Assembly (NCBI GenBank): GCA_026982475.1
Contig: JALSHB010000130.1
Location: 1-62,290, forward strand
Length of the DNA: 62,290 nucleotides
Source of the DNA: Chromatiales bacterium
GTDB lineage: Bacteria > Pseudomonadota > Gammaproteobacteria > SZUA-152
Direction of reading: 5' to 3'
Below the pieces are notes generated by a model, which saw only the letters and a list, made by a program, of their open reading frames with translations, made no database searches and was not told the origin of the DNA. Below are positions 1 to 62,290 of this stretch, piece by piece. The translations under genes and the position numbers were made by a program. How positions within the stretch are numbered: the first letter of the stretch is position 1; every line of letters begins with the position of its first letter.

Positions 1-1
1 G

Positions 2-112
2 ATCATCCAGGCCCATCGCCGCCTGATGCACAAGCTGCACCCGGACCGCGGCGGCTCGGACTACCTGGCGGCAAAGATCAACCTGGCCAAGGATTGCCTG
101 CTCAAAGACTAA
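2..112 (+). CDS. 3' end of a J-domain (DnaJ-like, Pam18/Tim14-type) protein, partial
   Basis: Frame 2 reads [36 protein letters not shown], with the HPD motif. It runs off the left edge and is absent from the ORF track. Confidence 0.85.
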
Positions 113-243
113 GTGGGCGGCAGGCACGCATACATCGGCAGCGGTTATTTCTTGACAAAAATAGTCAGCCTTTGCTTAAATGATGCTATATTAGAAAAAT
201 ACGATATATTAACCATCATTTCGCGAAGGACAGGAGCAGACAA

Positions 244-576
244 ATGCAAGTAGAAGCAAACGGCAAGACCATCGAATTGAGCGAGGCCGGCTGGCTGGAG
301 AATCTCGACGAGTGGACCCCGGAAGTGGCCGTGGAGATCGCCAAGAACGAAAAGGTCGAACTGACCGACGAACACTGGGACATCATCAACCTGGCCCGCG
401 AACTGTTCGAGGAGCACGGCAAGGTCTGCGAGCCACGCGCCTTTTCCAAGCAGATGAAAAAGCGCTACGGCAAGGACCGCAGCGACAGCAAGTACATCTA
501 CGCCCTGTTTCCCTACGGCCTGATCAAGTCGGCCAACAAGATCGCCGGCCTGCCGCGCCCCAAGGGTTGCAGCTGA
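244..576 (+). CDS. TusE/DsrC/DsvC-family sulfur relay protein
   Basis: Motifs GWLENLDEW, LTDEHW and LFPYG; C-terminal AGLPRPKGCS carries the terminal Cys; AGGAG RBS. Confidence 0.9.
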   Translation: MQVEANGKTIELSEAGWLENLDEWTPEVAVEIAKNEKVELTDEHWDIINLARELFEEHGKVCEPRAFSKQMKKRYGKDRSDSKYIYALFPYGLIKSANKIAGLPRPKGCS

Positions 577-608
577 GCGTTGGGCGCCATTTCGGGGCCA
601 CTTTTTTT

Positions 609-1015
609 CAACGCAAAGGCGCGGAGACGTAAAGGCCGCAAAGATTCCCGGGGTGACTCAGGACCTCGGCGCTGGCAGGAGAAAGTACTCTGTTTCAGTG
701 CTATCCCGTTATTAACCCGGCAGGACGTAGTTCTACATTTGTCACGCCTAATCTCCTGATTTTAACTTGAACCTGAATCCATGTATCTATCACCACAGAG
801 GCACAGAGAACACAGAGAATGCATCAGTGGGAGGCAATGCCCGGGTGGCGATGTGGCCTGCCCCGACGACCTGGAATTTCATTTCTCTGTGAACACCGTG
901 TCTCTGTGGTGAATCAGGGGACGTTGGCACCGAAAGCCGGACTACGATATCCAACGCAAAGGGCGCAAAGGTTTTCTGAAAGGATTTCCTTTACGCCCTC
1001 TGCGCCTTTGCGTTG
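609..1015. repeat. Intergenic region bounded by about 26-bp imperfect inverted repeats
   Basis: caacgcaaaggcgcggagacgtaaag (609-634) pairs with ctttacgccctctgcgcctttgcgttg (989-1015). Confidence 0.75.
783..1012 (+). mobile_element. Truncated copy of the IS66-like MITE (left part only)
   Basis: Near-identical to about the first 230 nt of 29884-30200. The right terminal repeat and TSD are missing. Confidence 0.85.
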
Positions 1016-1022
1016 GATCTTT

Positions 1023-1925
1023 TCAGTCATCCGCCACATCCCGCGCATAAAAATCCGGCAGGCCCTCGGGCTGCCCCTTGAAGCGCTTGTAGCCCCACTG
1101 GTACTGCGCCGGCAGTTCCCGCACGCAGGCCTCCACACCCTGGTTGAGGCGGGTGGCGGCGATGCCGAGGTCGGCATCGTCGATGCCGGCCGGCGCCGGG
1201 CGGACATGCAGGCGGAAACCGCGCCCCCAAGACAGCCGTTCGGCATAAATGAACAGCACCGTGGCGCCGGATTTGCGCGCCAGCTTGGGCAGCAGCACCA
1301 TGGTGTGGGCCGGGTGGCCGAAGAAGGCGGCAAATACGCCGGAGTCTCGCTCCGGGTCCTGGTCCGGCAGGATACCGATCATCTTGCCCTGGCGCAGGGC
1401 GCGCAGCAGGACGCGCACGCCGCTGGCATCGGTGGGCACCAGCCGGGCGCCACCGCGCTCTCGGCCATGCAGCATCAGCTCGTTCATCGCCACCAGCTTG
1501 GGCGGACGGTACATGCTGGTAATGCCCCACTGGGCCGACAGGTACAGGCCGGTCATTTCCCAGCTCCCCAGGTGCGGCGAGAGCATGATCACGCCGCGGC
1601 CACGGGCCATGCCCTGCTGTAACAGTTCCTCCCCCACCACTTCGCGCACCAGCGGCAGTACACGGGGCAAGGGCCGCAGCCAGAGGATGGCCGTCTCGGC
1701 GGCGGTGCGGCCGGTCTCCCTCAGGCTTTGGCGCAGCAGGCGGCGGCGTTGCGCCGGGCTCCAGTCGGGGAAGCAGCGCTGGATGTTGCGCCGCGCCACG
1801 CGCCGCGTCTCGTTGGGAAACAGGCTCAGCAGCCCACCCAGTGTCGCCCCCAGCCCCTGCGCCAGCGGCAGCGGCAGACGGGCGGTGACCCGGAACAGGA
1901 CACGCACGACCCGGCCGCGAATCAC
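1023..1925 (-). CDS. Lipid A biosynthesis (HtrB/LpxL-family) acyltransferase
   Basis: Motifs PHLGSWE, LPDQDP, FFG and QYQWGYKRFK. Confidence 0.88.
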   Translation of the reverse strand: MIRGRVVRVLFRVTARLPLPLAQGLGATLGGLLSLFPNETRRVARRNIQRCFPDWSPAQRRRLLRQSLRETGRTAAETAILWLRPLPRVLPLVREVVGEELLQQGMARGRGVIMLSPHLGSWEMTGLYLSAQWGITSMYRPPKLVAMNELMLHGRERGGARLVPTDASGVRVLLRALRQGKMIGILPDQDPERDSGVFAAFFGHPAHTMVLLPKLARKSGATVLFIYAERLSWGRGFRLHVRPAPAGIDDADLGIAATRLNQGVEACVRELPAQYQWGYKRFKGQPEGLPDFYARDVADD

Positions 1926-2683
1926 CCCCCCCGCCCCTCCCGCCGGTGCTGGTAGAAATCGCTTTGCATCATCGGCCGCATGGCGGTCAGCAGGCTCTTG
2001 AACAGGCCCGCGTTCTGGCCCTCCTCGGCGGCCAGCAGTTCCTTCATGTGCTGGCGCTGGGTGGGCATGTCGAAGCAGGCGGGGCAGCTGTCGGGCACCA
2101 CCGGCAGGCTGGCGGCCTCGGCAAAGGCGGCGGTCTGCCGTTCACGGGCGTAGACCAGGGGGCGGATGATGCGCACGTCGCCGGCGTCGTTCTGGTAACA
2201 GGCCTTCATGGTGCGCAGCTGACCGCCGTGGAAGGCGGACATGAGGAAGCTCTCGGCCAGGTCGTCCAGGTGCTGGCCGAGGGCAAGCACGTTGAAGCCC
2301 TGTTCGCGCAGGGTGGTGTACATGATGCCGCGCTTCATGCGCGAGCAGTAGGCGCAGAAAGAGTCGCCATCCATGTGCGCCTTCGCCTGTTCCATGATGG
2401 GCTGGGAGACGAAGTGCCAGGGCACGCCGAGGGCGGTCATGTGGGGTTCGAGGGTGGCGGGCTCGAAGCCCTCCACCTGCGGGTCCACGGTCAGCGCTGC
2501 CAGTTCGAAGTGGATCGGCGCGCGGCGCCGCAGGTGGTGCAGGATGTGCAGCAGGGAGAGGGAATCCTTGCCGCCGGAGACGGCGACCATGATCCGGTCA
2601 CCCTCGCGGATCATGTCGAAATCGGCAATGGCGCGCCCCACCGGGCGCAGCAGGGACTTGGGGGGTGTTGCAAAGGTTTCCAT
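1922..2683 (-). CDS. TtcA-family tRNA 2-thiocytidine biosynthesis protein
   Basis: PP-loop SGGKDS, CAYC, GQHLDD, IIRPL and CPAC. Start placed at ATG 2683. Confidence 0.85.
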   Translation of the reverse strand: METFATPPKSLLRPVGRAIADFDMIREGDRIMVAVSGGKDSLSLLHILHHLRRRAPIHFELAALTVDPQVEGFEPATLEPHMTALGVPWHFVSQPIMEQAKAHMDGDSFCAYCSRMKRGIMYTTLREQGFNVLALGQHLDDLAESFLMSAFHGGQLRTMKACYQNDAGDVRIIRPLVYARERQTAAFAEAASLPVVPDSCPACFDMPTQRQHMKELLAAEEGQNAGLFKSLLTAMRPMMQSDFYQHRREGRGG

Positions 2684-2798
2684 GGGTGCATAGTGTAACC
2701 CGATGCGGGGGTGCCGTAGCGCCAGAAGATTTTCCGACAGGCGTATAATCGCCCTCCGCAGACACCGCCTGGCCAACCCCGACTAGAGATGCACCACG

Positions 2799-3062
2799 AT
2801 GGAAATCTTCTACATCCTCAACCACTGGCACTGGTGGGCGCTGGCCACGCTGTTGTTGATTGCCGAGCTGCTGTCGCCCAGCGCCTGGTTTCTGGCCCTG
2901 TCCCTCTCTGCACTGGCCACCGGACTGGTGGTGTGGGGAATGCCGGAACTGGCCGGGCTGGTGCAGCTGGGCATCTTTGTCGCCCTGGCTGCCGTCAGCG
3001 TGCCCTATTCGCTACTGCGCCTGCGCCGCCGTGCAGCAGGCCGAAAATCCACCGATCAATGA
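2799..3062 (+). CDS. Short NfeD/YbbJ-like membrane protein (membrane segment only)
   Basis: HWHWW...LLIAELL...FL...QLGIF pattern typical of the YbbJ N-terminus; hydrophobic. Confidence 0.6.
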   Translation: MEIFYILNHWHWWALATLLLIAELLSPSAWFLALSLSALATGLVVWGMPELAGLVQLGIFVALAAVSVPYSLLRLRRRAAGRKSTDQ

Positions 3063-3079
3063 TCACGAAGGACATCACC

Positions 3080-3505
3080 ATGAGCAAAAACGAAGTCAAG
3101 TCACTGACCCCCAAAGAGGCCTACGAACTGCTGGAAAAAAACCCCAGCGCGGTGATGATCGACGTGCGCTCATCGATGGAATTCCTCTTCGTCGGCCATC
3201 CCAAGGGCGCCATCCACGTGGCCTGGATCGACGAGCCGGACTGGAAGGTGGACCCGGACTTTCCCGCCCATGTGCGCCAGGTGATGCTCGGCGGCCTCAG
3301 CTGTCACGACGAAGGTTGCGCGCCGGTGGTGCTCATCTGCCGCAGCGGCAAGCGTTCACTGGAGGCCGGCGAGGCCCTGGTCAAGGACGGTTTCCCCGAA
3401 GTGTACAACGTGCTGGAAGGCTTCGAGGGCGAACTGGACGATGAACACCATCGCTCGTCGCTGGGCGGCTGGCGTTTTCACGGTCTGCCGTGGGAGCAGT
3501 GCTGA
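3080..3505 (+). CDS. Single-domain rhodanese / sulfurtransferase
   Basis: Motifs IDVR, GHPKGA, active-site ICRSGKRS, EGFEG and GLPWEQ. Confidence 0.9.
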   Translation: MSKNEVKSLTPKEAYELLEKNPSAVMIDVRSSMEFLFVGHPKGAIHVAWIDEPDWKVDPDFPAHVRQVMLGGLSCHDEGCAPVVLICRSGKRSLEAGEALVKDGFPEVYNVLEGFEGELDDEHHRSSLGGWRFHGLPWEQC

Positions 3506-3522
3506 AAACGGCCAAACTTCCA

Positions 3523-3593
3523 GCAGGGGCGGCCCCTCAGGCCGCGTAGAATTTCCCAACATTGCCATCGCGGCCTGAGGGGCCGCTCCTACA
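3523..3593. repeat. Inverted pair of GTAG-family REP elements
   Basis: gcaggggcggcccctcaggccgcg ... cgcggcctgaggggccgctcctaca. Confidence 0.75.
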
Positions 3594-3662
3594 GGCATGT
3601 CCCGTGCTAAAATGGCCGGCTATTTCCCTCGGTCCGCCGCCGTATTTTCCGTGAGCAAGCCC

Positions 3663-7394
<3,732 letters not shown>

Positions 7395-7453
7395 AGCGCC
7401 TTCGCGCGAACCTGTTCGTAGCCGGCTTTTCGCGCCTGAAGGCGCTCCTGCAG
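7395..7453. repeat. Degenerate REP pair downstream of metH
   Basis: agcgccttcgcgcgaa ... ttcgcgcctgaaggcgctcctgca; same family as 22412-22465. Confidence 0.65.
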
Positions 7454-7593
7454 TGCCGGATATCTCGGTTTCCGCGCTGGAAGCTGCGGAAAGTCAACCG
7501 GCACAAACACCTGCCGGCCTCTCTCAAGGCCCTGATGCGGCAAGGTCTTGATAGGATAGTACGGAGGCGTTGTTAACCCGGGAGGATCAATGC

Positions 7594-7704
7594 AATACAG
7601 CTAAAGCATCAGCTACCGCGTTGCGTTTTCTCGCCATAGACACCACTATGCCTTCAAAAACGCGCCTTGCATCTGATGCTTTAGCGCTTCGCTGAATGCG
7701 TATT
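7594..7704. repeat. ERIC-like nested palindromic repeat (about 110 bp)
   Basis: Nested inverted repeats: gctaaagcatcag/ctgatgctttagc, gcgtttt/aaaacgc, catag/ctatg; aatac...gtatt ends. Confidence 0.6.
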
Positions 7705-7868
7705 TTATTCGTTACAGTACACTAGAAGCGGGCCATGTCCGCGATCAACCTTCAACTTGCGGCACCGCTCTGCGGTGTCACACATCCCGTGGCGCTCAGC
7801 GCCACCTCCCCCGCGGCCGCCCCGCTCGCATCCGCCCGACACACGGCGGTTTCCGCTGACTTTTCGGG

Positions 7869-7874
7869 TACAAT
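7869..7874 (+). promoter_or_regulatory. Putative -10 element (TACAAT) for ubiC
   Basis: TACAAT would lie about 40 nt upstream of the ubiC GTG if the MITE were removed. Confidence 0.45.
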
Positions 7875-7887
7875 ACGGCCCTTTCAA

Positions 7888-8123
7888 CCTAGATTAATCA
7901 GCTGAACGGCCTGTCCAGTGGTTCTGAGTGTTCGTCTGGCGTAGCAAAAAACGAGTTAATGGCTTGGTTCCTTAAGGAGTTTTTTGCACGGTCAGGCGGA
8001 TACTCAGAGCTGCTGGGCGGGTCGTAGCGTCCTCACCCAACCGGTGAAGCCTTGCTTTTCGATGAATTCATTTATGACCATGCACTTAGACTTACCTCGA
8101 AGCGGTCAGCTGATTAATCTAGG
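7888..8123. mobile_element. 236-bp MITE with IS1380-family-like ends
   Basis: Perfect 18-bp terminal IR CCTAGATTAATCAGCTGA; flanking 5-bp direct repeat TTCAA (7883-7887, 8124-8128); no transposase. Confidence 0.85.
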
Positions 8124-8148
8124 TTCAAATCCCCGGACGTTCCCATCC

Positions 8149-8715
8149 GTGAATCAGACTGGTTTTGGCAGGCATCGACGCGAGCCGCGCTGGCATTCGC
8201 CGACGGCGGCGCAGCGGGCGCGCGTGCCGCCGCAGCGGCTGGACTGGCTGCTGGACGATGGCTCGCTGACCCGGCGGCTGGTGGCGGCCTGCGGTGAGGC
8301 CTTCCGGGTCGCACCGCTGAGCCAGGGCTGGCGGCGGCCGCTGCTCAACGAGGCGGGGGCGCTGGGCATGCGCCCGGAACACTATGCCTTCGTGCGCGAG
8401 GTGCATCTGCTGTGCGGCGAGCGCCCGTGGGTGTTTGCACGCACGGTGATCCCGCCACACACACTGGCCGGCGGGCGTCGCCGTCTCGCGCGCCTCGGCG
8501 ACAAGCCGCTGGGCGCGGTGCTGTTCGCCGACCGCTCCATGCGCCGCAGCCCGGTGCAGATCGCCCGCCTGCGACCGGGGCAGTGGCTGTTCGATGCCGC
8601 CACCGCGCCGCTAACCTCGGCGCCAGCGGAGATCTGGGGCCGCCGTTCGCTGTTCTGGCTGGGCGGCCATCCACTGCTGGTGAACGAAATCTTCCTGCCG
8701 GAACTGGGCGAGTAA
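8149..8715 (+). CDS. ubiC: Chorismate--pyruvate lyase
   Basis: Motifs [32 protein letters not shown] and LVNEIFLP; precedes ubiA. GTG start assumed. Confidence 0.92.
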
Positions 8716-9590
8716 TGGATTGGGATCACATCAAGGACCGCGCCTGGCAGTACGCCCTGCTGATGCGCCTGGACAAGCCCATCGGCGTGTTCCTGCTGCT
8801 GTGGCCCACCTGCTGGGCGCTGTGGATCGCCGGCGAAGGCAACCCGGATACGGGCGTGACCCTGGTGTTCGTGCTCGGCGTGATATTGATGCGCTCGGCC
8901 GGCTGCGTGATCAACGATTACGCCGACCGCGATTTCGACCCGCACGTGAAGCGCACCGAGCAGCGCCCCATCGCCGCCGGCAAGGTGACGCCAAAGGAGG
9001 CGCTGGCGCTGTTCGCGGTGCTGTGCGCGCTGGCCTTCGCCCTGGTGCTGACCATGAACTGGCTGACCATCGGCCTGTCGGTGATCGGCGCGGTGCTGGC
9101 GGCGGTGTATCCCTATACCAAACGCCACACCTACCTGCCGCAGGTGTTTCTCGGCCTGGCCTTCGGCTGGGCGGTACCGATGGTGTTCGCCGCGCAGACC
9201 GGCACGGTGCCGGCGGTGGCCTGGCTGCTGCTGATGGCCACGGTGCTATGGGCCACGGCCTACGACACCATGTATGCCATGGTGGATCGCGCGGATGACA
9301 TAAAGATCGGCGTGCGCTCCACGGCGATCCTGTTCGGCGATGCCGACCGGGTGATCATCGGCATCATCCAGGCCCTGCTGCTGCTGACCCTGTGGATCGT
9401 CGGCAACAAGGCGGAACTGGGACTCTATTACAACCTGGGCCTGCTGGCGGCCGCGGGGCTGGCGGCGTATCAGCAATACCTGATCCGCAACCGCGACCCG
9501 CGCGGCAGCTTTCAGGCCTTTCTCAACAACCACTGGTTCGGCGCGGTCATCTTCGTCGCACTGGTGCTCGACTACTGGATGAAGAACTGA
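8715..9590 (+). CDS. ubiA: 4-hydroxybenzoate octaprenyltransferase
   Basis: Motifs [22 protein letters not shown] and [10 protein letters not shown]; TAATG coupling to ubiC. Confidence 0.96.
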
Positions 9591-9592
9591 CC

Positions 9593-10567
9593 ATGTGGAT
9601 GGCCTGGCTGGCAATTATTGGTGGATTTGCACTGCTCATGTGGAGCGCCGAGCGCTTCGTCCTCGGCGGCTCGGCGCTGGCGCGCAATCTCGGCGTCTCA
9701 CCGCTGATCATCGGCATGGTGGTGATGGGCTTCGGCACCTCGCTGCCGGAGATGCTGGTATCCGGCATCGCCGCCGGCAATGGCAATCCGGCGCTGGGCA
9801 TCGGCAACGCCATCGGCTCCAACATCGCCAACATCGGTCTGGTGCTGGGCATCACGGCGCTGATCGTGCCGCTGACCGTCGCCTCCGGCACCCTGAAGCG
9901 TGAATACCCGGTGCTGTTCGGCGTGATGCTGCTGGCCAGCGCGCTGTTGTGGGACGGCGAGCTGTCCCGCCTGGACGGCATCATCCTGTTCAGCGGCTTC
10001 TTCCTGGTCATGGGCTGGATGGTCTGGCAGGGCATGAATGGCCGCAAGGACGGTGTCGACCCCCTGGTGGCGGAACTGGAGACCGAGATCCCCACCGACA
10101 TGAGCACCGGCGTCGCCCTGCTGTGGGGCCTGCTCGGCCTCGTCATCCTCATCGGCAGCTCGCGCCTGCTGGTGTGGGGGGCGGTGGAGGTGGCGCAGAG
10201 CTTTGGTGTCAGCGACCTGATCATCGGCCTCACCATCGTCGCCATCGGCACCAGCCTGCCGGAACTGGCCGCCTCGGTGATGAGCGCCCTCAAGGGCGAG
10301 GACGACATGGCGGTGGGCAATGTGCTCGGTTCCAACATGTTCAACCTGCTGGCGGTGCTGGCCCTGCCCGGGATCATCCTGCCCAGCACCCTGGACGCGG
10401 CGGTGATGCAGCGCGATTTTCCCATCATGATAGGATTGACCATCGCCCTGTTCGCCATGGCCTACGGCTTCCGCGGCCCGGGGCGCATCAACCGCGTCGA
10501 AGGCGGCCTGCTGCTGGCGGCCTTCGTCGCCTACATGGCCTGGCTCGGGCGCACCGGGCTGGCCTGA
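9593..10567 (+). CDS. yrbG: Calcium/sodium antiporter (YrbG family)
   Basis: Two GTSLPE...GNxxGSN alpha repeats; upstream of kdsD. Confidence 0.88.
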   Translation: MWMAWLAIIGGFALLMWSAERFVLGGSALARNLGVSPLIIGMVVMGFGTSLPEMLVSGIAAGNGNPALGIGNAIGSNIANIGLVLGITALIVPLTVASGTLKREYPVLFGVMLLASALLWDGELSRLDGIILFSGFFLVMGWMVWQGMNGRKDGVDPLVAELETEIPTDMSTGVALLWGLLGLVILIGSSRLLVWGAVEVAQSFGVSDLIIGLTIVAIGTSLPELAASVMSALKGEDDMAVGNVLGSNMFNLLAVLALPGIILPSTLDAAVMQRDFPIMIGLTIALFAMAYGFRGPGRINRVEGGLLLAAFVAYMAWLGRTGLA

Positions 10568-10607
10568 GCCGGCTTCACGGCGAAGCCGAGGGAGTGAAGA
10601 AACTGAA

Positions 10608-11471
10608 ATGATGGTACGCCGCCTGCACCTGCTGCTTCTCTGCCTGCTCCTGTCCCCGGCGGCACTGGCCGAGACCTCCCTGTGGCAGGTGCGCGACGGC
10701 GAGCGGACGATGTACCTCGGCGGCACCGTGCATGTGCTGGCCGCGGCCGACTACCCCCTGCCGGCGGCCTTCGACCGGGCCTACGCGCAGGCCGACCGGG
10801 TGGTATTCGAGACCGACATGCAGGCCATCAACAGCCCCGCCTTCCAGCTGCAGATGATGCAGCGGCTGACCTACGACGACGGCCGCGGCCTCAGGGACGA
10901 ACTGGGCACGCGGGCCTACGACGCCCTGCAGGCCTACAGCCGCAAGCGCAACCTGCCCATGGCCATGCTCGAACGGTTCCGCCCGGCGATGGTGAGCCTG
11001 GTCATCGTCATGACCGAGTTGGAACGCCTCGGCATCAACGGCACCGGCGTCGACGAACACTTCCACCGCCGCGCGCGGGCCGACGGCAAGCCCGTGGGGC
11101 AGCTCGAAACGCCCCAGGCGCAGCTGGAATTCATCGCCGGCATGGGGCGGGGCGAGGAAGACGCACTGATCCTCAACAGCCTGCGCGATGCCGAACAGGT
11201 GGCGACAATGATGAGCAGAATGAAGGCCGCGTGGCGCAGCGGCGACCTTGCACAGCTGGAGAAGGTGGGCCTGGAGCCCATGCGCCGAGACTATCCGGGC
11301 CTGTACGAGAATCTGCTGGTGAAACGCAACCAGGCCTGGCTGGGCAGGCTCGAAGGGATGCTCAAGAATGCCGGCACCGAACTGGTGCTGGTGGGCGCGA
11401 TGCACCTGGTGGGGCATGAAGGCCTGCTGGAACAGCTGCGTACCCGGGGTTATGAAATCATTCAGCAGTAG
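10608..11471 (+). CDS. TraB/GumN (Tiki-like) family exported protein
   Basis: Signal peptide; motifs LWQV..YLGGTVH, VVFE, GVD, LET, RNQAW and LVGAMHL. Confidence 0.85.
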   Translation: MMVRRLHLLLLCLLLSPAALAETSLWQVRDGERTMYLGGTVHVLAAADYPLPAAFDRAYAQADRVVFETDMQAINSPAFQLQMMQRLTYDDGRGLRDELGTRAYDALQAYSRKRNLPMAMLERFRPAMVSLVIVMTELERLGINGTGVDEHFHRRARADGKPVGQLETPQAQLEFIAGMGRGEEDALILNSLRDAEQVATMMSRMKAAWRSGDLAQLEKVGLEPMRRDYPGLYENLLVKRNQAWLGRLEGMLKNAGTELVLVGAMHLVGHEGLLEQLRTRGYEIIQQ

Positions 11472-11474
11472 AAT

Positions 11475-11646
11475 CACCACAGAGGCACGGGGGACACAGG
11501 GAAAAACACAATCCGTCATTGCGGACGACGCGTAGATCCGGAGTCCAGCGGCCCAATCCAAGCCACTGGATTCCAGCCTTCTCCGCAATAGCGCCTTTTT
11601 TACAGGCCCTTCTCTGTGCCTCTGTGGCACAAACCTGTGGCACAAA
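11475..11646. repeat. Nested palindromic repeat with CACCACAGAGGCAC arms
   Basis: Outer arms caccacagaggcac/gtgcctctgtgg; inner ttgcgga/tccgcaa and tccagcggc/gccactgga; followed by a 12-bp direct repeat ctgtggcacaaa. Confidence 0.65.
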
Positions 11647-11693
11647 TAACAACGGCAACACACGACCAGTAACAGACAGGCAGAACCACCGCC

Positions 11694-12668
11694 ATGAACG
11701 ATACCCAGATACAACAGCTGGCGCGCGCCGTCATCGACACCGAGGCCGCCGCCGTTTCGGCCCTGCGCGAACGCATCGGCACCGCATTCCTGCACGCCTG
11801 CCGCTTCATGTACGACTGCCACGGCCGCATCGTGGTGCTGGGCATGGGCAAGTCCGGGCACATCGGCGAAAAGATCGCCGCCACCCTGGCCAGCACCGGC
11901 AGCCCGGCCTTCTTCGTCCACCCCGGCGAGGCCAGCCACGGCGACATGGGCATGATCACCGACGAGGATGTGGTGCTGGCGCTGTCCAACTCCGGCGAGA
12001 CCACCGAGATCGTCACCATCCTGCCGCTCATCAAGCGCCTCGGCGTGCCGCTCATCGCCCTCACCGGCAAGCCCGATTCCACCCTCGCCCGCGCCGCCGA
12101 CGCGCACATCGACGTCAGCGTGGAGAAAGAGGCCTGCCCGCTGGGCCTGGCCCCCACCGCCAGCACCACCGCCACCCTGGCGATGGGCGACGCCCTGGCC
12201 GTGGCGCTGCTGGAACGGCGCAACTTCACCGCCGACGACTTCGCCCTCTCCCACCCCGGCGGCCAGCTGGGCCGGCGCCTGCTGCTGCACGTCGACGACA
12301 TCATGCACGCCGGCGAACGCACCCCGCGCGTGGCCGAGGACGCCAGCCTCAGCGAGGCCCTGCTGGAGATGACCGCCAAGGGCCTGGGCATGACCGCCAT
12401 CGTCGACAACGAAGAGCGCGTCGCCGGCATCTTCACCGACGGCGACCTGCGCCGGGTGCTGGATCACGGCGAGGTCAACGTGCGCGAGATGCGCGTGGCG
12501 GAAGTCATGACCCGTGACTGCCTGACCGTCAACAGCGGCCTGCTGGCGGTGGAGGTGCTGCACCTGATGGAACAGCACAAGATCAACGCCCTGCTGGTGG
12601 TGGACGGCAACGGCAAGCTGGTCGGCGCGCTCAACATGCATGATCTGCTGCGCGCGGGTGTGGTGTAA
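11694..12668 (+). CDS. kdsD: Arabinose-5-phosphate isomerase
   Basis: Motifs GMGKSGHIG, HPGEASHGD and KEACPLGLAPT; CBS pair. Confidence 0.96.
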   Translation: MNDTQIQQLARAVIDTEAAAVSALRERIGTAFLHACRFMYDCHGRIVVLGMGKSGHIGEKIAATLASTGSPAFFVHPGEASHGDMGMITDEDVVLALSNSGETTEIVTILPLIKRLGVPLIALTGKPDSTLARAADAHIDVSVEKEACPLGLAPTASTTATLAMGDALAVALLERRNFTADDFALSHPGGQLGRRLLLHVDDIMHAGERTPRVAEDASLSEALLEMTAKGLGMTAIVDNEERVAGIFTDGDLRRVLDHGEVNVREMRVAEVMTRDCLTVNSGLLAVEVLHLMEQHKINALLVVDGNGKLVGALNMHDLLRAGVV

Positions 12669-12687
12669 TTGTTCCATGGGGCATTTT

Positions 12688-12755
12688 TGTGGGAGCGGCT
12701 TCAGCCGCGATGCCGCCGTGATACCCAGGCATTTCGCGGCTGAAGCCGCTCCCAC
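12688..12755. repeat. Inverted REP pair
   Basis: tgtgggagcggcttcagccgcga ... tcgcggctgaagccgctcccac. Confidence 0.8.
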
Positions 12756-12803
12756 CGTGCAAACGGTTTGATTGCTCCGCTTCAGGGAATCAAGGAACCC
12801 ATC

Positions 12804-13328
12804 ATGAAAGACATTCTGCAAAAGGCCTCACAGGTCGAACTGGTGATCTTCGACGTCGACGGCGTGCTCACCGACGGCGGCCTGTTCTTCGGCGACGACG
12901 GCCAGGAATACAAGGCCTTCCACTCCCGTGACGGCCACGGCATGAAGATGCTGCGCGCCAGCGGCGTGGAAGTCGCCATCATCACCGGCCGCACCTCGCA
13001 GGTGGTCGGGCACCGCATGGCCAACCTCGGCATCGAACACGTCTATCAGGGCAAGCAGGAAAAGCTGCCGGCCTTCGAGGCGCTGATCACCAAACTGCAA
13101 CTGACGCCGGAACAGGTGGCCTACGTGGGCGACGACGTGGTGGATCTGCCCATCATGCTGCGCGTCGGCCTCGCCGTGGCCGTCGCCGACGCCCACCCGC
13201 TGGTGCTGAAACACGCCCACTGGCAGACGCCCCACGGCGGCGGCCGCGGCGCGGCGCGCGATGTCTGCGAGCTGATCATGGAGGCCCGCGGCACCCTGGA
13301 CGCACAGATGCGGCCGTTCCTGCAATAA
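12804..13328 (+). CDS. kdsC: KDO 8-phosphate phosphatase
   Basis: Motifs FDVDGVLTDG, ITGR, YVGDD and GGRGAARD. Confidence 0.96.
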   Translation: MKDILQKASQVELVIFDVDGVLTDGGLFFGDDGQEYKAFHSRDGHGMKMLRASGVEVAIITGRTSQVVGHRMANLGIEHVYQGKQEKLPAFEALITKLQLTPEQVAYVGDDVVDLPIMLRVGLAVAVADAHPLVLKHAHWQTPHGGGRGAARDVCELIMEARGTLDAQMRPFLQ

Positions 13329-13358
13329 CGCCCCGGCGACGGATGAAACCGGGCTGCC

Positions 13359-13937
13359 ATGTGGCGTAAACTCACCCTCCCGCTGGTGGTCGCGGCGCTG
13401 GCCTGGCTCAGCGCCGAGTGGCTGTGGACGCAGGAAGCCGAGACGCCCCCCCCGGCGCCGCTGGCCGGCGTGGAGACGCCCGACGCCTTCATGGAAGGGG
13501 TGGTGATGCGCGCCATGGACGACCAGGGGCAGCCGCGCTACGAGATGCGCGCGGCGCGCGCGGTGCATTTCGCCCGTGGCGACCGCACCGACTTCGACGC
13601 CCCCTTCCTCACCTTCTTCCGTCCCGACGGCGGACTGTGGACGCTGGCGGCGGAGCGCGGCGAGGCCAGCGGCGGCGACCGCGACATCCTGCTCAGCGGC
13701 GAAGTGCTGATGCGCCGCCCGCGCGACCCGGCCCGGCCAGCGGGGCCGGCGGAGGTGGAGGTCCTCACCCGCGAGCTGCGCATCCTCAGCGCGCGGGAAT
13801 ACGCCGAGACCGACCAGCCCACCACCATCGTGCACGCCTACGGCCGCGTCGATGCCGTGGGCATGAAGGTCTGGTTCAAACAGGAGCGCCTGCAACTGCT
13901 ATCCCGAGTGCATGGAATCTATGAAACGACACACTGA
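13359..13937 (+). CDS. lptC: LPS export protein LptC
   Basis: N-terminal TM helix, beta-jellyroll features, synteny kdsC-lptC-lptA. Confidence 0.88.
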   Translation: MWRKLTLPLVVAALAWLSAEWLWTQEAETPPPAPLAGVETPDAFMEGVVMRAMDDQGQPRYEMRAARAVHFARGDRTDFDAPFLTFFRPDGGLWTLAAERGEASGGDRDILLSGEVLMRRPRDPARPAGPAEVEVLTRELRILSAREYAETDQPTTIVHAYGRVDAVGMKVWFKQERLQLLSRVHGIYETTH

Positions 13938-14442
13938 CATCGGCGCCGCCCTGTGCCTGCTGCTCGGCGCCTTGCTGACCGCCGCCGTGACCGCCGCCGA
14001 GACACAGCGCCAACCCGTCACCATCGAGGCCGACAGCGCCGTGTTCGACGAGCGCCAGGGCCAGAGCATCTACAGCGGCCATGTGGTCATCACCCAGGGC
14101 GGGATGCAGATCCGCGCCGACGAGGTCACGGTCTACCTTGCGGACGAGAAGCTGAAGCGCATCGTCGCCCGCGGCGAGCCGGTGCGCTTCCGCCAACAGC
14201 GCGAGGGGGAAAAGGAGATCCTCGGCGAGGCGCGGCGGCTGGACTACCTCGCCGACGAGGAACGCCTGCTGCTGCAGGACCAGGCCTGGCTCACCCAGGG
14301 CGGCAACCGCTTCAGTGGCCAGCGCATCGAGTACGACATGCCGCGCGAACGCGTCACCGCGGCACAGGGCGAAGACGGCAGTCAGCGGGTCCGGGTGACC
14401 ATCCAGCCCAAGGCCGGATCACCCCGCGACGATCGCCCCTGA
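13921..14442 (+). CDS. lptA: LPS transport periplasmic protein LptA
   Basis: Signal peptide; motifs PVTIEAD, YSGHVVITQG and RVRVTIQP. Confidence 0.92.
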   Translation: MKRHTDIGAALCLLLGALLTAAVTAAETQRQPVTIEADSAVFDERQGQSIYSGHVVITQGGMQIRADEVTVYLADEKLKRIVARGEPVRFRQQREGEKEILGEARRLDYLADEERLLLQDQAWLTQGGNRFSGQRIEYDMPRERVTAAQGEDGSQRVRVTIQPKAGSPRDDRP

Positions 14443-14448
14443 ACCGCC

Positions 14449-15198
14449 ATGAATCATCCGTCGACAAGCCCGGCCAGCGGCCTGGTGGTGAAAGAACTGG
14501 CCAAGCGCTATGGCGCGCGGCAGGTGGTGAAATCGGTCTCGCTGAAGGTCGAGCGCGGCGAGGTGGTGGGCCTGCTGGGTCCCAACGGCGCCGGCAAGAC
14601 CACCAGCTTCTACATGATCGTGGGGCTGGTCAGGGCCGACCAGGGGCAGATCCTGCTCGACGGCCAGGACATCACCCCCTATCCCCTGCATGCCCGCGCC
14701 CGCCTCGGCGTCGGCTATCTGCCGCAGGAGGCCTCGGTGTTCCGCAAGCTGAGCGTGGCCGACAACCTGCTCGCCATCCTGCAGACCCGCCGCGACCTCG
14801 ACCCACAACAGCAGCAGGCCAGGCTGGAGGCGCTGCTGCAGGAGTTCAGCATCACCCACATCCGCGACTCGCTGGGCATGAGCCTCTCCGGCGGCGAGCG
14901 GCGGCGGGTGGAGATCGCCCGCGCCCTGGCCACCGAGCCCGCCTTCATCCTCCTCGACGAACCCTTCGCCGGCGTCGACCCCATCTCGGTGCTGGATATC
15001 CAGAAGATCATCCACCACCTCATCGAGCGCGGCATCGGCGTGCTGATCACCGACCACAATGTGCGCGAGACCCTGGGAATCTGCGCGCGCGCCTACATAA
15101 TGAGTGAAGGCGAGGTGATCGCACAGGGCGCGCCAGAGGCGATCCTCCAGCACCGCCAGGTGCGCGAGGTGTATCTGGGCGAAGACTTCCGGCTGTGA
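14449..15198 (+). CDS. lptB: LPS export ABC ATPase
   Basis: Motifs [33 protein letters not shown] and [10 protein letters not shown]. Confidence 0.97.
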
Positions 15199-15299
15199 AC
15201 CCGCGCCCTCAACAATTGCGCCGCACAGCCGTTTTTACTAGCAACACGCCACTATTGGGGTAGAATCAAAACAAACCCCGGGGAAAACCAACGCAGTCG

Positions 15300-16793
15300 A
15301 TGAAACAAACCCTCCAGCTCAAGCTTGGCCAGCAACTCACCATGACGCCGCAGTTGCAGCAGGCCATTCGCTTGTTGCAGCTTTCCACGCTGGAACTGCA
15401 GACCGAAATCCAGGAAGCCCTCGAATCCAACCCCATGCTGGAAGTGGTGGAAGAAGGCGAGGGCGAAACGGCCAGCGAGGGCACGTCCCCCGCGGCCGGC
15501 GAATCCGCCGTGGAAGACGGCGCCCGCGAGGACGGCGCGACGCCGCCGGAAGACGCCAGCGAGCGCGCCGCCGACAGCCCCAGCGAGGACATGCCCAACG
15601 ACCTCCCCGTGGACAGCGACTGGGAAGACACCTACGAGAGCTACACCCCCGTCACCCGCGGCGCGCAGGACGGCGACTTCAGCGACTTCGAACAGCCCGC
15701 CAGCCAGGGCGAGAGCCTGCAGGATCACCTGCAATGGCAGCTCAACCTCACCCCCTTCAACGACACCGACCGCCTCATCGCCACCAGCATCGTCGACGCC
15801 ATCGACGACGACGGCTATTTCACCAGCAGCTGCGAGGAGATCCACCAGTCGCTGCAGGACGAACTGGACATCGAGCTGGACGAAGTGGAGGCGGTGCTCA
15901 ACCGGGTACAGGATTTCGACCCCCCCGGCGTGGCGGCGCGCAGCCTGCAGGAGAGCATGCTGCTGCAATTGCGCTACTACGACGCCGACACCCCCTGGCT
16001 GGCGGAGGCGCGGCTGATGGTCGACGAGCACTTCAACCTGCTCGCCAAGCGTGACTTCCACACCCTGAAACGGCGCATGAAGCTGCCGGAAAGCGATCTG
16101 CAACAGGTCATTCAGCTGATCCAGACCCTCAACCCGCGCCCCGGCGGGCAGATCGCCTCCACGCCACCGGAATACATCATCCCCGACGTGTTCGTGAAGA
16201 AGGTCAAGGGCCAGTGGCGGGTGGAGCTGAATCCGGACATCGCGCCGAAGATCGCCATCAACAGCCTCTACGCCGGCATGGCCAGACAGAACGGCAGCAA
16301 GGACGCCGCCTTCCTGAAAAACAGCCTGCAGGAGGCGCGCTGGTTCCTGAAAAGCCTGCGTTCACGCAACGAGACCCTGCTCAAGGTGTCCAACTGTATC
16401 GTCGAACGCCAGCGCGGCTTTTTCGAGTATGGCGAAGAGGCCATGAAACCCATGGTGATGCACGATATCGCCGAGATCGTGGAGATGCACGAATCCACCA
16501 TCTCCCGCGTCACCACCAAGAAATACATGCACACCCCGCGGGGCATTTTTGAGCTGAAATACTTCTTCTCCAGTCATGTGGGCACGGCCAGCGGCGGCGA
16601 ATGCTCCGCCACCGCGATCCGCGCGCTCCTGAAGAAGCTCATCGCCGCGGAAAACCCGAGCAAGCCGCTCAGCGACAACAAGCTGGCCCAGCTGCTCGGC
16701 GAACAGGGCATCAACGTGGCCCGGCGTACGGTCGCCAAATACCGAGAGGCCATGTCCATTGCACCGTCCAACGAACGCAAGCGCCTTACCTGA
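15300..16793 (+). CDS. rpoN: RNA polymerase sigma-54 factor
   Basis: Motifs [21 protein letters not shown] and the RpoN box [10 protein letters not shown]. Confidence 0.98.
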
Positions 16794-16866
16794 TGCGCCG
16801 AGTTGGATCAGCGGAAAATCCGGGACCCCGCCGGACATTCCAAACACGCAACCAAAGGAGTCCACT

Positions 16867-17199
16867 ATGCAAATCGACGTTACCGGTCAACATCTCGATG
16901 TTACCCCCGCACTCCGTGACTACATCACGGGCAAGCTGGAGCGTCTGGAGCGACATTTCGACAAGGTAACCAACGTGCACGCCGTACTCAGCGTTGAAAA
17001 ACAGCGCCAGAAGGCCGAGGCCACCATCAACGCCAACGGCGCCAGCCTGCATGCCAACGCCGAAGACGGGGACATGTATGCCGCCATCGATGCCCTGGTC
17101 GACAAGCTGGACCGGCAGATCAAGAAGCACAAGGAAAAGATCACCAACCATCACCGCAGCGCCGGCTCGCTGAAAAAGGCGCCGCTGGCGGAAGACTAG
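16867..17199 (+). CDS. hpf: Ribosome hibernation promoting factor
   Basis: MQIDVTGQHLDVTPALR...DMYAAID; directly downstream of rpoN. Confidence 0.95.
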   Translation: MQIDVTGQHLDVTPALRDYITGKLERLERHFDKVTNVHAVLSVEKQRQKAEATINANGASLHANAEDGDMYAAIDALVDKLDRQIKKHKEKITNHHRSAGSLKKAPLAED

Positions 17200-17274
17200 G
17201 CCGGCGCCGAACGGCCCTGCATGGCGGCCCGCCATGCAGGGCCCCCACCTCTACTTTCAAGCAATCTACAGACC

Positions 17275-17739
17275 ATGCAACTTGCAGACATATTGACCCC
17301 CGAGCGCGTTGTCGGCCATGTCCGGGCCGGCAGCAAGAAGCGCGCCCTGGAAACCCTCAGCGAGATCCTCGCCGAACACTCCAACCTCAACGTCCCGGCC
17401 ATCGACATCTTCGACAGCCTGCTGGCGCGGGAACGCCTGGGCACCACCGCCATCGACCATGGCGTCGCCATCCCCCATGGGCGGATAAAGGCCTCCAATG
17501 AGACCCTCGGCGCCTTCGTGCAGCTGGAAAAGGGCATCGACTGCGACGCCATGGACCGACAGGCGGTACAACTGCTGTTCGCCCTGCTGGTACCGGAACA
17601 GTCCACCGAGGAACACCTGCAGCTACTGGCGCGGCTGGCCAAGATGTTCAGCGACGCCGAACTGCGCGAACGGCTGCGCACGGCGCCGGACAGCCAGAGC
17701 CTGTACGACCTGCTGCTGGAGTGGGACCGGCAACATTGA
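17275..17739 (+). CDS. ptsN: PTS IIA-like nitrogen regulatory protein
   Basis: Motifs SKKRALE and RERLGTT..GVAIPHGR. Confidence 0.93.
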   Translation: MQLADILTPERVVGHVRAGSKKRALETLSEILAEHSNLNVPAIDIFDSLLARERLGTTAIDHGVAIPHGRIKASNETLGAFVQLEKGIDCDAMDRQAVQLLFALLVPEQSTEEHLQLLARLAKMFSDAELRERLRTAPDSQSLYDLLLEWDRQH

Positions 17740-18686
17740 ACACCCGCCTTCCCACGGTCGACGCCCTGGTTCAGTCGCGCGGGCAACATCTGCAACTGCA
17801 ATGGCTGGCCGGCCGTGAAGGCGTCGACCGCGCCCTGGGCAATTCCCCCCAGACGCCGGGCCGGGCGCTGGTGGGCTTCCTCAACCTGATCCACCCCAAC
17901 CGGCTGCAGATCATCAGCCAGCACGAGATCGATTACCTCGACGCCCTGGAGGCCCCGGCGCGCCAGGCGCTGATCCGCGAACTGCTGGCGGCAAAGCCGG
18001 CGGTGATCATCATCGCCGAGGGCCTGACGCCACCGGCGGACCTGCTGCGCGAGGCCGAGGCCACGCAGACGCCGCTGATGTCCTCCACGCTGGGCAGCAT
18101 CAAGCTGATCGGCTGCCTGCGCCACTATCTCGGCGACGAACTGGCGGAAAAGGCTGTCCTGCACGGCGTGTTCATGGAGGTCAACGGCCTTGGCGTGCTC
18201 ATCACCGGCGAGAGCGGCATCGGCAAGAGCGAGCTGGCACTGGAGCTGATCACGCGCAATCACCGCCTGATCGCCGACGATGCCCCCGAATTCTCCCGCG
18301 TTGGCCCGGAGGCCGTGCGCGGACGCTGCCCACAGGTGCTGCAGGACTTCCTCGAGGTACGCGGCCTCGGCCTGCTCGACGTGCGCGCCATGTACGGCGA
18401 CAGCGCCATCAAGCAGACCAAGGACCTGGGACTCATCGTGCGCCTGCAGCGCATGGCGGCCGAAGACCTGCCCAACCTCGACCGGGTGCACGGCAGCCAC
18501 CAGGAGCAGCGCATCCTCGATGTCGACATCCCCCAGGTGAGCATCCCGGTGGCCCCCGGCCGCAACCTGGCGGTGCTGGTGGAGGCGGCGGCGCGCAATC
18601 ACATTTTGCGCCGCAAGGGGTACAATGCACCGCAAGCGTTCATCGACCGTCAGCACGAACTGCTGCAGCAAAAAACACCAACATGA
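17736..18686 (+). CDS. hprK: HPr kinase/phosphorylase
   Basis: Motifs HGV, GESGIGKSELAL, LIADD, EVRGLG and PVAPGRNLA. TTG start assumed. Confidence 0.95.
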   Translation: MNTRLPTVDALVQSRGQHLQLQWLAGREGVDRALGNSPQTPGRALVGFLNLIHPNRLQIISQHEIDYLDALEAPARQALIRELLAAKPAVIIIAEGLTPPADLLREAEATQTPLMSSTLGSIKLIGCLRHYLGDELAEKAVLHGVFMEVNGLGVLITGESGIGKSELALELITRNHRLIADDAPEFSRVGPEAVRGRCPQVLQDFLEVRGLGLLDVRAMYGDSAIKQTKDLGLIVRLQRMAAEDLPNLDRVHGSHQEQRILDVDIPQVSIPVAPGRNLAVLVEAAARNHILRRKGYNAPQAFIDRQHELLQQKTPT

Positions 18687-19543
18687 AACTCATCGTCATC
18701 AGCGGCGCCTCCGGCTCGGGCAAGACCACCGCGCTGCACGTGTTGGAAGACCTGGACTACTACTGCATCGACAACCTGCCGGTGGGCCTGCTGCCGGCCT
18801 TCGCGGAGAAGATGCGCCTGCTGCCGGAAGGCTTCCGGGAGCGCGTCGCGGTGGGCATCGACGCGCGCAACCCGGCCTCCGATCTGCAAAGCTTTGCGCA
18901 GATCCTCGAACAGCTGAAGTCCACCGGCGTGGACTGCCAGATCCTCTACCTGGACGCCGACGACGCCATCCTGCTGAAGCGCTTCAGCGAAACCCGCCGC
19001 AAGCACCCGCTGAGCGACAAACAGCGTCCGCTGGCCGACGCCATCCAGGCCGAGCGCGTGCTGCTGGCGCCCATCGCCGACCGCGCCGACCTCTACATCG
19101 ACACCTCGCGCAGCAACATCCACCAGCTGCGCGACCTGATTCGTTCACGCCTCGGGGCCCAGCAGCAGTCCACCCTGTCGATCCTGTTCCTGTCCTTCGG
19201 CTTCAAGCATGGCGTGCCCATGGATGCCGACTATGTGTTCGACGCCCGCTGCCTGCCCAACCCGCACTGGGAGCCCAAACTGCGCGCCCAGACCGGGCGC
19301 GACGCCGAAGTCGCGGCGTTCCTCCAGGGGCAGGAGCGGGTCGAACGCTTCGTCACCCAGGTGGGCGAGTTCCTGCACAACTGGATCCCCTGCTTCGAGG
19401 CGGACAACCGCAACTACCTGACCATCGCCATCGGCTGCACCGGCGGCCAGCACCGCTCGGTGTATCTGGTGGAACGCCTGGGGCAGGAATTTCGTCAACA
19501 GTTTGAGAACGTACTGATCCGCCACCGGGAGCTGGCGGAATGA
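18683..19543 (+). CDS. rapZ: RNase adapter RapZ
   Basis: Motifs GASGSGKT, DNLP, SFGFKHG and GCTGGQHRSV. Confidence 0.96.
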   Translation: MKLIVISGASGSGKTTALHVLEDLDYYCIDNLPVGLLPAFAEKMRLLPEGFRERVAVGIDARNPASDLQSFAQILEQLKSTGVDCQILYLDADDAILLKRFSETRRKHPLSDKQRPLADAIQAERVLLAPIADRADLYIDTSRSNIHQLRDLIRSRLGAQQQSTLSILFLSFGFKHGVPMDADYVFDARCLPNPHWEPKLRAQTGRDAEVAAFLQGQERVERFVTQVGEFLHNWIPCFEADNRNYLTIAIGCTGGQHRSVYLVERLGQEFRQQFENVLIRHRELAE

Positions 19544-19562
19544 TGTCGGAGGTTCGCAGATC

Positions 19563-19964
19563 ATGACCATCGGCGTACTGCTGGTCAGCCACGGCGCCCT
19601 CGGCGAGGTGATGCTGGACATCGCGGTAAAGACCCTCAGCGTCTGCCCGCTAGCCACCCGCGCCCTCGGCGTGCCCTTCGATTCCGATCCCGAGGCCATG
19701 CAGCACACCGCCCTGAACATGCTGCGCGAGCTGGACAGTGGCGACGGCGTGCTGGTGCTCACCGACATGTTCGGCGCCACCCCCAGCAATGTCGCCTGCA
19801 CCCTGGCCCGGCAGGACAACGTGCTGGTGGTGGCCGGGCTCAACCTGCCCATGCTGCTCAAGGTCTTCAACTACCCGCAGCTGGCGCTGCGCGAGCTGGC
19901 GCAGCGCGCCGTGGAAGGCGGGCGCCAGGGGGTGATGCTGTCGTCGCCGGAGAAGTGCCCATGA
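19563..19964 (+). CDS. PTS mannose/fructose-type IIA component
   Basis: Motifs LVSHG, LTDMFGATPSN and GLNLPML. Confidence 0.9.
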   Translation: MTIGVLLVSHGALGEVMLDIAVKTLSVCPLATRALGVPFDSDPEAMQHTALNMLRELDSGDGVLVLTDMFGATPSNVACTLARQDNVLVVAGLNLPMLLKVFNYPQLALRELAQRAVEGGRQGVMLSSPEKCP

Positions 19965-20230
19965 GCCAGCGCCAGGTCACCATCGTCAACAAACTGGGCC
20001 TGCACGCCCGCGCCGCCGCCAAGCTGGTGGCCACCGCGGCTCGCTTCGAGAGCGAGATCAAGCTGCTCAAGGCCCACGCCGAGGTCAATGCCAAGAGCAT
20101 CCTCGGCGTGATGATGCTGGCGGCGGCCAAGGGCAGCGAACTGACCCTGGTGGCCGAGGGCAACGACGAAAGCGAAGCCCTCGATGCCCTCGAGGACCTC
20201 ATCGCGCGCCGTTTCGACGAAGACGAATAA
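19961..20230 (+). CDS. ptsH: HPr-family phosphocarrier
   Basis: Motifs GLHARAA and NAKSI. Confidence 0.9.
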   Translation: MSQRQVTIVNKLGLHARAAAKLVATAARFESEIKLLKAHAEVNAKSILGVMMLAAAKGSELTLVAEGNDESEALDALEDLIARRFDEDE

Positions 20231-20333
20231 CTCCCGCATCGTCCTCTCGCCTTTCCCTGGGCACGGGCGCGCGCCGTAAGAGCGCCCGCCGGCCCGCTCC
20301 CACCTTAAAAAAACCGTTGCGCGCTTCATCCAC

Positions 20334-20359
20334 CCTGAATCCACGGATTCAGGTAGAAT
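20334..20359 (+). promoter_or_regulatory. 9-bp-arm palindrome abutting a TAGAAT -10-like element upstream of mgtE
   Basis: CCTGAATCC-AC-GGATTCAGG followed directly by TAGAAT. Confidence 0.45.
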
Positions 20360-20387
20360 GCCCGCCATTCTCCGCCGAGCCAGAACC

Positions 20388-21746
20388 ATGCCCCAGGAAC
20401 AGGAACAAGACACCAGCCGCGAGCGCCTGCAGGCCATCAGCAAATTGCTGGAGGAAGGCACCCTGGCGCAGGTCGAACGGGAGCTGCGCAGCCTGCACCC
20501 GGCGGAAATCGCCCACCTGATGGAGTCGCTGCCGCGCGAGCAGCGCGAGATCGTCTGGGAGCTGGTGCCCGCCGAGCACGAGGGCGACGTGCTGGTGCAC
20601 GTCAACGACGACGTGCGCGCCGGCCTGATCCGCGACATGGACAACAGCGAGCTGCTGGCCGCCGCCGAGGGTCTGGACACCGACGAACTGGCGGACATCC
20701 TCAGCCACTACCCGGACGACGTCACCGAGCAGATCCTCGACGCCATGGACGAGCAGCACCGCCAGCGCCTCGAAGCGGTCATGTCCTACCCCGAGGACAG
20801 CGCCGGCGGCCTGATGAACACGGACACCATCACCGTGCGCGCCGACATCAGCCTCGACGTGGTGCTGCGCTACCTGCGCCGCATCGGCGAACTGCCGGAG
20901 ATGACCGATCAGCTCATCGTCACCGACCGCCACGGCCGCTACCTGGGCCTGCTGCCCATCAGCGCGCTGCTGGTCAACGACCCGGAGACCCGCGTCGCCG
21001 AGGTGATGGACCGCAGCCGGGACGGCATCCCCGCCGACATGCCGGCGCGCGACGTCGCCACCCTGTTCGAAAAACGCGACCTGGTGTCGGCGCCGGTGGT
21101 GGACGAAAACGGCATGCTGCTCGGCCGCATCACCATCGACGACGTGGTGGACGTGATCCGCGACGAGGCCGAGCACTCCTTGATGAGCATGGCCGGTCTC
21201 TCCGAAGAGGACGACATGTTCGCCCCGGTGGTGACCAGTTCGCGCCGGCGCACCGTATGGCTGGGCATCAACCTGCTCACCGCGCTGCTGGCCTCGTGGG
21301 TGATCGGCCTGTTTGGCGCCACCATCGAAAAGCAGGTGGCGCTGGCGGTGCTGATGCCCATCGTCGCCAGCATGGGCGGTATCGCCGGCAACCAGACCCT
21401 GACCCTGATGATCCGCGGCATCGCCCTCGGCCAGGTGAGCAAGGGCAACGCCCGCCGCCTGCTCAACAAGGAGATGCTGGTGGGCATGCTCAACGGCCTG
21501 ATCTGGGCGCTGATCATCTCCGCCATCGTCATCCTGTGGTTCGACGACCTGCTGCTCGGCGCCATCATCGCCGCCGCCATGATGGTCAACCTGGTGGTCG
21601 CCGCCCTCGCCGGCGCCACCATCCCGCTGCTGCTGAAGCGTTTCGGCATCGATCCGGCACTGGCCGGCGGCGTGGTGCTCACCACCGTCACCGACGTGGT
21701 GGGATTCCTCTCCTTCCTCGGCCTGGCCGCGATGGTGCTCCACTGA
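20388..21746 (+). CDS. mgtE: Magnesium transporter MgtE
   Basis: Motifs [27 protein letters not shown] and TTVTD; CBS domains. Confidence 0.96.
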
Positions 21747-21748
21747 AC

Positions 21749-22183
21749 ATGCCGCGGCCCATCACCCCCCTGGTCGCCGTGGACATCATCATCGAGATGC
21801 GCGACCGCCCCGGCCGCCCCATCCTGCTCATCGAGCGCCGGAATCCGCCCCATGGCTGGGCGCTGCCGGGCGGCTTCGTCGACGTCGGCGAACGCCTGGA
21901 ACAGGCGGCGCGGCGCGAGGCGCGCGAGGAAGTCAGCCTCGAGGTGCGGCTCAAGGTACTGCTGGGCTGCTACTCGGACCCGGACCGCGATCCGCGCGGC
22001 CACACCATCAGCCCGGTCTACGTGGCCGAGGCCAGCGGCGAACCGCGGGCCGCCGACGATGCCGCCAACGTGCAATGCTTCCTGCCGGACCAGCTACCCG
22101 ATGCATTGGCCTTCGACCACGCCCTGATCCTCGCCGACTACCGCCGCTACCGCGAGACCGGCCAACTCGCCCCCCTGCGCTGA
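21749..22183 (+). CDS. NUDIX hydrolase (ADP-ribose pyrophosphatase-like)
   Basis: Nudix box [21 protein letters not shown]; RDPRGH and LAFDH. Confidence 0.92.
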
Positions 22184-22207
22184 GCCGCCCCACTGAAAAG
22201 GAGTAAC

Positions 22208-22574
22208 TGCAGGAGCGGACCATGCCCGCGATGTGATCCACCCACACACCATCCATGCACCTGTAGGAGCACCTTCAGGCGCGAAAAGCCGGATGCGAAA
22301 AACGTTCGCGTCTGAAGCCGCTACAGGCGAAAACCCTGACAAGACCTTGCTCCCGGGAAACATTCACCGCGGGCATGGACTAGCACACCACCGAGACACA
22401 GATTCGGCAATTGTAGGAGCGCCTTTAGGCGCGAAAAAACGTTCGCGCCTAAAGGCGCTCCTACAGGCGAGTACTTTGACAAGGCCTTGTCGAAGAATGC
22501 CCGGGAATTCCTCGGGATCGATACCCCAAAACAGCCGTCGGTTGCAGCCTGTCACACCGCAAAGCGGTGTGACA
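22208..22574. repeat. Cluster of REP elements and hairpins
   Basis: REPs at about 22208, 22262-22325 and 22412-22465 (perfect pair); 11-bp hairpin tgtcacaccgc/gcggtgtgaca at 22550-22574. Confidence 0.78.
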
Positions 22575-22604
22575 AGAAACTGAATCCGCAGGTTCGTGTG
22601 CAAT

Positions 22605-22633
22605 AAAAAAGGGCCTCGCAAGAGGCCCTTTTT
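22605..22633. terminator. Intrinsic terminator (slyD; bidirectional)
   Basis: aaaaaa-gggcctc-gcaa-gaggccc-ttttt. Confidence 0.85.
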
Positions 22634-22654
22634 ACTGGCGGATGAAGCCATCGC

Positions 22655-23140
22655 TCAGTGGTGATGATGGCCTTCCGGGCCGTGCGCGTGGCCGTGCTCC
22701 AGTTCTTCGGCGGTGGCGTCACGAACATCGATGACCTTGACCTCGAAGTTCAGCTGCACGCCGGCCAGCGGGTGATTGCTGTCCACGGTGACGGTATCGT
22801 CGCTGACCGCGGTGACGGTGACCACGGTCATCTCGCCCTCGGGGCTCTGGGCGTGGAACTGCATGCCGGGCTCGATCTCGCTGTCGGCCGGGAAGCGGTC
22901 GCGGGGCACGCTGGCGACACGGGAGTCGTCGCGCTCGCCATAGCCTTCCTCGGGCGACACGGTGACGCTGAGTTCATCGCCGCTGGACTTGCCGGTGAGG
23001 GCGTTTTCCAGGCCGGGGATGATGTTCTGCGCGCCGTGCAGGTACAGGAAGCTGCCGTCGTCGGACTGGTCGATGATGGTGCCTTCGTTATCGGTCAGCT
23101 TGTAGTGCAGGGTGACGACCTTGTTTTCTGCAATAGTCAT
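22655..23140 (-). CDS. slyD: FKBP-type peptidyl-prolyl isomerase SlyD
   Basis: Motifs YLHG..NIIPGLE and DSNHPLAG; His-rich tail. Confidence 0.95.
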   Translation of the reverse strand: MTIAENKVVTLHYKLTDNEGTIIDQSDDGSFLYLHGAQNIIPGLENALTGKSSGDELSVTVSPEEGYGERDDSRVASVPRDRFPADSEIEPGMQFHAQSPEGEMTVVTVTAVSDDTVTVDSNHPLAGVQLNFEVKVIDVRDATAEELEHGHAHGPEGHHHH

Positions 23141-23260
23141 GGGATTCCTCTATTTGCTTGTGGATGGTGAATGGCTCGGCGAAAAAGTACAGCCGGCGCC
23201 ATTGCGCGTCAGCCCTATTTGATAGCCGGGTGGAGTTGGTACTGCCCATTATATCCGCGT

Positions 23261-24364
23261 CTACTGCCTGCGTGCACGTTGGTAGGCGGCCTCGGAGAGC
23301 TGGCCCCACTCGTCGTGGTCGCTCATGAAGGCGCGGTAGTCTTCATAGACCTTTTTGAACGCGGGGTCCTTGGCCGCCTCCTCGTCCAGCACCTCAAGGG
23401 TGAGGCGGTGCAGTTCGGCCAGCACGTCATCGGGAAAGGGCAGCACCTGGACCCTGTGTTCGTCCTTCAGGCGCCGCAGGGCCTGCATGTTGCGGGCCTC
23501 GAACTGGTTCAGCATCCACTGGTTGGTGTCGGACGCGGCGACCTCGACAGCCTTCTGCAGATCCGCCGGCAGGCCGGCCCAGGCCTGGGCATTGACCGTC
23601 AGCTCCAGCACGGGGCCAGGCTCGTGCCAGCCGGGGTAGTAGTAGTACTTGGCGGCGCGGTACAGGCCCAGGCGCTCGTCGTGAAAGGGACCGACCCATT
23701 CCGTGGCGTCGATGGTGCCGCGATCCAGGGCGGTGTAGATCTCGCCGCCGGCCATCAGCACCGGGGTGCCGCCGGCCTTGGCGAAGACCTTGCCGCCGAG
23801 GCCGGGGATGCGCATCTTCAGGCCCTTGAGGTCGGCCACGGAGTCGATCTTCTTGTTGAACCAGCCGCCCATCTGCACCCCGGTGTTGCCCATGGGGAAG
23901 GGCACCAGGTTGTGCGGCTGGTACAGCTCGCGCCACAGCGCCAGGCCGTCGCCGGCCGACAGCCAGGCGTTCATGCCCTGGGCGTTCATGCCGAAGGGCA
24001 CGGCGGTGAAGAACTGCGCGGCGGGCAGCTTGCCGGCCCAGTAGTAGCCGGCGCCATGGCCCATCTCCACCATGCCCTGCGACACCGCGTCGAACACCTG
24101 CAGGGCCGGCACCAGCTCGCCGCCGGCGAACACCTTGATCTTCAGGCGGCCGTTGCTGAGGGTGTCCACGTCCTTGGCGAAACGCTGCACGCCCTCCTGA
24201 AAGATGGGGAAATTGGGCGGCCAGGTGGTGACGATCTTCCAGTTGTAGGTCTTGGCCGGCGCGGCCGCCGCGCCACCTTCCGGCGCGCCGGACTGGCCGC
24301 CGCAGCCGCTGAGCACAGCGCCGATGGTGACAAGCATGAAAAGGGTTGAGATAAACGTGCGCAT
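23261..24364 (-). CDS. TRAP transporter substrate-binding protein (DctP, TakP-like), lipoprotein
   Basis: LSGC lipobox; motifs GNTGVQMGGWF, MRIPGLGG, DATEW and YYYPGWHEPG. Confidence 0.9.
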   Translation of the reverse strand: MRTFISTLFMLVTIGAVLSGCGGQSGAPEGGAAAAPAKTYNWKIVTTWPPNFPIFQEGVQRFAKDVDTLSNGRLKIKVFAGGELVPALQVFDAVSQGMVEMGHGAGYYWAGKLPAAQFFTAVPFGMNAQGMNAWLSAGDGLALWRELYQPHNLVPFPMGNTGVQMGGWFNKKIDSVADLKGLKMRIPGLGGKVFAKAGGTPVLMAGGEIYTALDRGTIDATEWVGPFHDERLGLYRAAKYYYYPGWHEPGPVLELTVNAQAWAGLPADLQKAVEVAASDTNQWMLNQFEARNMQALRRLKDEHRVQVLPFPDDVLAELHRLTLEVLDEEAAKDPAFKKVYEDYRAFMSDHDEWGQLSEAAYQRARRQ

Positions 24365-24494
24365 GTAGGGGTGCCTTGCCGTGAACGGGGGTGACCGGCG
24401 CCGGCATGCCGGCGTGGCCGCGAAAATTGGGGATTATAGCGGTTTCTGGTGCCTTTACGCAGGCACTTTTCGCCGACGCACTTTTCGCCGGTAC

Positions 24495-24527
24495 AAAAAA
24501 GCCCCGCCGCGAACGACGAGGCTTTTT
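24495..24527. terminator. Intrinsic terminator downstream of tal
   Basis: A-tract, GC stem-loop, T-tract. Confidence 0.7.
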
Positions 24528-24544
24528 GCACCGTTGCGGCAGGC

Positions 24545-25516
24545 TCAGGCGGCCTGCTGGCGGGCGATCTCCTGCACCAGCTGTTCCAGCTTCAGGGTAT
24601 CGGCGGTGAAGCCGCGAATGCCCTCGGCGAGCTTTTCCGTGGCCATGGCGTCTTCGTTCATCAGCCAGCGGAAGCGGGGTTCGTCGAGTTCGATGCGCTC
24701 GATGTCGGCCGCGCGGGCCATTTCCGGCGACAGCTTGCGCGGCAGCTCGCCCTCGCTGTTCTGCAGCTGTTCCATCAGCGCGGGGGCGATGGTCAGCAGG
24801 TCGCAGCCGGCCAGTTCCATGATTTCATCGATGTTGCGGAAGCTGGCGCCCATCACCACGGTGGCGTAGTCGAACTTCTTGAGGTACTGGTAAATGGTGG
24901 TGACCGATTTCACGCCGGGATCCTCGGCGGCGGCGTAGCCATCCACGCCCTCGGCCTTTTTGTACCAGTCCATGATGCGGCCGACGAAGGGCGAGATCAG
25001 GGTTGCACCGGCCTCGGCGGCGCCAACGGCCTGGGCGAGGCTGAACATCAGGGTCAGGTTGCAGTGGATGCCTTTTTTCTCCAGCACCTCGGCGGCGCGG
25101 ATGCCTTCCCAGGTCGAGGCGATCTTGATCAGGATGCGCGCGCTGTCCACCCCGGCCTCGCGGTACAGGGCGATGAGCTGTTCGGCGCGGGCGACGGTGG
25201 CGGCGGTGTCGAAGGACAGGCGTGCATCCACTTCGGTGGAGACGCGGCCGGGCACGATGTCGAGGATTTCACGGCCGAAGTTGACGGCGATCTTGTCCAG
25301 GGTCAGCAGGCGGCGCTGCTCTTCGCTGCCGCCCCTGGCCTGGCCGTATTCGATCGCCGACTGTACCAGCGGCTGGTACTGCGGCATCTGCGCCGCCTTG
25401 TACAGCAGCGAGGGGTTGGTGGTGGCGTCGCTGGGCCGGTACTGGCGGATGGATTCGATATCGCCGGTGTCGGCCACCACGGTGGTCATGCTGCGTAATT
25501 GTTCGAGCTTGTTCAT
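24545..25516 (-). CDS. tal: Transaldolase
   Basis: Motifs [33 protein letters not shown] and MGASFR. Confidence 0.97.
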
Positions 25517-25626
25517 TGCGTCTGTCCTTTGAATGCGCCAGTTTTAGGGGAGTGTTACAGGCTGATGCTAGCGGCCATGTCTTGAATGACTTTAGTCTGC
25601 TGAGACTTGGATGCAATGATCGCCGC

Positions 25627-26670
25627 TTAGTTCGCCGGCAGGCGTATCCACAGATGGCTGTACCAGTAATAGCGGCCGCGCTGTGACGAGGGCGCGGTGC
25701 AGTTGTAGCGGCTGCGGCCCACGGGCAGCGGCTCGCCGGCCCGCACCGCGAAGCGGCGGGTCGCACGGTCTTCCCAGGCCACCTCGACGCGCCCCTGCCC
25801 GGAGACGAAACAGGCGAGTTGGCCGAGACGCGCCTCGCTGTCGCCCAGGGTCACGCGCAGGCGCGGCGGGTTGTCGGCGGCGTCGATCACCGGCTCCCAC
25901 GGCTCGGCCGACAGCACCGGCAGGGCCAGGCTGGCGATCTTGGTGCGGAAGCCGTCCATGTCGGCGAAGCGCTCCGACATGGGATAACGCGGCAGGGCGC
26001 GGAGGTCATAGCCCAGCCCGGCCGGGCCGGATTGCTGGCCGAAGGCGGTGTAGCCCAGTTCGGCAACCAGATCCGCCAGCGCCGTGTTGAACTCACCGTA
26101 GGGATAGGCCAGCAGCATCGGTGCCTCGCCCAGTTCCTCTTTCAGGCGCCGTTGCGCGCGCTGGATGTCCTCGCGCAGGCGCGTCAGCCAGGCCGCGTCG
26201 GTCTCGCCGGGGCGGCGGCGGATGAGGTGGTCGTGGCTGGCGGAATGATTGGCGAAACTGGCGCCGTGCCGTTGCATTTCGCGCATCTGCTGCCAGCTCA
26301 TCAGGGCCTTGTAGCCGCGGTCGACGCCATCGGTGGCGACGAACACGGTAAACGGCCAGCCGCGCGCGCGCAGGCGCGGGAAGGCCTCGGTGTAGACGGA
26401 AGTGTAGGCGTCGTCGATGGTGATGGCCACCACCCGCGCCGGGAAGGGCTTGTCGTCGCGCAGGTGCCGCACCACCCTTTGCAGCGGCCAGACCTGGTAA
26501 CCGTTGTCGGCGATGTAGTCGAGATGGGCCTCGAACTGCGCCAGCCGCACATTGGTCGACGGGTATTTTTCGACCCCGAAGTGGTGATACATGAAGATCA
26601 CCGCCTGGCGCTCCGCGGCGCTGCTGGCCGCAGCAAAAACAAAGATCAGCAGAAGCAACAGCCAGCGCAT
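25627..26670 (-). CDS. Exported polysaccharide deacetylase
   Basis: Signal peptide; motifs MYHH, ITIDD, NHSASH and AYPYGE. Confidence 0.9.
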   Translation of the reverse strand: MRWLLLLLIFVFAAASSAAERQAVIFMYHHFGVEKYPSTNVRLAQFEAHLDYIADNGYQVWPLQRVVRHLRDDKPFPARVVAITIDDAYTSVYTEAFPRLRARGWPFTVFVATDGVDRGYKALMSWQQMREMQRHGASFANHSASHDHLIRRRPGETDAAWLTRLREDIQRAQRRLKEELGEAPMLLAYPYGEFNTALADLVAELGYTAFGQQSGPAGLGYDLRALPRYPMSERFADMDGFRTKIASLALPVLSAEPWEPVIDAADNPPRLRVTLGDSEARLGQLACFVSGQGRVEVAWEDRATRRFAVRAGEPLPVGRSRYNCTAPSSQRGRYYWYSHLWIRLPAN

Positions 26671-26767
26671 GGATGATTCCAGTGGTTCGTGGTTGGGCCA
26701 GCCAGTCTACCGCAGACGCCGCGCCTTGTTACAATGACCGGCTCCACCCCGTTGTCACGAGCACGCC

Positions 26768-28102
26768 ATGAAAGCCCCCGAACTCCTCTCCCCCGCCGGC
26801 ACCCTGCACAACATGCGCTACGCCCTGGCCTATGGCGCCGACGCCGTGTACGCCGGCCAGCCACGCTACAGCCTGCGCGCGCGTAACAACGACTTTGACC
26901 TCGAACACCTCGGCATCGGCATCGAGGAGGCCCACGCCCAGGGCAAGCGCTTCTACGTCGCCAGCAACATCTCGCCGCACAACCGCAAGGTGGACACCTA
27001 TCTGGCCGACATGGCGCCGGTGATCGCACTCGGCCCCGACGCGCTGATCATGGCCGACCCGGGCCTGATGATGCTGGTGCGTGAAAAGTGGCCGGAGATG
27101 CCCATCCACCTCTCGGTGCAGGCCAACACGGTGAATTACGCGGCGGTGAAGTTCTGGCAGACCCAGGGCATTGAGCGGGTGATCCTGTCGCGCGAGCTGT
27201 CACTGGACGAGATCGACGACATCCGCCAGCGCTGCCCGGACATGGAGCTGGAGGTGTTCGTGCACGGCGCCCTGTGCATCGCCTACTCCGGGCGCTGCCT
27301 GCTGTCCGGCTACTTCAACCGCCGCGACCCCAACCAGGGCACCTGCACCAACGCCTGCCGCTGGGACTACCGCGTCAGCCCCGCCATGGAAGACGCCACC
27401 GGCGACCTGCGCGCCGTGAGCCTGGCCGAGATCCAGGCCGCGCCGTCGGCCTGCGGCGACCTGCCGCGCCACCCGCTGGCCGACCGGCCGGTGCTGATCG
27501 AAGAGGGCGGCCGGCCCGGCGAGCAGATGGTGATGGAGGAAGACGAGCACGGCACCTACATCCTCAACTCCAAGGATCTGCGCGCCCTGGAGCACGTCGC
27601 CCGGCTGTGCGAGATCGGCGTCGACTGCCTGAAGATCGAGGGCCGCACCAAGTCCCACTATTACGCCGCGCGCACCGCCCAGGTCTACCGCCAGGCCATC
27701 GACGACGCCGTGGCCGGACGCGAATTCGACCCGCGCCTGCTGGGGGTACTGGAAGGGCTCGCCAATCGTGGTTACACCGACGGCTTCTATCAGCGCCACC
27801 ACGTCGCCGAGCACCAGAATTATCTGCAGGGCCACTCGGTGAGCAACGAACAACAGTTCTGCGGCGAGATCGTCGCGGTGAGCGACGGACAGGCGGAGAT
27901 CCTCGCCAAGAACAAGTTCCGCGTCGGTGACCGGGTGGAAGTGATTCGCCCCGAGGGCAATCGGCAGATGCGGATCGAGGCCATGACCGACCTGCAGGGC
28001 CATCCACTGGACGAGGCCCCCGGCGGCGGCCACCGGGTGCGGATTCCATGGCCAGACGGGCTGCCGAAGCTGGGATTGCTGGCACGTTATCTGCGCGAGT
28101 AG
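26768..28102 (+). CDS. trhP: U32-family tRNA hydroxylation protein TrhP (YegQ)
   Basis: Motifs PELLSPAG, LCIAYSGRCLLS, GTCTNACRW and KIEGRTKSHYY. Confidence 0.92.
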   Translation: MKAPELLSPAGTLHNMRYALAYGADAVYAGQPRYSLRARNNDFDLEHLGIGIEEAHAQGKRFYVASNISPHNRKVDTYLADMAPVIALGPDALIMADPGLMMLVREKWPEMPIHLSVQANTVNYAAVKFWQTQGIERVILSRELSLDEIDDIRQRCPDMELEVFVHGALCIAYSGRCLLSGYFNRRDPNQGTCTNACRWDYRVSPAMEDATGDLRAVSLAEIQAAPSACGDLPRHPLADRPVLIEEGGRPGEQMVMEEDEHGTYILNSKDLRALEHVARLCEIGVDCLKIEGRTKSHYYAARTAQVYRQAIDDAVAGREFDPRLLGVLEGLANRGYTDGFYQRHHVAEHQNYLQGHSVSNEQQFCGEIVAVSDGQAEILAKNKFRVGDRVEVIRPEGNRQMRIEAMTDLQGHPLDEAPGGGHRVRIPWPDGLPKLGLLARYLRE

Positions 28103-28138
28103 GTCTTTCATCACAGGGTACGGAGACCGCGAGAAAAC

Positions 28139-28212
28139 TGTCCGCAAAGAACGCCAATGAACGCGAATTAAAAAACAAGGGATTTCGCGTTCATTGGCGT
28201 TCTTTGCGGACA
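28139..28212. repeat. Perfect 29-bp inverted repeat between convergent genes
   Basis: tgtccgcaaagaacgccaatgaacgcgaa (28139-28167) and its reverse complement (28184-28212). Confidence 0.9.
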
Positions 28213-28253
28213 TATTTCGTTTTTCTCCGCAGCGCCGTCATGACCAAACCCAA

Positions 28254-28862
28254 CTACGGCACGTCCACCAGGGCAATGTCCGGCAGACGCAGGATGACTT
28301 CCTCCACCGTATCGCAGCTCTCCAGCACCTCCACCACACTCAGTGAGGGCTCGGCCCAGATCTCCGGCAGATCAGCCTCGTCTGTGCCACCGCTTCCCAC
28401 GACAAAGGCCAATCGTTCCACCGGCGGGGTGAACCGCGCATCGACGCCCGGCTTGTTGCCGCGCGCATCGATGCGATACCAACCATGCCTTTTCAGATAG
28501 ACCGCATTCAGACCATGCAGGCAATAGGGTGCGCCATCGTCGTTGACGCTCAGGCGCTGGTAGCACAGCCCGGCGGGGATGCCGTTGGCGCGCAACAGGG
28601 CGGCGAGCAGATGGCTCTTGGCGTAGCAGTAGCCGGTGCGGTGGGCGAGCACCTCGGAGGCGACGCAGGTCACCGGGCCCTGCCGGTGGTCCCAGCTGTG
28701 GCGAACCTCGTCGCGCACCCATGCGAAGCAGGCGCGGGCGATGGCCTCATCGTCACCATCGGTGTCGTGGGCCAGGGAGCGGGCGAGTTGGAGGATGGCG
28801 GGTGTCTGCCAGTCGATGATGCGGCTGGCGGCAAGAAAGGGCTGCAGATCCTCGTTCTCCAT
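28254..28862 (-). CDS. Transglutaminase-like protein
   Basis: GYCYAKSHL (Cys), HGLNA (His) and WYRIDARG (Asp). Start at ATG 28862. Confidence 0.88.
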   Translation of the reverse strand: MENEDLQPFLAASRIIDWQTPAILQLARSLAHDTDGDDEAIARACFAWVRDEVRHSWDHRQGPVTCVASEVLAHRTGYCYAKSHLLAALLRANGIPAGLCYQRLSVNDDGAPYCLHGLNAVYLKRHGWYRIDARGNKPGVDARFTPPVERLAFVVGSGGTDEADLPEIWAEPSLSVVEVLESCDTVEEVILRLPDIALVDVP

Positions 28863-28885
28863 GGTGGAATCCTTTTTCGATGGAC

Positions 28886-28918
28886 AAAAAAACCGCGCCC
28901 CACGAAGGCGGGGCACGG
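28886..28918 (-). terminator. Probable terminator of the carbonic anhydrase gene
   Basis: GC stem followed by a 7-T tract on the minus strand. Confidence 0.6.
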
Positions 28919-28995
28919 CGTGTCTGCTGGCGTCGATCCGGCCCGGGGCAAGTGGCCGATCCTGCCACCGCCCCGGCGCATCGATCAAGCGCGGC

Positions 28996-29856
28996 TCAGA
29001 TCTCCGACAACAGGTCGGGGTTGATGACCAGGTTTCTCACGCCATGGGCATGGTCCTCGTTGAAGACGTTATCCTCGCACCAGGCATCCACCGTGGCGAT
29101 ATTGACCTTGGCGACCTTGGGGCGAACGCTCCAGGTGACCTGGAAGGGCGAGCCCTTTTCGTTATAGCCTGGGCCGGTGGTAGAGCCAGCATACTGAATC
29201 GGCGTCCCCGTGTGGTTGGGAATGTTGAGGGCCTGCGGCCGGCCATTCTTCACGCCGTGTTTGGTGAGTTCGCGGAAATCGAGCGCATTGCTGTCGTTGA
29301 CCAGCACGTACACCTGGGTCTCCACACGCAGCTGCGGGTTCTTGATGGCGTCGCTGAGGCAGGAGCCCAGGGTCGGGCCAGGCTGGACCTGGGCCGTGGA
29401 GTGGACGTAATGCACCTCAATGGTATCGCCAGGAGACAGGGCGCCATGTTTGCTCGGACAGGCGCTGGCCGGTTCCAACTCATCAGCGCTGAGCTTGCCG
29501 GTGTATTTGTAGCCGCTCTGGTAACCATGGCCATCACCGTTGCCCGCGTATTCGGTAAACTCGCCGCCCTTGTGCTCGGCATTCTTGTGAAAGTGGATAT
29601 TGCAGAGGTGCATGTCTTGGTAGGCAGGTGCGGCGCTGAACAGGATCGGGTTACGACCTTCCCTGGCGTCGATGTCACGCGGTGACTGAGGCCCGAAACC
29701 CTTGCCCTGGGTATTCCTGGCAAGCGCGGCCCGCTGGTCGGCGATAACCTGATCCGAGACCTGGCCGTGATGATCATCATGCCCACTGCCGGCCAGTGCA
29801 ATGGTGCCTAGCGTAAAGGATGCGGCGAATGCAACTACCATGCTGGATCGAATCAT
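28996..29856 (-). CDS. Delta-class carbonic anhydrase-like exported protein
   Basis: Signal peptide; motifs GPQSPRDI, LCNIHFHKNAEH, IEVHYVHS, NPQLRV, YAGSTTG, VTWSV and HAHGVR; RBS gaggag. Confidence 0.8.
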   Translation of the reverse strand: MIRSSMVVAFAASFTLGTIALAGSGHDDHHGQVSDQVIADQRAALARNTQGKGFGPQSPRDIDAREGRNPILFSAAPAYQDMHLCNIHFHKNAEHKGGEFTEYAGNGDGHGYQSGYKYTGKLSADELEPASACPSKHGALSPGDTIEVHYVHSTAQVQPGPTLGSCLSDAIKNPQLRVETQVYVLVNDSNALDFRELTKHGVKNGRPQALNIPNHTGTPIQYAGSTTGPGYNEKGSPFQVTWSVRPKVAKVNIATVDAWCEDNVFNEDHAHGVRNLVINPDLLSEI

Positions 29857-29883
29857 TGTTGTTCTCCTCACGTTATATGTTAT

Positions 29884-30200
29884 GTATCTATTCACCACAG
29901 AGGCACAGAGAACACAGAGAATGCATCAGTGGGAGGCAATGCCCCGGGTGGCGATGTGGCCTGCCCGACGACCTGGCATTTCATTTCTCCGTGAACGCCG
30001 TGTCTCTGTGGTGAATCAGAGGACGCTGGCACCGGAGGCCGGCCCACGATATCCAACGCAACGGGCGCAAAGGTTTTCTGAAAGAATTTCCTTTGCGTCC
30101 TCTGTGCCTTTGCGGCCTCTGCGTTTCATGCCATTCCCGGCATGAACCTGAAGAGCCTTTCTCTGCGCCTCCGTGTCTCTGTGGTGAGCTGAACAGTTAC
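29884..30200 (+). mobile_element. 317-bp MITE with IS66-like termini
   Basis: Ends GTATCTATTCA ... TGAACAGTTAC; 8-bp TSD TATGTTAT (29876-29883, 30201-30208); other copies at 783 and 31030. Confidence 0.9.
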
Positions 30201-30349
30201 TATGTTATTAACCTGAACAGATCGCACTGCTGGCCACTTCTACGGGATCGCATTCTTGCAAAGGGAGTCACGCCGTGTACCAAAGAATCATGCCTGGCGG
30301 TGCAACTTTCAGGTCATACAGGGGACATAATCTATTATTTGCCGATACC

Positions 30350-30366
30350 CTTAAGCAAAACTTAAG
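30350..30366. promoter_or_regulatory. PmrA/QseB-type response regulator box
   Basis: Perfect CTTAAG-N5-CTTAAG direct repeat about 100 nt upstream of the HbpS-like gene. Confidence 0.6.
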
Positions 30367-30464
30367 GCAACTCCAGCCAAAGTTTCCAGCGCCTGGGAAT
30401 CTGGGGCGGCAGGGAAAACCATGACCAATGACACAAACCAACAACAGCCACTCAAGAGGCCGTC

Positions 30465-30983
30465 ATGAAAAAATGCATACAAACCATCATTGTTAGCCTG
30501 TCCCTGTCGGTGATGGCTTCTCCGGCCGCGCTGGCCGAAGAAGATGAACAGCCGGTGCTAGTCAACATCCCGCGGATGTCCCTCGACACGGCGCTGAGCG
30601 CCGCCCGGGCGACCATCGATGCCTGCCGCAAGGAGGGCGTGCAGGTGGCGGTGACCATCGTCGATCGCGGCGGCCACCCGCAGGTGGTGCTGCGCGATGT
30701 GCTGGCGATGGATCTGACCCTCGCCGTCAGCCGTGACAAGGCCTGGACCGCGCTGTCCTTCAACACCCCGACCTCTCGGCTCACACAGCGTTTCACCTCG
30801 CCCTTTTCCGTGGCCAAGACACCCGGCCTGGTGTTCTCCGCCGGCGGTCTGCCCATCCAGGCCGGTGGCGCCATTGTCGGCGGCATCGGGGTATCCGGCG
30901 CGCCGTCGGGCGAGACCGACGAAAGGTGCGCCCGGGCCGGACTGGAAGCGATTCAGGACGATCTGGAAATGGCGGAGATGTGA
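30465..30983 (+). CDS. GlcG/HbpS-family heme-binding exported protein
   Basis: Signal peptide; motifs VTIVDRGG, KAWTA, GGLPI, GGIGVSGA and DERCA. Confidence 0.88.
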   Translation: MKKCIQTIIVSLSLSVMASPAALAEEDEQPVLVNIPRMSLDTALSAARATIDACRKEGVQVAVTIVDRGGHPQVVLRDVLAMDLTLAVSRDKAWTALSFNTPTSRLTQRFTSPFSVAKTPGLVFSAGGLPIQAGGAIVGGIGVSGAPSGETDERCARAGLEAIQDDLEMAEM

Positions 30984-31029
30984 GGTGGGCGCCCAGCCGC
31001 GGAACGGATAGCTGACCTATACTTCTAAC

Positions 31030-31339
31030 GTAACTATTCAGCTCACCACAGAGACACGGAGGCACAGAGAAAGGCTCTTCAGGTTCATGCCGGGAATGGC
31101 ATGAAACGCAGATGCCTCAAAGGCGCAGAGGGCGCAAAGGAAATCCTTTCAGAAAACCTTTGCGCCCGTTGCGTTGGATATCGTGGTTCGGCCTCCGGTG
31201 CCAACGCCCCCTGATTCACCCCAGAGACACGGCGTTCACGGAGAAATGAAATGCCAGGTCGTCGAGGCAGGCCACATCGCCACCCGGGGCATTGCCTCCC
31301 ACTGATGCATTCTCTGTGTTCTCTGTGGTGAATAGATAC
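31030..31339 (-). mobile_element. 310-bp MITE (inverted copy of 29884-30200)
   Basis: Ends GTAACTATTCA ... TGAATAGATAC; 8-bp TSD CTTCTAAC (31022-31029, 31340-31347). Confidence 0.9.
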
Positions 31340-31373
31340 CTTCTAACAAGGCAAACAAGAAAAGGAGAGAGAC

Positions 31374-31580
31374 ATGTTTCTGAAAGACAAAGCCAGTGGC
31401 GACCTGGTCGAGATACTCAATACCAATACCCTCGTGGACCCTTGCCGCGCGGAGGTCCAGGGGCGCTTCCATGCCGGCGAGGAAATGCAGGAGCCGCGGG
31501 AGTTCGCCAAGGCCGATCTGCTGTTTCCCTCCGGCGAACCCCTGCCCCGCTGCTGGATCGACCCGCACTATCGCGACTGA
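31374..31580 (+). CDS. Small conserved hypothetical protein (68 aa)
   Basis: Strong AAGGAG RBS; pattern GDLVE...GEEMQ...FPSGE.LPRCW.DPHY recalled from a small conserved family. Confidence 0.75.
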   Translation: MFLKDKASGDLVEILNTNTLVDPCRAEVQGRFHAGEEMQEPREFAKADLLFPSGEPLPRCWIDPHYRD

Positions 31581-31581
31581 T

Positions 31582-31935
31582 TCAGCCCGCCTCCGGGTCG
31601 AAGGCCCTCTGCTTCCAGAACACCCCGCTGCTGCCCAGCAGCGCGGTGGCGACGCTGATGTCCAGTATGGCAACCGCGAGCAGAAAAGAGTGATTGCCCT
31701 GCGCCAGGCCGGACAGGGTCGCGCCGGTAACGATCATCAGCGCCAGGAACACCAGAAAGCCCGGCCGGAACACCTGCCACAGCCGTGGCTTGCGCAGGCC
31801 GGCGATGCGGGCGAGATTCTTCCGGCATGGCCTGCGAAACAGGTATCTCGCCTTCAGTCCGCCGGTCAGCAGGCCGAGGGCGAGGGCCAGCAGGATCCAC
31901 TCAGGCTCCGGCTCAGGAATACTCCGGCCTTCCTT
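31582..31935 (-). pseudogene. 5'-truncated membrane protein gene
   Basis: The open frame ...EWILLALALGLLTGGLKARYLF...WQVFRPGFLVFLALMI...* is bounded upstream by an in-frame TAG, with no ATG at its 5' end. Confidence 0.5.
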
Positions 31936-31976
31936 CTAACACGAATCCCCCATCGATTTTAACCCCAACAGATCAT

Positions 31977-32389
<413 letters not shown>

Positions 32390-32390
<1 letters not shown>

Positions 32391-33994
32391 CAGCCCGGCT
32401 CCGCGCTGGTGCGGTCGCGGCCATTCGCCTTGGCCGTGTAGAGGGCGCGGTCGGCGCGCTGGAACAGGCTTTCGGGGGTGTCGTCCGCCTGCATTTCCGC
32501 CAGTCCCACGGAGACGGTGATGTTGACGCCGGTGCCCTGGTAGTGAAACTGGCTTTGCGACACGTCCTTGCGCAGTTTTTCCACCGCCACCAGGGCGTCG
32601 CCGAGGCCGGTCTCCGGCATCACGATGGCGAATTCCTCGCCACCGTAGCGGGCCAGAAAGTCGGTCTCGCGCAGGTTCTTGCGCACCCGGTCGGCGATGA
32701 TCTTCAGCGCCTTGTCGCCGGCCTTGTGGCCGTAGCTGTCGTTGATGCGCTTGAAGCGGTCGATATCCAGCACCGCCAGCGACAGCGGCAGCTTGTAGCG
32801 CTTGGCGCGGGCGAATTCCTGGGCGATGCGTTCGTCGTAGGCGAGGCGGTTGTAGAGGCCGGTGAGCGGATCGTGCACCGCCAGCTCGTGTTTCTCGCGC
32901 AGGCGCTGGCGCAGGCTCTCGCCTTCCTTCTCCATTTCACGCACGCGCTGGTTGAGGTGTTCGAGCTGTTCCTCCAGCTGGTGCTGGCGCGCCTCGTCGC
33001 TTTCACGGTGTTCGTCGAGGTGGCGCAGGATGGTCTCCAGGCGCTGCTGGATCTCCGCCTTCAGCTGCTGCGGGTCTTCGGCGCGGTCGACGCTGGTTTC
33101 GATGTGCCGCACCTGGGCCTGCACCGCGGCGTCCAGTTCGCGCGAGCTGTCGATGCTGGCGCGGTGGTGGGTCTGCGCCCCGGCCAGGTGCTGGTCGAGG
33201 TCCTGCAGGCGGCCGGTGAGATGACGCAGGAAGTCCTGCAGTTCGTGGGTTTCGGCCTCCATCTGCCGGCGCATGGTGGAAATGAGATCGGCGATGGCGT
33301 GCAGGGCGGGGGCGACGGCGTGTTCCGACAGGCCGTCGGCGAGGCGCTCCTTGAGGCCTTCCACCTCCTCGGTGAGTTCCGCGGGCAGGCTCAGGGTGTC
33401 GAGCAGCTGGATGCAGAATTCGCCCAGCGGCGGGCCTCCGCTCGCCGGCGGCGCAGCAGCCCCGGCGTCTTCCATGGCCTTGCCGCTGCCTTTGGCGCCG
33501 CCCTGGCTGCCGAACAGGCGCTTCATCAGCCCGCCGCCAGCGCCGGCCGCCGGCTGCAGGGCCGTGTTCAGCAGCTCGGCCAACTCGCGCAGGGGGGCCG
33601 CCATCTGGCCAGGCTCGTCCGCCTCGGCCAGGCGGCGGCGCAGGGCCCTGGCCTGCGAGCGCAGCGGGCGCGGCAGGGACAGGCTGTCCAGCCAGTGGGC
33701 GAGCAGTTCCTGGGGGCTGTCGGTGCGCTGCCGGCTGCGCTGCTCATCGAGGCGCACCACGGCATCGGCGACGCCCTCGATGGCCTGTTCCAGTCGCTCG
33801 GCATCGGCGCCGGCGCGGATGGCCTGGCGCAGGGCGTCGAGCTCCCGGTCCAGTCGTTCATCGATGCCCTGCGCGGCCAGCGCCACGCGGCTCAGGCCCT
33901 GGCGCAACAGGGTTTCGGTGGCCTGCCATTGCGCCTCGGCGCGCTCCTGGCGGTCGAGGTTGGCAAGGTATTTCTGTTTCCAGTCGTCGGCCAT
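32390..33994 (-). CDS. Diguanylate cyclase with coiled-coil N-terminus (Pseudomonas DgcP-like context)
   Basis: Motifs DPLTGL, DIDRFK and RETD-x5-GGEEF; downstream of the EEP gene. Confidence 0.9.
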
Positions 33995-34011
33995 GGTCAG
34001 GATCGGCTCAT

Positions 34012-34821
34012 TCAGAACAGCTGCAGGCCATCCGGAAGGATGATCTCGGTGGCGATGGGCAGGTGATCGGAGAGCAGGTGCTGCATGACGTGGACATCGT
34101 GCACCTCCAGGCTGGACGAGGTGAGGATGTGGTCGAGGGTGCGCACGGGCCGCCAGCTGGGATAGGTCTTGAGGCCGTGGGCCGGTTCGGTCAGGTCGGT
34201 GGCGGAAAGCAGGAAGCGCATCTCGCTGCTGTCGGGCTGGCAGTTGAGGTCGCCCATCACCACCACGTGCTGGTAGCGATTGACCAGGTGGGCAATGAAT
34301 TCGAACTGGCGCTGACGGGCGCGCGCGCCCAGCGCCATGTGCAGCATCAGCAGCACCAGGGGGTTGTCGCGGTGACCGTAGCGCACCATGGTCACGCCGC
34401 GGCCCGGCAGGCGCCCGGGCAGCTTGTAGTCGGTGATTTCCGCGGGCTTGTAGCGGCTCAGCAGGCCGTTGCTGTGGCGGGCGATCTTGCCGAGACGGCG
34501 GTTGGTGTGGTGGTGCCAGAAGGGAAAGCCGGCCTTCTTGGCGAGAAATTCGGTCTGGTTGACGAAGCCGGAACGCAGGCTGCCGGCGTCCACCTCCTGC
34601 AGGGCGACGATGTCGAAGTCGCTGATGGCGCGGGCGATGCGCGACAGGTTGTCGTACAGCCGCGAGTGCGGCAGGACGTGCTTCCAGCTCTCCATCAGGT
34701 AGTCGCGGAAGCGGGTGCTGGCGATGCCCACCTGGATGTTGTAGCTGAGCAAGCGAAGACGGGTGCCGTGGGCGCTCTCGTCCAGGTCAAAGGGGTCGGG
34801 AATGGGGATGGTCTGCTGCAT
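34012..34821 (-). CDS. Endonuclease/exonuclease/phosphatase family protein
   Basis: Motifs SYNIQ, LQE, GDLN, LDHI and SDHLP. Confidence 0.9.
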   Translation of the reverse strand: MQQTIPIPDPFDLDESAHGTRLRLLSYNIQVGIASTRFRDYLMESWKHVLPHSRLYDNLSRIARAISDFDIVALQEVDAGSLRSGFVNQTEFLAKKAGFPFWHHHTNRRLGKIARHSNGLLSRYKPAEITDYKLPGRLPGRGVTMVRYGHRDNPLVLLMLHMALGARARQRQFEFIAHLVNRYQHVVVMGDLNCQPDSSEMRFLLSATDLTEPAHGLKTYPSWRPVRTLDHILTSSSLEVHDVHVMQHLLSDHLPIATEIILPDGLQLF

Positions 34822-34839
34822 GGTTCCTGGCGTGTGGTG

Positions 34840-36471
34840 TCACAGGTGGATGATCATGTCGCCGAGTTTTTCGGTCAGGCGCAGGTTCTCGCTGTAGTCC
34901 ACCGGGCAGTCGATGATGCTCACAGCGTCATCGGCCAGCGCCTGGCGCAGGGTGGGCAGCAGCTGCCCGGCCTGCTCGATGCGGTAGCCCCGGGCGCCAA
35001 AGGACTGCGCCAGCTGGATGAAGTCCGGGTTGTTGAATTTGACGTGCGAGGTGCGGCCAAACTGGTTCATCTGTTTCCATTCGATCAGCCCATAGGCGGC
35101 GTCGTTCCAGATCAGCACCACCATCGGGATCTTCAATCGGCAGGCGGTCTCGATCTCTTGAACGTTCATCAGGAATCCGCCGTCGCCGGTCACCGCCACC
35201 ACCTTGCGCTCGGGGCAGGCCAGCTTGGCGGCGATGGCGCCGGGCACGGCGATGCCCATGCTGGCGAAGCCGTTGGAGATCAGGCAGGTGTTGGGGTATT
35301 CGCAGCGAAACATGCGCGCCATCCACATCTTGTGGGCGCCCACGTCGCAGATGACGATGTCTTCCAGGTCCATGGCGGTGCGCAGATCCCAGATGATCTT
35401 CTGCGGCTTCACCGGGCATTCGACATCGTCGCGGTGCTGGTTCATCTCCTCGATCAGCGCCTCGCGCAGGCGGCGCATGCGCTGGCCGTCGTGCGGCGTG
35501 CTCTGCTCGGCAATGCGATCCAGGGCGTGCTTGATGTCGCCCACCACGCCAACGCTGATGCCGTAATGGGCATCCACCTCCGCCGGCGAACTGTCGATGT
35601 GGATCAGGGTGCGGTCACGGGTGGGGTGCCACAGATAGGGGTGATATTCCACCAGGTCGTAGCCCACGCAGATGATCACGTCGGCGTGCTCGAAGCCGAA
35701 GTTGATGTAGTCCTGCGACTGCAGCCCGGCGCTGCCCAGGGCCATGGGGTGACGGAAGGGCACCACGCCCTTGGCCATGAAGGTGTTGGCGACGGGGATC
35801 TGCAGCCTCTCGGCGAAGGCCGCGAGGTTCTCCCAGGCGCCGGCCCGCACCACGCCGTTGCCGGCCAGGATGATGGGCTCGCGGGCGCTGGAGATCAGCT
35901 CCGCGGCGCGCGTCACGCGCTCGGCGGGCGGCTCCGGCATGGAGGAATGCTTCACCGCCAGGGGCACGTCGTCCAAGGTCATCTTGGCGATGTTTTCCGG
36001 AAATTCGATGAAGCAGGCACCGGTCTTTTCCGTCTGCGCCACCTTGAAGGCCTTGCGTGTCACCTCGGGGATGATGTCGGGGGCCAGCAGGCGCGAGGAA
36101 TACTTGGTGAAGCTGCGGAACAGCTCCTCCAGGTCGAGCACCTGATGGGACTCCTTGTGCAGGCGGTGGGTGTCGGCCTGGCCGGCGATGGCCACCAGCG
36201 GGGCGTGGTCCATGTTGGCGTCGGCGACACCGGTGATGAGATTGGTGGCGCCGGGACCGAGGGTGGCCATGCAAACCCCGGCGCGGCCGGTCAGCCGCCC
36301 GTAGACATCGGCCATGAAGGCCGCGCCCTGCTCGTGGCGGGTGCTGATGAACTGGATGCGCGACGACAGCAGCGCATCCATCATGTCGAGGTTTTCCTCG
36401 CCGGGGATGCCGAAGATGTACTCGACACCCTCGTTTTCCAGGCAGCGAACAAAAAGCTCGGCGGCCTTCAT
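34840..36471 (-). CDS. ThDP-dependent enzyme, acetolactate synthase large subunit-like
   Basis: Motifs FGIPGEEN, RHEQGAAFMA, GPGATN and the GDGGF...WND ThDP motif. Confidence 0.88.
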   Translation of the reverse strand: MKAAELFVRCLENEGVEYIFGIPGEENLDMMDALLSSRIQFISTRHEQGAAFMADVYGRLTGRAGVCMATLGPGATNLITGVADANMDHAPLVAIAGQADTHRLHKESHQVLDLEELFRSFTKYSSRLLAPDIIPEVTRKAFKVAQTEKTGACFIEFPENIAKMTLDDVPLAVKHSSMPEPPAERVTRAAELISSAREPIILAGNGVVRAGAWENLAAFAERLQIPVANTFMAKGVVPFRHPMALGSAGLQSQDYINFGFEHADVIICVGYDLVEYHPYLWHPTRDRTLIHIDSSPAEVDAHYGISVGVVGDIKHALDRIAEQSTPHDGQRMRRLREALIEEMNQHRDDVECPVKPQKIIWDLRTAMDLEDIVICDVGAHKMWMARMFRCEYPNTCLISNGFASMGIAVPGAIAAKLACPERKVVAVTGDGGFLMNVQEIETACRLKIPMVVLIWNDAAYGLIEWKQMNQFGRTSHVKFNNPDFIQLAQSFGARGYRIEQAGQLLPTLRQALADDAVSIIDCPVDYSENLRLTEKLGDMIIHL

Positions 36472-36518
36472 GGCGCCGAGCTTCCCGATTCCTGGCCTGG
36501 CCCGCCCAGGGGCATGGG

Positions 36519-37160
36519 CTACTTGCTTTCCTGTTGCACCAGGTAGTTGACCACCTGGAACACACGGGCAGTGCCGCCGGCTTCTCCGATACCGGTCCGG
36601 TACTTGCCGTTGACGATGATGGCCGGCACGCCACGGACGCCGTAGCGGTGACCCATATCACGCGCGCGGCGCAGCTTGGTCTCCACGGCGAAGGAGCGGA
36701 ACACCCGCTTGAAGTCCTTCTCGGCCACGCCGTGCTGCTTGAACAGGGCCAGGATCTCGGCCTCGCTGTTCATGCGCCGCTTCTGTTCGTGGATAGCCTC
36801 GAACATAGCCCCGTGGATCTTGTCCACCACGCCAAGGATCTCGGCGGTGTAATAGGCGCGGGCGCCGATCTCCCAACTGGGCTGGAAAATGCCGGGCATG
36901 CGCACGAATTTCACGTTGGCCGGCTTTCTCTTCAGCCAGCGTTCGGTATAGGGCTTGAGACGGTAGCAATGCGGACAGCCGTACCAGAACAGCTCCACCA
37001 CCTCCACCTGACCCGGCGCAGCGCTGGTCGGCTGCGGTGGATCCACGCGCTCATAGTGCACACCCTCCTGATAGGGCGCGGCAAAACCGCTGGAAATGGA
37101 CGCCCCCAACAGGGCCAGGCTGGCGAACAGGATGACGAGTTTATGGGTTGAAAGCTTCAT
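36519..37160 (-). CDS. dsbA: Thiol:disulfide interchange protein DsbA
   Basis: Signal peptide; FWYGCPHC and GVP..VNGKY. Confidence 0.93.
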   Translation of the reverse strand: MKLSTHKLVILFASLALLGASISSGFAAPYQEGVHYERVDPPQPTSAAPGQVEVVELFWYGCPHCYRLKPYTERWLKRKPANVKFVRMPGIFQPSWEIGARAYYTAEILGVVDKIHGAMFEAIHEQKRRMNSEAEILALFKQHGVAEKDFKRVFRSFAVETKLRRARDMGHRYGVRGVPAIIVNGKYRTGIGEAGGTARVFQVVNYLVQQESK

Positions 37161-37417
37161 CGAAAAACCTCTGGGTTTATTCTTGATGGATTCCTGGTTG
37201 ACGATTTCAGGGCGCGCGCCGGGCGTGGCGCTGTTCCGGCGAGCCTATCCAAATCACTACCCGAACGCAAACCCGCAAAAGCACTGATTCTCGTTGCCGG
37301 TTTCATGGTTTATCCTATAGGTCTCACAGGCGCCTCAGCTTAGGTCACCTGTGCGGCGCAAAGGTTCCCGCCCGCGCGCCATCGGCACCGACACCATTCA
37401 CAAGGAGCACGACCCTC

Positions 37418-37903
37418 ATGGTCTCCGAAAAGATCGATCTTGCCCAGTTTCTCAATCAGCAATACCTGTGCGAGTCCCTGACCATCAAAGAAGTCACCAC
37501 CCTCATCGACTACACCGAGCTGGTGATCTTCGACAAGGGCGACGTGATCGCCGACATCGGCGACGTGGGCGAGGCGCTGTACTTCGTTATCAAGGGCGAG
37601 GCGGCGCTGTTCGTCGGCGACCAGACCGAAAGCCAGGTGGGCCTGATCAAGGCCGGCGAACTGATGGGCGAAATGTCCTTCTTCGATCGCAAGCCACGTT
37701 CCGTGCGCGCCCGCGCCATGCAGAACGACACCCAGCTGCTGAAGCTGTCGCGCGCCATGTACAAGCGCCTGCGCGTGGAGCATCCGTACATCACCGTGAA
37801 CCTCCTGGAGCACGCCATCATCAGTCTCGATCACCTGTTCCGCCAGGCCAGCAACGACCTCTCCAGCCTGTCAAACTACTTCAACATGCCGGGGCGAAAA
37901 TAG
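37418..37903 (+). CDS. Stand-alone cyclic nucleotide-binding domain protein
   Basis: GD..YFVIKG and GELMGEMSFFD..PRS phosphate-binding cassette; no HTH domain. Confidence 0.85.
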   Translation: MVSEKIDLAQFLNQQYLCESLTIKEVTTLIDYTELVIFDKGDVIADIGDVGEALYFVIKGEAALFVGDQTESQVGLIKAGELMGEMSFFDRKPRSVRARAMQNDTQLLKLSRAMYKRLRVEHPYITVNLLEHAIISLDHLFRQASNDLSSLSNYFNMPGRK

Positions 37904-37929
37904 CCGCCGGGTCAATAAGCCGGATCAAT

Positions 37930-37963
37930 AAAAGGCCGCCGTGCTCGCACGGCGGCCTTTTTT
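37930..37963. terminator. Bidirectional intrinsic terminator
   Basis: aaaa-ggccgccgtgc-tc-gcacggcggcc-tttttt between convergent genes. Confidence 0.88.
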
Positions 37964-37998
37964 GCTGTGGCCCGGAACTCTCCCGAGCCGCCAGTCCA

Positions 37999-38598
37999 CT
38001 ACTTGTCAAGCCTCGACAGATACTCGGCGACGGCGGCAATGTCCTTGTCGGACATCTTCGCCGCCACGCCCTGCATCATGCCGTTGACATCGTTGCTGCG
38101 CGCCTCGGTGCGATAATCGTGTAACGCCTTGCTGATGTAACCGGCCTTCTGCCCCGCCAGGCGGGGGAAGCCCGCCGGACCATTGCCCACCGCATTGGGG
38201 CCGTGACAACTGGCGCACGATGGCACGCCGGTGTAACGGTTTCCGCCTACATACAGCTTGCGGCCCTTGCTGTTGAGCTCGCCTTCCTCGGCCTTGGCCT
38301 TCTGGCTGCTGAAATAGGCCACGATATCGGCAATGTCCTCATCGCTCAGGCCTTCAACCATGCCGCTCATGGTAGGATCCTGGCGCGCACCGGACTGAAA
38401 ATCGTACATCTGTTTGCTGAGATAACCGGGAATCTGCCCCGCCAGGCTCGGCCATTCGGTATTGAAGCTGTTGCCATCTTCTCCATGGCAGCCCTGGCAC
38501 ATGGCGGACTTTTCCTTGCCGGCGACGGGATCACCGGCAGCGGTAGCATTGGCACTGAAACCCAGCAGCATACAGAGCGCGAGATGCGACCCTTTCAT
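37999..38598 (-). CDS. Diheme cytochrome c4
   Basis: Signal peptide; heme motifs CQGCH and CASCH; PxLAGQ repeats. Confidence 0.92.
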   Translation of the reverse strand: MKGSHLALCMLLGFSANATAAGDPVAGKEKSAMCQGCHGEDGNSFNTEWPSLAGQIPGYLSKQMYDFQSGARQDPTMSGMVEGLSDEDIADIVAYFSSQKAKAEEGELNSKGRKLYVGGNRYTGVPSCASCHGPNAVGNGPAGFPRLAGQKAGYISKALHDYRTEARSNDVNGMMQGVAAKMSDKDIAAVAEYLSRLDK

Positions 38599-38713
38599 AA
38601 CTTTGATCTCCTAAATTAACGTTGATAATGACTGGTTAAAACCGGGGAATGCGTGAATGATGTCGAATCGGCCCAGTGACTGGCAACGTTGTGGCGGCCT
38701 TGCCGCGCCACAA

Positions 38714-39040
38714 TCACCTGAGTCTCATGGGGCCCGATTGATTACTTTCAAAAAACGCCGAAACATCTTCCATGTCCTGATCGGACATGGACGCCGCCAT
38801 GCCGTTCATGATGGGATCCTTGCGGGTGCCGCTGCGGAAGGCCTTGAGCTGTTTCACCATGTATTTGGCATGTTGTCCCGCCAGTATGGGGTAGGCCGGA
38901 TTGGTGCTCACGCCCCCCTTGCCATGGCATACCTGGCATGCGCGGGCCTTGTCCCTGCCGGCCTCCACATCACCGGCAGCCTGGACGGGTGTCGCCGCCA
39001 ACATGGCCAGCAAAAAGAAAACCAGAACCCGCCATTGCAT
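38714..39040 (-). CDS. Monoheme c-type cytochrome (c553/c554-like)
   Basis: Signal peptide; CQVCH, YPILAGQ and a Met ligand region. Confidence 0.9.
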   Translation of the reverse strand: MQWRVLVFFLLAMLAATPVQAAGDVEAGRDKARACQVCHGKGGVSTNPAYPILAGQHAKYMVKQLKAFRSGTRKDPIMNGMAASMSDQDMEDVSAFFESNQSGPMRLR

Positions 39041-39314
39041 TATTACGCTTGCCTTCGTCATTTCTGTTTTTCACGCCTCGTGCAGCTCTGGCCGTCGCCT
39101 CCGCCCCATGCCGGCAAGTCTGCCAGCAAGCTGCGGCAACGAGCCACACAGCCATACGGAGCAGAGCCTGCGGACAATGGCAGAACCATTTCAACCCCCC
39201 CTCTTCGACGACCACCTGAGTTCGACAGACTCTTAGGTTATTGCAGCTTTTGGCAAATTGCCACTCTATAATGGTGATTCCGCGCCGATGCCAACAATAT
39301 CCCCGAGCCCGCTC

Positions 39315-39962
39315 ATGTCACAGACCCGCCCCCGCAAATCCTCTCCCTATCGGCATGCCTGTTTCCTCACCAGCGCCGCTCAGCTCACCCAGCTGCCGCC
39401 CGACGAGGGCTTCGAAGTGGCCTTTGCCGGGCGCTCCAATGCCGGCAAGTCCAGTGCCCTGAACCGCATCACGCAGCAGAAGTCCCTGGCCCGCACCAGC
39501 AAGACGCCAGGCCGCACCCAGCTGATCAACTTTTTCACCCTGGACGACGAACGCCGGCTGGTCGACCTGCCGGGCTATGGCTACGCCAGGGTCGCCGAAG
39601 CCGTCAAGCGGCGCTGGCAGGAAACCATGGAGGACTATCTCGCCAGCCGTCGGTCGCTGCAGGGGCTGGTCCTGCTGATGGACGTGCGCCATCCCCTGCG
39701 TGATACCGACCGGCAGCTGCTCGACTGGTGCTGGCACGTCGGCATGCCGGTGCACGTGCTGCTGACCAAGGCCGACAAGCTCAAGCGTGGCCCGGCCCAG
39801 GCCACCCTGCTGAAGGTGCGCGAGGCGCTGGCCCGCCAGGCGCCGCCCGGCAGCACCAGCGTGCAGCTGTTCTCCGCCCTCAAGGGCAGCGGCATCGATG
39901 AAGTACGCGACAGGCTCGACCACTGGCTGCGGCTGGCGGCCGTCAGTGACGAAGAGGCGTAA
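39315..39962 (+). CDS. engB: GTP-binding protein EngB/YihA
   Basis: Motifs [22 protein letters not shown] and TKADK. Confidence 0.96.
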
Positions 39963-39970
39963 AAAAGGGC

Positions 39971-40100
39971 AAAAAAAACCCCGGTGCCCGTGGTTGGGAG
40001 GAGGCGGGCACCGGGGTCAATACCCGGCATTGGGGGCACCGGGAGTTGAATACCCGCTAGGGAGGAGGAGCGGGGAGGAGCGCTGCTCAGCGCTCACTCA
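39971..40100 (-). ncRNA. Candidate sRNA of about 130 nt with CCUCCUCCC loops, at the polA-engB (Spot 42/ErsA) position
   Basis: Four hairpins, the last a terminator with a U8 tail; upstream sigmaE-like promoter. Confidence 0.65.
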
Positions 40101-40105
40101 CCTAC

Positions 40106-40133
40106 TATGACGGCCGGTATGAATAAAAGTTTC
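40106..40133 (-). promoter_or_regulatory. SigmaE/AlgU-like promoter
   Basis: Minus strand GAAACTT-N16-TCATA, with an AT-rich tract upstream. Confidence 0.6.
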
Positions 40134-40180
40134 GAGGCCTTTTAAAAATTTTTTATAACCAACTGTGGCGGCAGGCCTTT

Positions 40181-42883
40181 TCAGTGTGCCTCGTCCCAGT
40201 TGTCCCCCACCCCGGTATCCACCACCAATGGCACCTTCAGCGCCGCCACGTCGGTCATGCAGCGTTCGATCTCCGTCCGCGCGGCCTCCACCTGGTCCTC
40301 ATGGACCTCGAACACCAGCTCATCGTGCACCTGCATGATCAACGTCACGTCCAGCGCCGTTTCACCGATCCAGCGGTGGGTCTCGATCATCGCCTTCTTG
40401 ATGATGTCCGCCGCGGTGCCCTGCATGGGCGCGTTGATGGCGGTGCGCTCGGCGTACTGGCGGCGCTGGCCGTTGCGGTGGTTGATTTCCGGCAGGTACA
40501 GGCGGCGGCCGAATACGGTCTCGACGTAGCCCTTTTCGCGCGCGCTCTCGCGGGTGCGGTCCATGAAGGCCTTCACCCCGGGGTAGCGCTGGAAGTAGAG
40601 GTCGACGTATTCCTGCGCCGCCTGGCGCGGGATGCCCAGCTGCCGCGCCAGGCCGAAGGCGGACATGCCGTAGATGAGGCCGAAGTTGATGGCCTTGGCG
40701 CTGCGCCGCTGCTCGGCGTCGACCGCCTCCAGCGGCACCCCGAACACCTCGGCGGCGGTGGCGCGATGGATATCCTCACCCTGGGCGAAGGCGCGCAACA
40801 GGCCCTCGTCACCGGACAGGTGGGCCATGATGCGCAGCTCGATCTGCGAATAGTCGGCGGCGAGGATCTTGTGCCGTGGCGGCGCGATGAAGGCCTGGCG
40901 GATGCGCCGCCCCTCGGTGGTGCGCACCGGGATATTTTGCAGATTCGGGTCGGACGACGACAGCCGGCCGGTGCTGGCCACCGCCTGGTGATAGGAGGTA
41001 TGCACGCGGCCGGTGTCGGGGTCGATGCGCCGGGGCAGCTTGTCGGTGTAGGTGGACTTGAGCTTGGAGAGGCTGCGGTAGTCGAGGATCAGGCGCGGCA
41101 GGGGGTAGTCCAGGGCCAGCTCCGCCAGCACCTCCTCGGCGGTGGAGGGCGCGCCCTTGGGGGTCTTCTTCAGCACCGGCAGGCCGAGCTTGTCGAACAG
41201 GATGGCCTGGATCTGCTTGGGCGAGCCGAGGTTGAAGGGCTCGCCGGCCACCTCGAAGGCCTCTTTTTCGATCTCGGCCATGCGCGCCGCCAGCTCCTCG
41301 CTCTGCCGCGCCAGCATCTCGGCGTCTACCAGCACGCCGGTACGCTCCATGTCGGAGAGTACCGGGATCAACGGCATCTCGATGTCGCGGAACAGCGCCG
41401 CCAGCTTCGGCTCGGCTTCCAGCTTCGGCCACAGCACCTGGTGCAGGCGCAGGGTGATGTCGGCGTCCTCGGCGGCGTAGGGGCCGGCGGTGGCGATGGG
41501 CACCTGTTCGAAGCCGATCTGTTTGGCACCCTTGCCGGCCACGTCCTGGTAGCTGGTGGTCTTGCGGTTGAGGTACTTGAGGGCCAGCGAGTCCATGTCG
41601 TGGCGCGAGGCGGTGCTGTCCAGCACATAGGATTCGAGCATGGTGTCGAAGGCCATGCCGCGCAGGGCGATGCCGTGATTGAGCAGTACGTTGCGGTCGT
41701 ACTTGAGGTTCTGCCCCAGCAGCGGCGTGTCGGCGTCCTCCAGCAGCGGGCGCAGCTGCTCCAGCACCCAGTCGCGGTCGAGCTGCTCGCCGCCCGTGGG
41801 ATCGTCGTGGGTCAGCGGCACATAGGCCGCCTCGCCCGCCTCGACGGCGAAGGACACGCCCACCACGCGGGCCTGCATGTAGTCGAGACTGGTGGTCTCG
41901 GTGTCGAAGGCGAACAGTGGGGCGTCGCGCAGGCGTTGCAGCCAGACCGTGAAGGCCTGGCGATCCTGCAGCAGATGGTAGTCGCCGTCAGCGTGGTCGG
42001 CCTCGTCCTGCGGCGTCTCCTCCCCGTCACCGGACAGCAGTTCCGACAGCCAGCTCTTGAATTCCAGTTCGCCCACCAGCTTGATCAGGCGCTCCCTGTC
42101 CGGCTCGCGCACACGCAGGGCCTGCGGGCCCTGCGGCAACGGCACGTCGCACTTGATGGTGGCGAGCTGGCGTGACAAGGGCAGCTGGTCCAGCGAGGCG
42201 CGCAGGTTTTCGCCCACCTTACCCTTGATCTCGTCGGCGTGCTGGATGATCCCGTCCAGGCTGCCGTACTGCTTGAGCCACTTCACCGCCGTCTTCGGCC
42301 CCACCTTGGGCACCCCGGGGATGTTGTCGGAGGTATCGCCCACCAGGGCCAGATAATCGACGATCAGCGACGGCGGGATGCCGAACTTCTCCTCCACCCC
42401 GGCGACGTCGAGGGTGGTGCCGTCCATGGTGTTGACCAGGGTGACGTGCTCGTTGACCAGTTGCGCCATGTCCTTGTCGCCGGTGGAGATCACCGTGTCC
42501 ATGCCCTGCTCGGCCGCCTGCCGCGCCAGGGTGCCGATGACGTCGTCCGCCTCCACGCCGTCGATCACCAGCACCGGCAGGCCCATGGCCTCCACCAACT
42601 GGTGCAACAGCGCGACCTGGCTGCGCAGCTCATCGGGCATGGGCGGGCGGTTGGCCTTGTATTCGGCGTACAGGTCGTCGCGGAAGGTCTTGCCCTTGGC
42701 GTCGAACACCACCGCCATCAGCGCCGGCTGGTAGTCCTTGATCAGCCGCCGCAGCATGTTGGCGACGCCATAGATGGCCCCCGTATGCTGGCCGCGGGAA
42801 TTGCTCAGCGAGGGCAGGGCGTGAAAGGCGCGATACAGATAGGACGAGCCATCGACGAGGATCAGGCGGGGTCTTTTGGTCAT
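40181..42883 (-). CDS. polA: DNA polymerase I
   Basis: Motifs LVDGSSYLYRAFHA, FDTET, ADYSQIELR, AKAINFGLIYG and QVHDEL. Confidence 0.98.
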   Translation of the reverse strand: MTKRPRLILVDGSSYLYRAFHALPSLSNSRGQHTGAIYGVANMLRRLIKDYQPALMAVVFDAKGKTFRDDLYAEYKANRPPMPDELRSQVALLHQLVEAMGLPVLVIDGVEADDVIGTLARQAAEQGMDTVISTGDKDMAQLVNEHVTLVNTMDGTTLDVAGVEEKFGIPPSLIVDYLALVGDTSDNIPGVPKVGPKTAVKWLKQYGSLDGIIQHADEIKGKVGENLRASLDQLPLSRQLATIKCDVPLPQGPQALRVREPDRERLIKLVGELEFKSWLSELLSGDGEETPQDEADHADGDYHLLQDRQAFTVWLQRLRDAPLFAFDTETTSLDYMQARVVGVSFAVEAGEAAYVPLTHDDPTGGEQLDRDWVLEQLRPLLEDADTPLLGQNLKYDRNVLLNHGIALRGMAFDTMLESYVLDSTASRHDMDSLALKYLNRKTTSYQDVAGKGAKQIGFEQVPIATAGPYAAEDADITLRLHQVLWPKLEAEPKLAALFRDIEMPLIPVLSDMERTGVLVDAEMLARQSEELAARMAEIEKEAFEVAGEPFNLGSPKQIQAILFDKLGLPVLKKTPKGAPSTAEEVLAELALDYPLPRLILDYRSLSKLKSTYTDKLPRRIDPDTGRVHTSYHQAVASTGRLSSSDPNLQNIPVRTTEGRRIRQAFIAPPRHKILAADYSQIELRIMAHLSGDEGLLRAFAQGEDIHRATAAEVFGVPLEAVDAEQRRSAKAINFGLIYGMSAFGLARQLGIPRQAAQEYVDLYFQRYPGVKAFMDRTRESAREKGYVETVFGRRLYLPEINHRNGQRRQYAERTAINAPMQGTAADIIKKAMIETHRWIGETALDVTLIMQVHDELVFEVHEDQVEAARTEIERCMTDVAALKVPLVVDTGVGDNWDEAH

Positions 42884-42948
42884 GGTGTGGACTTGGACGA
42901 GTTGGAATGGGATGGGTTAGACTGAATCACATGCAAAACGATTATCCC

Positions 42949-43290
42949 ATGTTTAGGCCCAGGACACGCAGCCCTCACCGCACATTGCTCACCGCCGGCC
43001 TGCTCTACTGCGCCAGCGCATGGCTGCTTGCGGCCTCTGCCGCCAGCCCCGAGCAGGACGAGGCCGAGGACGAAGACAGCGCCGAAAACGGCGTCGTCAT
43101 CCAGTCACCCGGCCAGGAAACCATCAACGAATACCGCATCAACGGCAAGCTGTACATGATCCGCATCACCCCGCAGAAGGGCGCCCCCTACTACCTGGTC
43201 GACGCCGATGGCGACGGCGATCTGGAGACGCGCACCAACGAGCTGGCCCCCGATTTCCTCATCCCCTCCTGGGTCATTTTCAGCTGGTAA
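42949..43290 (+). CDS. DUF2782-like exported protein
   Basis: EYRING.LYMI.ITP..G.PYYLVD...IP.W..FSW; divergent from polA. Start uncertain. Confidence 0.8.
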   Translation: MFRPRTRSPHRTLLTAGLLYCASAWLLAASAASPEQDEAEDEDSAENGVVIQSPGQETINEYRINGKLYMIRITPQKGAPYYLVDADGDGDLETRTNELAPDFLIPSWVIFSW

Positions 43291-43327
43291 ACCCGCCGAT
43301 CACAACAAAACTGAATACACGCTGAAC

Positions 43328-43356
43328 TTGACAGCCTCTTTTCGCAATGGCATAAA
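43328..43356 (+). promoter_or_regulatory. Putative sigma70 promoter for the cytochrome c gene
   Basis: TTGACA-N17-CATAAA. Confidence 0.45.
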
Positions 43357-43538
43357 ACCGCCTTGGGTTTTGCTGTACGCGACTTCGTTACTCAGGAATC
43401 CCAAGCCCAGGAGAGATGACCGGCACGCCGAAGGCCGGCGTCAAACGCTACTCCAAAACATTAAACCGGGGAGGGGGGAAGGCAGCGCATCGCTCGCAGT
43501 TCCATTCCTGCCTACATCAATATTTAAGGGGAATACCT

Positions 43539-43853
43539 ATGAATGCAAAATGGTTGATTGCACCTGTCGCTGCTGCTGCACTGTTCGTTTCCGGCCAGGC
43601 TTCCGCCGACCTGGATCTGGCCAAGAAGAGCGGCTGCATGGCTTGCCACGGCATTGACAAAAAGATCGTTGGCCCATCGTGGAAGGACGTCGCCGCCAAG
43701 TACAAGGGCGATGCCAACGCCCGCGATCTGCTGATCGGCAAGGTCAAGAAGGGCGGCAAGGGCACCTGGGGTGCGGCACCTATGCCCCCCTACTCACCGC
43801 GCGTCTCTGATGCCAACATCGAAAAGCTGGTGGATTTCATTCTGGAGCTCTAA
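43539..43853 (+). CDS. Cytochrome c551/c552
   Basis: Signal peptide; CMACH, VGPS and WG..PMPP. Confidence 0.92.
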   Translation: MNAKWLIAPVAAAALFVSGQASADLDLAKKSGCMACHGIDKKIVGPSWKDVAAKYKGDANARDLLIGKVKKGGKGTWGAAPMPPYSPRVSDANIEKLVDFILEL

Positions 43854-43876
43854 ACCCGCAATCGCCTGATGGCAAT

Positions 43877-43909
43877 AAAAAAGGCCGGCACGCTGTGTCG
43901 GCCTTTTTT
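43877..43909. terminator. Intrinsic terminator
   Basis: aaaaaa-ggccggcac-gct-gtgtcggcc-tttttt. Confidence 0.85.
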
Positions 43910-44005
43910 ATTGCCCCGGCTTCGCCGCAACTTTCGCCACGCAGACAGGGCAAGGCGGCCACCGCCAGGCGCAAAGCCCGCAGTCACGCCCCCCCGGGCG
44001 CCGCT

Positions 44006-44218
44006 TTATGCACAATCCCGGGAAATCCCACACGAAACCTGACACTTCTGCCGAAAAAATGTCCCGCGACGCCTATTGACAATACTAACTCATTGTAATC
44101 TATGGATTTACCGTGGCGTTTAAATTTTGACCAATCCAACGGAATTCCAGCACTCACAAGCCCTGCGGCCCCTTCCCCCCATTTTATGCACAAAGTTATC
44201 CACAGCTTTTGTGGATAA
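44006..44218. promoter_or_regulatory. DnaA-box cluster with an IHF-like site
   Basis: TTATGCACA at 44006 and 44184, TTATCCACA at 44196, TGTGGATAA at 44210; TAActcaTTGTAA at 44086. Confidence 0.7.
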
Positions 44219-44325
44219 ACACACATCTGTCATATGGCCCAAGCAGTTAGCGCCCACATGCTAGAATCCGTGTGAGGTTTACAACCTAACTCTCCAGCCA
44301 TCACCCACAGAATCAGGGGCCTGAC

Positions 44326-45198
44326 ATGCCTGACTGGGCAACCATAGACCAGCACATCGGCGAAGCCACGGGGCAACCCTTCGCCACCCGTGACGCCCGA
44401 GCCGTCGGCGGTGGCTGCATCAACTCGGCCTACGTCCTGAGCGATGGCAAGCGCGGCTTTTTCATCAAACTCAATCACGCCGCCCGCCTGGCCATGTTCA
44501 AGGCCGAGGCCGAGGGGCTGAACGACATCCTGCACAGCCGCAGCATTCGCGCCCCGGCGCCGCTGTGCCACGGCGTGGCAGCGAACGAGGCCTATCTGGT
44601 GCTCGAGCACCTGCCCTTGGGCGGCCAGGGCAGCGCCGAACGACTGGGACGGGAGCTGGCGCAGATGCACCGCTGCCAGCACGAGCGCTTTGGCTGGCGG
44701 CGCGACAACACCATCGGCGCCACCCCGCAGATCAACACGGAGGAGACGGACTGGGTGCGTTTCTGGCAGCAACACCGCCTGGGCCACCAGCTGCGGCTGG
44801 CGGCGGAAAAGGGTGGCCACCTCGGCGCGCCGGCCGAGCAGCTGCTAGCCCGCACCGGCGACTTCTTCGGCGACGACCAGCCGCGCCCCAGCCTGCTGCA
44901 CGGCGACCTCTGGTCCGGCAACCACGCCTACACCGAAGACGGACAGCCGGTGATCTTCGACCCGGCCGTCTATTACGGCGACCGCGAGACCGACCTCGCC
45001 ATGACCGAGCTGTTCGGCGGCTTCCCGCCCACCTTCTATGCCGCCTATGAGGAGGCCTGGCCGCTGGATCCCGGCTATGCCACCCGCAAGACCCTCTACA
45101 ACCTCTATCACATCCTCAATCACTTCAACCTGTTCGGCGGCGGCTATCTCGAGCAGGCGCGGCACATGATCGCGCAATTACTGAGCGAAGTACGCTGA
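44326..45198 (+). CDS. Fructosamine kinase family protein
   Basis: Motifs GGGCIN, FFIK, LLHGDLWSGN, FDPA.Y.GDRE.DLA and LNHFNLFG. Confidence 0.92.
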   Translation: MPDWATIDQHIGEATGQPFATRDARAVGGGCINSAYVLSDGKRGFFIKLNHAARLAMFKAEAEGLNDILHSRSIRAPAPLCHGVAANEAYLVLEHLPLGGQGSAERLGRELAQMHRCQHERFGWRRDNTIGATPQINTEETDWVRFWQQHRLGHQLRLAAEKGGHLGAPAEQLLARTGDFFGDDQPRPSLLHGDLWSGNHAYTEDGQPVIFDPAVYYGDRETDLAMTELFGGFPPTFYAAYEEAWPLDPGYATRKTLYNLYHILNHFNLFGGGYLEQARHMIAQLLSEVR

Positions 45199-45256
45199 CA
45201 TCCGCCAGTACGCGCATTAGAATGCAGGGATCCACCGAGCCGAGCCGCGGAACGCC

Positions 45257-46105
45257 ATGCCCACCACCCTCATCCACTCTGCCGAGCTGAACAGCGAGCA
45301 GCGCGCCACCCTGAGCGAACGCCTGGGCGGCGAGCCGCGGCCCTGCGGCAGCCATTTCCGCCTCCAGCACGACAACGCCCTGGATCACACCGCCCTAGAG
45401 GCCCTGCGCGCCGAGCTGCATCTGGACATCAACACCCTGCCCAGCGACTTCGACCCGGCCCGCGTCGGCCTGCTGATCACGGACATGGACTCCACCCTCA
45501 TCAGCATCGAGTGCGTGGACGAAATCGCCGACTTCGTCGGCGTCAAGCCACAGGTGGCCGCCATCACCGAGGCCGCCATGCGCGGCGAAATCGACTTCGA
45601 GGCCTCGCTGCGCCGGCGCGTCGCACTGCTGGAGGGCCTCAACACCGCGGCCCTGCAGCGGGTCTACGATGAACGCCTGCGCCTCAACCCCGGCGCCGAG
45701 GAACTGATCGCCGGCCTCAAGGCGCGCGACATCAAACTGGCCCTGGTGTCCGGCGGCTTCACCTTTTTCACCGACCGCCTGAAGGCGCGCCTGGCGCTGG
45801 ATTTCACCCTCGCCAACATCCTCGCCGAGAAGGACGGCAAGCTGCTGGGCACGGTAGAGGGCGCCATCGTCGGCGCCGAGGCCAAGGCCACCTACCTCAC
45901 CGCCCTCTGTCACGAACTGGACATCCACCCCGCGCAGGTGGTGGCCATGGGCGACGGCGCCAACGACCTGAAGATGCTCGCCGCGGCCGGCCTCGGCGTG
46001 GCCTATCACGCCAAGCCCGCGGTGCGCGCCCAGGCCGATGCCGCCCTCCACCACCGGGGGCTGGACGCGGTGCTGGACATGCTCTGGACCGGAGACGAGT
46101 GCTGA
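45257..46105 (+). CDS. serB: Phosphoserine phosphatase
   Basis: Motifs DMDSTLI..EC.DE, VSGGF and GDGANDL. Confidence 0.95.
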   Translation: MPTTLIHSAELNSEQRATLSERLGGEPRPCGSHFRLQHDNALDHTALEALRAELHLDINTLPSDFDPARVGLLITDMDSTLISIECVDEIADFVGVKPQVAAITEAAMRGEIDFEASLRRRVALLEGLNTAALQRVYDERLRLNPGAEELIAGLKARDIKLALVSGGFTFFTDRLKARLALDFTLANILAEKDGKLLGTVEGAIVGAEAKATYLTALCHELDIHPAQVVAMGDGANDLKMLAAAGLGVAYHAKPAVRAQADAALHHRGLDAVLDMLWTGDEC

Positions 46106-47241
46106 TGCGGACCCGGCGCATCGGCGCGGCGCTGGTCGGCCTCGGCCTGCTGGCTGGCGCCGGCGCCAGCCAGGCCCAGCCCTTTGGCGTCTTCGACGTG
46201 CGCGCCGCTGGCATGGGCGGCGTCGGCGTCGCCACCGGCGCCCGCTACGCCACCTTCAACAATCCCGCCCTGCTGACCACCGCCGAGGAACAACGTGAAT
46301 GGTTTCTGATGGCCCCTGCCATGGGCCGCCAGCGCGGCGATCCCGACAAACTGGAAGACAACCTGTCCAGCTTCCAACAGGCCGCTGACCGCCTGGACGC
46401 AAACCCCACCATCGTCAACCGCGATGCCGTGCTGGCCCGCCTCAGTATCATGGATGGCGACATTTACCGGGAAGGCGGCAACAATGCCCTCCTGCTCGCC
46501 ATTCCCGGCCGGCTGCTCAGTGGCGCGGCCTACATCCACAGCTACGACTGGGCCACAGCCCGCGCCAGCATCAGGAACGACAACCTGAGCGATCCCACCA
46601 ACCCGCAATACAGCTCCCGCATCGAACACCGCGGCGCCCGCGTTCTGGAAAACGGCGTTAGCGCGGCCAAGTCCATCAGCGGCGCCGGCTGGCGTCGCCA
46701 GATGGCCGTCGGCTTCAATCTCAAGTTCCTCTTTGTCGAGGGCTATGGCTACACTGAAGATATCCGCACGGCGAAACCCCGCATTGACCGCAACCAGTAC
46801 AGCAGCGGCGCCGCCTTCAATGTGGACGTTGGTCTCGTCAAGGAGTTCGGCGTATGGAAACTGGGCCTGATGGCCAAGAACCTGCTTGCCGGCAGCTTTG
46901 AATACGGTGACACGGGCGACACCTTCGACATCGGCCCGCAGCTGCGCGCCGGCTTTGCCTACCAGAGCCGGCGCACGGTGCTCGAACTGAATCTCGACCT
47001 GATGCGCAACCAGGCCGCCGGCTACGACTCCGCCACCCAGATGCTCTCGCTGGGCACGGAATTCAAGCCCTGGCGCTGGCTTGCCCTGCGTGCCGGTTAC
47101 CAACAGAACCTCACCGGCACCCAGGCCGGCGCCGCCTCATTGGGCATGGGCCTGGAGATTGGCTTTCTCTCCCTGGATGCCGCGGGATCCTACAGTGAGG
47201 AGCAGATCGGCGCCCATGCCCAGCTCGGCTTCCAGTTCTGA
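46105..47241 (+). CDS. TraF-like outer-membrane beta-barrel protein
   Basis: Signal peptide; RAAGMGG...NNPA N-terminus; PQLRAG and LRAGY; C-terminal Phe. Confidence 0.7.
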   Translation: MRTRRIGAALVGLGLLAGAGASQAQPFGVFDVRAAGMGGVGVATGARYATFNNPALLTTAEEQREWFLMAPAMGRQRGDPDKLEDNLSSFQQAADRLDANPTIVNRDAVLARLSIMDGDIYREGGNNALLLAIPGRLLSGAAYIHSYDWATARASIRNDNLSDPTNPQYSSRIEHRGARVLENGVSAAKSISGAGWRRQMAVGFNLKFLFVEGYGYTEDIRTAKPRIDRNQYSSGAAFNVDVGLVKEFGVWKLGLMAKNLLAGSFEYGDTGDTFDIGPQLRAGFAYQSRRTVLELNLDLMRNQAAGYDSATQMLSLGTEFKPWRWLALRAGYQQNLTGTQAGAASLGMGLEIGFLSLDAAGSYSEEQIGAHAQLGFQF

Positions 47242-47254
47242 ATATCGAGAAAGG

Positions 47255-48640
47255 TCAGAACGACAACGCAAGCCCCATGTTGAGCATCGCACCGCGCGGC
47301 ACCGTGGTGCCGTCGATGGTGACATCGTTCAGGGCCATGGCCAGGTCGATATTGAAGGCCTTGAACAGGGTGGCGCCGAGGGTGACGTAGTTCATCTTCT
47401 CGCCGGCCAGATTGCCGCGGTAGCCGACCCGGGCGCCCGGAATCCACCAGCTGTCGGTCAGATAGGCCGCGCTCAGTGTCGCCCACTGATAGTCGTCGCC
47501 GAAGGGGTCGGGAACGGCATTGGCGTCCAGGCCGGCATTGAGGGCCCAGCGGCGATTGGTGGAAAACAGCGCCGCCTCCAGCTTCAGCTGGGCCTCCATG
47601 GTGTAGACATAGTCCTGGCCCAGCAGGCGGGCAATGGCGCCGTTCGAATAGGCCGAGACATCCAGGCCGGGGAAGGTGAACTTGGGCGAATTGAGGTTCA
47701 TCACCGTGGCGCCCAGGCGGTAATTCTCGCTGACCCACAGCACCCCCAGGTCGAGACCGAAGCGGCTGTCGTAATTGAACTCGGCGTCACGGATATCCTG
47801 AAACAGCTGCTCGGCATCGCTCAGGTTGCCCAGCCGGGTCGCCGTTTGCGCCAGCCCCACCTTGTAATACTTGGCGCGCAGACCGCCGAACAGGCCGCCC
47901 TGCTCACGCTTCATCAACTGCCGGCTGTAGCCCAGGGCCAGCTCACCGATACCGGCGGCACGGGTCTGCAGGGTGGTGTCGTTGTTGACCGTCACCGTCT
48001 GCGCATTGATATCCAGCGATACCTCGCCCAGGTTGATGGGACTGACACCGTCCCAGGTCGTGAGCTGGCTCACCACCGTGGAATAATCGATGTCGATATT
48101 GTCGTGGATCTCGTTGGCCTTGGAGATCACCGAGGCGCTGGCATCGAACACCAGGGCGCCGCCGAGAAAATCATTCCCCACCACCACCGGCATCAGCGGC
48201 AGATTCATGGAGCCGAAGACCTTGCCGTAGCCATCGGCGGCCACCGTGGCGAGCACCCCATTGAGATCCGCCACCGGCACATCGATGGCATTCTGGATGG
48301 CCGCGGCATCGGCCACGGGATTCCCCGTCAGGGTCGGCACGGTCACCGCCAGGCCGCTGGAATAGGCCTGGGCCTTCTCATCGATGACATTGAAGATGTT
48401 GTCCACCTGGCCGTATTCGATGCCGAGGCCGATGTTGCTGATGAGGCCGAACTGCACCTGCGCGCCATCACGCTCCAGCTGCACGGCGCTGGCGGCGGGA
48501 TTGGTGATGTCCGACATGATGGACTGGCTGTTGCTGACGTCGCCATACGTCAGATTGGCCCCCGGCGGATGATAGACCGGCGCGGCATGGATGGCCGACG
48601 CGGCAACCGTCAGCGTCAGGATATAGAACAGGCGTTTCAT
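47255..48640 (-). CDS. TraF-like outer-membrane beta-barrel protein
   Basis: Signal peptide; PVYHPPG.NLTYG...NPA, DLG.LW...N.NSP and RVGY; C-terminal Phe. Confidence 0.65.
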   Translation of the reverse strand: MKRLFYILTLTVAASAIHAAPVYHPPGANLTYGDVSNSQSIMSDITNPAASAVQLERDGAQVQFGLISNIGLGIEYGQVDNIFNVIDEKAQAYSSGLAVTVPTLTGNPVADAAAIQNAIDVPVADLNGVLATVAADGYGKVFGSMNLPLMPVVVGNDFLGGALVFDASASVISKANEIHDNIDIDYSTVVSQLTTWDGVSPINLGEVSLDINAQTVTVNNDTTLQTRAAGIGELALGYSRQLMKREQGGLFGGLRAKYYKVGLAQTATRLGNLSDAEQLFQDIRDAEFNYDSRFGLDLGVLWVSENYRLGATVMNLNSPKFTFPGLDVSAYSNGAIARLLGQDYVYTMEAQLKLEAALFSTNRRWALNAGLDANAVPDPFGDDYQWATLSAAYLTDSWWIPGARVGYRGNLAGEKMNYVTLGATLFKAFNIDLAMALNDVTIDGTTVPRGAMLNMGLALSF

Positions 48641-48819
48641 GCAAATCTCCCTTGAATAATCTGGCAGCCCAACATCACCCAGCCCATCGACCGCCGCGGG
48701 TCACAACTTTAGTCACTGCAGTTGGCTGTCGATAGTCTGTGAGGACATGCACCTGAATCCGCAGGTCCAGGATACACAGACTAGCTGGCCCATGGACGGC
48801 CCCCAAAGGATCCCCCACG

Positions 48820-50337
48820 ATGCCGGAGCAAAAACGCGAACAGACCCTGCAGCGCGTGCAGCAACGCCTGCAGGAAATGGGCGACATGCCCATCTTCAGC
48901 GCCAGCGTCAACCGCATCCATCGCGTCGGCGCCGATCCCGATGCCGACGCCATGGCCCTGGCGGTGGAGATCCTCAAGGACGCCAATCTCAGCGCCAAGG
49001 TGCTGAAGCTGGCCAACTCCCCCTTGCACAATCGCAGCCGGGTCCGCATCGGCAACCTGTCGCGGGCGGTGGTGGTGCTGGGCTTCGAGACCGTGCGCAG
49101 CGCGGTGCTGACCCTCAAGCTCATCGACAGCTTCCAGCAGCGCAACCCCGAGGTGGACATCACCGGCCTGCTGGTCAGCGCCTATCTCAGCGCCACCTTC
49201 GTGCGCGGCATCGCCAGCCGCTGCGAGGTGCGCGATATCGAACAGAGTTACATCTGCGGCCTGCTGCACAATCTTGGCGAGGTGGCCGTCGCCTGCACCC
49301 TGCCGCAGGAATACCGGCGCATACTCAGTCTGCAACGGGAGGAGCAACTGCCGCGCCAGAAGGCCGAAATCCGTCAGCTGGGTGCCACCCTGCACGACCT
49401 CGGCCAGGCCATCGCCAACGACTGGGAGTTCCCGAAAAACGTGGTGCAGACCCTGGGCGCCAGGCAGCGCAACCGCGACGGCCCGATCCGCAACCAGACC
49501 GAACTCACCGGCGCCCTGGCCGCGCTGTCGGCGCAGACCATGAATCTGCTCTACGCCGAACACCCCGATGACGACAAGACGCTGCCCGAGCTGCTCTACG
49601 AGCTGTCGCGCGTCGCCGGGATCAAAAAGGAACAGGTCAGCGAGGCCCTGGAACAGGCCTTCCGCCAGTGCTGCGACATGGCCCAGGCCTATGGCCTCGA
49701 CCGCCGCCACCTGACCCCGCGCCTGCGCGGCGGCAAGGACGAATCCCTCGACAAGCTGGCGCGCCAGTTCTCCTTTTACGCCCGCCAGGAGCTGCCGGAC
49801 ACGGAAGCCGCCGGCTCCCCGGCCGCCGAGGCCGCCGGCAATCCCGCACGGCTGCTCGATTGCCTCTACGAGATCACCACCCTGATGTCACAACAGGCCA
49901 GCATCAACACCATCTTCGCCAAGGTGCTGGACGGCCTGCATCGGGGCGCCGGCTTCGACCGGGCCCTGCTCTGCCTGCTCAGCCCGGATCACCGCCGCTA
50001 TGCCGGGCGTCTGGCCGCCGGAGAGGGCGCCGAGGCGCTGATGGCCCAGTGCCAGTTTCCGCTGGCCCCCGCCGACGACCTGTTCTCGCGCCTCATCATC
50101 GAAGGCGGGGAACGACGCGTGGACATCCACCAGGACGACTGGCCACTGCCGGCAGACTTCGCCCGCATCAGCGGCGCGGACAGCTTCCTCATCGCCGCCC
50201 TGCACGGTCGCCAGCAGCGGCCGGTGGGCCTGTTCTACGCCGACCGTGCCCGCAGCCACCGCGTCATCGACGACGAGGCCCAACGCAACTTCCGCCAGTT
50301 GGTGGCCCAGGCACAGCTGGCCCTGCAGATGCGCTGA
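48820..50337 (+). CDS. HDOD-domain signalling protein with a C-terminal GAF-like domain
   Basis: Motifs ILKD.NLSAKVLKLANS, AVVVLG, GLLHNLG and WEFP; C-terminal PVGLFYAD. Confidence 0.85.
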   Translation: MPEQKREQTLQRVQQRLQEMGDMPIFSASVNRIHRVGADPDADAMALAVEILKDANLSAKVLKLANSPLHNRSRVRIGNLSRAVVVLGFETVRSAVLTLKLIDSFQQRNPEVDITGLLVSAYLSATFVRGIASRCEVRDIEQSYICGLLHNLGEVAVACTLPQEYRRILSLQREEQLPRQKAEIRQLGATLHDLGQAIANDWEFPKNVVQTLGARQRNRDGPIRNQTELTGALAALSAQTMNLLYAEHPDDDKTLPELLYELSRVAGIKKEQVSEALEQAFRQCCDMAQAYGLDRRHLTPRLRGGKDESLDKLARQFSFYARQELPDTEAAGSPAAEAAGNPARLLDCLYEITTLMSQQASINTIFAKVLDGLHRGAGFDRALLCLLSPDHRRYAGRLAAGEGAEALMAQCQFPLAPADDLFSRLIIEGGERRVDIHQDDWPLPADFARISGADSFLIAALHGRQQRPVGLFYADRARSHRVIDDEAQRNFRQLVAQAQLALQMR

Positions 50338-50350
50338 GGCCTTAAGATAA

Positions 50351-50407
50351 TTGCGGCTTCAGCCGCTCCCACAATCCATTGGCATCGCGGGCGTGGCCCG
50401 CTCCTGC
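50351..50407. repeat. REP elements
   Basis: gcggcttcagccgctcccaca and tcgcgggcgtggcccgctcctgc. Confidence 0.65.
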
Positions 50408-50486
50408 CCCCGTCGAACAAGTCAACACGGCAAGCGGCGCGGATTTGCGGTAGAATGCCGGCGTTTTTCGACCCGGAACCCCGCCC

Positions 50487-51008
50487 TTGCAGCCGACCCT
50501 CAAACGCCTCATCACGGCCATCGAATGCATCAGCGAGTGGAGCGGCCGCGCCGTGGCCTGGCTGGTGCTGGCGATGGTGCTGGTGATCATCTACGACGTG
50601 ACCATGCGCTATGCGTTCCAGACCGGCTCGGTGGCCTTGCAGGAGCTGGAATGGCACCTGTTCGCGCTGCTGTTCCTGCTCGGCGCCGCCTATACCCTCA
50701 AACACGACGGCCATGTGCGGGTGGACATCTTCTACAACAGCCGGTGGATGACCGATCGCCGCCGCGCCATGATCGACCTGTTTGGCGGCCTGTTCCTGCT
50801 CGTGCCCTTCTGCCTGATGATCATCATCGCTTCGCTGCCCTTCGTCGCCAACAGCTTTGGCATGGGCGAGGGCTCGCCCGACCCCGGCGGCCTGCCCCAT
50901 CGCTTCCTGCTCAAGGCGGCGATCCCCGTGGGCTTCAGCCTGCTGCTGCTGCAGGGCGTGGCCAGCATGCTGCGCGCCCTCTGCCTACTTCTGGAGAAAC
51001 GCCAGTGA
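50487..51008 (+). CDS. TRAP transporter small permease (DctQ)
   Basis: Motifs QELEWHL, HVRVDI and EGSPDPGG; four TM helices; TTG start. Confidence 0.9.
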   Translation: MQPTLKRLITAIECISEWSGRAVAWLVLAMVLVIIYDVTMRYAFQTGSVALQELEWHLFALLFLLGAAYTLKHDGHVRVDIFYNSRWMTDRRRAMIDLFGGLFLLVPFCLMIIIASLPFVANSFGMGEGSPDPGGLPHRFLLKAAIPVGFSLLLLQGVASMLRALCLLLEKRQ

Positions 51009-52321
51009 CGGAGATCTGGGCGCTGGTCATGCTCGCCACCGCCGTGGGCCTGCTGCTGCTGGGCTACCCGGTGGCCTTCACCCTGGGCGCGGTGTCGCTG
51101 CTGTTTGGCGGCGTGCTGCTGGGCCTCGACTTCTTCGCCCTGCTGCCCCTGCGCATCTGGGGCATCATGACCAACTTCACCCTGCTGGCGGTGCCGCTGT
51201 TCGTGTTCATGGGCATCGTGCTGGAAAAATCCGGCCTGGCGGAAGAGCTGCTGGAGACCATGAGCCGCCTGTTCGGCCAGCTGCGCGGCGGCATGGGCGT
51301 GTCCATCGTCCTGGTCGGCGCCCTGCTGGCCGCCACCACCGGCGTGGTGGGGGCGACGGTGGTGACCATGGCGGTGATCGCCCTGCCGGTGATGCTGCGC
51401 CACGGCTACAAGCCGGAGCTGGCCACCGGCGCCATCGCCGCCTCCGGCACCCTGGGGCAGATCGTGCCGCCGAGCATCGTGCTGATCCTGCTCGGCGACA
51501 TCATCGGCGTGCCGGTGGGCAAGCTGTTCATGGCCGCGGTGACGCCGGGACTGGTGCTCATCACGCTGTTCATTCTCTACATCCTGCTGGTCGCCAAGTG
51601 GCGCCCCGAGGTGGCCCCGGCGCTGCCGAAAAAGGACGGCGACGGCCCCCTGCTGCCGCAGGTCATCAAGAGCCTGCTGCCGCCGCTGGCGCTGATATTT
51701 GCCGTGCTCGGCTCCATCTTCTTCGGCGTCGCCTCACCCACCGAATCGGCCGCCGTGGGCGCGCTGGGCGCCATGCTGCTGGCCGCCGTCCATCGCCGCC
51801 TGAACCTGAAAAATCTGCGCAGCGCCATGCGCAGCACCACGCGCATGACCAGCATGGTGTTCCTCATCCTCATCGGCGCCACCGCCTTCGGGCTGGTGTT
51901 CAGCGGTCTCGGCGGCGACGACCTGGTGCACGAACTGATGACCAGCCTGCCCGGTGGCCAGTGGGGCTTCCTGCTCGTCAGCATGCTGATCATCTTCATC
52001 CTGGGCTTCTTCCTCGACTTCATCGAGATCAGCTTCATCGTGGTGCCCATCCTCGCCCCCATCGCCATCTACCTGGGGGTGGACCCGCTGTGGTTCGCCG
52101 TGCTCATCGCGCTGAACCTGCAAACCTCCTTCCTCACCCCGCCCTTCGGCTTTTCGCTGTTCTATCTCAAGGCCGCGGCGCCGCCGGAGGTGCGCATGCC
52201 GCAGATCTACCGCGGCATCCTGCCCTTCGTCGCCATCCAGCTCGCAGGGCTGGCCATGGTGGCGCTGTTCCCGCAGATCGCCCTGTGGCTGCCGGCGCTG
52301 ATGGACCAGCTGGCGCGCTGA
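51005..52321 (+). CDS. TRAP transporter large permease (DctM)
   Basis: Motifs GYPVAF, GTLGQIVPPS, TPPFG and WLP; GTGA overlap with dctQ. Confidence 0.93.
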   Translation: MTEIWALVMLATAVGLLLLGYPVAFTLGAVSLLFGGVLLGLDFFALLPLRIWGIMTNFTLLAVPLFVFMGIVLEKSGLAEELLETMSRLFGQLRGGMGVSIVLVGALLAATTGVVGATVVTMAVIALPVMLRHGYKPELATGAIAASGTLGQIVPPSIVLILLGDIIGVPVGKLFMAAVTPGLVLITLFILYILLVAKWRPEVAPALPKKDGDGPLLPQVIKSLLPPLALIFAVLGSIFFGVASPTESAAVGALGAMLLAAVHRRLNLKNLRSAMRSTTRMTSMVFLILIGATAFGLVFSGLGGDDLVHELMTSLPGGQWGFLLVSMLIIFILGFFLDFIEISFIVVPILAPIAIYLGVDPLWFAVLIALNLQTSFLTPPFGFSLFYLKAAAPPEVRMPQIYRGILPFVAIQLAGLAMVALFPQIALWLPALMDQLAR

Positions 52322-52394
52322 TCCACACCACGGTAAAGATCGAGAAACACCCGCCGATAGTCTGCACATTCCCCGCGCGCCAAAGGAGGGCGCC

Positions 52395-53600
52395 ATGCCG
52401 CACGTGTTCATTGCCCGACAGCCTATCTATGACCGCCAGCTGGACGTCCACGCCTATGAACTGCTGTTCCGGGCCAATGACAGCGATCATGCGGAATTCA
52501 CCGACGGTGAACAGGCCACCTCACGGCTGCTGGTCAATGCCCTGATGGAGATCGGCCTGCCGCAACTGGTGGGCAGGCACCCGGCCTTCGTCAACCTCAC
52601 CGAACGCTTCATCATCGAGGGCCTGCCCAACGCCATGGCCCCCGAGCAGGTGGTGCTGGAAGTGCTGGAAGACGTCCTCCCTGGCCCCGAGCTGCTGGCC
52701 ACCCTGCAACGCCTCAAGCAGGATGGCTACACCATCGCCCTGGACGACTTCGAATACGACGACAGCAAGCGCCCGCTGGTGGAGCTGGCCAACCTGATCA
52801 AGCTGGATGTCCTCAGCCTGAGCCCTCACCAACTCAGACGCCACGTCAGCACGCTGAAGGCCTTCGGCGTCCCGCTGCTGGCGGAGAAGGTCGAGACGCA
52901 GGAAGACTTTCACACCTGCAAGGCGCTTGGCTTCGACTATTTCCAGGGCTATTTCTTCTGCAAGCCCGACCTGGTCAAGGGTGAGCACACCCCCTCCTGC
53001 CGCACCCTCATCCTGCGCCTGCTGGCGCGCATTCAGGATCCGGAGATCGAATTCAACGAACTCGCCGACCTCATCGCCCAGGACGTGAGCTTCGCCTATC
53101 GCATCCTGCGCTACATCAACTCGGCGCAGTTCGGCACCGCGCGCAAGATCGAGTCCATCCAGAGCGCCGCCACCATGATCGGCCTGCAGCGCATCAAGAC
53201 CTGGCTCACCATCCTCGCCATGTCACAGATCGACGACAAGCCCTATGAGCTGCTGCTCACCTCGCTGATCCGCGCGCGCATGTGCGAAACCCTGGGAAAA
53301 GACACCGGCCAGCCCGCCAGCAGCGCCTTCACCACCGGCCTGTTCTCGGCCCTCGACGCGCTCACCGACCAACCCCTGGAAACCGTCCTCGCCAGCCTGC
53401 CGCTGGCCGAGGAGATCAACCGGGCGCTGCTGGCGCACGAGGGGGCATTGGGTCGATTGCTGGCGCTGGTGCTCGCCTATGAGTCGGGCGACTGGGATGG
53501 CGTGGAGGCGGCAATGATCGAAGGCATTGCCCCGCAAAAGGCCTATCTGGAGGCCGTCGAGTGGGCCAACCAGATGAGCAAGGCGCTACTCTGCGAATAG
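52395..53600 (+). CDS. EAL + HDOD domain protein (YuxH/CdgJ-like)
   Basis: Motifs ARQPI, YELLFR, ALDDF, AEKVET and FQGYFF; C-terminal HDOD domain. Confidence 0.9.
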
Positions 53601-53647
53601 GCGGCTGCGGCATCCATCGGCGGGATTTTTCCGCCCCCCTGCCAGAC

Positions 53648-53677
53648 GTGACATTTTTCAGAACGGGGGGGTATACT
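53648..53677 (+). promoter_or_regulatory. Putative sigma70 promoter of the csp gene (long 5' UTR)
   Basis: GTGACA-N18-TATACT about 120 nt upstream of the ATG. Confidence 0.5.
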
Positions 53678-53794
53678 CGGCGCCTGCGGACGACCGAGGT
53701 TGACAACGACGGGCATCGAAGATGTCCCGCCAGTGCCGCTGACGCTGTCTGCTGTTCCCGGACCAGAAAACAATCAATAACAAGGAGTAGAAAA

Positions 53795-53998
53795 ATGGCG
53801 CAAGGCACCGTCAAGTGGTTCAACGACGCGAAGGGTTTTGGCTTCATCGAGCCGCAGGAAGGTGGCGAGGACATCTTCGTCCACCATACCAGCATCATGG
53901 GCACCGGCTTCAAGACCCTGGCCGAAGGTCAGACCGTTTCCTTCGAGGTGGAAAACGGCCAAAAGGGACTCTCGGCGACCAACGTCCAGCCCTGCTGA
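53795..53998 (+). CDS. Cold-shock protein (CspA family)
   Basis: GTVKWFN..KGFGFI and DIFVH. Confidence 0.95.
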
Positions 53999-54018
53999 GG
54001 TCCTCACAAGAGCCACCG

Positions 54019-54045
54019 AAAGGCCCGCCTGCGCGGGCCTTTTTT
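54019..54045 (+). terminator. Intrinsic terminator after csp
   Basis: aaaggcccgc-ctgc-gcgggcc-tttttt. Confidence 0.85.
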
Positions 54046-54050
54046 GCGTC

Positions 54051-54121
54051 TGTAGGAGCGGACCCTTGGGCCGCGATGGTTTTCCCACCCGTGACATCGC
54101 GGCCCAAGGGTCCGCTCCTAC
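54051..54121. repeat. Inverted REP pair
   Basis: tgtaggagcggacccttgggccgcgatg ... catcgcggcccaagggtccgctcctac. Confidence 0.85.
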
Positions 54122-54216
54122 GATTGGTCAGAGCAATAAGATCATTTCGCTGCGCCAAAAGCAGGCGCTTGGGGCGGGCCGCGGGGTGATCTCGTGCCGG
54201 CCGCCAGGCATACCCC

Positions 54217-55032
54217 TCAACGCTGGCACTGCGGACAATAAAAGGTGTTCCGCTGCCCCAGCTGCAGGCTGCGAATGCGCCCGCCGCAACTCACACAGGC
54301 CTCGCCGGCCCGGCCGTAGACCCGCAGCCGCTGCTGAAAATAGCCCGGCCTGCCCTCGCTGTTGGTGAAGTCGCGCAGGGTGGTGCCGCCCTGGGCGATG
54401 GCCTCATCCAGCACCTGCCTTATGGCCGTGACCAGGCGCTCGTAGCGCGCGCGGCCGACACGCCCGGCGGCGCTCTTCGGATGGATGCCGGCCATGAACA
54501 GGGATTCGCTGGCGTAGATGTTGCCCACCCCCACCACTACCTTGCTGTCCATGATGAAGGCCTTGATGCTGACGCGCCGGCCGCGCGAGGCCTGGAACAG
54601 ATGATCCACATCGAAGTCACCGGACAGGGGCTCCGGCCCCAGCGCCTGCAGCAGTTTATGCCGCTCCGCCGCGCGGGTGGTCCACAGCACGGCGCCGAAG
54701 CGGCGCGGGTCACGCAGGCGCAGGCAGCGGCCATTGGCGAAGACGATATCGACGTGATCGTGCCTGCCCGGCGGCTGACCGGCATCCACCAGGTGCAGGC
54801 TGCCGGACATGCCGAGGTGCAGGATTGCCGTGCCGGCGGCGGATTCCAACAGCAAGTATTTGCCCCGGCGGCGCACCGTGTCGATGACCTGGCCGCGCAG
54901 CGCCGTCCTCAGGCGCGCCGGCACCGGCCAACGCAGGCGCGGCTGGCGCACCACCACCTCGCTGACCCGCTGGCCCTCGATGTGCGGCGCGATGCCGCGG
55001 CGGGTGGTCTCGACCTCCGGCAGCTCAGGCAT
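54217..55032 (-). CDS. mutM: Formamidopyrimidine-DNA glycosylase
   Basis: Motifs [14 protein letters not shown] and GVGNIYA; C-terminal zinc finger. Confidence 0.97.
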
Positions 55033-55885
55033 CGTCAGGCCTGTCCGCGGCTGGCGGCAGGGCCAGCAGGCGCCCCGCCACCTCGGGGGTGAAGTGATAA
55101 CTCAGACGGAGGTCCGGGCGGATCAGCAACACCTCGTCTTCGCCGCGCAGCAGGACAAAACGGCGCGGCGGCGCCTCGCCGGCCAGACGCAGGGTGATGG
55201 CCGCGCCATCGGCCTCGCCATCGCTGCGGCTGACGCGCAGGGCGCGGGCATGCCGCCACGCGTCCACCAGGGCCTGCACGGCATCGGCGGAGGCGGCTTC
55301 ACCCTCGGCCAGCCGCCACTGGTCATCGTCCTGCAACAGATGCAGGCCCGGCAGTTCGATCTCCCGCAGGCGCGCACCAACGGGCAACAGCTGCGGACTG
55401 ACCAGCGCCGCCACGCCGCCCTGCAACAGGTAGCTGTAGCGATCGACGATCAGGTGCACGCTGTCGCCCACGCGCACGAAGCGCCGCCCGTGCAGCGGCT
55501 CGGTGACGCCCAGTTCGAGGGTGATGTCATTGACGCGCAGCCGCAGGTCCGGCCTGTCCAGTCCGGCCTGCCGCAGATCCACCTCGCTGGCGCTGTAGCG
55601 CGCCTGGCTGCGGGCGCGGGCAAGGCCGATGACGGCGCCGACCCGGGCCCGGTCGGCGCGGGCGACGAAGGGGTCGACCAGCCACCACTCGGCGCCACGC
55701 CGTTCCAGCACCGCATCGGCGTCCCGCGCGGGGCGGATCTCGATGCGCGTGATGTCTTCCCCGGCAAGCGCCGTCAGCCGTTCGGGCTCGGCTGACGGCG
55801 GTTTCTGCTGGGAAAGCCAGATCAGCCCGCCGAGCAGCAGCACGGCCAGCAACAGTCCCAGGTTGAGCAGGCTGCGGGAATTCAT
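55025..55885 (-). CDS. DUF4340-like protein
   Basis: N-terminal TM helix; follows the GldG-like gene as in this operon type. Confidence 0.7.
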
Positions 55886-55892
55886 ATTTCGC

Positions 55893-57245
55893 TCAACGCC
55901 GGCGCCGCCACCAGATCACCGCCCCCGTCGCCGCCAGCCCCAGCGGCAGCAGTACCAGCCAGCCGAAACCGATCACGCCCTGCGCCAGCGGCGAGAAGCT
56001 CAGGCTGCGGTCCGGGGCGGTCTTCACCGGGATGTCGATGAAACGGTCCTCGTGGGACAGCCAGTTGATGAGGTTCATGCCCAGGGCGAGGTTGCCGCCG
56101 TTGCCGAGATAGGCGTTGGAGAGGAAGTCGCCGTCGCCGATCACCGCCACGCGCTGCTCGCCAGCGTCTTCCCCGCCGCCCCGCGCACGGCTCATCACCA
56201 CCCCCAGGGTCAATGGCCCCGGCGTGTCCGCCCCCTCGTCGAAGGCCACCTGCCCGCTCAGCTCGCCCGTCTCCGACCAGCTGCGTTCGGCGCTGACGAG
56301 CATCGCCTGACCCTGCCAGCCGGGGGGCGGGGTGTAGGCGATGCCGGCGGCCTGGGGGAACAGGGTGACGACATCGAAGTTGCGCGTCACCGCATGCGGC
56401 GGATAGGTGCTGACGATGGCCAGGCGCGGATCGGAGATGCCCAGCACGCGGGTGGTGGGGTCGACGATGACACCGGGCAGGAAATCCACCCCCAGGGTCG
56501 CGGCCAGGGGCTGCAGGCCGTGCAGCCCATCGGGATCGCCCAGCCACAGCAGGTTGCCGCCGCCCTCGACGAACTGCTGGATCATCGCCACCTCGCCCGG
56601 CAACAGATCCGTCTGCGGACCGGCCAGCACCAGCACCGCGGTGTTGTCGGCGATGGCCGGCTCGGCGACCAGGTTCTGTGAGCGGATCCTGAAACCCTTC
56701 TCCTCCAGCCGCTGACCCCAGGCGCCGAGGTCGTGATTGGCCTCGCCCAGGGGCCTGCGCTCGCCGTGGCCCTCGATGAACACCAGCCAGCGCTCGCCGC
56801 TGCGCGCCAGGCGCTGCAGGGCGTTGGTGATGCTCTGCTCGGAGACGCTGGCGAGCTTTTCCTGCCGCCCCTGGTAGTCGATCAGCAGCTCGCCGTTGAC
56901 GCGGATGCCCAGCTCGCGCACCCGCGCCGGTTGCAGGTCCGGGTTGACGAAGTCGAGGGTGATGTCGCGCTTGTGGCGCTGGTAACGCGCCAGCAAGTCG
57001 CGGATGGCGCGGCGCACCGATTCATCCTCGCTGGCGAAGGCGGTGACGTTGACCGGCCCGTCGAGCCGTTCGAGCAGTTCGCGGCTGGCCGCGGAGAGGG
57101 TGTTGCGGCCGCTCGCCGTCCAGTCCGCGGTGAAGGTGTAGCGCGTGCTGAGCCAGGCCAGCATCCCCACCACGGCGAGGAACAGGATCAGGAACAGGGC
57201 GTTCTGCAGGCGCGTGGCGCGCCGGGTCTTGCCGCTGACGAACAT
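55893..57245 (-). CDS. GldG-like ABC transporter auxiliary protein
   Basis: Motifs DWT....NTLS, GHGE, LAGP and GDGDFLSN..GN; C-terminal TM helix followed by WWRRRR. Confidence 0.85.
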   Translation of the reverse strand: MFVSGKTRRATRLQNALFLILFLAVVGMLAWLSTRYTFTADWTASGRNTLSAASRELLERLDGPVNVTAFASEDESVRRAIRDLLARYQRHKRDITLDFVNPDLQPARVRELGIRVNGELLIDYQGRQEKLASVSEQSITNALQRLARSGERWLVFIEGHGERRPLGEANHDLGAWGQRLEEKGFRIRSQNLVAEPAIADNTAVLVLAGPQTDLLPGEVAMIQQFVEGGGNLLWLGDPDGLHGLQPLAATLGVDFLPGVIVDPTTRVLGISDPRLAIVSTYPPHAVTRNFDVVTLFPQAAGIAYTPPPGWQGQAMLVSAERSWSETGELSGQVAFDEGADTPGPLTLGVVMSRARGGGEDAGEQRVAVIGDGDFLSNAYLGNGGNLALGMNLINWLSHEDRFIDIPVKTAPDRSLSFSPLAQGVIGFGWLVLLPLGLAATGAVIWWRRRR

Positions 57246-57254
57246 GGGGCTACA

Positions 57255-57611
57255 TCAATACTCCTTGTAGACAGCAAGGCCCTTGCTGACCATTTCGTCG
57301 TTGACATTGACGAACACCTCCGGCTCGTCCTCGATCCAGATCTCGGCGATGTAGCGGCCATACTTGCCCTTCTTGTCCTTGAGGGTCTGAATCCAGATCT
57401 CGCGGCCTTCGATGCGTTGGCGCAGCCAGTCGCGCGCCACCAGGCCCTCCGGCCGCTCCTCGCCGCGCACCTCCTTGGCGTTGATGCGTGACAGGCGCAC
57501 GCTTTCGTTGCGCTTCGACACATCCAGACCGAGGTCGATGTGCACGGTGCAGGTATCGCCGTCGTAGACGGAAACCACCTCGGCGCGGTAATGGTAGAGA
57601 TGTTCTTTCAT
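57255..57611 (-). CDS. Thermonuclease (SNase-like)
   Basis: Motifs VYDGDT, VRL..INAKE, KYGRYIA and VN..MV..GLA; own AAGGAG RBS. Confidence 0.88.
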   Translation of the reverse strand: MKEHLYHYRAEVVSVYDGDTCTVHIDLGLDVSKRNESVRLSRINAKEVRGEERPEGLVARDWLRQRIEGREIWIQTLKDKKGKYGRYIAEIWIEDEPEVFVNVNDEMVSKGLAVYKEY

Positions 57612-57632
57612 GGCAATTCTCCTTGTTGTTGC

Positions 57633-58381
57633 CTAATGTTGCAGCCGGTCGGCGTCCAGCCGGCGGATACTCAGCACCAGGAAGGTGCCGATGAGTAACA
57701 GGTAATAGACGATATCGGTGCTGCTGAAGATACCACGCAACAGGGGCTGGAAGTGGCTCATCAGCGACAGGTAGTCGAACAGGCCGCCGCCATTGCCGCC
57801 GCTGCTGGCGAGGTTGAGTATCCACAACAACAATAGCAGGCCGAAGGTGCTCACCGCCGCCACCACCGGCTGCGCGGTGAGGGTCGACAGGTACAGGCCG
57901 ATGCTGCAGAAGCTGGCCAGCAGCAACAGCAGCCCCAGCACGCCGGCGGCCCACAGGCCCAGGTCCAGGCCGCCGCCGGCCAGCAGGCTCAGCGGCATGG
58001 CGGCGATGATGGCGAGCATCACCAGCACGAAACCGAGCACGCCGAGAAACTTGCCGAACACGATCTCGCTCATGGACACCGGCGCCGACAGCAGCAGCGG
58101 CAGGGTCTGCGCGCGGCGCTCCTCGCTGATCAGGCGCATGGTGAGCAGCGGCACCACCAGCAGCAGCACCGTGGCGGCGGTGCTGAACAGGGGCGCGACC
58201 ACCATGTCGGCGGCGCCCGGCCCGCCGGGCAGGGCGGCCAGGCGCGGCTGCATCTGCAGGAAGAAGTCGAGATAGGCGAGGAAGAACCAGGCGCAGATGC
58301 CGCTCACCACGGCGAGTATGGCCCAGGCCAGGGGCGACAGGAACAGCGAGCGCAGCTCGCGCCCGGCGATGGTGAAGGCCA

Positions 58382-58385
<4 letters not shown>
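57633..58385 (-). CDS. GldF-like ABC-2 permease
   Basis: Motifs RELRSLFLSPLAW, PLLTMR..SEE and GKFLG. Confidence 0.88.
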
Positions 58386-59368
<983 letters not shown>

Positions 59369-59446
59369 CCAGTTAGACGGGCCTCGTGACGGTATGGCGT
59401 ATGATATAGTCGATGATGGAAAGTTCAACGACAGAGCGTCCCCTTC

Positions 59447-60499
<1,053 letters not shown>

Positions 60500-60516
60500 C
60501 AGCCCGCCACCTGCCC

Positions 60517-62290
60517 ATGCCTGGTAGCATTCTCGGCGTCGATACCGGTGGTACCTTCACGGACTTCGTCCTCCTGCAAGACGGGCGGCTGCGGGTGCAC
60601 AAGGTGCTGTCGACCCCGCACGCCCCCGAGCGCGCCATCCTGCAGGGCATCCGTGAGCTGGGACTGGAAGGCGACGAACTGTTACTGATCCACGGCTCCA
60701 CCGTGGCCACCAACGCGGTGCTGGAGGGCAAGGGCGTGCGCACCGTCTACATCACCAACCGCGGCCTGCGCGACACCCTGACCCTCGGCCGCCAGGCGCG
60801 GCGTGACCTCTACGACCTCAATCCCCCCCTCAAGGCCCCGCCGGTGCCGCGCGAACTGTGCCTGGAGACGGGCGGGCGGCTGTCGGCCAGCGGCGAGGAA
60901 CTGGAGCCCCTGACCGAGGCCGACATCGCGGCGCTGCGCGCCGAGGTCGAACGCCTCGAACCGCAGGCGGTGGCCATCAACCTGCTGTTCTCCTGGCTGC
61001 AGGCCGGGCGCGGGGACAGCGCCGAACGCCGCATCGAGGCCGCCATGCCCGAGGGCCTGTTCGTCTCGCGCTCGTCCCGGGTGCTGCCCGAAGTCCGCGA
61101 ATACGAACGCGGCATCACCACCTGGCTCAACGCCGCCGTGGGGCCGCTGGTAACGGGCTACCTGCAACGCCTGCGCGACGGCGCGCCACAGGCGCACATC
61201 GCCGTGATGCAAAGCTCCGGCGGCACCATCGCCGCCGCGCAGGCCGGCGAACAGGCCGTGCACATGCTCCTCTCCGGCCCCGCCGGCGGCCTCGCCGGGG
61301 CGCAGTATGTCGGCGCGCAGGCCGGCTGTGAGCGCTTACTGACCTTCGACATGGGCGGCACCTCCACCGACGTCGCCCTGCTCGACGGCGGCGAACTGCG
61401 CCTCACCAGCGAGGGCCGCATCGGCGACTATCCCGTCGGCGTGCCGATGGTCGACATGCACACCATCGGCGCCGGCGGCGGCTCCATCGCCCGCGTCGAC
61501 GCCGGCGGCATGTTGCAGGTCGGCCCCGAATCCGCCGGCGCCGCCCCCGGCCCCGCCTGCTACGGCCGTGGCGGCGACCAGCCCACCGTCACCGACGCCA
61601 ACCTGGTGCTCGGCCGCCTGCGCGCCGACGCCTTCCTCGGCGGTCACATGCGCCTCGACATGGCCGCCGCCCGCGCCGCCGTCGGCCGCGTGGCGGAACC
61701 CCTGGGCCTGGACATCGAGACCGCCGCCGAAGGCATCATCTCGGTGGCCAACGAACACATGGCCCGCGCCCTGCGCGTGATGTCGGTGGCGCGCGGCATC
61801 GACCCGCGCGAACTGACCCTGGCCTGCTTCGGCGGCGCCGGCGGCCTGCACGTCTGCGCCCTCGCCGAGGCCCTGGGCATGCAGCGCGCACTGGTGCCGG
61901 TACACGCCGGCGTGCTGTCCGCCCTCGGCATGCTGGTCGCGCCGCGCGCCCGCCACCTGTCACACACCCAGACCGGCCTGCTGGACGACAACACCGACAC
62001 GGCGCTCAACGCCGCCTTCGAGGCACTGGCCGCACAGGGCCGCACCGCGCTGCGCGCAGAAGGCGTCGACGAAAGCGACATCAAGAGCCTGCCCAGCATC
62101 GACCTGCGCTATCGCGGCCAGTCCTACGCCATCAACCTGCCATGGCGGGGCATCGAGGCAACCCGCGACGCCTTCCACCAACGCCACCAGGCCCTCTACG
62201 GCCACCGCCTCGACCTGCCCGTGGAACAAGTCACCCTGCGCGTCAAGGTACAGGGCGAGAGCCTGCGCATCCCGCTTGCCAGCGAATTGA
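60517..62290 (+). CDS. Hydantoinase/5-oxoprolinase family protein (alpha-type), partial
   Basis: Motifs GVDTGGTFTD, HGSTVATNA, LSGPAGG, DMGGTSTD, GAGGGS and FGGAG. Runs off the right edge and is absent from the ORF track. Confidence 0.92.
   Translation, partial: MPGSILGVDTGGTFTDFVLLQDGRLRVHKVLSTPHAPERAILQGIRELGLEGDELLLIHGSTVATNAVLEGKGVRTVYITNRGLRDTLTLGRQARRDLYDLNPPLKAPPVPRELCLETGGRLSASGEELEPLTEADIAALRAEVERLEPQAVAINLLFSWLQAGRGDSAERRIEAAMPEGLFVSRSSRVLPEVREYERGITTWLNAAVGPLVTGYLQRLRDGAPQAHIAVMQSSGGTIAAAQAGEQAVHMLLSGPAGGLAGAQYVGAQAGCERLLTFDMGGTSTDVALLDGGELRLTSEGRIGDYPVGVPMVDMHTIGAGGGSIARVDAGGMLQVGPESAGAAPGPACYGRGGDQPTVTDANLVLGRLRADAFLGGHMRLDMAAARAAVGRVAEPLGLDIETAAEGIISVANEHMARALRVMSVARGIDPRELTLACFGGAGGLHVCALAEALGMQRALVPVHAGVLSALGMLVAPRARHLSHTQTGLLDDNTDTALNAAFEALAAQGRTALRAEGVDESDIKSLPSIDLRYRGQSYAINLPWRGIEATRDAFHQRHQALYGHRLDLPVEQVTLRVKVQGESLRIPLASEL

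Follow-up and report, generated by a model that had tools for sequence, protein, structure and literature searches.

A predicted sigmaE-type small RNA of the anti-hemB family between polA and engB in a Chromatiales bacterium

The window analysed here, a stretch of 62,290 nucleotides from a Chromatiales bacterium (contig JALSHB010000130.1 of assembly GCA_026982475.1), carries the DNA polymerase I gene polA on its minus strand and, convergent with it, the GTPase gene engB. Both exceed their NCBIfam cut-offs, which confirms the polA-engB location given in an original prediction made from the sequence alone. Between the two genes lies an RNA-like element that begins 47 nt past the polA stop codon, on the same strand, and stops 8 nt short of the engB stop. 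Read on the minus strand it comprises GAAACTT (40133-40127), a 16-nt spacer, TCATA (40110-40106), four hairpins (40095-40078, 40074-40053, 40043-40023 and 40016-39979) and a run of eight U residues (39978-39971). The features of the locus are as follows:

40181..42883, minus strand: polA, DNA polymerase I, the upstream neighbour (TIGR00593, 987.6 bits, above the NCBIfam cut-off)
40144..40154, minus strand: A/T tract, candidate UP element, a role that its sequence makes likely
40127..40133, minus strand: -35 box GAAACTT, sigmaE-type (family consensus GGAACTT; top matrix site genome-wide)
40106..40111, minus strand: -10 box GTCATA, sigmaE-type, 16 nt past the -35 box (consensus and matrix)
39971..40101, minus strand: predicted small RNA of about 128-131 nt (fold; Rfam model RF02837, 43.7 bits; our model R1, 61.4 bits)
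40078..40095, minus strand: hairpin 1, a short 5' stem (sequence varies, structure kept)
40053..40074, minus strand: hairpin 2, loop CCUCCUCCCU (the most conserved part; CUCCCU core)
40023..40043, minus strand: hairpin 3, CCCCA loop (fold and alignment)
39971..40016, minus strand: hairpin 4 and U8, intrinsic-terminator-like, with a CCCCGG/CCGGGG stem and a C-rich loop (sequence and fold)
39288..39962, plus strand: engB/yihA/ysxC GTPase gene, downstream and convergent (TIGR03598, 241 bits, above the NCBIfam cut-off)

An AAAA(A/T)TTTT-like tract also precedes the -35 box in most family-level relatives. The 5' end of the RNA presumably falls 5-7 nt past the -10 box. A small-protein check found no ORF contained in the RNA; a 134-codon ORF that starts inside it reads antisense into engB and was set aside. 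No terminator was found between the polA stop and the RNA promoter, so hairpin 4 probably also ends the polA mRNA. Divergent from engB lie genes for two c-type cytochromes and a dsbA-like gene (window positions 36519-39061, minus strand); the RNA again has this cytochrome c4-like/dsbA neighbourhood next to it elsewhere, including in genomes with no engB match.

The promoter-like site, the four hairpins and the U8 tract of the original prediction match the sequence exactly, and the minimum-free-energy fold contains all four hairpins (-67.8 kcal/mol, z = -6.32; none of 200 shuffled sequences was as stable). The prediction had also placed CCUCCUCCC in the loops, and here it stands in part: the motif occupies loops 2 and 4 only, loop 3 reading CCCCCA and loop 1 having no C-run. 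The 3.0-Mb genome contains 18 copies of the 9-mer CCTCCTCCC, and a search of the whole genome found CTCCTCCC 8-mers clustered within 150 nt at the polA-engB element only. A generic scanner reported no promoter of sigma70 type and rated the downstream hairpin as weak; the terminator looks weak to this program because its 14-nt loop exceeds the scanner's limit.

Two covariance models were used to follow the RNA elsewhere. R1 was built from 12 sequences of one genus other than the window's, and R2 from 107 R1 matches in 100 loci, with ErsA, sX13 and the unpublished genome G070 left out and with hairpin 1 unpaired. Run genome-wide, both return the polA-engB RNA as the single strong family match in the window's genome. 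The same genome holds a second C-rich hairpin-plus-terminator element (L438, G000:C112:58960-59051, minus strand; R2, 29.5 bits), with CCCUCCCUCCCU upstream and no sigmaE box seen, possibly a separate sRNA.

Relatives were picked by engB and not by the RNA itself, as the best 30 engB loci from 61 genomes. The RNA and its promoter are found in 28 of these 30 loci (26 of 26 from the window's family and two of four from other families), with CUCCCU in all 28 and the CCCCA of hairpin 3 in 26. By contrast, the CCUCCUCCC 9-mer is present in just nine of the 28 (and in 11 of 107 wider family members), with two copies in the window's genome only; the conserved loop motif is CUCCCU rather than the one on which the original prediction had settled. 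The loop of hairpin 4 is variable in sequence among relatives. In a plain MAFFT alignment restricted to one genus, whose 12 sequences are kin and not independent, eight of 29 pairs change on both sides, a count reached in none of 500 shuffles, and 96.8% of cells are paired, as against 37-46% with slid partners. Hairpin 1 has two of its eight pairs changing on both sides in this alignment, with 99% of cells paired, and hairpin 3 has four of nine. The figure rises to 28 of 29 pairs in a 107-row model-fitted alignment, which leans to structure. The comparison of relatives' polA-engB regions, proposed at the outset as a check, thus came out in favour of the RNA. Moreover, polA is unmatched at three loci (L012, L016 and L029), yet promoter and RNA are kept there at engB. 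The presence in 28 of 30 loci, the covariation and the persistence without polA or engB together make it likely that the element is not only a polA terminator: a real, conserved and independently transcribed RNA gene.

An Rfam scan revealed a link that the original prediction had missed. Five Rfam sRNA families match the same 80-130 nt, all below cut-off; they include RF02837, anti-hemB, over its full model length (43.7 bits against a cut-off of 49.5, E 3.1e-8), and a betaproteobacterial toxic sRNA model (19.9 bits against 50). Anti-hemB is also known as the CMfinder hemB/anti-hemB motif and, in Burkholderia cenocepacia J2315, as ncS04, for which the available text of PMC5688073 reports a 105-nt transcript with a transcription start site, 3' RACE, a Northern blot and Hfq binding. 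Judged by its sequence, the window RNA is a divergent homolog of anti-hemB that falls outside the curated membership, and as such a new member of a known, uncharacterised family. In the literature searched (subscription papers, such as the first ErsA paper, lay outside it) we found no published account of a class-wide family. Members without hemB may appear in the supplementary alignments of PMC1950547 and in supplementary figure 5 of the preprint 10.64898/2026.09.01.748597; the parts available of PMC11257525, on SabS of Acinetobacter, and of 10.64898/2026.07.10.737749, on homologs of Spot 42 recognised by synteny, do not describe the family.

This family is widespread. With RF02837, 66 of 131 class genomes give a match (E up to 0.001), seven of them above cut-off, and nearly all of its best 30 loci share the layout, the box and the neighbours. 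R2 matches 76 of the 131 genomes (one per family), a count that includes G070 and many genomes of the training rows, and five of its best matches score below 30 bits, i.e. within background. The best R2 match lies no more than 3 kb from engB in 53 of the 69 genomes with an engB match, and seven genomes without such a match still carry the RNA. In 44 genomes without an R2 match, the region downstream of engB gave a weak R2 match in three and none in 41. A pattern scan of species genomes yielded at least 120 loci, 80 of them titled; the titled loci listed include Burkholderiales, Rhodocyclaceae, Nitrosospira, Steroidobacteraceae, Ectothiorhodospira, Salinisphaera, Competibacteraceae, Wenzhouxiangella and Thermithiobacillus, with Ectothiorhodospira mobilis, Nitrosospira multiformis and Azoarcus among the named records. 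Among these 80, engB lies downstream in 67 (also in most of the betaproteobacterial loci listed), a divergent hemB upstream in 46 and polA upstream in 21, hemB and polA never occurring together; hemB probably replaces polA as the upstream neighbour in betaproteobacterial lineages.

Several variants of the arrangement were seen. Tandem copies, mostly each with its own promoter box, occur at L063, L079, L093, L186, L191 and L192; a Salinisphaera record has three, and an Ectothiorhodospira record also has tandem copies. Comamonadaceae-type copies (L067, L070, L096, L101, L114, L120 and L131) have left engB together with hemB, and their TTGAAA-N17-TAAATT box is sigma70-like, which looks like a switch of promoter. 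Two contigs of a viral collection (L419 and L421) have a betaproteobacterial-type copy with an intact sigmaE-like box and no polA, engB or cytochrome match within 1.5 kb – either a phage-borne copy or host flank; a third (L420) looks like a chance match. A phylum-wide sample gave no convincing family member outside the class. Extension to the Alphaproteobacteria was considered and dropped: the 11 weak out-of-class matches score 27-32 bits and none of the ten inspected lies near polA or engB, so they were put down to background or to C-rich RNAs of no relation. One family outside the class has terminator-ended elements (L432, L433, L434, L439, L440 and L441) with long CCCUCC(C)CUCCCU loops, which are cuckoo-like but not CCUCCUCCC and do not lie at polA.

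The promoter box accompanies the RNA in most members. A loose AAC-N-TC box stands directly upstream of 97 of 107 family members, as against 12 of 106 control windows, and promoter and terminator occur together in 11 of 16 weak-match loci, compared with one of 44 engB-downstream regions of no-match genomes. The family consensus, GGAACTT-N16-TC(T/A)NA, is of the sigmaE type. When a matrix was trained without the window, the window's box ranked first of the 29 sites above 15 bits in its genome. Other such sites precede genes for ClpS, for a sigma factor like RpoH, for a PPIase like FkpA and for a protease like HtpX, as named from their Pfam domains and from sigmaE regulons; many others precede genes with no evident link. 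The genome has rpoE above cut-off, with a similar box upstream, and an hfq gene. The third-ranking sigmaE-like box of the genome (20.6 bits) also lies in the window, at 59400-59427 on the minus strand, before an ABC transporter ATPase gene (58382-59368). The consensus and the genes behind similar boxes suggest that the RNA is transcribed from this promoter and depends on sigmaE. The original prediction's combination of an ErsA- or Spot 42-like position with a sigmaE-type box and exposed anti-Shine-Dalgarno-like loops is, at the level of sequence, supported. Nevertheless, sigma70-like boxes stand instead at seven of the 80 titled loci listed (all without engB) and at L031 and L437, and ncS04 showed no change by qPCR in any of seven conditions (PMC5688073, Table 2, from the part available); sigmaE control is therefore not universal.

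As to function, RpoE is likely to switch on a trans-acting RNA of about 130 nt from the sigmaE-type promoter during envelope stress. Hfq may bind this RNA through its U tail, by analogy with ncS04, the only family member for which binding is in print. The CUCCCU loop (complement AGGGAG) and the CCCCA loop would then form kissing-type pairs with G-rich leaders or ribosome-binding sites, hairpin 2 with its CUCCCU core being the likely main anti-Shine-Dalgarno seed, and this pairing would lower translation of the target mRNA, as has been published for the loops of sX13 and the seed of ErsA; the targets may be of envelope type. Taken as a whole, it seems to us quite probable that the window encodes a conserved four-hairpin RNA of the anti-hemB family with a sigmaE-type promoter, predicted to be induced by RpoE and to act, assisted by Hfq, as an anti-Shine-Dalgarno repressor. 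A target scan of the single genome (2479 self-called genes, duplex energies and seed counts) returned GC-driven noise, with no coherent set and no clear envelope enrichment among the predicted targets; its outer-membrane-protein filter caught one gene only, and the seed GGGAG precedes six of 64 predicted lipoprotein genes against 125 of 2371, which is only marginally commoner. The MlaA family has no match in the genome, and neither the algC-like phosphomutase leaders nor the hfq leader has a site complementary to the CUCCCU of loop 2. One metatranscriptome (share 0.05), with no reads over 39888-40109 and polA and engB pieces from other organisms only, was uninformative.

Whether two named sRNAs from the same genomic site, Pseudomonas ErsA and xanthomonad sX13, belong to the family is a separate matter; from the sequences we incline to the view that they are homologous to it. 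R2, which was built without them, matches 22 of the 22 ErsA loci tested (20-36 bits), as against three of the 44 engB-downstream controls, and gives sX13 27.8 bits. Reciprocally, all three RF01719 (ErsA) matches in the 131 genomes fall on family members at polA-engB, as do six of the nine sub-threshold matches of RF02232 (sX13) on family members in the same set. ErsA further shares with the family its sigmaE box, site, similar length and GCUCC placement: among 120 ErsA-motif metagenome loci, from which the 22 were drawn, the box is present in 106 of 111, polA in 77 and engB in 77, and 40 of 41 distinct sequences have GCUCC 29-30 nt past the -10 box, the hairpin-2 arm of the family having a median of 28 nt (interquartile range 25-31; 34 in the window). 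For its part, sX13 has the same four-hairpin order and a GAACC...GTGTTAT box conserved in both sX13 genomes examined.

The strongest competing explanation, to which we give distinctly less credence, keeps the window RNA as a true member of the anti-hemB family and holds ErsA and sX13 to be unrelated, having arisen separately at the same spot and sharing no more than a GC-rich terminator with a C-rich loop. Their R2 scores do overlap the off-locus background (23.7 bits in E. coli, 29.5 in the window's genome and 34.1 in an sX13 genome), and C-rich RNAs of the alphaproteobacterial sample away from polA and engB reach 27-32 bits too. ErsA is the top genome-wide R2 match in just two of the four matched genomes of its family, true sX13 ranks second in both genomes examined, the genome-wide R1 run missed sX13 altogether and ErsA is without hairpin 2; moreover, sX13 has no sequence likeness to Spot 42 or ar7 (PMC3771888, in the text available). 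It is the reciprocal matches, the excess over the engB-downstream controls and the shared box, placement and hairpin order that tell against separate origins. Both sX13-bearing genomes also contain, away from polA, a further conserved RNA-like element (L325 and L427), with two hairpins, CCCUCCC loops and a terminator, which outscores sX13 under R2. An order-level search for Pseudomonas around genome G074 returned G074 alone.

Beyond this homology, we are evenly divided about a still wider reading, in which this is the sigmaE small RNA that the broadly defined Gammaproteobacteria (Thermithiobacillus to Burkholderiales) had ancestrally, forming one unrecognised superfamily at the engB 3' end in more than half of the sampled families, with anti-hemB, sX13 and ErsA as its branches and its slot taken by Spot 42 in E. 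coli. If that is true, anti-hemB, sX13 and ErsA, described as unrelated, would be joined as one, and the envelope-stress response would have a repressive RNA arm in many lineages where none is known. A single such RNA would be ordinary; the interest lies in a class-wide, sigmaE-type family that probably joins three Rfam families. Bacterial trans-acting sRNAs usually have a narrow range, and it is rare for a family to persist, promoter type included, throughout most of a class. The family answers the question, raised in the available text of the sX13 paper (PMC3771888), whether the polA locus of other bacteria encodes sRNAs; it supplies the anti-hemB motif, so far without a function, with a regulator (RpoE) and a mechanism (anti-Shine-Dalgarno loops) that can be tested, in place of the proposed hemB control, and lets the ErsA and sX13 results extend to lineages for which no sRNA regulation is known, sulfur oxidisers and nitrifiers among them.

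Two further possibilities concern what the RNA does and whether it is a gene at all. It could act in cis on a neighbour (as a hemB antisense or 5' control, or a 3' control of engB) or bind a protein, rather than pair with mRNAs. In favour stand a proposal of antisense control of hemB (preprint 10.64898/2026.09.01.748597), the strong linkage to the engB 3' end (53 of 69) and the very stable stems beneath all of the loops, which restrict pairing. However, hemB is on another contig here and none of the 60 loci L001-L060 has it; at loci that do, its start lies 111-233 nt upstream, in divergent orientation and with no overlap; and the RNA ends before the engB stop and survives without engB. We thus consider a cis role or protein binding unlikely. 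Much less probable again is that the element is only the polA 3' UTR and terminator, or a piece of that UTR, and lacks its own promoter. Its closeness to polA, on the same strand with no terminator in between, is what one would then expect, but promoter box and RNA stay joined at loci that lack polA or have divergent hemB in its place, are duplicated as units in Salinisphaera and Ectothiorhodospira, and are lost together (a box in one of 44 regions lacking the RNA); the stems covary around conserved loops in hairpins 2 and 3, and the Burkholderia member has its own transcription start site (PMC5688073, available text).

Finally, the cuckoo link of the original prediction found no support, and it is scarcely credible that the element is a cuckoo (CcsR/ar14) RNA in a gammaproteobacterium or functionally copies such an RNA: despite the two loops with CCUCCUCCC and a score of 30.2 bits (E 0.004) under the ar14 model, the cut-off of that model is 58.8 and its alignment to the window RNA has many broken pairs, the 9-mer is scarce among relatives, and cuckoo RNAs carry CCUCCUCCC in every loop and were confined to Alphaproteobacteria among 2,680 genomes (PMC4615179, available part).

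Set beside the known systems, the window RNA resembles the cuckoo RNAs (CcsR; ar14, RF02344) in its loop-displayed anti-Shine-Dalgarno motif and in having 2-4 adjacent hairpins; it differs in that the motif is not in every loop and the host belongs to the wide-sense Gammaproteobacteria, a class that takes in the anti-hemB and sX13 genomes, and it may still act as they do, via anti-Shine-Dalgarno loops. With E. coli Spot 42 (spf, RF00021) it has in common the position and strand between polA and yihA/engB. RF00021 has no match in the region (E up to 10) or in the window's genome, R1 and R2 give none to the E. coli spf locus, and Spot 42 is found in none of the 131 sampled class genomes. Spot 42 is under CRP/sigma70 control. 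The resemblance to anti-hemB is closer: hairpin 2 is near-identical to the first RF02837 hairpin (CCCGCU-[CUCCCU loop]-AGCGGG), the CCCCGG/CCGGGG-U terminator and the three 3' hairpins recur, and R1, although made from one genus, recovers above-cut-off anti-hemB loci at 28-60 bits. Unlike anti-hemB, the window RNA has polA and not hemB as its upstream neighbour (hemB is on contig C153), engB being the common one, as well as an extra 5' hairpin that the Rfam model does not cover and CCCCA as the loop of hairpin 3; its sigmaE-type box goes unmentioned for anti-hemB in the text available, and some Burkholderiales copies have a sigma70-like one.

Xanthomonadaceae sX13 (RF02232; 23.7 bits for the window RNA, E 0.12, cut-off 50) likewise lies downstream of polA and has four hairpins in the same order, C-rich loops and a GCCCCG terminator. 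The available text of PMC3771888 describes three stable stems with C-rich loops, through which sX13 represses, and action without Hfq. At sX13 loci, engB has moved away and the -10 box departs from the sigmaE consensus. Pseudomonas ErsA (RF01719, Pseudomon-1; 32.9 bits, cut-off 50) is alike, as read from sequence only, in site, strand, sigmaE/AlgU-type box and length of about 130 nt, and also in hairpin 1, hairpin 3, the UUG(A/G)ACCCC terminator with a C-rich loop and GCUCC at the hairpin 2 position. Where the window RNA has the closed hairpin 2, however, ErsA has between SL1 and SL2 a long U/G-rich single strand for target pairing, without a CUCCCU loop. ErsA is sigma22-dependent and represses mlaA, in an Hfq-dependent manner, via pairing of a CCU with the ribosome-binding site (PMC5819304; PMC13613067, section 16; parts available); its pairing region covers nt 28-50 for mlaA, where the CCU was mutated, and for oprD lies just behind SL1 (PMC13613067, same section). 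The mutated CCU would correspond to the GCUCC at the hairpin 2 position. The family is probably the common stock of sX13 and of ErsA, the latter with hairpin 2 opened into a single-stranded seed.
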